Source: Paramecium tetraurelia
Taxonomy: Eukaryota
Direction of reading: 5' to 3'
DNA length: 64,000 nucleotides
NCBI GenBank assembly: GCA_000165425.1
Contig: CT868207.1
Coordinates: forward strand, 186,001 to 250,000
Shown here one piece after another: positions 1 to 64,000 of this stretch. Each line of letters starts with the position of its first letter. The stretch's first letter is position 1. The translations under genes and the position numbers were made by a program. Under the pieces are notes generated by a model. That model made no database searches. It was not told where the DNA came from and worked only from the letters and a program-made list of their open reading frames with translations.

Positions 1-852
1 CTAACCTTAAGAGAATCTATTAGTTTTAAAAGATCTTTATTGTTCGTTTTATATTGATTATTCACAATTTACTCCATATGCACCGTTGGGCACTTCTGTG
101 GATTCGATGTAACTTGTGAATAATTATGATGAGAAAAAGATGCTTGAGTAATTGATTTTGCATTATTTTGTTTTATCTGTTTCTAATTTAAATAACTCAA
201 AGGTTTTAGATGAATTTCCGATTTTGGAATAACGTTTTTTAACATCTGATTCATATAAATCGAAACCTAACTTTTTCTAGGTTCTCGGGCACTATTTATG
301 ACATGATGGAAAAATGTCTCCTCATCAGGAGTTGTTTTGATCCTTATTTTTTTTATAACAAAAATTACCTTTACGATTATCGCGAATGAGGTATACTAAT
401 CAATGGTTATTGCTATAACTGAGTTGGAGCACTAATTTAAGATTTTTTTAATGTTGTTAAATTTCTAACTGCTTTTAATATATGCATTCTCTTTCTAAAT
501 TTCTTAATAGCCTCTACTTTATATGATAAGATAAAAATAATAGCATTTGTTGCTGCTTTAAATCTTTTAAAAATCCTTCTTCTTTTCTACCATCTTTAAA
601 TTTATGAATTCATTACCTTGTTTCACAGAATGGATATTGTTTTTTTATTGTCTCACTAAATTAACTACATTTTCCACATTCTGAACATTCGCAACTCAAA
701 TCAGTTTTTATATATTCTTTATCAAGCATTGCCCGATTCAAATAGAATTGAGTTTGCTTCTTTTTTGATAAAAATTTGGAGGGATTGTCCTTCAATGTTC
801 TAACATGTTTCAATTCATAAAAGTCATTTTAAGATAGAGAGCTTTCAGACAT
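1..852 (-). CDS. Hypothetical protein, 3' end runs off the window
   Basis: ATG at 852. Code-6 reading MSESSLSQNDFYELKHVRTLKDNPSKFLSKKKQTQFYLNRAMLDKEYIKTDLSCECSECGKCSQ... with a CxCxxCxxC cluster and short GT-AG introns. Confidence 0.7.
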
Positions 853-1601
853 TTATTAAAAAATAAATATCCTTAAATAAAGAATTGAGACTTAAATTGA
901 TTTAATTCAGTCATTCTAGATATTAGTTATTAGATATTGTTCACCATACTAAGAGCTTACATTGAAAAAAAACTAAAATTATGCGAAATACTTAGGTGAA
1001 GATGGTGTGAATATTCATCTAAATTATTGGACTATCAATATAAGTTTATTATAAGAATTAATTTAACAAAAGAATAATTATCTTTGCTTTTATTTGCAAT
1101 CTATTAGGTAATTATTAATATTTGTTCAACATAAAATTATAAATATTATCGTTCAAAAAGTCCAATTTTAATAATAAAAGTAATCCCAATTAAAGAGTAA
1201 ATTTTATGAGAAATAATAAATTTATGTAACAATTGCAAGATTATAACTGATAGTAAAAAACAAATTCTTACCGTATGGTTTCAATTAAGTTTCATAAGAC
1301 ATCGTTTTTAGAACTTTCATATTCTTAATTTTATCTAAAATGTATATCAAGCCTAAATTATGAAGTTATCGATTGTATTTTAGCTATTTAATTTTTAAGT
1401 CTTTCGATCACTCGTATATAGACAGGAAAACTATATAAACTTCATTACAAGATTTCCTAGCCGTTGATAATATTTTAGAGAAAAAAATTCAATTGAAAAT
1501 TTTATTTGACAAGTTTAGATTTATTTGAGATATATATATATTTGACCAATTATTCTTTAATGATTAGGTTATTATAAAGTTAAACATAAATTATTATTAG
1601 T

Positions 1602-3210
1602 TCATTAAAGATAATCAAATTCTTCATCTTCAAAGTTTCTACCAATTATTTTACTATGATATTACAATTAAATTACTCGAAAATTTCAGATTCTAAATAT
1701 TATTATTATTATGATTACTAATTGGCATTGCTATTGCCAAGAGTAAATTATAAAACACTTCTTCCAACTTGCATTTCTATACCATTTAGTTCTGGAATTA
1801 AGGGAATTACACCTTATTGAATGAGAATTAATGTTCCAAACTTAGATTTATTATCGGTTAAATAAATTTATCCATCTATTAATTTAATTGTTCCATGATT
1901 TCTGCTTACTGATATATCGTTCACTCGAATTTCTGTTTCATTTGCTCTGCCTATTTTTAATTCATTAGATCTTGCAAATTTGACTTAACCATTATTATTA
2001 TTTTCAAAAGAAACAATATAGACTCCATTACATTAATTCCATTAAGTATCTTCATTCATGTTGTTTTCTTACATTTCCTATATGATTATCAGATATTTTA
2101 ATACTTCATATCGTTTCTGAGTGATTTCCATCAAAATATATGGGTATTCAGTAGGTTTACTCAATTCTATTAAATCGAATATTCCTTCATCACTTTTGAA
2201 AATGGGTGGATAATTAAATTTACATAATTCACATTCCAAGTTCTTCCACATATAAATGACACAATGATCACTCTATTTTGTTTGGAATTTAGACTTCAAC
2301 CATTTTTTTAAACAGTTAAGATGTATATATTTAATAGAGCCAGTACATTTGCATGGATTTACAAGTGGATTCGATCTGCTATATGCACTACTGCAACAGA
2401 CTCTGCATGTAATGGCATCTGATTAACTAGATTTTGCAGAATCTGAATCTTATCTTTCAATAAAAAGAGAAAGATTACATCAATTATCTTTAATTTAACT
2501 GAATTTCTCTGATCTTAAATTTCACTCTCCCCATCTTTATGACATCCCCTTCCTTTAATTTAATCCCATTGTTGCTCATCATTTACTGGATAGATCTTAC
2601 CACCAGCCACAATTTACTCCCTTTTTCCATCAATTTAGTATTAGTTCTCTAACTCATACTGATTTTTTGATGATGACTGTACTTCTTAATTATGTCATTA
2701 GGTTAATGAAATTCATCCCCCTCCAATTAATCCAGATTTTCCGATTATTAAAAGTCTTTATTATCTCCATGATACTTGGTAGTTTATTCTTACTTGTCGT
2801 CTTCATAATTTTATTTACATTCTCCTCTTTTATTTATTATACTGAAAATTCCTTCATTTTTATCAATTCTGAATAGAATCTGTTCCTATTTAATTACACT
2901 CTTATTCCAATCTACATCATCATCGATCCATTATAATTCGTTATTATTTTTAATTAAGTACCCTCCCTTACTTATCTTTTATAATTAATCCATTTACTTA
3001 AAAGTTCTACTCTTTTAAATGACTCTAGTTTTCATAATCAAAAAGTGAAAATGATTCTTTCTGCCAAGTCTTTATCTTTATGAACAAATCTTTGGCTGCT
3101 CCTTCTTAATTATTAACCCTATAATCATCATTTGTAGCAATTTCTTGTATATGTAGATTGGAATTGATTGGATCAGATTCACAAAATTTACGACACTGGC
3201 AACTTCCCAT
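1602..3210 (-). CDS. N-acylated FHA-like / RINGv (C4HC3) / FHA E3 ubiquitin ligase
   Basis: Starts [10 protein letters not shown]. Has [18 protein letters not shown], RINGv [36 protein letters not shown], and [23 protein letters not shown]...DNKSKFGT. A 23-nt intron near the 3' end restores the frame to TGA at 1602-1604. Confidence 0.9.
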
Positions 3211-3246
3211 TATAAATAATATATTAATTAATATAAAATATGATAT

Positions 3247-4041
3247 TCAAACAATCAGAGCAAACCAACTTAAAAACAAATAGAATAAAATCACTGGGTA
3301 AAGTGCTAATATTCTTTTCTATTCTGGAATTAATAATTTCATGAATCCTACCGCAGCTATAAAATAAATTTCAGTAATCTTACAGTAAGTGGACCATAGA
3401 AAACATCCAATAACCAAAAACATCTTCAAATAAAAGAACTAAAAGAATAAAGTAAATAATGCTCCTAAATTTATTGGAAATACACAATATCCCAGAACAC
3501 AAACTGATTGGAAAAATGATCTTAATTTTATTTTTATATTTACACTTTTCCACCCAATAATTAAGCATTTAGAGTAACCACAAAGGATCCAACCCAAATA
3601 AGTACAAATATTGTTGCAAATATTCCTGGGCCATCATCATTATTACCGCTCAAACTTAGGGTTCTAAATGTCAAACTAAAATATACAATGCAAGCATCAA
3701 ACAAAATACTAATGGTCCCCACAAATCCCCTAGTAATATTAAAAAAATTCATTTACAATTTCTGAGTTCTCTAGCATTATCAGTTGACATTGTAGGTACC
3801 AAAACGCATCTCAATTTTATTCCTATTTATCTCAAATCTCGAAGCTATGTTTTAAATTTAGATGTACTAATGTGACTGCTACGCTTTCTTCTAGTGTGCT
3901 AGAAACTTGAATGTCAGTTTGTTTAATTTATATTTCTTACTATTATACTTAGACTTAGTTCACTTAATTCACCTAAGGCTAAAGATTTATTATTCCTTAT
4001 ATGGAGTTATTGGCTTAATTTTCTTAAACTTCAAATTCCAT
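3247..4041 (-). CDS. YIPF6: Yip1-domain Golgi/ER membrane protein (YIPF6-like)
   Basis: After splicing 23-27 nt introns: STLEESVAVTLLRDLRQIGIKLRCVLVP...ELRNWDLWGPLVFCLMLA, several TM segments, ending YPVILFYLFLSWFALIV. Confidence 0.88.
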
Positions 4042-4681
4042 TTTTTTTATAGATATAAATTATATATATTCAATATTATCCAAAAATTTCTTCTTTAATC
4101 GGAAGATTCTGAACTTATATATAATTAAGTAATTTTATCCTTAGGTTGATAGATTTATTATTAAGGCAAGGCCCCTCGATAACCATAAATGTTATGCAGA
4201 TCCTAATTCTTTTTTTCTTAATTTACCTTAAGTTATCAACTTCAAGTGATTTCATTTGTGTATCTAATTATGTAGAATTCTTATCTAATAATCTATTTCT
4301 TGTGATAACCCTAATAAATGTTGGTGTATACCCCAAATTAAAATAGCATAATTAGCAGAAAAAAATTTTATATCAGCATTTGTAGTTCTACTTTTTTTAT
4401 TTTATCGTCTCTATTTTTTAGGTAATAAATGATACACATTTAATAATTTTAATCTATTAAATTGAAAAATTTGGTTTCGGTTGTATTATATTAATGAAGA
4501 GTATGCTATGCTTTATTAATTATTAAATTTTATCAGAATTCTTTGTTGATTTGAGTTTTATTTCACTTTCTTCAAGATTTTAATCAAAAAATTATAATTT
4601 CAATTGAATCAATAATACATTTTAAAGTTTAGTTTACAGAATTTTCAAGCAATAATATACTAAAGATCATTAAAATAATAA

Positions 4682-5611
4682 ATGAATAATGTTTTAAAAC
4701 ATAGGTTATTCACATCACCAGATTATAGTTATTAAAAAAAGGACGATGAAGATGAACTAATCAACCCTATGGTTGACTCATTTTTTTCATAAAAATCTTA
4801 AAATACCTTGAAATCAAATTCTAGTCCACCAAAAAATATTAAATTAATTCTCAGAAGTGATAAGAAAACCTAATATATTAAACCATAACAATATTAAGTA
4901 CAAAGAGACTGTTTAGATATCAAATCAAAATAAGAAAAAAAATATTAGCAGTTAGACTGCCTTATTCCCTAAATTAAATTAGTTTAAAGGAATGAGAAAC
5001 AACGTCGAATTGAATGCTTCAATGGTGAAGAGGTAACAATAGATCAAAAGATTTACTTCAATAAATGCCATGAAATTAGGAACATTTATTATATGACATC
5101 AATTGGGTATAAGTTGGGTATTGAAGAAGTAGAAGTTGAAAAAGAACCTTAAATATAAAATAGTGTATCCATCTCTGAGAAGATGATAAAATCCATTAGA
5201 GCTAAAAAATAGTTCTAAAAAGCAAAGAATAAGATAACTCACATTAAATTAGTGTCAGAGATTTCAAAGAGTTTTTCAGATGAAACAAAAAGATAAAAAT
5301 TAGATAGAGAACATTCTGATCATATCAATCAATTACTTAATGATCCAAGTGCTATTGTGAAAAGCGAACATCAATTGGGAGAGTTAATTGGTTAAACAAA
5401 AATTGTAACAACATATAAAAATTAAGATAATTATCAAACCTATCAATAACCAAATAACATTATTATAAGAAAAGAGAAAAAGGCAAGCATTCATCTATCG
5501 AAATCGTTAATCATACATGTATTTTGTACTATAGGAATTCTGATATTAATTGTCATATTGGCATATGCAAAAACTATAAATGGATTCCATTAATAGAATG
5601 AAGATTTATGA
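4682..5611 (+). CDS. Hypothetical protein with single C-terminal TM helix
   Basis: 930-nt code-6 ORF starting MNNVLKHRLFTSPDY and ending LIIHVFCTIGILILIVILAYAKTINGFHQQNEDL. Confidence 0.75.
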
Positions 5612-5692
5612 AATTTATTTTTTTCTTTTGTTTAATATGAGAAATCATAAATATTTTAATTAAAAGTATTATCAATAAGAAATTGTTCAATA

Positions 5693-6418
5693 ATGAATAC
5701 ATTAAATAACATGACCAATCCTTATAACATGCCATCTATGCCATATGGAGGTATTTTAGATCCAGATGGCTGCAGAATGCTTGCTAGAAAAATCTTTTAG
5801 ACTTATGATAGTATAAAAAAGGAAAATTTAATATAAAAGTCTCCAAAAAAGGATATATAGATGTTGTTGATGTTGGATCCATGTTTACAGATGCATACAG
5901 AGCGTAGAATATCACGATCAAGCCTAAAGTCAATGAGACGAATGGTTTTCTGAGAGCAATTAATAGTATGAATATCTGATTGATGGTTAGAGAGTGCTTA
6001 GAATAGAGTTACATTACAAGATGTGGAGTAGTATTGTTTGAAGAAATTTTGCGGTACTTCTTATTAGTTCAAATAACAACAATCAGCCAACAAGTTGATA
6101 TTTAAATAACAATAGACAACCTAATTATATTGAAGAGAGACTCGAAGTGGCAAGAAGTCTTTTCAAGAAGCTTGACGCAGACGGCTCTGGGTACATAACT
6201 GAAGATGAGGTTTATGAGATAATTCGTGAAACATACAGATAGATGGGTATTTGTAATATGTGAGGGTAGGAATGAAATATGAGCCTACTGTTGATGATGT
6301 CCGAAGTTGGATTCATATGACTGATTCGGATGGGGATGGGAAAGTTACTTTAGAGGATTATGAAAACTTGGTGTTGAAGTCATTGCAACAATAAGCGATT
6401 TCATATAATCTAAGTTGA
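5693..6418 (+). CDS. EF-hand calcium-binding protein, TCBP-25/PCBP-25 family
   Basis: Three introns. C-lobe EERLEVARSLFKKLDADGSGYITEDEV...PTVDDVRSWIHMTDSDGDGKVTLEDYENLVLKSLQ closely resembles the Tetrahymena 25-kDa Ca-binding protein. Confidence 0.88.
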
Positions 6419-6439
6419 TTTATTATTTTTATTAATAAT

Positions 6440-8758
6440 ATGGATAATTAAGAATAGGTTTTAATAGTTAACTATACTTAATTATAATCTGTTCAATCCT
6501 AATTCGAGTCTATTAATGAATAACTGGCTAAGCTCATTCCAAAAGTATTAAATCATTATAAACTAGAAAAAATACAAACAAATATATGCATTACTGTCAA
6601 AATTCTTTGATCGTTATGATCATTCTAGTTAAATTCATTTGAATGACAAAATTCACTTTTAAAATATTCTGCTCAAAGCTTTAAATAAGATCTATTAAAA
6701 ATGTATGCTAAAGGATATGTCTCGTAAAAATATTATCGACATTAAAATATGGAAATAGAAAATAGCTAAATACTTGGAAATCTATCCTGTTCTTATATCT
6801 AAACTTACTTCCAATTTCGACATGATCTAAATTGAAACTAAACATAGTTTAAGAGACTAAATTAGGAACTCCATGTTGAAGGATAAATTACAATAGCAAA
6901 TTCATATCACAAATAATAATGCGAAACTCAAACTGAACTAAATAGTGACTAATTTCTCTTTAGAATAAGAATATGACAGTTATTTATAAAATATTATGGT
7001 TTCTTTCAGACTTTTAAGTTATTAGGATATCAAGCCATAAGAAAAAGGCAGATATGCAAAATTGTCATTTGATATCAGCAAAATCTTACTTCAGGGAAAA
7101 GGAAAAAGAGCCTCTAAATTATCTCAGTACATTTTATGTGCTACTAACTTATTAATTAAAAGTTTTGAAAATAATAATGATATGGCTCAGGAAATTTTAG
7201 AAGAAGTCAATAGTTCAATTACAATTAATTATTTAACATATTTAGTATAGTAATTAGAGGCCAATAACGATTTTAAAAGAAAACTCAAATGTAAATGGAA
7301 ATTCATGAAATTATTAAAACCATTAACTTGGTTTTGGATGCAATCTATCTATTATTATCAATCCATTTTTAAATTTGAAAAATGCTAGGCCATTATGACA
7401 CTACTAAAATGGCTAAGTTTTTATTATCTTCTTCAGAATGATGAACTAGCAAACTATATTCAAAATGTGTCCTCATTGACATATTCTAAATACAAAGAAT
7501 TAATTATATTCAATTCAGTAATAGAAGCCGTTTGTTTAGATGATGATGTGGGAATGCCAAGATTAAAGAAATTGATGAGAGATAATTAAGAATAGAATCA
7601 AGAGAAATAGTAATATAAACAATCAGTCAATTATTATTATAATGTGAATGATAAGAACACCTCATTTTAACCAGAATTTTATTATTGCACTCCTTAGATC
7701 AAAGCATTGGCTTAACAAAAAAAGAATACTGATGCACCATTTATCGATATCCCTGTTGAAAATCTGAGTTCTATGGACACTCGTCAATCTAGCAAAACTT
7801 TGAAGTGTCCAAAAAGATTAAATACATCATTTAATTTGAATGTATAAAAGTCTTTTCGTGGATCAATATCATAATTCTCGACAAGTTTCTCAGAGAAGAA
7901 GAATTAGTCAATGTGTGCCAATAGTCAATAAGTGCAATAAATCTAGCAAAATACAGTTCCTATGCTTGATAAAATGATTAAAAAACTGATCGAAGAGAAA
8001 ATAGTTCTTGATAATATAGAGTAATTTATTATTCCATAAATATTAGGGATAAGAAATCTCAATCACAGTAATTACTAAGTAAAGAGAAGCTCTAATAAAA
8101 GGAGAATGATTTCTACAAAAAGCTATTGAAATACAAGACATAATTTTCAAAATTCGTCTCTCCAGTCAAAATGAAATCAAATTAAGAAGTCATTACAAAA
8201 TAAGATTTATAAATGAGAGTTATTGATAGACAAACATTAGTTGATTCTAAGAACTCCTAAACTATTACATTTTAAACAAAACAGAACGATTAGGATACAT
8301 CGTTGTTATCCTTTGAAAAGCCTGGAGCTTCATTAGGCCCACTATAAAAATTGAAGAAAATCATCTTTAAGCATCCTGAAGTGTTTTCCCTTCAAAAATT
8401 AAGGAACAAACTTAAGTCGTCCAAAAAATGGTACAATAAAGCAAATGCAACTCGAATATCGAATACAAGTATATATCTGCATAAGACATATATAGGAAGA
8501 TCAATAATGTCGTAAAAATCAAAGGATCACATAACTACAGATTTGAATTAATTAAGAGATAGATCATAGACGCAATTAAGGAAGAAACTTAGCGAAACTT
8601 AATTTCAATTGGAAGCAGTGGAGAAGGAAATGAGGAGTTATAGTGTTAAAATAAAGTATTCTAGATAAAATGCGGATTAACCTTTGCAGCTCGACAATAA
8701 ATATCAAATATTAAGTAGATCTATAATAAAATAAGAGATGAGTAAAAAATAAATTTGA
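6440..8758 (+). CDS. Large hypothetical protein (helical N-half, low-complexity C-half)
   Basis: Continuous code-6 frame with introns near 6545 and 8021. Includes track ORFs 7062 and 7395. TGA at 8756-8758. Confidence 0.75.
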
Positions 8759-8838
8759 TATATTTTATTGATATTTTTCCTAATTTTTTGGAATTTGAAT
8801 TTGAATATAATAATTAGCGGAAAAATATTTTTCAAAAG

Positions 8839-10039
8839 ATGGAAGAAGATCAAAGTATATATATATATAATGTTCATTAGACTTAGTCTCATTATCATTA
8901 CTCAATGATGAGTAGGATTAGAAATTGTTAGAAAAAATATCTAGCAAGAGTAAAAAAATTTTCAAAATTGTATACCCAAATAAGTATTTATAATGCCTAG
9001 TATTCTTTAGTAAACAATTAATCAAATACAAGATCTATAATAGAAAGGAAAAAAGTTTGGAGGAATTGAGTAAGAAATTTGTACGATGTCTGATTGATTA
9101 TGATGAGAAAATTATCTGCTTGGATTAAATCACCGAAGAGTTGGGTATTGTATTATACAAACTTAGGTGTTGAAAGAAGGAGAATTTATGATATAATTAA
9201 TATACTCGAAAGCTTGTAAGTAGTGAAAAGAAAATGCAAAAATTAATATAGTTGGAGTGGATTCAAAACTATTTATTCAACAATAGAACAAGTATTTTAT
9301 TATATATATATATTTAATAGTATGCCAATAAATAAGTTCATTTCGACATAACTTCGCATAAAAGAGAGAAATCCTTAGAAGTACTCTCAGCTGGGTTTAT
9401 TAAGTTGTTTATGTAACAAAAATCCATTTGGACTTTGGAAGAAGCTGCTAAATATCTCGGAAATGAAGTTGATCAAAATAAATTGAAAACAAAAGTGAGA
9501 AGACTGTATGATATTGCTAATGTCTTAAAGTCTATTGGTTTAATCAAGAAAACTCATTTAGTTTCATCCAAAAAACCTGCATTTTAATGGGTTGGTAAGG
9601 AAGGGTTAAAAGTATTTCAATACAATTTAAAATAACACGAATTAAAAAACTAAGCTTAAGAGAGCAAGGAGAATATAGTTAATGTACCTACTCCTTAAGT
9701 TTAAACTGTGAGTAAACCAGACAGTTTTAATTCCTATAATTCATATGTTGGCAAATGCATAGATCTGCTCATCTAATAACAATTGAATGATAGAAAATAA
9801 TAAACTGAATAAAAAATTAAAGAGCAGAATTAAAATCAAGTCACAGTTATAACTCCAAAACTAAGAAAAACATACACAATTATTGTAAAATATAAAGTTT
9901 AATTTAGCCACTCAGAGTCACAACTCCAAAAAAGGCTTTGCAGATCACTCCGAAAAAAAACCATTCTAATAGTCACACTCCTAATAACAATAAAACTGTA
10001 GTTGGTTCTCTTATTGGGAAGTTTAATTAAAACATATGA
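8839..10039 (+). CDS. Atypical E2F transcription factor with two DNA-binding domains (E2F7/8 / DEL type)
   Basis: DBD1 [15 protein letters not shown]...[18 protein letters not shown]...YSWSG. DBD2 [17 protein letters not shown]...[22 protein letters not shown]...KKPAFQWVG. Confidence 0.93.
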
Positions 10040-10104
10040 TTCTTTTTAGAGATCTATATTTTTCATTAAATTATTTATCATAATACTCTTCTCTGTCTTT
10101 TCTA

Positions 10105-11800
10105 ATGAGGAGAGATCTTAGTACTTAATAAAGTTAGTAAACTGTTGAAAACATTCCCTAGATAGGAACTACGTAATGTCATTTTCATATTTAGATTTCG
10201 GTTTGAGCAGGCCAATTAAGTTTTGAGCTCTGTATTGCTGTCCAATTCTATTTATGCAATAGCAGTTTTACTATTCAGTTTTCAATTGAGTTTTGACGGT
10301 AATCTGCTATCTGTTATTTATTGTATTGATTCAAAATTGTTGTTGCAATTGATACATTAGCTCTATTTTTATCGAATATTCCTACATTTTAACATGTATG
10401 ACAGTCATATTAATTAATTAGAACAGAAAAACACACATTACTAAGATTAATATCAACATTAGTTGAAGGTTCTTATTTACTTGTACTTAATTTATATTAG
10501 ATATCGGGGACTAGAGATTTACTATTACTTTCAAACATATTTCCATTATTAAATATATTTCTATCTGTGATTTTAAAGTTGAATGAAGGAAATTAATACT
10601 TTAAACAATCAATATCATAAATCAATTTGTTTCATGTTTTTAGAAATATTGCTTTATTTATAATTTCAATATTCTTAAGCCTAAAACTTGAAGGATACTT
10701 CGATATATAATGGTTATATGCATTGTGGATGTTTTGGATACTATTTGGGATATCAGCATCTATTGTAATTTATTACATTTTTGTGGTTTTGGCATTAGGA
10801 ATCCAAAGTGTATTAGAACAAAATAGTAGACTAAAAAATTTAGGTTTAAGATTTGTCTATATTCTTAGTTATTATAAACTTCTGGATATTGTTCTTTATG
10901 ATATCGAATACATCCATGCTCCTTTTGATTCCCATATCAATACTAAACTTCCATAACTTAGGAAATTACGGAAACATTATTGACACATCAAGGATTATTC
11001 TAATTATTAACCAAGTCGTCTTTTCTTATTTTACAGTGAGATTTAAACCTGAAATGGTATTCAGCTTATAATCTTATTTATCCTTGAACGATTCTGTTAA
11101 TCCCCTCAACACTCTACCTACTTAACAAGGAGAAATTTAACTCTAATAATTCAACAATAAAGACTTTGGGGAAAGTCGAGTATCAGAGCCCCAAGTGCAT
11201 ATTCCAAAAATAGTAAAGAGAATATCAAAAACTTATTTTGGATTTGAGGATCTACCTACAGATAAAAAGTCTGAGACTTAACTGTCTAGTAAGAAACCCT
11301 CTCATCACAAAGCATTATCATCATAAATATAAAGATGTTCTGATGATCAAAATGAAAAAATCAAATTGTCATCCTTAATTAACATTAAGTTGAGTGGAAG
11401 GCAAAGGAGCATTGCAGATTTAGAAAACAATTCATAAGATATTAAACAAGTACTGTGTATAATTATTTCTGTTTTAGTAAGTTAATGTGCCAAGCTCGAT
11501 CTCTTTATCATCTATTAATTCTTGTTGCATCTGTTTTGAAAATGAACCTAATGCATTATTTATGTAATGTGGCCATGGAGGAGTCTGCTATAATTGTGCC
11601 ATAGACTTGTGGAAAAATAAAGAGGAATGCTATTTATGTCGTAGTGTAATTATGCTCTTAATATTTAGAAAATTGAAAGAGTCTTATAAATCAAAATGAG
11701 TGAATAACAAAAAAATATTTATCAAGTTGTTGCTGCTACTGAATTGAATTAGAAACTAAAATTAGAACAAAAAACCTATACATAGAACTTATAATAATGA
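10105..11800 (+). CDS. Multi-pass membrane protein with C-terminal C3HC4 RING finger
   Basis: Hydrophobic N-half, Ser-rich linker, RING CCICFENEPNALFMQCGHGGVCYNCAIDLWKNKEECYLCR. TGA at 11798-11800. Confidence 0.85.
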
Positions 11801-12075
11801 GTTACTGACTTAAATCTATTGAATTTAATCAAAATTTTTTTTCTTTTTATTTTTCTATTAACATTAAATGTCAATTTATAATAAATTTGACCTTTTTAAT
11901 GCTATTAATCAATCAATATCATTTTCAAATAATTTATTTATACAGTCTTATTATTGAATATGCAATATTGCTAATTTCTATGGAAGTGCATTGTATTTAT
12001 TTCTTAAAACTACAAAATGAAATTTACTCAATAAAAGATCAATCTTAATTTTATAAATTAAAAACGTAAATAGTA

Positions 12076-14725
12076 TCAAGAATGAAAAGTATCTTTTTTT
12101 GTAGAAATAGCATACAATTCTTCTGGAAACACAGCATATCTATGATAATTGGATAATCTTGAGTTTATTGTTTACTTTTTGGAACATTTTGGTTCTATTT
12201 TAGGAAACACTATTGAAACATCTTAATAATCTTCCCTTCTTGTAACAGATTGACTCTTTATTGTTTACTTTATGCTTTCTGTTTTTTATGATTTTTCTAA
12301 TGTATTATTTCTAGCTGTTCTCATTTGATTCTTCATTATCTTTTGCTCTTATCTTTGTAATAAACTTGCAAAATTTTGAAATTCCCTAATAAAAGTCTTC
12401 TCATTTAAATTCTTTTATTTAATTTTTACGATTTTCTCCTTATTCTCAATTAAAGCCATCTCTTATTATTGTTATTTAAGCTAAGAATATTCAATATGCT
12501 CATTTATATCTTCAAGTGGGAATTACCTTCTCTTTGGTTAAATGCAACTATAATTCTAAGAGTCATTTTATTCTTTAATCTTAGAATTATTTAAACTATT
12601 ATTTTGAGTTCTGAATCTACTAGTCATAACAAACTCTTAATTAGATTGTTCTGTTCTTCTTTTAAATTTCGGTTGCTAAAATTAAATCTCTGCATTTTCT
12701 AAGCACATTATTGAAAATTTCAGAGGCACTTAAGTTGAATTACTACTACCATCAATTATACCAGATTATGGAGATATATCAAGAGATTATTATGGGATAA
12801 ATTTTTGAATAAATGACTTGTAATCTTATTAAATATCACCAAATGACGAGTTGGCCTGCTATATATGTGAACTGTTTTTTAAGCTATTCTAATTCAATTA
12901 TATTGAGACTTGATTTCTTAAATATTTTTATTTGCATGCTAATTCTGGACACATCCAAATAAAATTTTCAATAATACGAGATTTTTCATTAAAAAATTAA
13001 AGTTGAACTGTTTACTTATCAAATTTGAATTTCTCTGCTTGAAAATTATCCAAGCATAAAATTACTTAATTTTGTTTTCCATTATACAATTAGGATTTCT
13101 CCAAAGTCTGTATTTCTACTTAATAAATCTTCTAAATTTTCTAATAGTATCTGCTTAAAAAGGTAGTTTTTTGTTGCTGAGTGCCTTCCCAAATATTATC
13201 CCCAAACATAAGAATGCTGGTTCCATTAAATTTGAATCTGTAAGTAAGCAAAGCCAATGCAATCACTCTGTATTTTGCTTCACTTGTTGAAACATAAGTG
13301 AACTTAATGTAATCCCTATTGTTGATATAATCAAAAGATATAGATGCTCCAAAATGTAGTAATCCATAGATATCAACTGGTTTTTCATATTGAAGTTCTT
13401 TCAAAGATTCTCTATTCTTATTTAAGTATTCTCTGTTTCTGCAATTCCATTTAGTTTAAATTTATTCTTGTTTAATAACACTATAATCGATTAATTTATC
13501 TTCATTTATGTAAACCATTTAGATTTCTCTAATAAGCCAATTAGGAACAATAGGAACATTTAGAAGATCAAATAAAGCCAAAGATTGTACATAAGTAGAT
13601 TAAACTGAATCATCAAAACTTTTGGATTTAAATTATAGTCTTGCTGATTGGTTATCTGCTACAATCTTAAAATTATTATAGTAATACCGTATTGTATTAT
13701 TCTAAAAACTTTAAGGAATGTTATTAACTTTTAGCAATCTCTTAAATTTTCGAATAGATCTCCATATCAAGATACAAATTTGAATTTGGAATTTGAGAAA
13801 CATAAAAGGAGATTTCTTTGAAGAAATTGTTTCTGTGATTCCATCTGATCCTTCTAAACCACCTTTGAATGACATAAACAGCTCTAGATTGATTAATCAA
13901 TTTCATGATAGCTTGATATTTCATACCATTCGAAGCAATGTCTTTTTTTGCTCTAAAGTATTTTTGAATTCGACATACAGCAGCAAGCTCTTTCAGTTAG
14001 AAATCAAAAAAAATGTGGAGTTATCTATCTCTGTTTTGACTATTATATTGATAGACCTTCTTCAAAATCTTTGGATTGTCTAATTCAATATATTTTAACA
14101 GATTGTATTCTTCTAATTAAAATTTATCTATTCTTTTGAGTAATTCTTAATGGATTGTACGTTCTTAATTAGTGAATACAAATTATTTTATTGGCAACTT
14201 TACTTTAACATATTTTATAAAGTTATAAAGAAATTCGTATTTTATTACGTCTTTATTAATATTTGTTTCTCCAAAGGTTTTTTTTAGTTAGTGACAATTG
14301 AAAAGGATAACGGCAGATTTAATTTTGTGAAATAGTAAAGGGATAAGATTTTTATATTGGCAGCTACTTTAGACGTGTAACCTTATTGTTTTCACGTTTA
14401 CTTCTTTAGCATGCAAATTGAAGGTATTTTAAAATATTTACTCTTACGATTTTAAAATATAAAATCGCTTAACTTAATTTTAATTCAAAAATTGCTTAAG
14501 ATGCTTGACTTTCCATAAATTGATTTTCAAAGCCTTGTAGATTAAATTAGATGCGTTGTTGATTATGTATTATTAGAACCTTCGTCTCTTCATCTCTTTA
14601 TATGATTAAAGAACTCTAATATAACTAGGCTTATATTATGCAATGAGAATGGCTCTGACCTCCTTTCGCTTATTTACAAAGCTCCGCCATTGACTAACAA
14701 CCATGTGTGCCAATTAAATATTCAT
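12076..14725 (-). CDS. Large IQ-motif (calmodulin-binding) protein
   Basis: Long code-6 frame from ATG 14725 with IQ motifs AAVCRIQKYFRAKK and RAVYVIQRWFRRIR and a coiled-coil C-terminus. Confidence 0.78.
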
Positions 14726-14745
14726 AAAATTACAAAAAATATCAA

Positions 14746-15936
14746 TCATTCATAGTTTAATTTAACTTTTTGTTTGTGATAATAGTTTGTCCAAGCCCCT
14801 CCATTGTTAGAGTAATAATCCATAGGATAGATTTGTTTCCAATCAGCCTCCCCCAACATAACATATGTTTCATATGGAGTTAACAAAGGTTTCTAGAATT
14901 ACACTCCCCAGTCGATCGACAGTCTTGGACAAGCAATTTATATGAAGATATCAACCTCGTTCAATTAATTTAGTTGTTCGAAATTGATTTCACTTATCAA
15001 AAGAGTAAAATATTGTATCTAATGCTTTTTCAACAATTCTTCAATTCTCTACAAAATCTAAGTGCTCCCTTGTCTTCCAAGTGTGCTCATAATGATGCAT
15101 GCTAATTAAGGTTACATTTTCTGGCATTGCACAATTTATTAATATCTCAAATTCATCATTTTTGGATTGTCGTACTTTTCTATAGTAAGTCGATAAGTGT
15201 ATGGATCATATTAGAAGAATTCAAATTGTGGATTTTGAATCATGGTTGACTCCATATGAAATCTACCATCACATACAAAGATGACTATATTTCTACTATC
15301 TTAAGATACCTCTAATTTAGGGGAAGTGCATCCCAAGACTTCACCTGAAGATCTAGGTTTTTCTTAGGGAATTGCAATTTTATAACCATCCTCCTCTAAT
15401 TATTTCTTGAGTAAGTGGATATAAGTATTAAATTGAATTGTACCCATTAGATAGTATTTGATATTCTTATCAGTGAAATTCTTTTAGATGGTTTCAAATA
15501 AGTGTTTAGTGTCAATGTTAATTTCCACAAAAACATACAAGGTTTTAACTGCACATTCATTAATTGGAACCAAACAACTGTGACCATAATGAATTATGTA
15601 ATCAGCTTGCATTTCATCTGCGGTCAAATCATCAATGCAACAAGCTCCATATGTGACATCTCCACTTATAAAGGTTTCACAACCAGTAAATGTTGTTAGA
15701 ATATCTGATATCATGCAAGAATATAGTAATAGTCCTTCTGGAAATTACAAATTGATTAAGATGTTTTGTCTTTACAGTCTCTCTTGAGTCTCAATAATTC
15801 TGCTGATTGTCTTATGAATTTCAAAATTGTAATGTTTGGGTAACTAACTTATTGCATTATTCAAGGCTTAATTGTTTAATATGTATTCTGGTATTTGATT
15901 TAAGAGTTTAGGTTTGTTCTAAACATTTTAGATCAT
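14746..15936 (-). CDS. DPH1: Diphthamide biosynthesis protein 1
   Basis: [78 protein letters not shown]. Confidence 0.96.
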
Positions 15937-16030
15937 TAATAAATAATTTAATATTCTAAGAAAAATGTGCATCATAAGACTATACAATATTCTAACACAT
16001 TTAATATATTTTAATATTTATGATGATATC

Positions 16031-17108
<1,078 letters not shown>

Positions 17109-17197
17109 TTATTTATAATATTTGCAATGAGTATTTCAAGATATGTATATATAATCTAAAAATTCTCAACATCGGTATTATTTATTTTTAAATTAAT

Positions 17198-17832
17198 ATG
17201 GATTCAATTTTCGGCTTATAAGGAGGTGATTTTGTTATTGTTGCATGTGATGGCAGCATAGCTCACAGCATTCTAAAAATTAAGGAAACCGAAGACAAAA
17301 TTCTTAAGCTTGATGATCATAAGATTTTTGGGATTTCAGGAGAAGGAGCTGACAGAAACTCTTTTGGAGAAATAGTACATAAGAATCATTGTCTCATAAG
17401 ATATAAAACTGGCGGATACATGAATCTCCAAGAAACTGCTCATTTTGTTAGGTATTGTAATGAGTCATTCGATAAGATCCATGTATGCTTAAGCCATCAG
17501 ATCAAGAGATGGCCCTCACTAATGCAATGGTTTATTGGGAGGAGTTGATTCAGATGGTACACCTTCACTTTATTGGCTTGACTATTTGGGATCCCTATAA
17601 AAGATTACAAGAGGAGCTCAAGGCTATGCAAATTATTTCCTATTGGGTTTGTTGGATAATCAATATAAGCCTGTATATAATTGATAATTATCATAAGAAT
17701 TTAACTAAAGAAGAAGGAATTGAAATAATAAAGAAATGCATTAAAGAATTATAAACTAGATTTCTGATTGCCTAAAATAAATTCATTGTTAAGATTGTTA
17801 CCAAATAAGGAATTGAAGCATTCACAATTTGA
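17198..17832 (+). CDS. PSMB2: Proteasome subunit beta type-2 (beta-4, PRE1 orthologue)
   Basis: MDSIFGLQGGDFVIVACD...KETEDKILKLDDHK...PSLYWLDYLGSL...GAQGYANYFLLGLLD...IIKKCIKELQTRF. Confidence 0.93.
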
Positions 17833-18671
17833 ACATAATTACAATTATAAAATGTTATTTTCAATAATTAATGACTTTCTAATATCAACATCATATACTA
17901 GAGGAAATATTTGTTGCAATAACTGGAAAAGTTATCATTTCAATTATATTCGAGAATTTTATGAATTCTAATTTATTTGAAACAACCTATCTTTTAATTT
18001 ATTGGATTGATAGCGAATATGTAATAAATTCTAATTTTAAATCCTTATTTTGGATAAAAATTAACCTTCCTTTGACTTTGAATCCTAACAGATTGATATA
18101 CCTTTAGTTTAATTTTGTTTTATACTTAGCAATTTTTTAGGAATTTCTTATTTTTTTGTTAATGTCATTTCAAATTTTTTTACTGAACCTCAAATTTCAG
18201 ATTTATTTTATCTCAATATTCTTTCTAATAATATTTCTTTTTGCTTAATTTATTCACTTTTTTTCGTTCTTATTCAGCCATTATATCAGAGTATCATTAT
18301 CTAAACTTTTCTTCCCCCCTTTTAATATCTAAATCATTTAGTTTGCAAAAATCATTCAACATACAACTTGTATAATATTATATAAATGAGATACTTAAAG
18401 AAATCTAATTGATTTAAGTATTTTACAAATAAAGAAATAAATAGATAGGATAATAATTAAATTATAAATTAATGAAGTTGTTTAAATGAGAATAGAAAAC
18501 CAGAACAGGTAATTCAGAGTCAGCTAGTAATATTATTAGTCTAATTTTACAATATAATTAAAAATAATAGATATTATTCTAGAAAAGTGAATGGTTTGTT
18601 CAAACAGGGCAATATTTATTTACTCTAATATTTTATGTGTTGTATTATATGAATATGATTTATTTAAATGG

Positions 18672-19291
18672 TCAAGGGTTTTAACCCAATAATTCTTGGA
18701 GTCTTTATTTTCTTTGCTCGAGTTAAGAAGTCTCTTCTCTGATCTTCCTAACTTCTTCTTCCAAGAGTTCTCTTGTGATGTGTGTCTGAAGGAATTGCTC
18801 ACCTCTGCTTTAATAAAGGAAATTGCTGTGTCCATACAAAACGATTAAACCCTACAGATTAAGGTTATTATTCATACAAGTGCTCCAGAAAATACGAAAA
18901 TCAATTCATAAAGTGGTAACTCGACATTATTTTATTAATTAAGGGGCTTAGAGATACAAATAAAAATTTACATCATCCATTACTAAGTATCCATGAGGTT
19001 AATTTGCCAAGGGATCAGTTTCATCGGCATGGAAATATGGGTCAGACCAATAGAATCTCTCAAAACTATACATATGAGTGATATCAGAAACCTGAAAAAG
19101 GGAGCATCCACTAGATGTTGATATGGATTTGTATTGTCATGGTGAGGGTGATCATGGAGATCAGTGAAGCCAGTGATGCAAACTAATTTGCCACTATCAT
19201 TTGAAATCCAATTTTAGACTGTGTTTAATTTAACATGGTGATGGCCATGTCCACCTGATCCAAATCTAAATAAACCTAAAATTCTTTTCAT
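18672..19291 (-). CDS. Probable mitochondrial single-TM protein, possibly complex I NDUFB11/ESSS-like
   Basis: Presequence-like MKRILGLFRFGSGGHGHHH, then NQPHGYLVMDD, one TM (LIFVFSGALGLIVLYG) and ITRELLEEEVRKIREE. Three introns. Confidence 0.6.
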
Positions 19292-19349
19292 TATTTTATT
19301 ATTATAGATAATAATAATAATTATTAATATGAATAGATTATAACAAGTA

Positions 19350-20056
19350 TCAACAACAATTATTTCCATTAGGAGTATCTATTGTTTTCAACTAAACAGC
19401 TTCTTCATAAGTGTTTATTACTTGTATTTCCTTATCCCTCTTTTTATACTATCCCCCAATCTTGATTCCTGGCTTAACATCAAAATAACATCATTACATC
19501 TTATCCAAGCAGTATTTTTTGATCATCAATCTCCTGCAAGATCCTTTGTGTTGATTAATAGAATGCTGATTGCACATTGATACCCTGTTTGGCAGATATC
19601 TCAAGAAAGATCAGTGACTATGATTGGGCATATTACCACCCTTCTTCATATGTTACTGCTCGCCTCTACATAAAATCAATGCTAATTACTCGGATTCCAA
19701 ATCAATCTTATTACCACATAGCACAATTACCATATTGGCATTCCCATTATTTTTTATCTCTTCCATCCATCTTTGCAAATTATGAAACGAGTTTTTATTC
19801 GTAATATCGTACACCAGTAAAGCTCCTTCAGATATAATATTCCAGTACCAATAGCTGATCGATAATAACTACGAATAATAGATCTGAAGTTCTCTTAACC
19901 AGCGGTATCCCATATCTACAATTTGATGTTCATCCCATTCACTTTAATGATTTTTGCTCCGAATTCAACACCTATTGTGGCATCATGTTACTCTCTGATT
20001 TCATTTTCAATCAATTACAAAAGGATGCTCGACTTTCCTACTCCTAATCATTGCAT
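19350..20056 (-). CDS. Rab GTPase, Rab2-like
   Basis: FKYIIIGDTGVGKS, HDATIGVEFGAK, WDTAGQENFRSIIRSYYR, GNKID, and a C-terminal CC prenylation motif. Confidence 0.93.
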
Positions 20057-21156
20057 AACAATTAAACCTGTATCCCCTATGATTATATACTTAAACATCA
20101 GACTGTAATTAGACATCTCTTTGTATTTAAATTATAATTTAATAAACAATCATATTAATTTTTATTCATCTATACGAATTTTCCATTATAGAATCTCCTC
20201 AGTAGTTCTACCAAATTGTTTATTTGCAACATGCTACTTTAATAATGCATAGGTTGATCCTTTCCTTACTACCTAACATATGCACAATTAGCCTATTGCT
20301 GAAATAAGGAATGCAATTTATGGTTAAAATAATTTACAGCCACATTGTTTATTATTTTTGATTTATCCATAAAAAATATACCTCTAACCATTAAATAGCT
20401 GAAGTTTAATATTCATTAGATTCTATCAATTAGTTCTACTAATTCAAATTAAACACATTCAAATAGTAATTTTATAAGAAAACTCTCAAAATTTTTTGAT
20501 TATTTTGTGAATAGTTTCAATAATTTTATACCTAATTTTTTTTAGATTTATTAGAGATGGGCAATCTATTTTTAAGGTTATTCAAATCTTAAATAAAAAA
20601 AGTATAATTGATTTTTTTAGCATCTTCCTTCCTTTTTAAGATTTTTAAATTCTTAATTTCTATATTCATCTAATTTGTTTAAATAATAATCATAATTTAA
20701 TTGTCGTTCATTTATAGATATATCTATCACATTTTAGAACGACTTTTTTTGATCCTTTTGCATTTTATAATAAATTCTTCTTGAAAATGAAAAAGTTCAT
20801 AAACATTTTTGATTTAATCTTCTATAACAAACCTTCTTTAACGAATTCTAATAGTTGAGCGTTATGATTTATCAATAAGTTTGATTTGTCTATTATTTTA
20901 TAATGCAAATGATAAAGGATATTCTTAAATTATAATATTAAGCCGGTTGGCTGTCATAGCAAAATTATTTTTAAGTAGAAATTTAGGAATGTTAATAAAA
21001 TCTGAGATTTGTGATTATAAAAATATATTTAATAATTAGTTGAAAGTAGAAAATTGTAGATGATGTTGATGTTATAAAGATATAGTATTATATTTAGCGA
21101 AATACAAAATAAAAGGTTGGGGAAATATAAATTAAATTTAATTAATTTGTGGTTGA

Positions 21157-22530
21157 ATGTCTATTACAGTTGAAGATTTGGCAGCTAATATCGAGACAGT
21201 GTTGGCCTCTTTGGGTGATGAAAAAATGTATTCTTGTCTTCATCTTGTAGGGTCAACTGGGAAGTGGTTGAGCAGACCGAACATAACCTAATGAAACATT
21301 TTGATTAACTATTTGAGAGATTATACACCCTCAAAGATTCATTATAAAGAGTTTTCTTAATAAACATCAAAAATTTGAGATAATACGATGCTAAGGATTT
21401 GGTCTAAAAGGTTAAAGATAAGAAACTAGAACCTATTGTATTAAAATCACTCACTCAATATGCCTTTAAAAATGATAAGGATGAATTATTACTTAATCCA
21501 TCTCTCATTAAAGGATAAGTGAATAGTATTGTATTACCTTGGGTCGGTAATAACTTATCAGTGACTGACAAAATTAAAGAAACCAATGAATGGCTTGATT
21601 CAAAATTAGCTGAATTAGAAGTCTTCAAACCCAAAGAAACCTAAGAATCTCATAAAACCTTAGATGTGCAACCAAAAAATGAAGGAAACGATAAAAGTAT
21701 CATAATTTATTCTAATCATAAGACAATTACACATTCAAGAGTGACAAATTAAACGAAATTGCTTCATAAATTTAAACTATGCACATCCCAAACACCAATA
21801 ACATGATTAGCATTAAGACATACACTTAAATAGTTGAAGGCAGTGTTGAATTGGCTGAACCTGAATTTATTAGAATTACTTTAGAAAACAGAAAGGCCAG
21901 AAGGGAAGTCCTTTATTCTGATGGAGCTAAATATGTTCAATTATTGTTGGATTATGTTAACGATATTGAAAATCTTTTGATGAAGGCATAAGAAGAAATT
22001 TGCAAGAAAATTGATATTTCACAATAAACACTCGAACAAAGCGAAATGTTGTTAATGGAAAGAGGACTTGGATAACATGTATTCATGTTACAAGCTTCAG
22101 CAAGATAAAGAATCAAGGACAAACTACCAAAGTAGAAGTAGGTTTAGATGAATGCAACAAAAGAAATCATCAGATATCAAATCAAATTGTTAAATGAGAA
22201 ACAAGATTTCTTGAAGAATATGATTGACAAATTGCCTACAAACTACGAATCTGGATAATTGGTTCCAATGGTATTAAATTTAGTTATGGGAGATATGATA
22301 TTCGAAGAACATAGCTATGAAGAAGAAGACTATATTTCAAATCTTGAAAATCCATGTACAATATTCCCTCTATTTTAGAATTATTCTAAGATCCAGATAT
22401 GATGGAATTACTAAAGTCAATTGAAACTGGAGTTGTTTAATTATTGGGAAAAACTGCATTTGCATAACCCCCAGGCGGTATGATGGGCAACATTCCTCCA
22501 CAAATGTTATAGAAATAATAATAATAGTGA
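21157..22530 (+). CDS. Hypothetical helical protein (likely ciliate-specific family)
   Basis: MSITVEDLAANIETVLASLGDEK... spliced over three introns, with ENRKARREVL and GDMIFEEHSYEEEDY, and a Gly/Met/Pro/Gln tail. Confidence 0.8.
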
Positions 22531-22646
22531 TAAACGTAAATTTTACATATATAAAATAAATTTATCAACATTGTCTTTAATTTAGTGTTTTAAAATTAAA
22601 TTCAAAACAAAATAAACGTAATAATTATATTTCAAAATTTGTTTGA

Positions 22647-24076
22647 ATGAGTTAATCAAATCCAAGTCACAATTATTATTCGCAAGGTGTATCAGATAAA
22701 TTCAAGCCTCCTTTCAATTAAAAATTACTCAAAGAAAAAATTAATGAATTACAGAATGCTATTCAAAGAACAGAAAAAGAATATAATTAAGCAAATCAAA
22801 TAAGTGATAAGACAAATAGTAAGGCTAAATAATCATTAAATTCGTTCGATAGGACCTAAAATTAAAAAGATTCATAGATTGAAAACCTAATTGTTGAAAA
22901 TCAAATTCTAGTTAAAGCCATTTAAAAATTAGAAACTAAGGTCAAGAACTAAGTTTAATTATAAAATGAAAATCAAACCCTTAAACAAAATGTTGAAGAC
23001 ATAAAATCAGAAAATGAGTTATTAAAATAAAAAAAAACGTTAAAAAATGATAGCAAATTATCATCTGATGCTGCCCTAGGAATTTTAGCAGCAAAAAGAA
23101 GCTAAGAAATCTAAATATTAACTAATGAAGTCAAAGAAACAAAATAGAAAAATCAAAACCTCTAAGGAAAATTAGATAAACTCATTTTAGAGAATTAGCA
23201 CTTGTAGTCTATAATCAAAAATTCAGAGAACTAATAATTGAGATCTGATTCATAGAATAATTCAATTAAAAAAAATAATTTTGTTGAAAAGCATTCTGAT
23301 TAAAATTAAACTAAATAAAATGAGCAAATATTTTAACTCTAGTTAGAACTAGATGATGCAAAAAAAACAATAACACAACTACAAAAATTAAATAAAGCAA
23401 ATCATTATACATAATAATCATCTAATTATAAATTTAGTAATTCTAATGATAAGATATCAAAAAGTTAATCTTTAGAACCATCTCATTTTGATAAAGATAA
23501 GAGGATGAAAGAGCTAGAAGAAAAGATAAAAAAGCTATAATTTGAAAAGGATAGCCAACTTTATACTACAAAATTAGAATGTGCACAGGATTTGAAATAG
23601 TTTCAAGAGAAATTGAAATAGGAGTACAATTAAAAATAGTAATTTGAAAATGATTACGACAAGCCAACTTAAGATAAAGTAAAGAAATTGAGTGCTGAAA
23701 ACACTAAATTTCAAATAATGCTTGAAAGATAGAATAAGGAAATCATGAATATGGAGAGAAAATTTACTGGTATGCATATAATATTTATACATCTTTAGAA
23801 TTATTAATGTAAAAGGAAGAACTTTAATAAAATTTGTTGAAAGAACAACAGTTTTAAGGGTATCTTAAATAGGAAAAGTCTTTGTTACAAAATTCATTGA
23901 AAGAAAAAGATAAAGAAATCAGTGAGCTTAAGGATGATATCATCAAACTTTCAAAGGAAAGACAATAATTAAAAGATCAAATAGAGAAGCTAAAATTTGA
24001 AGTCAAAATGAGTTAAATTAAAAGCAGTAATAGACCTCAAAGTCATCAAAGTGAAACTAGTAAAAGGAACAGATGA
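22647..24076 (+). CDS. Coiled-coil protein
   Basis: Q/E/K/N-rich heptad code-6 frame with one intron near 23770. TGA at 24074-24076. Confidence 0.75.
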
Positions 24077-24196
24077 TTATTATTATTTAATATTGGTATT
24101 CTATTAAGTTCTTATATTTAATTCTAAATCTATCTTGATTCTCTGTTAAAATTGGATGAAAGTGATTTATAAATTGTTAATTTGATTATTTTTATA

Positions 24197-26136
24197 ATGA
24201 GAATATTAATTGTTAATGGATATGGAAAATCAGAAACTGGTAAACAATAATTTGAAAGATATTGTGGATAAATACGAAAAGTAAGCATTATAAATATCAT
24301 ATAGTTATTCTTGAATTAGAAGGAATTATTGGATACAGAGACAGAATTTTTTTCTAGAGATGCAAATGATTTGGATGAATTCCTTTACGATTAAGACTCT
24401 GGTTATTCTAAATAAGAAGCAGCAAACTAATTTAATTTTATAGATTTTGTTTTCATAGAAATAGATGCCAACCTTAGACCATGGTCGAAGCATTTAAAAA
24501 AAGTAAATGTCTAATTCTCATATTAGGTTATGATATTAATTAGAATGTGCTTAAGAACTAATAAAGTTTTATTAGCTACAGCTGGAGCAATGCAAGCATT
24601 GGTTTTTTTTGTAGCCACAAACTTAGAAACTGTAAGAATAAGTTTATATTGTTAGCCAGTTGAGGTGGTAAATGGTCCATAGGGCGGACCTCTTGGTGAT
24701 ATGAGCAAACTTTCAAAGTCCCTTGATTAAATGACAAAGCATGAATATTTTTTGGACAGCATAACAGGTGATCTCTACGGGATCTACTTCGATAAGGTAG
24801 AATCAGCTAATTGTTGGATTCCCATAGCGAATTGTGGTATACACTCTAGAAGAGCTGTTGAAGAGTTCAATACAGTTGGAAAGTACATGTTGCAGGCTCC
24901 TGTTTATAAACCCTAAAAAATAAAGGAAATTTATGGACTTTATACATCTACATAGGATGAGGAAATATGCTTGATAAAAAAGAACTTCGTTTAAAATTAC
25001 TTATTTAAGGATGTTATGTAAGAATTTTTAGTTCATTCTAAACATGCATGGGACATCCATCCATTCAATGTATTGAATCCAAAGAAGACATTTGTTATTT
25101 TAGCAGATTCATCAAAAGGACCTCAAGTTATTACAGTAAATGAAAACATTGTTGGTTTATAATTTGATATTAATCCAAAATATCCAGAAACACAATTAAT
25201 TCTTAGAAACTTCATTATCCATTATTTGATTTAAATACGATCTTGTGTTAATAAACCATTAACTATCTAATAAGCTAATAATGATTTAAGAAAGAACAAG
25301 TTAGATTTAGAGAACATGACTAAATAATAAGCAGAAAGCCAATAAAAGGGTGAAAGAACAGTTTTTAATTTTGAAGTGCTAACTAAATTTAAGCATGTGG
25401 GATTTACAGGTAAAAAGGCAAAGAAATTGGAGATTGTTATGAATAATGCTATTAATGATCAAGGACAATTACAAGAGGCCATGAAAACAATGAGATAGAA
25501 GTAGTCTCCAAGGACTAAGCAATCAACAGAGGAGACTGATCTAGAAAAGTCTAAGTTTGCTAAGTTTTCAACCAAATTGAATCATGAACATAGGGATACA
25601 ACTGAGAAGTTCAATAAAACAGCTGCTGAAATTAGATAGATGTTGCATCCCAATATAGATGAATAATTATTGCCTGAAAATGAGCCTTTGTGGGTATCTA
25701 TTAGGTATTCAATATTTTATAGGTGCCTGGAACTATGAATACTTCAATGTTGGCTAGCACTGGATAGAGGATTAGATAAAGGCCCTAATCTACAACTTAA
25801 AGTCGTACTTTTAAATTGACCAGAGTTCAAACTGCAAAATCTAGAGTTTCAAAGGGTAATACTACTAAGGAGGACTATGATTTATGCAGAGAACACCCAA
25901 TAGTCAGATGCTCTTCTCCTTATATTACAAATATAGAGAGGGATAGGTTGGAGTAGAGATAAAAAGACAAATAAATAATTGGACCTAGAAGCATTAGGAC
26001 AAGTGTTGTGAGCACAATCAAAGGGGGGACTCCCTTTATTTTGTATGACAATCCATATAGCAATCCGGCAGATTTCAAACACAGGGACGAAAACAAGTCT
26101 AGGTGGGTAGGTGGTCAGAATTTCAGAGTTTGTTGA
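24197..26136 (+). CDS. Class I glutamine-amidotransferase-fold protein lacking the catalytic triad, with a long C-terminal tail
   Basis: MRILIVNGY, IDFVFIE...RPW, KVLLATAGAMQAL, FLVHSKHAWDI, ILADSSKGPQVI, NIVGLQFDINPKYPETQLILRNFI. Four introns. Confidence 0.78.
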
Positions 26137-26155
26137 TTATAACTATAATATTATA

Positions 26156-27751
26156 ATGGATTAAAAAAAAAGTCTGAGTGATTTGAAACAAGCATTGGCT
26201 TATCGCAATAGAAGCAAAGATATTATTGATGTAATTGCAAAGGGAGTTCAAGATATTAAATTCTTCAAAGAAAAATAGTAGTTATTTGATCCAGCATTAT
26301 ATTGTTAAATGCTTAAAAAGATCTAATTGAAAGAATTCAAAAAGGGAGAAGTCATATTTCATTATGGTAACATCATTTTGATAGGTAGGTTCTAATAATG
26401 TTGAATAGTTTTATGTAATTCTCCAGGGTTAGGTTGCAATTTTGTGTCCAAATGATAAAAGCATTACTCACCAATAGGTTATCGAAGAGTACAAGAAAGG
26501 AATAGATTCTAATCCGTAATAACTGAGGAGATAATCGGCCATCTACAGTCCTCGATTGTCCGCCTTCAATAATAGAGCCCTAAAAGATATAATTATGGCA
26601 CAGGCTTATGGGCAATTTTTTAGGAATCAGTAATTATTCAATTATATAGTTGATTTTTTGTAGATATTCAAAAAGTCGATTAAGAATCCTTAATTGAAGA
26701 ATACACTAATAATCCCAACCAAATATCAGTAGATAAATGGTTGGATAATTTGGTGAAAAGACTCTTCCCAAGTTTACACATAGTTAATATGTGTTGTAGT
26801 GGCGACTAATTTGGAGAAATCGCTCTTATTGGTAATGTGACTAGAACAGCAACTGTCTTGTGTACTCAGGATACATTAATGATAACGTTAGCCAATCCAG
26901 ACTTTCAAGCCATTTTATAATAATATCATGATCAGGTTAAAAATGAAAAGATTTCTCTACTCAGAAATTTTGAACTCTTTAGCAAATTATCTGATAAAAG
27001 ACTTAGAGGTATTTTGGAAAATATTATTGTTTAAAAACCTTCGATGTTTAGTGTGATTTATATGGAGAATTCTATTCCAGAATACATCTATTTTATTAAA
27101 CAAGGAGAAATCGAATTACTCAAGGTATTTCCTAAGAATAAAACAGTCTCAATTACTTTACTTTAAATAGGTTGTGTCTTTGGACATGAAGAAGTTCAGC
27201 AATCCATACCTAGAGAATACAGAGCTATTTCAAAATCATCTCAGTGCGAACTATATTTATTACCAGTTGAAACTATACAATAATTTGACAAGAAAAACTC
27301 ATAATCTGTTGAAAAGAAATTCCATCATGAAAGATTGGAAAGGTTATTAAGTGATAAAAAATCTTAGAAAACTAGCTCATAAATACCTTAAACCTCTATT
27401 GAATTGTATAAAACAGTCTTTGAAAAAGACTATTCAAGTCTTTTCAGTCATGCTTTACTTTAAAAAAGGTACTATTTTATGCTACTTAGAATCATATCAC
27501 CTAAACATAGAAAAATGTTATCAGAACCATTTACTCCTTTCTTTGATATAGATAAGAAATCTTTCTCTTCCAAAAAGCAATTAACAGATAGGAAAACTAT
27601 TAACACCACTACAACAAGATATAATAAAGAAAACTCCACAAGACAATTCAGTACATAAACTACAATTAATATACACAGACACTTATTCAGTCCTAAAGTC
27701 AGTAAAAGACAACTAGACACCATCATGCCCTTCAAAAAAATTTTATAATGA
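26156..27751 (+). CDS. Cyclic-nucleotide-binding domain protein (two CNB domains)
   Basis: FKKGEVIFHYG...FYVILQGQV, GDQFGEIALIGNVTRTATV, YIYFIKQGEIEL...GCVFGHEE...REYRAIS. Confidence 0.9.
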
Positions 27752-27900
27752 AAAGAACTGGATTTATTTATATCTATGTAAATTATAAATATTGATATCG
27801 AAATTAAATCAAGAAAGATTTTTTAGTATTTTCAATTTTATACTATTACATCAATTCAAATTATTAAAATACTTATGTTTGATAAATTTAAATTATTTCA

Positions 27901-28878
27901 ATGATGAGTAAAAAGAGTGAAAAAAAAAAATTATTGAAGATACAACCTTTGGTTTAAAGAATAAGAACAAAAGTAAATAAGTCCAAAAGTAATTCTATTA
28001 TTGATTTTAGTTTTTATAGGTGAAGCATAATGATGTTTCTTTGACAAAATTACATAAGAAGAATTTGAAAGAAAAAAAGATTAAGTAGTAATTTGAAGAG
28101 GAACAAAGATTGATACAATCCCTATATAAAACAGTGGAAAAAGGAAGAAGAATCTGAGGAGGAAATAAATCCAAAATCAATTCTATATGAATATTACAAA
28201 TAAGGTAGGTTGACATGATAAGGCTAGGACTATGTTAGAAGGGTAAGAAATGCATTTATTCTCATGATATAAGTTTGGAATAAAAATATGCAATACTTGA
28301 TTTATAAACTTTAGCAGATGGAATTTAACTAGGATATATCGGAATAATAAACCTCTTATACGTTTTCTCATTGCGATTACTTTTTGGACGCTTTAGAGAA
28401 AGGCAAATATAGATGAAAATGGAATGAAATGTCATTATAAGGTATGTATTTAGAAAGAAAGAAAGAAAGAAGAACCAAAACAAAGATAAGAAGGCGATCT
28501 AGAAGAAGAAATAGATGAATAAATTTAGTAGTTATAAAAGGGAAGAACTAAAATTATTAAGGAGGTTTTCGAAAAGTGTAAAGAGAGGGCTGAAAGAAAA
28601 AATTGGAAGCTGAAAATAAAAATTAGAAAAAAGGTAGAAAATTAGAAAACTATTTTAGGATCGAAATAATTCGTAAATGACAGGAAGGTCTTTATTTGTT
28701 AACGATCCTAGTTTGTTTATTGATGATGATGAAACAGAGAAAGGTTATGAGAGAGAGGAATAAATAGAAAAAATGATGAGGAAGATGAATAAAACAATAA
28801 ATAAAAATTATATGAAGGGAATGAAATTAATAATAGGATGAAGATGTTGATTAATTATTTAAGTAGTAATAATAATGA
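27901..28878 (+). pseudogene. ZC3H15: ZC3H15/DFRP1/Tma46 pseudogene
   Basis: IIEDTTFGLKNKNKSKQVQ, NPKSILYEYYKQGLCQKGKKCIYSHD, CDYFLDALEKGKY and MTGRSLFVNDPSLFIDDDE, interrupted by frameshifts, TGA stops and deletions. Confidence 0.85.
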
Positions 28879-28887
28879 TTAAAATAT

Positions 28888-29926
28888 TCATTATAATTCA
28901 TTATTTATCTATTCAAGTAATTTATCATTAATTAGAGTTGTTAATGGACTTAATTTGATGTCAGAAACTACTATGTCAGGATTACTCTTTTAAAGTTGAT
29001 TTTTTAGATCGATAATTTGTTGAATGTTAAACAATCCCTCAAATGATATTTTATACTCTGTATTATTATCAAATAAATTTTATGTTTCATTTTCAATCTA
29101 GTCAACACCATTATATGTTTGAACACTATTGAAATAAGAATTATGAAATGTAAAATTAGCAGCTACATCCATTGTCTCTTTTTCTATTCCTATATTAAGT
29201 ATAATATTGAATAAGTATAAAATGTGTTTTCTCTAGATTAATGATAATGTGTATTTAGTCGGAAATTAAGTTGGATTAGTTGGAAATAACACTGACAATG
29301 GAGTTTCAACACCTAAAACTGTAGACTCAATTTGTTTCTATTCTAAAAACTATGATTTCTAAAGTTATTTATTTAAAGCATCCTGTCTTGTGATAAAAAG
29401 ACAATATGGTATTTTCTAATTTGAATATGAAAAAAAAGCCAAAAATAATGCATTTGAAATCATGAAATAATTATTCGGGTTTTGTTTATATTCTTAAAAT
29501 ACATTAGTTAAGGTATAAAATAATTGTGTTTTATTTGAGAGGGTTGATGATGATTTTAGATTTAAAAGGCTCCATTCATTATCAGCAATTTTATTTCTTT
29601 TATCATAAACTTAAAATTGAGCGAAATGTTCTTGAAGTGGCAAAGATTTAAATTTAGTGGTAGAATTAAAAGTTACTTAAGTAACTACTGCGTATTTAGT
29701 TACCCCTTTTTCCATTACTTAACCAAGCTAATCTTTTCTAAATTGATTATTTCAAAATTTACTTTTATTGATTTACTTTTCTAACAGGAGTACGTGGATA
29801 ATAAGATTGAAATATTTGTGAAAAAGAATTCGAATTTGAATTGGGGGATGCGATTGGCTGGATAATATGTTTTGATTTTGGTGTTTAACATTGTGGTTAT
29901 GATGGTTATTATTATTTTTTTTTCAT
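28888..29926 (-). CDS. Putative divergent DONSON (downstream neighbour of SON) homologue
   Basis: One 25-nt intron. Collinear blocks YAVVTQVTFNSTTKF, FYTLTNVFQEYKQNPNNYFMISNALFLAFF, KHILYLFNYILN, VAANFTFHNS, YKISFEGLF, SPLTTLIN. The gene itself is well supported, and the family call is inference. Confidence 0.6.
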
Positions 29927-29994
29927 ATAAATCAAATATGAAATTAATATATAAAATATTAAAATAAATCAATGAAATAATACTAACCTTTGTA

Positions 29995-31431
29995 TCATCT
30001 TTCATCGCAGATACTATCTTCCTTAACATCCATATTGGCTTGAGGTTTTTGCGGGTTTTAAGAATTATTAATGATAATATCCCCAGCAGTAAGTTCATCA
30101 TGAGTAACAAATGAATCTTACATTTACTCTTATTGATCTAATTATGGTTTTGTTTCTATTTAAATCAATACTACATTATCAGGATGTTTGTATGCAGGTT
30201 TTTAATTTATTTTTTTTTTTTGAACACATTGTAATAAAACTCTTCCAGTTTAAAATAAGATTGGAGATTTTCCATCTTCTGGTATTACAAGCAAATCTTC
30301 ATCTTGAGCCAAAACCAAAGTTCCGAATTTACTTTTACAATCCTAAACTCTAATTATATAATCTGGATTTTCAGCTGTGTGTTTACTCGTTGGTATCAAT
30401 TTCATCATAGCATGGGATCGAGAAACGGAGATATCCCTCAATTTAATATCACAATCTGGAATTCTACCCTAGATTTATTAGGAATCAATAGTTACAATTT
30501 TCAATTCTGTCTTTTCACCTATTTCAACTACGTAGATCATAGCCTCTTTCGATTTATCATCATTGGTGATTTTGAAAGTTATATAAGAGGATTTTGGCTT
30601 TGGCAATTTGAGAACTGAGTAACTCTTATCTTAAAAGGTGTAAGTATTTCTAAATGTGAACTTGCAAATTTCGCAATCCAATCTTTTACAAAGATATTAG
30701 ATGAAATGTTCACCTTATTTAATTTTTAGTTAAATTCCTATCCATTTTTATAAGCATTCCAAATGAATGTATTTTACTGATCCCTCACATTTACATGGAC
30801 TTATCAAAGGGTTTGTTTCACTTGCCTTACTTGAAAAGCATATTCTGCAACTGGCAACATCACTAATTGTTTAAATATCCTCCTCCTACTCATCTTGATA
30901 CTGGGTTGCCTCATCACAAGTAGGCATGAATGCATATTCTAATAATTGCATCCTTACTCGTCCCAACTTTACTATATCTCCAATTTTTAAATCCAAATGC
31001 TTTATATTTATGAAACATCTTACATCTATCGATTAAAACTAATTGGCCTCTGATTTCAACACTGCCCATAATTTATGATCTTGTTATTAGGATATGCTGT
31101 TAATAAAAGCTTATTATTCGTTTAATGTAATATTTGCTATTTCAATCGAGTTACGAGCCCATTCACTTTTCGTCAAAGCCACAAGTTCCTTATCCACTGT
31201 TGCTAATTGAGCTAAAATAATAGATTTCACTATAAATTACCTGAAAAATCAACCTCTATCTCCTTCACACAATACGAACTGGACTCGAAATCAAATAAGT
31301 TGTGCTAATTCTTCGGCCAAATTATTGCCATTATGTGAACTCTAAACCGTTACTTATAAACTTTACTTATATGGCATCAATGTTCTTACAATCTCATATC
31401 TCTTTTGCTTGGTTGATGTACAAGCTCCCAT
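29995..31431 (-). CDS. N-acylated FHA-like / RINGv / FHA E3 ligase (paralogue of 1602-3210)
   Basis: Starts MGACTS. Has WPKNQHNLFDFES, LKIGDIVKLGRVRMQL, RINGv CRICFSSKASETNPLISPCKCEGSVKYIHLECLQKW, and FHA LRDISVSRSHA. Confidence 0.88.
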
Positions 31432-31630
31432 TAAATAAATTATTTATTAATTATATTTATATAGAAGCATACTAAATTGTCCCCTATTAATATCATCCAA
31501 TTATTTCTAGCTCTAAGTTCTACATATTTATATATAATTAACCACATCAGATTACAAACTTTAAAAATCAGATAGAATAGTATAAATAATATTTATGATA
31601 AATATTTTCAAAATACTGAGAAAATTATAA

Positions 31631-33548
31631 ATGGCTTATAAATAATTTTATAGTCAATAACATAACTAGTTACCTAGTCAAATTTTTTTCAATATTATAG
31701 ATTGAAATAAGTTACCTATCAAGAAATTATAATTTAAAATTTATTCCTTTATTCTTAAAATATTCCTGTATCAAATTACAGAATTAATTACGAAATGCGA
31801 GTAAATAAATAAGAATTACATAAAAATTTATGTTTCTCCATTTACAACTAAACCATCCTATTCCTTAATTTCAGCTTTGAAATATTTACTTATTTAACAA
31901 TTATATTTTGACTGCTTTTTTATTTTGATTTACTCCAAATTAGTTATTTTGGAAAGTTCTCCTTGTTCTTCAGTCCTCTTAATTGATTTTTAATTTGACT
32001 TCCTCAAATAAATTGCCTTCCACTTTATTCGAAGCCAATTATAACTGATAATAGTTAATAATATTTAGTCTCAAAAAATTTTCACGCTCATTTATAAAAT
32101 AGTTTGGTTTTTAAGGGAACCAATTAAGACAACGATTTTTTACCCTTATTTTCTCTTTTTGATAAATAATAAAATAGATTATGCTTGACTAACAGAACTA
32201 CTTCTAAATGATTATTAATTAAAAGTTTGATACTGGAGTATTCATGATTTTTATTAAATTAGTAGAATTTGAAATATATTATCTAACCTTTATTCAAATT
32301 AAGATGAATACTCAAATTCTCATAGTCACCATGATTTAAAATGCCTTATATGATGGCATCTATAAATTCTATAAGAATAAGGATATTGAACATTACTTTA
32401 AATTTTCTGAAATTTTACTGGATTTTTAATTTCTATTTCTTTTGACAGTGAATTTATTGATTTACATTTTTAAAAAGAATAAAAAAGATATCTTTAATAA
32501 ACTGTAATGACAGAAACAGAACTTTACTTTGATAATCAATTATGATTTTAATTTTATTGGAGTCATTATAACAATAATATTATCAGTTTATGCACACATT
32601 TTATAAACAACTATTTTCTGATGGTAATAATTAGCTTCATAAAGCGCTTTTTCATCTAATTTATTATAAAATCCTTTCACAACTTATACCATTTGATATT
32701 TTTTATAAATTGAATTAGTTGTTATAATGATATAGCTCATTCCGATTCTAATACTTTTTTGAGAATAACCTCTTAGTTTTTATTCATAATTCTTATTTCT
32801 CCTTATGTTTAGTAAAAATACAATATATAAATACAAAATTCAGGGATCTTTTATAAACAAACATTATTATAAATTTAGGAAATATTTTACAATTGATATA
32901 GTTGTCTATTGTAACTTAAAGGTGAATATAAAAAAATGAAAAACATATTAATACTGTTAAAAATTTTATGGACAAATAAAAAAGCGAATTATATGATACT
33001 GCCTTGTTTAAGAAATTTCAAGAATGTTTGGAAAGTAAAAATGAACTTGAAATATATCAAAATACTCACACTGATAAATTTTATAAAGCAATGCCTTGTA
33101 CTATTAAACCCAGAAAAATAAAAAACAATCCTTTAATGATGGCATAAATGCTTGTAAACAATAGTCAAATTGAATTAGTCCAAAAAAATAGTTTATAAGG
33201 AATAAAATTCGTCAATGGAAATCAATTAATAGGAAAGCAATAGAACCAGAGGATGTCCAAGGTTTTCATCACCTTCTAGAAATGACGAAAGATAACAATA
33301 AATAAGATCTTTAATTATTTCAAGAAGAGAAAAATAAAGATGCCCTAGCATCAAATAAGATGTATTTAAAGAAGCAAATGTTTAATTGAATCACAATATT
33401 TTTGATCAACCAAAAAAAATAAGAACACCCAAATATACAAGAGCAGAACTCTATTTTAGCTATCAATTAAGAGATAGTCTGAGAACTCCAAGAAGTGGAC
33501 TTACAATTCCTTAATATTTGGCTGGCAAAATTAAATCTATAAAGTGAT
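31631..33548 (+). pseudogene. Probable decayed gene (possibly membrane protein)
   Basis: About 1.9 kb with no continuous code-6 frame in an otherwise tightly packed region. Coding-like patches and a coding-like 3' end (RTPRSGLTIPQYLAGKIKSIK-TGA). Confidence 0.4.
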
Positions 33549-33625
33549 GACGGTCGCTTTGATTTCTAAATTATTTATAAATAACATATTTCTTAATTTT
33601 TATACATAAAAACAGAATAACACAA

Positions 33626-35116
33626 TCATTTTAACAATTGATTTCTTATTTAAGGGTCTAAAAATTATATGCTAGTCATAACTTAAGTAATCTTTTAAGG
33701 AAATTACTACTTTGTTTATTCTAAGACAAATTTCCAAGTATCTACATTTGGATGATATTCTGTTAATTTAATTAGTTGCACAAAATCTAATTTTCTTAAT
33801 TTATGATATTTCAAAGGACAAAATTATTTCTGCTTTTCCAACCAATTAAGAAGCTATTATTATTCCTCTTAATTGAGTAATGGATAATATTCATCTAAGA
33901 ACAATTCAAATAATTCTGTTTATCCTAAAAGACATTATTTAGCAATATCAAACGAGAACTCCTTTTTGTGTAAATGTACTAATAATAGTAATATTTCAAG
34001 TAATTCTTTTTTATTTTTTAATTTTGAAATTTCTGATACATTTATTTACTCAATCTATAAATATCCTTTTTAAACAAGTTAAATTTTTAATTTTATTGAT
34101 TTATTTTTTGTTTCTGCTAATAGAATTGGTTATAATTCTGGCTATGAAAAAGCAAGTGACCAAAAACTATCCAAAGAATCTGCTTTTTCTTTAAATAATT
34201 ATGATAATTCATCTTAGTAATCAACATTGAGTTCTTTTAACTTATCAAAAACCTCAGGATCATTTTAATTTTCAATAAGAAATTGAGTTATTTTATCCGA
34301 ATTATCTAATTATTTTGTTGTTTCATAAACTTCTTCAGCCAATTCATTTTGATTATGTCTAAGTAAAATCTTTTTGAATAATTTTCTTAACTCAGTATTA
34401 TCACAGTTTTCAAATGCCAATTAAATAATTTATTTAATTCCTTCAAGTTTTTTCGATTTAATTTGAGTAATTGGTTCCACTGTATTCAAAGGCATAAATC
34501 CATCAGTATTTTTGATTTCCTCCTTCTACTCTTGTCCAACTTGCAATTGATTCAATTCAATTCAAAATCTAAATAACTTCCCCATAGATCGATATTTTTA
34601 TTGTTAATTCTTAAGGCCTGGTAAAATATTTTCCTTGCTTTAATTGGATTGTGAGCTTTTTCTAATTCAAAGAGAGCACCTGCCAACCATAGATCAGTAT
34701 TGAATGGATTGAAATTCAAGGCTTTTGTTATAACTTTAAAGAAGTGTTTTTTGGATTCAATGATATAACAAAAACTCAAATATTGTTTCCACAAATCGAT
34801 ATTGTAGCGATATTTATTCATGATCCTATCCCAAATATAAATTATTCTTTTCACAATGGCATAATCCCTAGTAGTAACCTTCTTTATTTAACGTTCCTTA
34901 TTTCGTTGTCTTCTGAGTCTTTCCAACCCGTATTCATAGTCGAGTAATTACATGTAATTGCTTAGATTGTGTGTTCTACGCTATAACATGTATTCGAATT
35001 CTTCCCTTTTGTGGAGGATGTCTCTTGACTTCATCCTTAGAGAATACCTGTTTTTTTTAGAGAGCCAGGAGATCAGGAATAAACTTTTCTAAAGTGTACC
35101 TAATTTTGTCAGCCAT
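33626..35116 (-). pseudogene. UTP6: UTP6 (U3 snoRNP HAT-repeat protein) with two frameshifts
   Basis: MADKIRYTLEKFIPDLLALQKKQVFSKDEV / RDILHKREEFEYMLQRR...YEYGLERLRRQR, then HAT repeats. Extra base at about 35025 and a TTGAA duplication at 34551-34565. Confidence 0.8.
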
Positions 35117-35132
35117 TAATTAAATAAAATAT

Positions 35133-36429
35133 ATGATTGCCAAAAAATCAGAAAATACTCTTCTCATAATTTTAAGGTATTTTCGTGAGGGGAAATGCTT
35201 AGAGGCAATGAGTTGTTTGAAACGTATATTTGCTGGAAAAGAATAAAGTCTATTAGGATTGGATTTAGAATAAACTTTGAAACAATTGAGATTAGAAAAT
35301 GATTCAGAAGCATGCAAGAAATTAAATGAAAATGCTCGTTTAAGTCATCCAGGATGGGTTGACCTCCTATGCAGTTTACTCTTATATTATGTAGAGAGAG
35401 AAAGAGGAAGTGCTCATGTTATAGATCATTTTGAAAATCTTTTTAAAAATACGAAGTGGCTTCTAGATGAGTAACGTTAATAAATATTTCAATTTTTGTG
35501 TAAGCAAGTTGTTAGTGAACAATATAAGATCGTATAGATCATGAAAAGAAAAGCAAAGGATTCTGAAGCTGTAAAAAGAGCCTCTCATGCTTAAGAGACT
35601 TTGGAGAGCAAAAGCTTACAAATATTCTAAGAAATTGGAAGGGAGGTCAATACAAAGAACATGTAAAAACTTAAATTGCTGAATGCTAATTAATAAATGA
35701 AGATTTATTTTAAAGGCTTTAAATTTGATAGAGCTGCTGATTGTGATAAAGTTGAAAAAGAATAAAATCTTCTTTTCACCTCTCCTAAACAGGATTAAGT
35801 TACTTATCATTATTATAAGGGTAGAATCCTTATCTTTCATTCTAAATTTGTAGATGCATCATAACATTTAACTCAAGTTTTATAGGAATGTCCAAGAACA
35901 TAGAAAGGAATATCATGTGCTAAACAAGTATTAAAATACTTAATTCCCATCAATATGTTTATGGGAAGATATCCAAAAAAAGAATTGATTGAATAATTTA
36001 AAGAATATGATTAATTATGCACATGTGTAAGATAAGGAAATATTGCAGGATTATAAGAAGCCATTGATAAATACAGATAAATTTGGATTAAGAGAAGTCT
36101 ATTAATTTTGATGGATCAATTGAAAGTGCTCTGCTATAGGAATTTATGCAGAAAAGTTTGGTTGATCAATTAAAAGAGCAATAAAATATTGTTGAATCAA
36201 TTTTAAAAAGTACTTTAATTACTATATAGTAAATCAGGCATTTCAAATATCACATCCTATGAATAGCAACCCTACTTTATCTGAAGTATGTTGCATAATA
36301 GCCAACTTAATATATTTATAATTAATATAAGGCCAAATATATTTGAATAATGTAAAAGATGTTTATGCTATCACTCTCAGTCCAGACCCTTTTAAAAATA
36401 GACCACATGAAATTAATTGGTAAAATTGA
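35133..36429 (+). CDS. PCID2: PCI-domain protein PCID2/Thp1 (TREX-2)
   Basis: SYHYYKGRILIF, VLKYLIPINMFMGRYP, CVRQGNIAG, LKVLCYRNLCRKVW, EVCCIIANLIYLQLIQGQI. One 28-nt intron. Confidence 0.88.
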
Positions 36430-36445
36430 TATCTGTATTATATTA

Positions 36446-37757
36446 TCAACAATCACATCCAATCAGTTTGATTTCTGTTTTGAATAAATCTGTGAATTGT
36501 TTCTCTGTAAACTATTTCATCTTTCTAACCTAACTTTGTAAATCTCTTAATTAGTTCTATAGTTTGAATTATTCAGATTTCAAATCAGCTATTTTGTTTT
36601 AGGAATGAATAATGTTCGATTCACTCTTTTTAATTGAAATAGCATATTCTTCCAGATTTTTAATGATTCTCTATTGAGTTCTAAATTTACTATATTATTT
36701 ACTTAACAGATGATTTCAATTGCAAAAGTTATCTAAGCCAAGGACTAATCAGTTTGTCTAATAACTAATGCAAGACATTCAAATAACTTGATATTTCTTA
36801 TTATGATAGTTCAAATAGTTTGTTCTGAGCATCAAAATTAACTAGAGTTTAATCTTATTTTAGTTATTCCAATCTTGCTTGATAAAATCCGATTAACTAA
36901 AATTTTATTTATACTATATTACTTCGTTTAAATTAATGATAAGATTGCTTCTAAATTATGTATTCAATAGTTCACTGTCGGGAATATTTACTTATTAAGG
37001 TTAGATATATTTCATCCAATCAATCTCTTCTGTTTTAGGAGCTTCAATGATTTCCCAATCTAATGGTTTTTAATTCCCCTTCAACACAAAGGATTCCAGA
37101 TGTGTTATTATGTTGGATTTATCCAAAGAGGGGTTAGTGTAGACAGAAAACTATCTGTAATATTCAATGCTATTTAAAATGGATTGATTGTTTAATGCTA
37201 ATTATTCGATTTCTTAGAACAAAGGTGGAATTTACAGTATCATATTAGGAACTTCCTCCTCAATATTTTAGCCTTCAATTCCATACTTCTTACATTGTTT
37301 TTCAAATTATAACTTATAATTCTGTATTTAGACTTAGGAATCTATAATCCTTTGCTCTGTGGATGATAATTATTAATCATTCAATATTAATTACTTTTTA
37401 ATTCCTGGTCTTAAATTAAATAAAAATTTACATGTCATATGTCAAAACTTATACTAAAGCCTGTCCCATATTTATTAGGTGTAGATTTTCTTTTTAATAG
37501 AGCTTAAGTAAATTCTCCATTGTTTTTATGGATTTAGATGAGAAGCCTCCAAAAATCGTTTTTTGTGCCCCCTCATCTGAGTTCTTCAATTTTTCTAATT
37601 CTTCAGAACAATCTTGAAAAGTGTATGTGCTTTTGCTTTCTCCTAAAATTTCTATTTGTTTTAATTGTAGAGCTTTATATTTTTTTGACCATTCTTAGCT
37701 TAATTTGTTTCTTTCTTATAACCATTAAGGAATTCGTTTATAATCAATATCGATCAT
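36446..37757 (-). CDS. CDK5RAP3: CDK5RAP3/C53 (UFMylation / ER-phagy adaptor)
   Basis: MIDIDYKRIPQWLQERNKLSQEW, KTIFGGFSSKSIK...LYQKENLHL...TYDIPGIKKQ, LLNTQFRSNLIINLNELIGFYQAR. Confidence 0.88.
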
Positions 37758-38016
37758 AATAATTAAAATAATTAATGTAAAAAGGCATTAAATTTATTCA
37801 TATAAAAATGTTTAAGATTGTTAAAGCAGATTTTTGCATAGATAAGTGGAAATGTTAAGAATTTAGATCATAATATTTGTAGAATATATATAATAATATT
37901 TAAATATGATATTGAAAAAATCATCATTGGAATTAATAAATATTTCGATTTTTAAATGAATAAACATAGAGCTTGATGTGATGAATTTATATATATGTAA
38001 AATTTATTTTAATGAT

Positions 38017-39188
38017 TCAATCTTATTCTGATAATTAAATTAAGTATCCCTAGTCCCATTTGCCTTTGATGACTTATCCATCAAGATTTGTGAATTCTCC
38101 ATCACCATGTATCATCCCATCCTCGAATTCTCCAAAATATTGTTCATTATTTGTTAAGATTAGTGTTCCTTATCCATGCATCTTTCCTTGTGAAAAGTTT
38201 CCTATAGAATTATTAGTATATGTACCTTCATAAGATGCCCATCCATTGCCAATAGTTGTCATATTATTCCAATCAATTTGTTCTGTCAATTCTTCAGTTT
38301 GAAGATTTGTCAGTCTTCCTTAACCATCATATAAGTTGTCCTTCCAATATCCAGCATATATTTATTGTCCATCTGAATCTGTTAAAATACCAAATCCACT
38401 TCTTGTCTATGGAGGATAACCCTATCCTCTATAAATAAAGCCATCTTCATATTACAATGCCAATTCTAAAGATATATGTATGTTTGTATGTACCTTAGAG
38501 ATCGCCATCCTCTGCTTCATGATTTTCTTGATTGGTTTAACGACCTTTGCTGCCGGAATCATCAACTGTGTATTTTTTGATGATTTCTTCTGTGCTTTTG
38601 AGAGCATTTTAGTATCTCTTATCCAAATCATCTTCTTTTTTGGGTGGTTAGGTTGGCTATTATTTTTATTTAGAAGCCTAAGGTTATTGCTTTTATTAAT
38701 TTGGCTTGGGTTATGGTGAATCTAAAGTATTTGATATAAAAAAAACATTATTTTTGATTTTGGGGTGGTTAAGGTTGCTACTGTTAGGCATTACGAATGC
38801 GTTCTTGTACTTATTCATAAGTAAGAAATTATCTATTTGGGGATTGCAACTGAGGAGCTGGCGATTTGGGCACTTGTTGAGATTGCATCAACACATTTCT
38901 GGATGGGGACTAAGCTCCTTTCAAACGATCGGGAGATTAGAATTATCGTTAAGGGGAAGCCATAATTTAACTTAACATTGGCTGTGGCTGGTAGGTAGGT
39001 GGTATGATGGATGAAGCGTATGGATTGTATGGATAAGTTGGCGGGGGTATTCTTAATCCTGGATAGGGATATTGAGGAGCATTATAAACAGGTGGTCTCC
39101 ATTACTATGGTACTTATGGACGTACACCATAGGGTTAATACCTGTATTATGGATATGCTTATGGGTAATAGGGCTAAGGATAATACAT
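38017..39188 (-). CDS. MORN-repeat protein with Pro/Tyr/Gln-rich N-terminus
   Basis: YAGYWKDNLYDGQG, YEGNFSQGKMHGQG, YFGEFEDGMIHGDG, and an N-terminus MYYPQPYYPQAYPQY. Confidence 0.88.
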
Positions 39189-39208
39189 TTTAATTTAAAT
39201 CTTAATTA

Positions 39209-39565
39209 ATGAAATAGATGAGAGATCGTTCATCATCTGAAGACAACAATTATCCCAAAGGATCTTCTAGTGCTAAAAAGTAATAAGTCTAAAAGAACAA
39301 GTAGAACAACTACACTTTTGAAGACGGGCAGTATTTTTTTGAAGTAAATACTGATTTTTTACTAAATTTTAAGTTAACTTCATTTAAGAAAGTATCTGTA
39401 TCTAAGTTCAAAGGGAATGTGATAATAAGTATAAGAGAGTTCTTTAGTAAGGATGGATAGTCGTTACCAACCAAGAAAGGAATAACTTTGCAACTAGATA
39501 ATTGGGAGAAATTCAAGCAATATATAGCTGAAATCGATGAATGTGTAAATAAATTAAAAAAATGA
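39209..39565 (+). CDS. SUB1: PC4/Sub1 ssDNA-binding transcriptional coactivator
   Basis: FELTSFKKVSVSKFKGNVIISIREFFSKDGQSLPTKKGITLQLDNWEKFKQYIAEIDE after a 30-nt intron. Confidence 0.93.
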
Positions 39566-39735
39566 AAACTGAAAAAATATATATATATATATGATATTGC
39601 TTTTATTAATCACATTTCATATAAATACACAATTATTTGTGGTTATTTTATGTTGAAATATTTTAGATACATAGAAATATGGTATTTAAACAATTAATTA
39701 TAAATGATTTATTAATAAATTGTCCATCAATTATA

Positions 39736-41022
39736 TCATTTTTATTGTAAAATGTTAAAGAAATATTCCACTTCTAGTATGCCATCTTCAGGAAGATCAG
39801 TACAATGTATAGCATTCTTAACTCTATCAATTCCAAATTTAGCTCTGATTGTTTGTGGTCTCAAAGTTTTTGCTATTTAAGGATCATGTGGTCCACATAA
39901 ATCCCTAAAAGCTTTCACCTAATAGTTATGATTAATTATTACAGCATTTTCTTGTCTGATTTCCATTGCAATACAAGGTCCAGATGTTAAATGTTCTGAC
40001 ATTGCTTAGAATTCAGGTAAGACCCCCTTAATTAAATCATAAATAAGTTAGTTATACCTTATAGACTTCAAAGAATTCTTCACTTGTAGCTCTATCTAAA
40101 TAGAACATTTGCATTGCTGATATTTCAAAGCCTTCACTTAAAATAATGTCAATAATTTGTCCAGCCCTTCCTTCTAACACAATATGTGGTTTGATTATGG
40201 CACAAGTACAATTATTAAATACAGCAGTCGATTTTAGATTAGACTTATCAGAGAAAAAGAAATCTAATTCCCTTTATGCAGATCCAGCTATATTTTATAA
40301 TATTAGTAACTTACGAGCATCACTGCCATGACAAGCATTTCTAACCCCTTCTGTACCATACAAGGCTCTCATTGAATTTGGTGCCTCAACTCTAGCAACT
40401 TGACATTTAGTTGGTCCAATAAGATCTCTCCATTTTTTGACACTGTTATCGGCAATCAACTCCAAACCTACAATAAAATCACTGCAGATGAATTAAGTTA
40501 GCTCATCGAAAAAAGGTTTTCCCTATTCAATTTGATTTTTTAATTACTCTATGTTCTCCATAGAATTGCTAAGCATCTCCAATTTACATTCTTGTCATTT
40601 TCAAATTACCAATTACGAAACCGTTCCTTTCAACTGCAGTTATTATCTTACCAATATGAGTATATGCATCTGGCTTAATCATTCCAAATGTTCTAACATT
40701 TATACAATTTATTTACTTTCCTCTTTACACTTCGAATTTAGATCTAGTAAATACATCTGCATAATCCACTATTTTTAATTATCTTGAAAAAACTGTCACA
40801 ATTGATCCAACATACAAATCTTTCAATTATATCGATGGGTATTCACATCTTTTCAAGAATATTCTTTTATTTTTCAAATCAAACTAGATTCCTTAATTAA
40901 AATATTACCATTTCAATAGTCTTGTCTGACATGAAATATGTGAGGTTGTAACTCCTTATTAAAGACGCACTTGTGTCAAACCATTCAACTATGAATACAT
41001 ATCTTTCATCATTGACTGCCAT
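39736..41022 (-). CDS. NME7: Nucleoside diphosphate kinase 7 (DM10 + two NDK domains)
   Basis: ERYVFIVEWFDTSASLIR, IKPDAY, RALYGTEGVRNACHGSD, NCTCAIIKPH, KNAIHCTDLPEDGILEVEYFF. Confidence 0.96.
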
Positions 41023-41572
41023 TGTTAATAATAATAATAAAAATATAATCAAAAACTAGATTTCAATTTCTAGTGTTACATTCCATTTCCAACTAGTATT
41101 TCTCATCCTCTACCTTTTTTAATCTATTTTTATATCCCTTAGAATACTTTAAAAAATCTGAAAATAGTAGTAATTCTACTTGATTAACTATATCAATCCA
41201 AAAATTATTTTTAAGATTTATATACAATATTCTCATTTTATTTCTGTCTTGAATCTAACTATTATTTAGAATCTATTCTTATAAACTATAAAAAACAAGA
41301 TAATAATTAAAGATGAATAAACTCAATTTTTTTATGTGTATTTTTTGCAAACTGTTTAATTTATGTTAAAATGTTTATATCAATTATTTCACTTATTTGA
41401 TTGACCAAATTCTTTCAAGATATCTCCCAATTTTAAGGAATTCATTTCAGATGAAAACATAAATAGATCTAGTCTATAATTTCATGCTATTCTATTAGCT
41501 GCTCAAAACTACTGCATAAATTAAGTATCTATTGCTAATTGAACTGATTTTTGTATACATTTATTTTTTAAA

Positions 41573-42193
41573 ATGAATGATAGGTTCCTTTAATTAAGAA
41601 ATAATTATTGCTATCAATACAACAAGCGATTTATTAAAAATTATGAATAACCTCAATGTTCTTAAAGAGTGAAAACTGATACTCCTCCAATACTTAAACA
41701 AAATAAGTATACATATCATTCACCAAGGAAATTTATCAAAACTACTTAAGCTTCATTTTTTGATCATTTTAAAAAGTTTCCCACACCTAAACCAACTGCT
41801 TATTAAATTTACTTACAAACATTACTAGATAATAAAATTGAAATATAAGCCAAATAAAAATAGTAACCATCCTTCACTGTGCATAATGTTAATGGTCAGA
41901 AAATCAACACTTATCGGCAAATAAAGGATACGATAAATAATCAATCTAGACGTCATCATCAAATTAAATCTGAGATTAAAATGCCCTAAAAAGTGAACCA
42001 ACAAAATAAATCCTAATTTAATTCGCCTCGAAAACTCTAAGAATCGTTCAAATAAATTTCAATAAAAAAATTCGACAGGATTAACATAGCGAGAGCATCA
42101 AATGAAGTTTAAATTATAAGAAGTGATAGAATTCAGACTTATGATGATAATTTTGATGACATTGAACCTTGGAACACTTCTGAAATAAAATGA
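41573..42193 (+). CDS. Hypothetical low-complexity protein
   Basis: 621-nt code-6 ORF starting MNDRFLQLRNNY and ending DDIEPWNTSEIK. Confidence 0.65.
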
Positions 42194-42218
42194 TAGTGAT
42201 TTATTAATTTTAATAATT

Positions 42219-43050
42219 TCATATTTTTTCAACTTGATAGTTCTCTAAGTTATGAAATGATGAAGATCTTGAATTATGATGTTGAGCATATCTATACTAT
42301 ATTATTGGGTAATTGGAGGATTCATAATTTTATATTACCCTATGATTTTATTAATTTAATACTTCACATATTATTAATTGGGTTACTGCACATAGAATTA
42401 TTGATGAATCAAAGGATGCTAATTTTGAATATGATTAATTTGTGGATTAGGCTGCGATTTCTTAGTTAAGATCTTTACTGGAGTTGTATTAATCTTAGAT
42501 TAATGATGCTAAGTTATTTGCTGCACTTTAGGCTAAGCAATATGAGATGGTGGTATAAGCTAATGGCATTCTCTTTTAAGATTCTCCTTATTATCGTTTT
42601 ACTTGTTGAGTATTTCTTGAAATCTTTTTTAAAATTCAAAATCATTATTGAGTTGAGTTTTCCCAATTTAAACATGAGTAGTGTAGGCATTTTAGCAATA
42701 AAAATCTTTTAAATTGATGTCAAGCGATGTTGATTCGATATGATGATTGAATGATTAACTTCTCATTTTAAATGGTGCTTTATTTTATTATTCTAGTAGG
42801 TTCTAGTTATTAGTTCCCAAATTAGCAGTCACTTTTTTTTGTATTTATTTATTTTCTTCTGAAATTATTCCTATTTTTTTTAAATTCAATTTGGGTATTT
42901 TTGGATCCTTTTCTACAGTGATTTCAGGGGGTATTATTTTCTAAAGATTGTTGAGTCTTTAGTTTATGTTTCTAAGGGCATTTTTAATTGATTCGCAATC
43001 AAGATCTGGTCTTAAATGATTATATATTCTTACTCTTAACGAATTTACAT
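42219..43050 (-). CDS. Hypothetical low-complexity protein
   Basis: MQIRQE/PDLDCESIKNALRNINQRLNNL...KIPKLNLKK, ending RSSSFHNLENYQVEKI. One intron near the 5' end, middle not fully verified. Confidence 0.6.
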
Positions 43051-43100
43051 TAAATTTATAATAATATAATAGTGATTATTAAATAACACAAATAAAATAA

Positions 43101-44333
43101 ATGATCTTCAGAAATTTGAAAAGTCCATTACTTTCTAAAACCTTCAGGTCTCAAATACCCAGCTTTGGAGTATTGAATCATGAAAAGTTTCAAAAGAAAG
43201 TGGAGGGAAAAGGCAAAGTTTCCAAATTCCTTTATGAGTTTTGGGAAATCCTTTATTAGGTATGAGATCTATTTTGTATGTTAGGGCACATGGGATCAAT
43301 GTGTTGATGCTAAGCTGATGTTAAAGTACACGATTACACAAAAGAAAACTGCTTTTATGCTATCTGAAATCACAAGAATCAGAAAAGATTTAGTAAAATT
43401 CATTCCTTTCTCTTTCTTTCTCATCGTCCCTGGGGCAGAGTTGCTTTTGCCTCCTTACTTGTACTTGTTTCCTAATGCATTTCCTACTACCTATTTATTT
43501 GATGATCAACTGGCGAAGAGATATATTACAAGAGATAGAAAACAAATGAATTCTTATAGATATCTATTTCAATTGATGAAACAACGCATTCCTTCAATTG
43601 AAAACATAAGAAACAATCAAGATTACAATGCTAAGGGTTTGTAGGAACTCGTTTTAAAGCACTCTCATCTCTTCATGACAAAATTGGATTACAGAGAATT
43701 TAATTCAGAACAATTGGTGCACGTAAATTAAATATATTGAGAGTTTAGTTATGCAAATTTTTAGGGATGGAGTTTTTCAGAGGAACCTACACCATTATGA
43801 AACTCACTAAACTTTTTGTTAATCTCCCGGTTTATTTCACTAATCTCTTTTATTGGCTAACGAGAAATCCAGAAAGAAGACCTTTAAACAGTGTTCTAAA
43901 AAATTGGAATTCACTCCTTCCTTTTCCACTTGAGGATTTAAAAAAATCTTTGCTTTTATGGTAAATCAAATCACATCTCAAAAAAGTATATATCAATCAT
44001 TAAATATCAAGATGGAAAGACAAGACAAGGCATTTAGATTAAATGGATTTGGAGATAATAAGTTTGAAAGTATAAGGTAATTTGCAAGGGAAAGAGGCAT
44101 TCCAGCATTAGTTATGCAGAAAGAGAACCCTGAATAAGATTTTGAATAGTAATCTAATCATATAATTATAAAGCTCTAAAAAGCAATTCAAAAGAGACTA
44201 CATTGATTTCATACATAAAGAGTAAGTTTTTGAAAATCTTAAAATTTGGTATGCTGTTCTCTACTATGAGAGATATCATAATAGAATGGTCGAAGATTAT
44301 GAAGAAAGAGTCAGAAAATATTTACTACATTGA
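43101..44333 (+). CDS. LETM1/Mdm38-domain mitochondrial inner-membrane protein
   Basis: Presequence-like N-terminus, RIRKDLVKFIPFSFFLIVPGAELLLPPYLYLFPNAFPTTY and FARERGI. Several introns. Confidence 0.85.
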
Positions 44334-44737
44334 TATGTTTCCATAAAATATTATAAATAATGATTTATTATTCTAATTTAATTATTTGTTATCACAAAGC
44401 CAATCCAAATCATTGTCATAGACACATACAATATGAAAAGGATGTTCTCTCTTTATAATTTCATTTTGCATTAGTGAGTAAAGAAGACTTCTTAATATGT
44501 GTTCAAATTATGAATAATAAACTTCAACAGTTTCAATTAATTATTTCCTCAGTATTAAATTATAATGATTTGATTTTATTTTTTGATGTATTAGAAATTC
44601 TGTTATTGTTGTGGTTAAGTATTATTTTTTGAAATACATTCTTATATATTGGAGAAGGTTATTAAGATTAAGCTTAATAAAAATGCACACTTAGCAATAC
44701 TTATGGCAGGATATATATTAAATTTTTTAATTAATAA

Positions 44738-46327
<1,590 letters not shown>

Positions 46328-46413
46328 GATATTCTATGTTTGACATGAAATTTATTGATAACGAAAATATCATACATTCACTTTTAACAAAATAATTTAT
46401 TAATTAATATATA

Positions 46414-47063
46414 ATGGACAACACATCAACAGATTAAAAAGAAAATCCAGACATTTATCAAGTTGAATAAGAGTAAGATTAATAGTAATAGTAAATGGAA
46501 TAAATTCAGAAGGAAAAAGAAAAATGTTTAGAATTAAAAAACAAGGCAGGGTTGTTATTCAGTCAATTAAAGTATGAAGAGGCTGCTGATATCTACAATG
46601 AAGCTATCGATTATTGTCCTTTAGAAGACTTGAATATGTTGTCCATCTTAAATTCAAATATTGCCATTTGTTTTATGAAACAATCTGATTTTGAAAGCGC
46701 CTTAGAACATTGCTCAAAAGCCCTTGAATTCAACCCTGAATTCGTGAAGGCCTTGATGAATAGAGCTGAATGCTATGAAAAAACAGATAAATTAGAAGAA
46801 GCTTTGGAAGGTAATTATTTCTAGAATATACTTTAGATTATAAGAAATTAAAAGAATTATCACCTAATGACAATTTTATAATTAAAAAATACATTGATTT
46901 AGATTAAAAAGTCTAGGAATTACAAGAGAAAAGAAAGAATGAGGCTTTGAAGGGATTAAAGGATTTAGGTAATACACTATTAAATAAATTTGGATTGAGT
47001 TTGGATAATTTTAAAATGCAATAGAATGAAAATGGATCGTATAATATATAATTTTAATAATGA
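46414..47063 (+). CDS. TTC1: TPR protein, TTC1-like
   Basis: Three TPRs plus the TTC1-type tail LKGLKDLGNTLLNKFGLSLDNFKMQQNENGSYNIQF. Confidence 0.9.
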
Positions 47064-47064
47064 C

Positions 47065-47698
47065 TCAAACAATTTATTTTTTTATTTTTTTTGATTAGTC
47101 CAACCTTATGGGAACTCCAGATAATATTTACATTAAAACACTTTAGTCTTAAAACTATTCTGCAAACTCATTCTTCTCAATATTTATCCAAACTTTGCCA
47201 ACACTTGTTAAATCTACTTTATGATAATTAAAATAGGATTCTGTGAGATTTGCAAACTCGCTAACATGAACAGTTTAGATTCTTGGAGTCCAAAATGCAT
47301 TGAAGTATTTGATCTCTACAAAATCACCTGTTTTCAAAAGTCTTAGTTCGTGAATTGTTCTTTTTGAGAATATTTTTAAGAAAATTAAACCTGCAAAACC
47401 TACTACTGTGCATAAAGTATATGAGGCACAATTCCATCCTCCAAAAACTAATTTTGAGTCTTAAAATTACTTGGCTAAATGTATTCTTAAGAAGCCAGAA
47501 TACAATTTAATGCAGTGAAAAAACTTAATCCTCTTAAGCACCATTATAATTAGTTCTAAATCTAAGTCTAATTTTTACTTCACCATTGTGCAATCTATAG
47601 ATTAGACTTTTATTCGTTTTATCAAAGATTAATTTTTCAGCTTCTACAATTCTAAAGTTCTATTTAGCAAAATTAAAAACAATTTTTGTAAAATTCAT
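47065..47698 (-). CDS. Mitochondrial two-TM protein, TMEM70/TMEM186/TMEM223-like
   Basis: Two introns and two TM helices followed by SKRTIHELRLLKTGDFVEIKYFNAFW, ending ILSGVPIRL. Confidence 0.65.
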
Positions 47699-48714
47699 AT
47701 AATTTTTATTATAATCACTTTCATTTTTGTTAATACATAGCATTCGGTTTTAGTTTATGATGTTTTCATCAACTTAGGTTAATTATTAGTGCTAGTCTTG
47801 CGAACTCTCTGCATATTAAAGAAATTCTACAAAAATAATGGACTTTCTGCTAATTTTAAATTATCCCTCAAATTATTGTAAGCTGAAGATCAAAATTTTC
47901 ATTCATTAATCACTAAGTTATAATTAGGAAAGCAATTGAATTTTTAATTTTGTTTGAAAAAATAATTACCATTATACAGCTAATAAGAATTTGATTTTTC
48001 AAAGGAATAATACCCAAAACCTCCTTTTTTGATTATAATCATTAAAATTAATAATGATTCTTGCTTTTTTTTTAAAAAAATAAATGTTTAATGAGAGAAA
48101 AATAATAGTTATAATTAAAGAATTAAAGCATTAAAAGAGAAAAAGATTTTATAAATAAAAGTTCACTAACTATCATTTTAAGGGTAATATAAATAATATA
48201 ATAATTTTTATCCTGTCATGGTAATTTTCATCTGCTTGAATAAAAAGATTAATCCTACTTGATAAATGAAAATTTTGAATTCTTCAATGTGAAATTTCAA
48301 CAAAAATCAACAATGAAAATATTTAGCTAAAGAAAAAATGTGTATATATATTGAGAACACAAACACCACATCCCTAAAATGATCTAAGTCATTTTAAGGA
48401 GATTTGATTTTTTGGTGATTTAATTTCCAATTTCTATATAAATTTAATTATTTTTCTCAAAAATAAAGGTAACATTTCAAGTAAATATTTCTTAATTATG
48501 GCTGCCATCCATCAATAAAATTAGTTTAAAACCTAAGTGGGAAATATACAGAAAACCTCGAGTTATCGTTAAATAAATAGACATTTGATTAATATTAATA
48601 TGTGATAATGATTTTATGAAATTATAAAGAACTAATTAGATGAAAATTTTATATCCAAATTGCGTAAACATTTTCCAGTTATTATATTAATCTTGAAATT
48701 TCTTTTAAAAAATA

Positions 48715-49285
48715 ATGTAAAAAAGAGGAAAGGTTAATGATTATGAGACTCCCACAAGAAAAATAAAAAAACGAAATTTCATAGATCCTCAATTAAAACT
48801 TGGTCTGATAAATAGTGTTGTTATTGACCATTTACCAATTTATTAAGTTTTAAATTTAATGTATTCTCTAGGCAGCACTATTACATAAAATCAAATATTC
48901 TTCTGCCAAACACATTGTTAGAAATTATCTAAGTGATACAGATAATTTCTTATCAAAACAGAAAAAAAGGGGTAGGAAAATTATTTAAAACAATTTAAAA
49001 GTAATAATTGATGTCAATTCTGGGAAAATCAAGATCACAAGATCGACACAAACGATTTTGCCAACAAATTAATAACAAAATAATAATTAAACAATTCTTA
49101 ATAATATCCTAAGCGATTTATCACATAACTTATTGAAAGAAATAAACAAATCGCTAAATAGTCATATTAAAAATAAATAGTACTATAGACTTGAATTCCC
49201 TATGATAAATCTATCATTGGAGGAATAATTATTAAAAATGAAGACTATACTCAACTCTTAACATGAACAAATGAATTCAAAATGA
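48715..49285 (+). CDS. Helix-turn-helix (homeodomain-like) protein
   Basis: RNFIDPQLKLGLINSVVIDHLPIYQAALLHKIKYSSAKHIVRNY...KKRGRK after a 25-nt intron. Confidence 0.72.
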
Positions 49286-49711
49286 TTTCATATAGTTTTA
49301 TTTTTATAAGATTTCATATTGTAATAAAACATAAAATATTTGTAATTATATTAATAATATTTAAAATAATGTCCCTAAATTAGATTTTATGAAATTTTGA
49401 TATCCATTTCAAATCTATGCATTATAGATATCTGTAGCCACCCAATAAGAATTATCATTTTTTAGTTGTTATGTTTATTAATTATCTTCTTGAAAATTCT
49501 ATTATTCGGGCTGTTTTTATTTTATCAACATTTTAATCATGAATGACTAAATTTTAACTTATTATCGATTTAAAAAAACCTACCATAATAATTATTTATC
49601 AAAATTATTGATACTGCATTGTTGATTAATTAAAAATATTTTATACCGCATTATTATTCATAGATGAAATGTTTATATCTTCATAATTTTGCATCAAATT
49701 ATTAATAAATT

Positions 49712-50338
49712 ATGAAAATAAATTCCACATCCTCCGAATAAAGAAAGAAAACTTAGGCCTAAAAAAATGGTAAAATTGATGGTCATTAAATTGTTTAAAA
49801 TAATCAAACATTTGAGATTGATGAAGAATTCTTTAAAAAGAAAGAAAAAAGAAATCGTAAGTATTTTTTAAAGCGATCTATTTCTTTGTTATAGATCTGT
49901 AAATAAAGTGGAAAGATAGATTTTTCAGTGGGATCAGATTTCCTCCACATTGAGATTATGTAAGGAGGACACTACCCTCTGAATTAATAGAATCTAAAAG
50001 ATATTTGTTCTGAGATCCATCTTAATGATGCAGAGTTTTATTAATCTAATTTAACTTATAGTTTAAATAACGCTTCTAAATGTATTCTAAAGAATTTTAG
50101 AAATCCTTAATCAGAATAAAATTACAAATCTTTTACATAAATTTAATAATAAATAAAAGAAATTAATGCATTTTGCGAAAACAATTTGAAACAGGATTAT
50201 AAAAATTGTCAAGTTGATTCATAATAATTGGATTCCATATTGAAACAGTAAAATAATTAGATTCTTTAAGTAATTCAAGAAACTAAGTAAATTTTGATGG
50301 AATAGCATAGTGCAATAAAAAACACTTTGTAATGTTGA
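49712..50338 (+). CDS. Hypothetical protein, probably related to the upstream HTH gene
   Basis: 627-nt code-6 ORF. QICKQSGKIDF and KQILMEQHSAI resemble IDVNSGKIKI and KTILNSQHEQM of 48715-49285. Confidence 0.6.
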
Positions 50339-50876
50339 ATATGCAATTTATAATTAAATATTCTGTTTTAATTTATTTATTTAATGATTCTAATCGTGTG
50401 TTGAAATTCAATATATTTTTTGTTTTCAGATTTGTAATGAAGCCAAAGAATTTTTTTGAAAAAAACTTCTAAATAATAAGTATTCCTTACAATTTCATAT
50501 AATTTCGAGAGTTATTATTCAACAATCTAGTTGCTGATTTTTTTAAGTTATCGACTTAATTAAGATTAAATTAAGGTAATGGATTGTTCTATAAATTTAA
50601 ATAGATGACTTATTATTTTGTAATTGATGGGAAATCCAATGCTTATAGTTATTTAAGCAAATTTACTATTACTGAATAAAATAACGATCCCTCTAGGATT
50701 CTCCTAGTAATAGGTTTTTATTATGCATTCATTCATTGTTCCTTTTATAATTCAAGTTAATAGCTTACTATCTTTTAAGAATGATCTTTAATAATTCTCT
50801 TCATTTTATGATTACCCAACAATAGGTATCATAACATTATATTTTAATTTAATAAATCATTATTAAATATAATAGC

Positions 50877-51660
50877 AATGGTAAGGCTTAGCTCAAACAA
50901 TTTATTTAGCTCATTAGTGTATAGTAAAACAATAAAATAGATATAGCAAATTAAATCAAATCGAAAACTTCCGATAAAATTAATTAAAAATTAAACTCAT
51001 CTTAAGTAAAATAAGGAATTCCTTATTTTCTTCTCTTTTATTTTAGAATTATCTCATCTATAGAACAACTTAAAATAAAATTAAGCCTAACTCAAGATTT
51101 TCTATTCAATGAAATTTTTTAATCTTGAAATTATATTTCTACAGAAATTGTGTTGCTGTTTCAGTATTTGAAGATTTGATAGGTAAAAATAAGTAATTCA
51201 TCCTTAAAACCATAACACCTGCTTAAATAATTAATAAGTTAAAATAAACATGTTTATAATTAATAATTTAATATTAGGTGGTATATATCACATTGATTTA
51301 AGCAGCTAAAGCTTTAACTTCATTGTAATTGTAGATACTTTTTTATTAGTAAAAAATATTTATAATCCAAAAAATTTTAATAACAAAATTGATTAATTAA
51401 AGTTTTAAGTCTTGTTAAATTTTTCAATTTGATGATAAACTTGCTTTCTTTAATAAAATAAAATCTAGGCAGTATGAACAAGGTCTAATATTTTAATGAA
51501 TTTATTGGATTCGTCATAGAGGGGATTTCTAAATAATCAAAATTAATCTAATTGATCTGAGAGCAGAGAATAGGTTGTAAAAGAAAGGGAGGACGTCTAT
51601 ATTGTCAAAAGGGAAATGTTTGATTTAGACTATGTAAATTAATAGGCTATATTGAGGTGA
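50877..51660 (+). pseudogene. Probable decayed gene upstream of tRNA
   Basis: No intact frame overall, but a coding-like 3' end (SESREQVVKEREDVYIVKREMFDLDYVNQQAILR-TGA). The 5' boundary is approximate. Confidence 0.35.
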
Positions 51661-51671
51661 ATGAATAGGTT

Positions 51672-51744
51672 GCCCTCTTGGCCAAGTGGTTAAGGCATCT
51701 CCCTAGTAAGGAGAAGATCGACGGTTCGACCCCGTCAGGGGGCT
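51672..51744 (+). tRNA. trnT-AGT: tRNA-Thr, anticodon AGT
   Basis: Acceptor GCCCTCT/AGGGGGC, D-arm GCC-AAGTGGTTAA-GGC, anticodon arm TCTCC-CTAGTAA-GGAGA, T-arm GACGG-TTCGACC-CCGTC. Confidence 0.96.
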
Positions 51745-51751
51745 TTTTTTT
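51744..51751 (+). terminator. RNA polymerase III oligo-T terminator
   Basis: T8 run starting at the tRNA discriminator base. Confidence 0.8.
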
Positions 51752-51818
51752 ATTTGATTAATTTAATTTAAAGTAATGTTTTATTTATTTTTGCAGAATA
51801 AACATTTATATTTTTAAA

Positions 51819-53303
<1,485 letters not shown>

Positions 53304-53552
53304 ATTAACATATGATATATTATTCAAAATAGACAATCCTCAATATAGTATTTATCATACTTGAAATCAATGATCATTTTCTAATATTTAATTTAATAAT
53401 TACCAATAAGTTTAGTAAACAAATTGTTTTTCATATTTTCAAGATTTTATTTCTTTTATATTTGATCATATATCAAATTTTGGATCAATAAATATTAAAG
53501 CTTGACTTTTATTTCAAGAGAGAAATTTATTATCATTAATATTATTAATATA

Positions 53553-53955
53553 ATGAGCAATAAAAATCCAATAATGTAGGACAATGCCTAAACTAATAAC
53601 TCTCTAATTAAAGAAAATGAATCAAAAGTTATTAACAATAAAAGCTAAGTGCAGTAATTAACTGAGGAATAAAAATTACAATAAGTATATAGCTTAATTC
53701 CATATTTAAGATGGATTAATTTAAGAAGTTTTTACAATAAACAGGCATTTCAGATGCATTTTAAGTCATATTTGCTGAGATAATTGATAAAAGATTAAAA
53801 GAGGAGGATAGTTACAAATATACAGCTGATAGATTGAGAGAGATTGGAAAAGGTTTGAGTACAGAATAAATGGTAAATGAATTATTAATTCTAACTAGAA
53901 AGCAAAAGCTGATATGTAAAAAAAAGAATTAGCAGAAAAAATGAAAAAAAAATGA
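53553..53955 (+). CDS. Small protein with Dpy-30/RIIa-like docking-dimerisation motif
   Basis: Two 26-nt introns. MDQFKKFLQQTGISDAFQVIFAEIIDKRLKEEDSYKYTADRLREIG. Confidence 0.65.
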
Positions 53956-54145
53956 GTGACTCATATTTTTTATTCTTATTATATGTATAAAACTCTTATA
54001 AATAATTTCCTATTGCATACAATTAGTTTTGTATCTAATGATTTGTAGTGCCTTTATTCTCAGTATTAAATCATATAAATGAAACTGATGTATTTTAAAA
54101 TATTAATATTTTCTAATAAAATTATGTTTATATAAAATATTAACT

Positions 54146-54522
54146 TCAAATTAAGTCGATCTCTTCGTCAGAAAAAGCTTAATTATATGTAAATGGGGAT
54201 TGTTTTTTCTTTAAAGACAAAGAACTTGATTTCATGAGTTTTTAATTTGATAGAATGAGTTAAACGATTTCAAGTATTTGCTCATATGAAACATTTTGTT
54301 CATTAAAATGTAAAGAATGCTAATCAAATAAAAAAGATGTAATTTTATCAGCATCGTTGATTTGAACCATCTCATTAAATTATATCTTATACATTTTCGT
54401 TTTATTGTCTGGTCGTCTTCTTTAGTTCAACATTCTTACTTATACACTAATCCTAAAGCAGGAGGGTAGTATTGACATACGATTTTACGAGCCTGCAAAG
54501 GTTTCTTAGCTCTTAAACTCAT
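54146..54522 (-). CDS. CEP19-like protein (N-terminal domain only)
   Basis: LQARKIVCQYYPPALGLVYKRRPDNKTKMYKI...HFNEQNVSYEQILEIV resembles the CEP19 N-terminus. One 20-nt intron. Confidence 0.6.
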
Positions 54523-54659
54523 AACAATATTTAATAATTTATGTAAAATATTTTCAAAATTCTAGATATCACGTAATCGTGAACATTTTAAACATTTAAG
54601 ATTTATAATTCTTTATATGAATAAATAAAAAAATGCATTATATTTTTTTAACAACATCA

Positions 54660-55559
54660 CATTTCAGTTCTTATAGATTACTTAATAAATCATCTTTTGG
54701 CTTAGAATTTTAATTTTAAAGTTATTTCATCATCAAGTTTATCATATTTGTTTCATAAAACTCTATGAGAAGAATTATAATTAACCTTGAACTCTAGAAT
54801 TAGGTACCTGAGTCAATTATTGTTTTATCCTACTTTGAACAAGCTTCTATTAATCATAATAATTGTATATTTTCCTGTAATTCTGTCATAGATTTTCAAT
54901 CTTATTATTGAGTTCATCAATAAGTAGATCCTGTTTGATATCATGCTTGTTTAATTAATTTTGGACTTCATTTTTCAACTGCTTGAATGGCAATATCAGA
55001 CAAATCCCATTAATTTTTTTTTACTAAAGTTATCATAAATTTAGGGAATCAATTTCACCATTTTTTTAATAGAATTATGATTTTAATACATCATTCTTCA
55101 ATTTTTCAGTTATTTTGAACCAAAATTCATCATTTTTTTTTCATATTTTCTTTATAAATTTATTTACTTTCACTCATCCTTCTCCTACCTAAATCTACAC
55201 TCTTATTCTCTAATATTGTATAGGTGAGCATACTACTTTAGTTCTAATTTGGATCTTGATTCAATGATTGAAGATTAATTTGCTCAAAATTGTTATAAAT
55301 TTTGTTCTTAATTTAAATTTTCTTAATATCATGGCCTAAGTCTCTTCATTTAAGCCCATCAAAAATATTACTAATTTATAACAATTTATATCCTAAAAAG
55401 ATAAATCTGTCTCATTTTTATTAGTATATAGATTCAGAAAGTGATATCCTTTAATTTAATGAATTTGAACTGATATTTTTTTTCAATGTCATCATATTGA
55501 GGTTATTTTATTTATCCCCAAGAATTTGATGAGTATAATTGTGTAATCTAATAGTCCAT
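54660..55559 (-). pseudogene. Probable decayed gene
   Basis: Coding-like segments in changing frames with several in-frame TGA not explained by GT-AG introns. Boundaries approximate. Confidence 0.4.
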
Positions 55560-55678
55560 CAATAGCTTAAATATATATTTCTTTTAATTTGGCTCTTAAA
55601 ATGAAAAATTAAAGTTTCTATTCATAAAATTTCCTTTTTAATGATTTAACTTATTTTTTAATATTATATTTCTTTTTA

Positions 55679-58257
55679 ATGTCAGCTAGACCATCTGGAT
55701 ATTAAAAATTTAAAGATGAGGAAGCATTTGTTAGTAATCGTCAAGAAAAGGCTGTTGATGTAAGTGCAGGAGCACTTGGCAAGGGAGCTGGAGCTGCAGA
55801 CTTTCCCATAGATTAAATACCTCCTAATTTTGAGTTGGCAGAATTGCATAGAGTATTATTATGATTTTAATATACTAGGAAGCATGGAATGTTGGTACAA
55901 CTAAGCTATCAAAACGATAAAAGCGTAATCTATAGAAGCATTAAAAAACCGTATCAAATAGCAATGAAAATGAATTGATTGGAAAAATATGTGATTGCTG
56001 TGCTCGATAGGTTCCTAATCATTTACTTTCTATTGGATGTAACAACAGGGATTATTCATTTTTAGGAGCAGGTATTTAAATTTCGTATTTTAGGCATGCC
56101 CTTATATTTTGAGTACATCAAATCTTGTATTTTGATGCTTTTAATTATATTTGTAACATCAGGAGACTATAATATTATAACGAATATGGCTTTTGGTAAA
56201 TCTTGTAAGGTTTTGGATAAAGAACACTAAGGCTAGGATATAGATGAGAAACAGTTTTGTTAACTTTCTTGGGCGACTTAAACATCCCTCGCCAATAAAA
56301 GAAGTGGAGATTAATTTATAGATTTGTAATAAATGTTAAACCTCATTTCAATGGTTACATTAATTTTACTCTTCCAATATTTCCGTAAAGAGTAAAGAGC
56401 ATTTGATGCAGAGATAGATTCTTAAACGTAGTATGCTTCTGATTTCTCAATTTTATTAAAAAATATTCCAACTGATCCAACTGGTTTGTAAAATGGAGAT
56501 TTTGATGAGGATTTAAAAACCTTTATGGAATAATATGTTTAAACATATCCTAAATTACCTGAAATTGTTGATTATGAACAAGATAGAAAACAGTATTAAA
56601 TATAATAGAAGAAGCCAGTTACAGATTTAAAAAGAGTAGTATCAGTTAATTTATGCTATAATTTGGATGAACAATATTAGCTTGAACAATCGAAGCAATA
56701 GAAAATAGTATAAAAACAGAAAGTATTTCAATATATTTAATTAGATCCTCTCTACATTATACGGTTAAGGTAAAGAACCTTAAAGTTCGGATGTTTTGAA
56801 TGATCCTTCACTTGCTGCAGTTGAGTAAGAGATATTAGCCATTGAAAATAAATTAGAAGAATTAGAAAAAAGATTTATCGATGGCAAAGATGTTAAAAAC
56901 TACTTTTTGGGACAGGCATTTGTAACCTTTTAATGGGAGAATGATGCTTAATCGATATTAAGTGAACATAAACTTTCAAAGTTCTAAAGATTAATAGGAA
57001 AGAAGAGCAAATTAATCTATAGAGGAGTTCCTTTAATTGTAGAAGAACCACCTGAACCAACTGATGTATTTTGGGAAAACCTTCATATTTCAACAAAGTC
57101 AAAGATTCTAAGAAGATTATTTGGATATACTATTACAGCAATAATTTTAGCAATTTGTGGAGGCCTTATTTATTGGTTATCTGCAATCTAGGCTGAAAGT
57201 GCAGAAGAATAAGCAGAAGCCATTAAAAAAGGAGACTTATCACCTAATTTGAAAGTCAAATTTATAGCCTAAGTAGCATCAATTTCAATTATTATCATTA
57301 ATACTCTATTAGCTATGATCATAAAGAATGTATCTTAATTTGAAAGATTTTCAACTCAAACTGGATATAACATTAGTTTGGCAAGTAAATCAAGCTTGGC
57401 ATAATTCATCAATACTGCTGTAATTACATTTGCCATTAGTACTTGGGTGACCAAAAATATATACGGAGCAGGAGGGCTTGTTTACAATTAATCATATGTT
57501 TTTGTACTTAACGCTATCATACCTGCTGTTGTTTCTTTTATTGATGCTGGTACAGTTACTAAATGGGTTTTCTAATATTTGGAAAAGAAAAAAGGAAATA
57601 AATCTGTTAAGACATAGAAGCAATTACACGAGTATTATTTATTAATTACTATTTTAGATTATATGAAAGACCAGCTTTTGATATTTCAGTTGCATATGCA
57701 ACTATTTTAAAAAACATGTATGTTGTTGCATTCTATGCTTCTGTTATTCCATTGGCATTAATAATTACTTGCTTTGCATTATTACTTCATTATTGGGTTG
57801 AAAAATTAAACATTTCTAAAAGGAGATCAATTAAATATAACTACAGCTCATAGATGTCAATAGAAATGATTGAATAATTGGAGTTGGTCTTACCAATTTA
57901 TTGTGTAAGCATTTATTTAAATGAAGGGAACCAATTTATGGTGGGAATATGCATTTTTGGGATCAATCTCAACTGAAGCTATTATTGGAATTTGCTTAGG
58001 TGTTGGAAATGCTATTCTACCTATGCATGAAATCAATGAATTAATTTTCCCCTTGCAATCTGAGATAGATGAGCATCTCCCAATATAAGAAGCCGAGGAA
58101 GGATTCTTAACTGTATATAAATCTATTATTAATTAAATAGGATTATTGTAGAGAAAATCCTGCAACTGCTGAAACTGCTAGACAATAATATAAAGCCAGA
58201 GTTGAAAAGCATAAGCAACAAAAGTAAAGCATGGATAAAATGTTTGGAGATGCATGA
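55679..58257 (+). CDS. OSCA/TMEM63/CSC1-family calcium-permeable channel
   Basis: LGAGMPLYFEYIK, YASDFSILLKNIP, GQAFVTF, EEPPEPTDVFWENL, multiple TMs, YERPAFDISVAYA, LHYWVEK. Confidence 0.9.
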
Positions 58258-58757
58258 AATAAATATTATAGAAAATATATTTAAGATTAAGAATATGTAG
58301 AGATATCTGTATTATATCTTAAATATTTTAAGATATTTAATAAATTCTAATATATTGCAATTTCAATAACTCCTTTTTCTTATAAAATAATGAATATTTA
58401 TAAAATTTTATAGTTCAAAGTTGTCAATGAAATGCTTTAACAATAATTTTATCCCCTAATGTTGTACATGAAATACAACTTGAGATTATCATATTTGAAA
58501 TTAAAGAAATAAATTTTATTTATAAAATTAGGGCTAACTTTAATTTTTTTCTTTATTAATTATGAAATGCAGCAACAAATAATATAATTATTCTTAATAT
58601 TTTGAAAATAATAATATAATTATTATGATGAAAGAAATTAATGAATCGATGATGAATAAGTTAATAATCTAATCTAGATGTATTAGAATTTAGATTTAAG
58701 GAAGCTTATAATACTAGAATTACTTAAATAATAATGTCATATATATTTAATTGCCAA

Positions 58758-59436
58758 TCAGATGAGTATTAAGGGTCTAAAGGTCTTTTTGATAGTTTCA
58801 AACTTTTATTTAAGATTTTCTAACTCTATAGTGGGTTCAATAGAGTCAATCTATTGGGGTTTCTTGCTTTGGTATTCAACTTGAGATTAAATTATGTTTT
58901 ACTTTTCTTAAAGTATGGATGATAGACTACAATACCATCATCAGTTGTTTGGACCTTCTATATTTACTATTCACTCTATCTTCTCATTTGTTCTGGATTT
59001 TGATTGAGATTGGTTAATAAGTTTTGAATTAAAGACATTATCTAGAATTACAGAAACTGGTTACTCCTTCTTCAGTTTATTCCTTTTTCGGCTTTTTAAT
59101 GGTTGGTTTTTTTGGCTTTAATACACAGAATTATATTTCCAAGTCGAATGTTTATCCATTATCATGTGGATATATGCAATCAAGCCAATCAGTCATATGT
59201 CCATACTCATACACTAAATAATAATGAACTAGTCAACCTTTCTTTTATTCTTATACTTTCTTTTGTTAGCACTTGTCTTATTTTTAATCTGATTTCTTGG
59301 CAGATGGTTTTTGTTCCTTGATCTCTTAAAGCATTTCTTTAAAGTTCTCGGTCATTTTCTTTTATCTGGATGATTTACGTACTAGAGAATCTCAGAACAT
59401 GTTACCTTAGGCTGCTTCCTCTTGTTTCAAACTCAT
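58758..59436 (-). CDS. Hypothetical basic protein
   Basis: Four 23-24 nt introns join MSLKQEEAAQVRKSSRQKKMTENFKE...DWLDCIYPHDNGQTFDLE...KKTFRPLILI. Confidence 0.7.
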
Positions 59437-59462
59437 TTACTTCAATTTTTTTATTTATCAAC

Positions 59463-62168
59463 TCAATCAAAAACCAACTTAAATAGCCTCTCTCTTCTTA
59501 GATAATATAACATATTATAATATATGACCATTCTGTGTTGTTAATTCTATTGATTTTATTCCATTAATTATTGTTGTTCCTATTAGATCTACTCTCTCCT
59601 TCTTTATTCCAAATACTTTCTATTAGTCTCTTAAAGTTCTTTATTTAATCTTTCGATATCATACTTGTATTCGTTGATCTATAATCAAATAAGAAGATCT
59701 AATACCTAGGCCTAATACATATTTAATTCGGCAGCCAAACTCTTCATTTGTCTAGTCTTGGCCTTCATTTACTCCTACAATTTTGAGATTTAGGTTGCCT
59801 CTTCCAACCCTGGTTACTTCCTCATAATATCTCTCAATTCAAGTATTTATTTCTCCTTCTATTGAATAAGTACTTCCTTCTCTACTACTTACTCAGTTTT
59901 ATAGATGAGTCTTCTTTACAACGTTTTTATTTTCTATTTCATTTCATATACATCTGGATCACTCTAAAATTAATATCAATTATTACTCCTCCTAGCTTCT
60001 TGCATCTCTATGGATTTAATGGATTCTCCAATTCTTCACTTAATGCTTTCACTCTCAATTTCTCTTCGACTAAATCCTTTTTATAAATTGTTTATCTTTT
60101 CCTTTAAAATGGGAGCTTAGCCAGCCTTCTTTCTTTTTATTTTCAACTCTCTTTGTAGATCAGAAATCTTGAATTTTAATAACTCAATATCACTCAATCT
60201 TTCTCTATATTACTATTCTCCATATGCCAAAGTTTCTTATTACACCTTAATTTTCTCATACAATAATGCTGATTCATCATTCCTTCTTATTAATTGAGTA
60301 CCCAGAATATCCCTTTCAGATACTACTGTTTCATATTCCTCCTTAAGTTTTTGTCTCTTAATTTCGCTATCTTTTAGAACAAAATGCAATTTGGATATTT
60401 CACCAACATAATTCTTGATAGTTTCTTCTTTTTCCTCAATCTCCTTTCTGTTCTTTTCTAGAATTCTACAACACTCCTCTATAGTTTTATCCTTCTTTTT
60501 ATGTTCAAAATGTTCCTTGGCCAAAGCAACTTCTTTTGCATCAATTTCTTCTTTTAATTATGCTATTTGATGTTAAACTATTTTATGTCTTCTTTTGATG
60601 ACAGCAATTTCATCCTGTGTTTCTAACAAATTTTTAGAGTACAAGTTTCTATCTGATCTGACTTCCTCATATAAATGTTATTATTGTTTTAATTTATTAT
60701 CTGTTTCAATGTTTTTCTTCTAAAATTCACTTATTAAATTATCTTTCAATTTAATCTCCTCTTGAGAATGCAAAAACTTTGCATTTATTAAAGCAGCATC
60801 CTTTCCAAATTTTTCCTTCTTTTTAGTGTTAATTACAAATTACTTTTCTCTTTCATCTACCTCCTCTTAAAGTTGTAAGATTTCTTTTTCATATGACTCT
60901 ATCTCCTTGTCAATCAAATTAATTTTTTCATTTAATTTACTATTGTATTCTTCAGATTTTGCTTTATGATTAGCAAAATTAATATGTGCTTTTCTCAATT
61001 CTTCAAGTAACTACTGATCTTATTCATTAAATTTCTTTGTATCTGTAACATGTCTGTCTAATTATTAAATTGAATTAATTGCAACTTCCTTATCCTTTAT
61101 AATTTTATCTCTTTGTTTCTATAAATCTAGCAATTTCTTATTTAAATTATTATTTTTCTTTTCTATTTAATTCAAATGAGTTCTAGCATTGTTCTTCTCA
61201 TTCTTCAATTTAATTATTTCAGCTTCATTACTTTCCCTAATATCTTCATTTTCTTCTTTCTTAGCCATGATCTCTTTGTAAATCTTTTTAACATCAGTCA
61301 CTTGATCTCTTAAATTTTTAAGTTCGTTTTCCTCAATTTCTTTATCAATATCCTTTTTCTATAATGTTTCTGTTTGTTTCTTTAGTTCAACCTAAACTTT
61401 TGATAAATCCTCTTTCTATTTTTCGTATTCTTTTTTTGTCTTAATGTAGTTCTGCCTTAATTATTCTAATTCTTCATTAATGTTATTTCTTCTTTATTCA
61501 TCCTTATCTACTTTTTCTTACATTTCTTATAAATTCTTTTTGAGTTATTGAGAACTTTAATCAAGTATTAATTTTTCATTTTCTAACAGTTTCAATTTTT
61601 CAATTAGATTACCAGTTTCTGATCTGTTTTTGATTAACTCGGCTTACAAACTGTCCCTTTCTACAATATATCATATCTATACCTTTCATTAAATCCTCTT
61701 TCTGAGTTTGGAGCTCTGTGATTTTGTTAGTTTAACTCTAGAGAGCATTACCTTGTTCAACCAAATCCGATAAATGTTTAATTTCAGCTTAAAAGTTTTC
61801 AATTTTCTATTTCAATTTGTCTTCCCTCATCTAAGCCTATTCTATGACTTTGTAAGTGTTATCAAGTTCAGTTTTGAGTAACTTAATTCTCTCACTGTCT
61901 TCTTGTGAAAATTTCAGAGCATTAGTTACTTTGCCCGCATTATTTAAAATATCGCTATTGATATCTCTCAATTTCCTAAGCAATCTTCTCTCCTAATCAT
62001 AAGCGTTTCGAAATGCTTGATGTAATTTTGTGTATTCTTGTCTAAATCTCTCCAGAGCAGGCTCATTGGCTAATTCGTTGATTATCTACATGATCAAAGA
62101 TACCTTACATCCTGAAATTCTCTTTCTAAAGCGTCTCTGTCTTACTCAGAGAAACCTAAATCTTCCAT
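59463..62168 (-). CDS. CFAP58: Cilia- and flagella-associated protein 58 (CCDC147)
   Basis: ALERFRQEYTKLH, LYEEVRSDRNLYSKNL, ERDILGTQLIRRNDESALLYEKIK, ENPLNPQRCKKL. The exact stop (59463 or 59467) depends on a last intron. Confidence 0.92.
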
Positions 62169-62329
62169 TTATTTTAAAATAAAATAATTATTTAATATCA
62201 GAAGACTTCGAAAAAGAATTTTATGCTTTGAATATAGTCAACAAATAAACTCAACTGCATTTTAAATCCCTATAATTTTTTGATTAAAGTAATAAATGTT
62301 TGCATGATGAAAATTTTGATTTATATTTA

Positions 62330-64000
62330 ATGGATAACGAACCAAAAATCATCAAGAAGATCTATGTATATCCAGCAACATCAATTCAACAAATGAAATC
62401 GGCTCAAGAATACCAACAGATTAATCGATAATTATATTAGGATCAACACATCCAGAAGTTAATGGACATGTGCTTATCCAATTAAATGTAATCAATCCTG
62501 AATAGCTTTGATTACGAAGATCTCCAACAACCCCTGAAAGAGGTCTAGTACTTCTTAAAGGATTTAAAGGGTAAATTCATCTAGTAGCCTAAAAACAAAA
62601 TCAAAGAACCGCTGATTTCTAAGATACCCAATAAAAAAACAAATTATCTATAAAAAACCTAACTCTTGGCTTCTATCAAATAGAAACTAACCTAAATGGT
62701 TTAAGAGAGTAAATTATTTCCTTCATTAATAAACTTTATTAAAATAGAATATGATTAATAAAATTATCAATTCAATGTTTGTAAATTGGGACTGTTAAAT
62801 GATGCAGCTGAAATCATGCTTCAATGCGGTCCTTTTGGAATATTGAATGCTCAAATAAAAAGCCCAACTAACTTAACCATCACAGATCTCATTTTGGAAT
62901 TATTTAGATAGTTAAATCACTACAATATTGTGGAGGATAAGGAGATAGCTGAAGAAGTGTGGTTTTCATTTAATAGAGCAAAAAATAAGACTCATCTTTC
63001 TGAAATTTTAAGTCATGAAATAGCATAGAATTTGTCATATAAGGATATGGAAATATAAAGAGAAATCTTAATTTTATAAGGGACCATCTAAAAATTAAAT
63101 TATAATGCATAATTTATTAATAATCAGAGAGAAAAAATAATAAAAGTGTTAAGAAAAAGAGTTTAAGTTTAATTATATCATGAATGTTAAGTACGAAAAA
63201 TAGCCTAGCCTGAGATATTACCCAATCTCACTTTATCCATTAAACAATATAGATCAACTCATGGAGTGTTCTGCGGTTGTGCTCTCTAATTTCCCATTGT
63301 AATGATCAAGAAATTCAGTATTACTCCAGGATTGGAAGATGTATGCAAAAACCTTTGTTTAAGTATTCTCTAGAATTTAGATACAATAAATTTTTGTTTA
63401 GCTATTACTTACGAAAAATACTTGTCTTCTAGATTATATAAGGAACATAACACATTTTAAGTAAGAACAATTATTTAAAATGCCTTAGAAGACATCATTC
63501 ATAAAATGGAAACAGATGTCAATCTTTGCAAATTCTTAAGACTAGCAATTCTAGATTAGCAATTTATTAAGTTCTACAATTTGTTGCATCGATACAATAC
63601 AATAAACTAAAATGACACAAGTATTCCAAATGATAAAAGAGATTAGACTAATTAATTAATTTTGAATGCAGTCCATTGTATTTTAGAAAAAGTGAAAAAT
63701 CTACAATTGGAGAACAATATAATTGAATAGAAGTACGAAATAGCACTCCCACCTGAGAAGATAATAAAAGTCAACATGAAAAAACACAAAACTAATTAAT
63801 CAGATAAATTACTTTTTTATATTAAATTAATAGCTAGTGATCTTAACAAGTTGAAAATTCCTCTATTTGAGATTATTTATTACATTACAGCTATGAATAA
63901 TAGAATTTAGTTTAGAAATGATTTACAACCCAAAAGTACAATTAGATTTTTTACATATCCACACATTATTTATTATATTGAGGAGCTTTACGGTGTAAAA
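62330..64000 (+). CDS. Large hypothetical protein (weak ORC3-like resemblance), runs off the window
   Basis: Uninterrupted code-6 frame from MDNEPKIIKKIYVYP to the window end. Confidence 0.7.

Follow-up and report, generated by a model that had tools for sequence, protein, structure and literature searches.

The 64,000-nucleotide stretch of Paramecium tetraurelia DNA analysed here (the window) carries, at positions 24,197 to 26,136, a gene whose product was described in a first-pass annotation as a glutamine amidotransferase fold with its catalytic residues replaced, kept as a scaffold or ligand sensor and possibly linked to cilia. Is the protein a dead amidotransferase, and what might such a protein do?

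Gene structure, transcription and selection

Splicing out four GT-AG introns (24, 24, 24 and 29 nt) leaves a single open frame under code 6, and its translation is identical at 612/612 residues to the P. tetraurelia protein A0CW68 / GSPATT00001237001. The features of the gene are as follows.

24197..26136, + strand: coding gene, 5 exons, 612 amino acids under code 6 (A0CW68 / GSPATT00001237001)
24281..24304, + strand: intron 1, 24 nt, in frame and stop-free (alignment and ohnologue comparison)
24503..24526, + strand: intron 2, 24 nt, in frame and stop-free (ohnologue counterpart 29 nt)
24632..24655, + strand: intron 3, 24 nt, in frame and stop-free (ohnologue counterpart 28 nt)
25694..25722, + strand: intron 4, 29 nt (spliced junction in one RNA contig)

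The intact gene with clean introns described earlier was recovered as this one frame, and the motifs quoted for it are all in place: MRIL at 24197, IDFVF at 24440, KVLLA at 24563, VHSKH at 25031, LADSS at 25100 and VGLQF at 25151, with FKHRD of the terminal region at 26074. The quoted C-terminus has to be corrected, as the true end, GGQNFRVC, lies three residues beyond it.

Introns 1-3 are free of TGA. If read through, they would give 8-residue insertions, which are missing in all 14 database homologues aligned, and neither of the ohnologue lengths of introns 2 and 3 (29 and 28 nt) is divisible by 3. The junction of intron 4 was observed in one public RNA contig; for introns 1-3 the RNA runs, with a depth below about 4, listed no joining reads. 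The succession of three 24-nt introns (24281-24304, 24503-24526 and 24632-24655), all in frame and without a stop codon, is an observation in its own right: in Paramecium, stop-free in-frame introns are counter-selected because retained copies escape nonsense-mediated decay.

Transcription was detected at low depth in all three oligo-dT RNA runs, with 134, 113 and 82 reads on a 2.5-kb stretch (the ends of neighbouring genes counted in), nearly all in the orientation expected of + strand RNA. In one of the three runs (X21), opposite-orientation reads cover 24320-24487 at about 1.4x depth, possibly antisense RNA or noise. Variant letters at 25435, 25453, 25502 and 26058, seen in runs X21 and X23 in 3-4 reads each, are most likely ohnologue reads or strain differences. 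Compared with its ohnologue on contig C557, the gene has a dS of 0.48 and a dN/dS of 0.025 over 610 codons (0.029 for the domain and 0.019 for the tail). It is intact, expressed and under strong purifying selection.

The surrounding DNA is AT-rich (GC 22-32% per 2 kb). Upstream, at 22647-24076 (+), lies a Gln/Lys/Asn-rich gene with a coiled-coil look, a transcribed 3' end and no Pfam match. The next gene, at approximately 26158-27751 (+), has its apparent start about 20 nt past the stop codon and holds two cNMP-binding stretches (PF00027, E 7e-17).

Fold and catalytic positions

Single-sequence searches of Pfam and PDB gave no match, and a 10-sequence profile no relevant match in either. The cut-off of Pfam GATase (PF00117) was not reached by the window protein or by the homologues scanned, and the gene is absent from the nine Pfam GATase loci of its own genome. 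NCBIfam gave sub-threshold matches only, among them amidotransferase models on P0058. With a 103-sequence profile, we were able to match archaeal GMP synthase subunit A in the PDB over the C-terminal half (E 0.001), an alignment that places W261-x-x-H264 on WASH and QFDIN on QFHPE. Weak PDB profile matches to G-protein alpha (positions 8-56, E 0.013 or worse) were discarded as chance.

An AlphaFold2 model was built on the 103-row family alignment (mean pLDDT 79.8, above 90 over most of residues 1-330), and residues 1-325 were used for structure matching. Foldseek returned 134 matches at E<=0.001, the best listed being class I amidotransferase-fold proteins with 2vkt at the top (E 1.3e-7). The best VIA-align match among 48,161 chains was PabA (8rp0), with Z 17.6 and rmsd 2.6 over 184/188 residues, followed by GGP1 (9k7i, Z 17.3), MetA (2vdj) and ADC synthase (8hx6), both at 17.0, and, lower down, TM1158 (16.4), human GMPS (16.3), SpuA (15.6) and gamma-glutamyl hydrolase (14.4). 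Z-scores within 1 of each other are tied, so these matches do not single out one parent subfamily. P87-W88 aligns with the D-W motif of stand-alone amidotransferases in the P. tetraurelia genome, a likeness in sequence that hints at kinship with the GGP/TM1158-like group. The class I fold first proposed from the letters is thus borne out by AlphaFold with Foldseek, and by VIA-align as well: as modelled, the protein is shown to have the fold of the class I glutamine amidotransferase superfamily. Its predicted parts and catalytic positions are listed here.

24197..24631, + strand: N-terminal half of the class I amidotransferase fold, residues 1-129, with I81, P87-W88, K107 and the nucleophile elbow (model, profile alignment)
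24581..24583, + strand: A113, catalytic Cys position (hhalign register and model; Cys in 0/230 homologues)
24656..24952, + strand: family-specific structured insert, about residues 130-228, a three-strand meander (model, conservation)
24953..25243, + strand: C-terminal half of the fold, residues 229-325, with the W261-x-x-H264 strand motif and the remains of QFHPE (profile and model)
25166..25168, + strand: D300, catalytic His position (profile alignments; His in 27/74 homologues)
25172..25174, + strand: N302, catalytic Glu position (profile alignments; Glu in 8/258 homologues)

The triad register comes from local hhalign alignments (probabilities low, 5-14%) with six intact amidotransferase loci of P. 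tetraurelia, plus a CTP-synthase-like locus for the elbow. They align A113 with Cys, D300 with His and N302 with Glu, and the elbow with GICFG/GICYG of the genome's own enzymes. In the model, the elbow is formed by strand 108-113 and then helix 114-125, and the register agrees across hhalign, the PDB profile match (for the C-terminal part) and the modelled elbow. Intact enzymes are present elsewhere in the genome, the nine Pfam GATase loci having GICxG in 9/9 and HPE in 7/9. At least six further amidotransferase loci (L012, L013 and L015-L018) have an intact GICFG elbow; a further locus (L011) resembles CTP synthase, and motifs are also intact at L014 and L019.

Residues were counted over 282 distinct stored sequences, near-identical ones included, with 230 spanning the elbow and 258 the C-terminal motif. 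The elbow residue is Gly in 118, Ser in 56, Ala in 34, Thr in 9, Asn in 6 and Gln in 4, with three singletons, and in no case Cys. The C-terminal motif has His in 58 and Glu in 8 of the 258. Dropping rows more than 80% identical left 74 non-redundant rows, 27 of which keep His at the catalytic position. Among the 15 family loci of P. tetraurelia, where three stretches are misaligned, probably at introns, the elbow has Cys in 0/14 readable cases and the His is found in 0/13.

A review lists Cys, His and either Glu or Asn as the triad, of which Cys is indispensable (PMC7605207). Since the third member may be Glu or Asn, it is the losses of Cys and His that are decisive. The replacement of all three residues claimed at the outset is right for the window protein (A113, D300 and N302), and across the family only the Cys loss is complete. 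The family alignments show the Cys nucleophile to be lost throughout, the His and Glu positions being free to drift, and the His that persists in the family is a frequent vestige. From sequence and model together, we infer that the window protein does not hydrolyse glutamine. With an enzyme fold, its catalytic residues missing and a gene that is intact and selected, it qualifies as a pseudoenzyme.

Another Cys/His pair in a competent site would contradict this, as the first-pass annotation recognised. C234/H264, the best candidate for such a replacement pair, is not supported: C234 lies in a strand and is Cys in only 37/74 homologues (Val in 24, Ile in 7). Nor did H264 qualify as a new catalytic His, being the ordinary His of a W-x-S-H-x-D strand motif, with Asp in 13/74.

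Family distribution and the C-terminal tail

A 17-row profile detected 1,329 representatives (50% identity clusters) at E<=0.001 and 277 at 1e-30. Across the matches listed for the family searches (the best 150 of the 1,329 for this profile), named members come only from ciliates (Paramecium, Tetrahymena, Ichthyophthirius, Pseudocohnilembus and Blepharisma) and oomycetes (in the oomycete search described below, Phytophthora, Nothophytophthora, Plasmopara, Pythium, Globisporangium, Aphanomyces, Achlya and Saprolegnia). Three members, from Pseudocohnilembus, Achlya and Saprolegnia, bear the automatic name 'glutamine amidotransferase domain-containing'. Searches of the literature, covering mostly open-access papers, by gene and protein identifiers or by topic found no description of the family. 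It is an old protist family common to ciliates and oomycetes and previously undescribed in the literature searched.

A FastTree tree (412 columns) was made from 98 sequences, each spanning 72% of the profile or more, after near-duplicates had been taken out. In it, the closest Tetrahymena relative, TTHERM_00442780, belongs to the group that is sister to the clade of the window gene plus another Paramecium group (support 0.83). An Asn-rich clade of 19 sequences (the P0066, P0086-P0158 group; support 0.99) is a separate expansion in which the QFH His is often kept. In the oomycete member P0167 of Thraustotheca clavata (1105 aa), the C-terminal half contains leucine-rich repeats and DUF4476, through either a genuine gene fusion or an annotation that merged two genes.

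The oomycete search scored 8,000 candidates at most, with 12 of the 15 query members not returned and no control gene, and gave 49 rows, 16 without a species; Hyaloperonospora, Peronospora and Bremia account for 0 of the 33 that are named. One tree sequence without a species name groups with Plasmopara. The genera of the 33 named rows are all known to form zoospores, and Peronospora and Bremia are downy mildews that are not known to do so. H. arabidopsidis has no zoospores and most flagellar genes are missing from it, according to the report on P. infestans flagellar proteins (PMC3471859). The absence from downy mildews among these rows is suggestive and would be in line with a flagellar link.

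In a scan of 185,579 prokaryotic genomes that detects close relatives only, the sole match was L022:1501-3438 on CBDIHM010000003.1, a contig of 150 kb binned under 'Bacteroidia' in GTDB. The match is a code-6 orthologue with 55-72% identity by exon and Ser at the elbow. It was rejected as a prokaryotic member, its tiny introns, 51-60 table-11 stops per frame and GC of 30% being those of a ciliate contig; by these sequence features, CBDIHM010000003.1 is evidently ciliate contamination of a bacterial genome bin.

Beyond the domain, the protein continues into a tail with several conserved islands.

25244..26133, + strand: 287-residue tail (residues 326-612), partly disordered, with conserved islands (model, motif counts, dN/dS 0.019)
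25394-25402, + strand: tail island HxG (family conservation)
25643-25731, + strand: tail island LHP...WVPG (family conservation)
from 25918, + strand: tail island PY...E (family conservation)
26074-26124, + strand: terminal tail motif FR...KW...F (family conservation)

The insertion of about 100 residues after the elbow and the tail of about 280 residues noted earlier correspond to residues 130-228 and to these 287 residues. Tail islands near 451-470 and 541-560 are modelled with a pLDDT of about 89-91, and the last 135 residues are basic, with 25 K+R vs 12 D+E. Motifs were counted in the 87 family sequences of at least 500 aa and compared with shuffles: K.W...F occurs in 38 tails (0.5 in shuffles), FR...K.W in 27 (0.5), HxG in 31 (2.0), LHP...WxxG in 20 (0.0) and PY...E in 28 (7.6), numbers that show conservation rather than prediction since the patterns were picked from the alignment. 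Searches with the tail gave no sequence match among PDB chains and the ohnologue only in the P. tetraurelia genome. The modules of microtubule inner proteins include Mn, PYG, GFG, NWE, SNYG, ELLEn and DM10 (PMC10973386); compared with their descriptions in that paper, the tail motifs could be assigned to none, and they have no Pfam match.

Ciliary proteomes, function and related systems

The guess of a ciliary role gains independent, indirect support from relatives in two Tetrahymena ciliary proteomes, and none from the PDB, where the 35 profile matches include no ciliary chain. The first proteome is Supplementary Table 6 of PMC10105768, which reports dibucaine cilia demembranated with NP-40 from wild type and RIB72 mutants. 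TTHERM_00442780 (entry 552) is present in 9/9 detergent-extracted axoneme samples at 4.1-7.4 normalised spectra, with an ANOVA p of 0.18 across wild type and RIB72 mutants. Its paralogue TTHERM_00467310 (entry 711) is likewise found in 9/9 samples, at 1-3 spectra, and the two remaining Tetrahymena paralogues are absent from the table. In the second, from another laboratory (PMC12399478), the larger table, whose size points to the TMT set (about 4,000 proteins), holds three of the four paralogues (values of about 25.0, 23.2 and 18.4), and the smaller label-free set (about 1,000 proteins) holds only TTHERM_00442780. The Tetrahymena cross-linking supplements (PMC10541116) gave no match, although their identifier format may differ. 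PITG_05678 is absent from the P. infestans flagellar list, which was compiled from proteins already described elsewhere (PMC3471859). No match came from the supplement text of PMC3091696 (2,525 characters) or PMC11642885 (5,159 characters) either, amounts too small to be informative.

With a probability of about 0.6, we consider the window protein to be a non-hydrolysing, non-catalytic component of the axoneme, present at low stoichiometry, in which the insert and domain offer an interaction surface and the tail acts as a tether. The dead amidotransferase domain and the insert would together form a folded surface that binds a partner. The middle islands of the tail, with their high pLDDT, probably pack back onto the domain, and the basic aromatic motifs at the tail end, judging by composition and analogy, probably tether the protein to microtubules or to an axonemal complex.

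The protein could also serve the cell cortex or the cytoplasm as a non-catalytic scaffold and only contaminate cilia preparations, which we consider unlikely. Spectral counts are low and the rows near entry 552 are mixed: dynein light chains and a PG-rich repeat protein stand there alongside a Rab, a band-7 protein, a leishmanolysin and a ubiquitin-ribosomal fusion, the last four of which, with the low counts, make carry-over possible. Levels were unchanged among the rows listed, both in the RIB72 mutants and in the RSP3A/RSP3B knockouts, where no family member was flagged among the 2/4 and 2/3 rows listed from PMC12399478, and no solved axonemal chain matches. Against this stand the recovery of two paralogues in all nine detergent-extracted samples, in a table with no row named CTP synthase, amidotransferase, glutamyl hydrolase or ribosomal protein, the recovery in an independent laboratory's ciliary proteomes, and the restriction of the 33 named oomycete rows to zoosporic genera.

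Less likely again is a protein that has lost catalysis but continues to bind a glutamyl group, serving as a glutamine/glutamate sensor or as a reader of the gamma-glutamyl branches on polyglutamylated tubulin of the axoneme. The elements of the pocket are indeed kept better than the triad in the 74 rows: the oxyanion-strand Gly in 63, P87 in 71 and W88 in 72, W261 in 67, H264 in 56, and Gln or Glu at position 117 in 43. GGP1, SpuA and gamma-glutamyl hydrolase are, moreover, among the structural matches. However, the kept pocket residues are also structural, the window protein itself has Ile (I81) at the oxyanion Gly, position 117 is variable (otherwise L7, H6, Y4 and S4), and with the leading Z-scores tied the structure does not single out the ancestral subfamily.

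We regard as improbable an active enzyme whose site has moved to the interface of insert and domain, or which uses an elbow Ser in some lineages. The conserved residues of the insert are N135, D163, G167, D168, W183, N188, G190 and H192, and the most conserved polar residues of the 74 rows lie there (D168 in 71, D163 in 68, N188 in 66 and H192 in 61), with E231 at 65; on sequence, D163, D168, N188, H192 and E231 could form a site, and Ser is found at the elbow in 56/230. Yet no nucleophile is invariant: other members have R, K, S, I or further residues in place of H192, C234 varies as described above, and C102 is in a helix. Ser at the elbow is combined with the His in five clusters, 0/5 with an acid at the third position. 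The insert also matches no enzyme fold: folded alone from homologue P0140 (pLDDT 85), it gave a best Z of 3.7 and no Foldseek match at E<=0.001, which is not proof of a new fold.

Least likely of all is an ancient alveolate-plus-stramenopile family in which a gamma-glutamyl-cleaving enzyme became a dead reader of tubulin polyglutamylation, whose retained pocket would grip the glutamyl branch of axonemal tubulin tails while the basic tail held the lattice and the insert relayed a signal to an axonemal partner; if true, it would be a new fold among tubulin-code readers.

The non-catalytic axonemal component remains our preferred reading, and if the ciliary placement is true, the protein would be a lineage-specific axonemal component drawn from a metabolic fold. 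It could then account for unassigned densities in Tetrahymena cryo-EM maps and serve as a marker of oomycete flagellar loss. The family is large (1,329 clusters) and has no Pfam model, and neither its ciliate nor its oomycete members keep the nucleophile; the amidotransferase names on three of its members would mislead metabolic annotation.

With class I amidotransferases (PabA 8rp0, GMP synthase subunit A 8gr1/2a9v, GGP1 9k7i, the glutaminase domain of CTP synthase 2vkt and MetA 2vdj), the window protein has in common the fold (Z 15-17.6, rmsd 2.6-3.9), the order of motifs and their register. Unlike them, it shows only 9-16% identity and no Pfam GATase match, its family has lost the Cys throughout, it carries the 100-residue insert and the 287-residue tail, and the members scanned have no synthase domain. 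The GIFT domain of IFT52, a ciliary protein, is not known to be catalytic. As a distantly related alpha/beta domain, it matches at Z 8.8 (5fms, rmsd 3.8, 184 aligned), far more weakly than true amidotransferases, and the window protein, with its own insert and tail, is not IFT52.

Pseudo-amidotransferases and ciliary pseudoenzymes are both kinds already known, and automated names already see the fold in some members. Jhc1, a ciliary-tip pseudoenzyme of non-mammalian vertebrates, is reported to be likewise (bioRxiv 10.64898/2026.02.04.703868) a dead metabolic fold in motile cilia of a restricted lineage. It derives from thiamine triphosphatase and so differs in fold and taxa, and its localisation and function were tested experimentally, whereas the present protein is known by computation. 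Finally, herpesviruses also retain amidotransferase homologues deficient in catalysis, vGAT/ORF75, for their interactions with other proteins (PMC7605207); these derive from PFAS and belong to the viral tegument, whereas the present family is cellular, stand-alone and protist.
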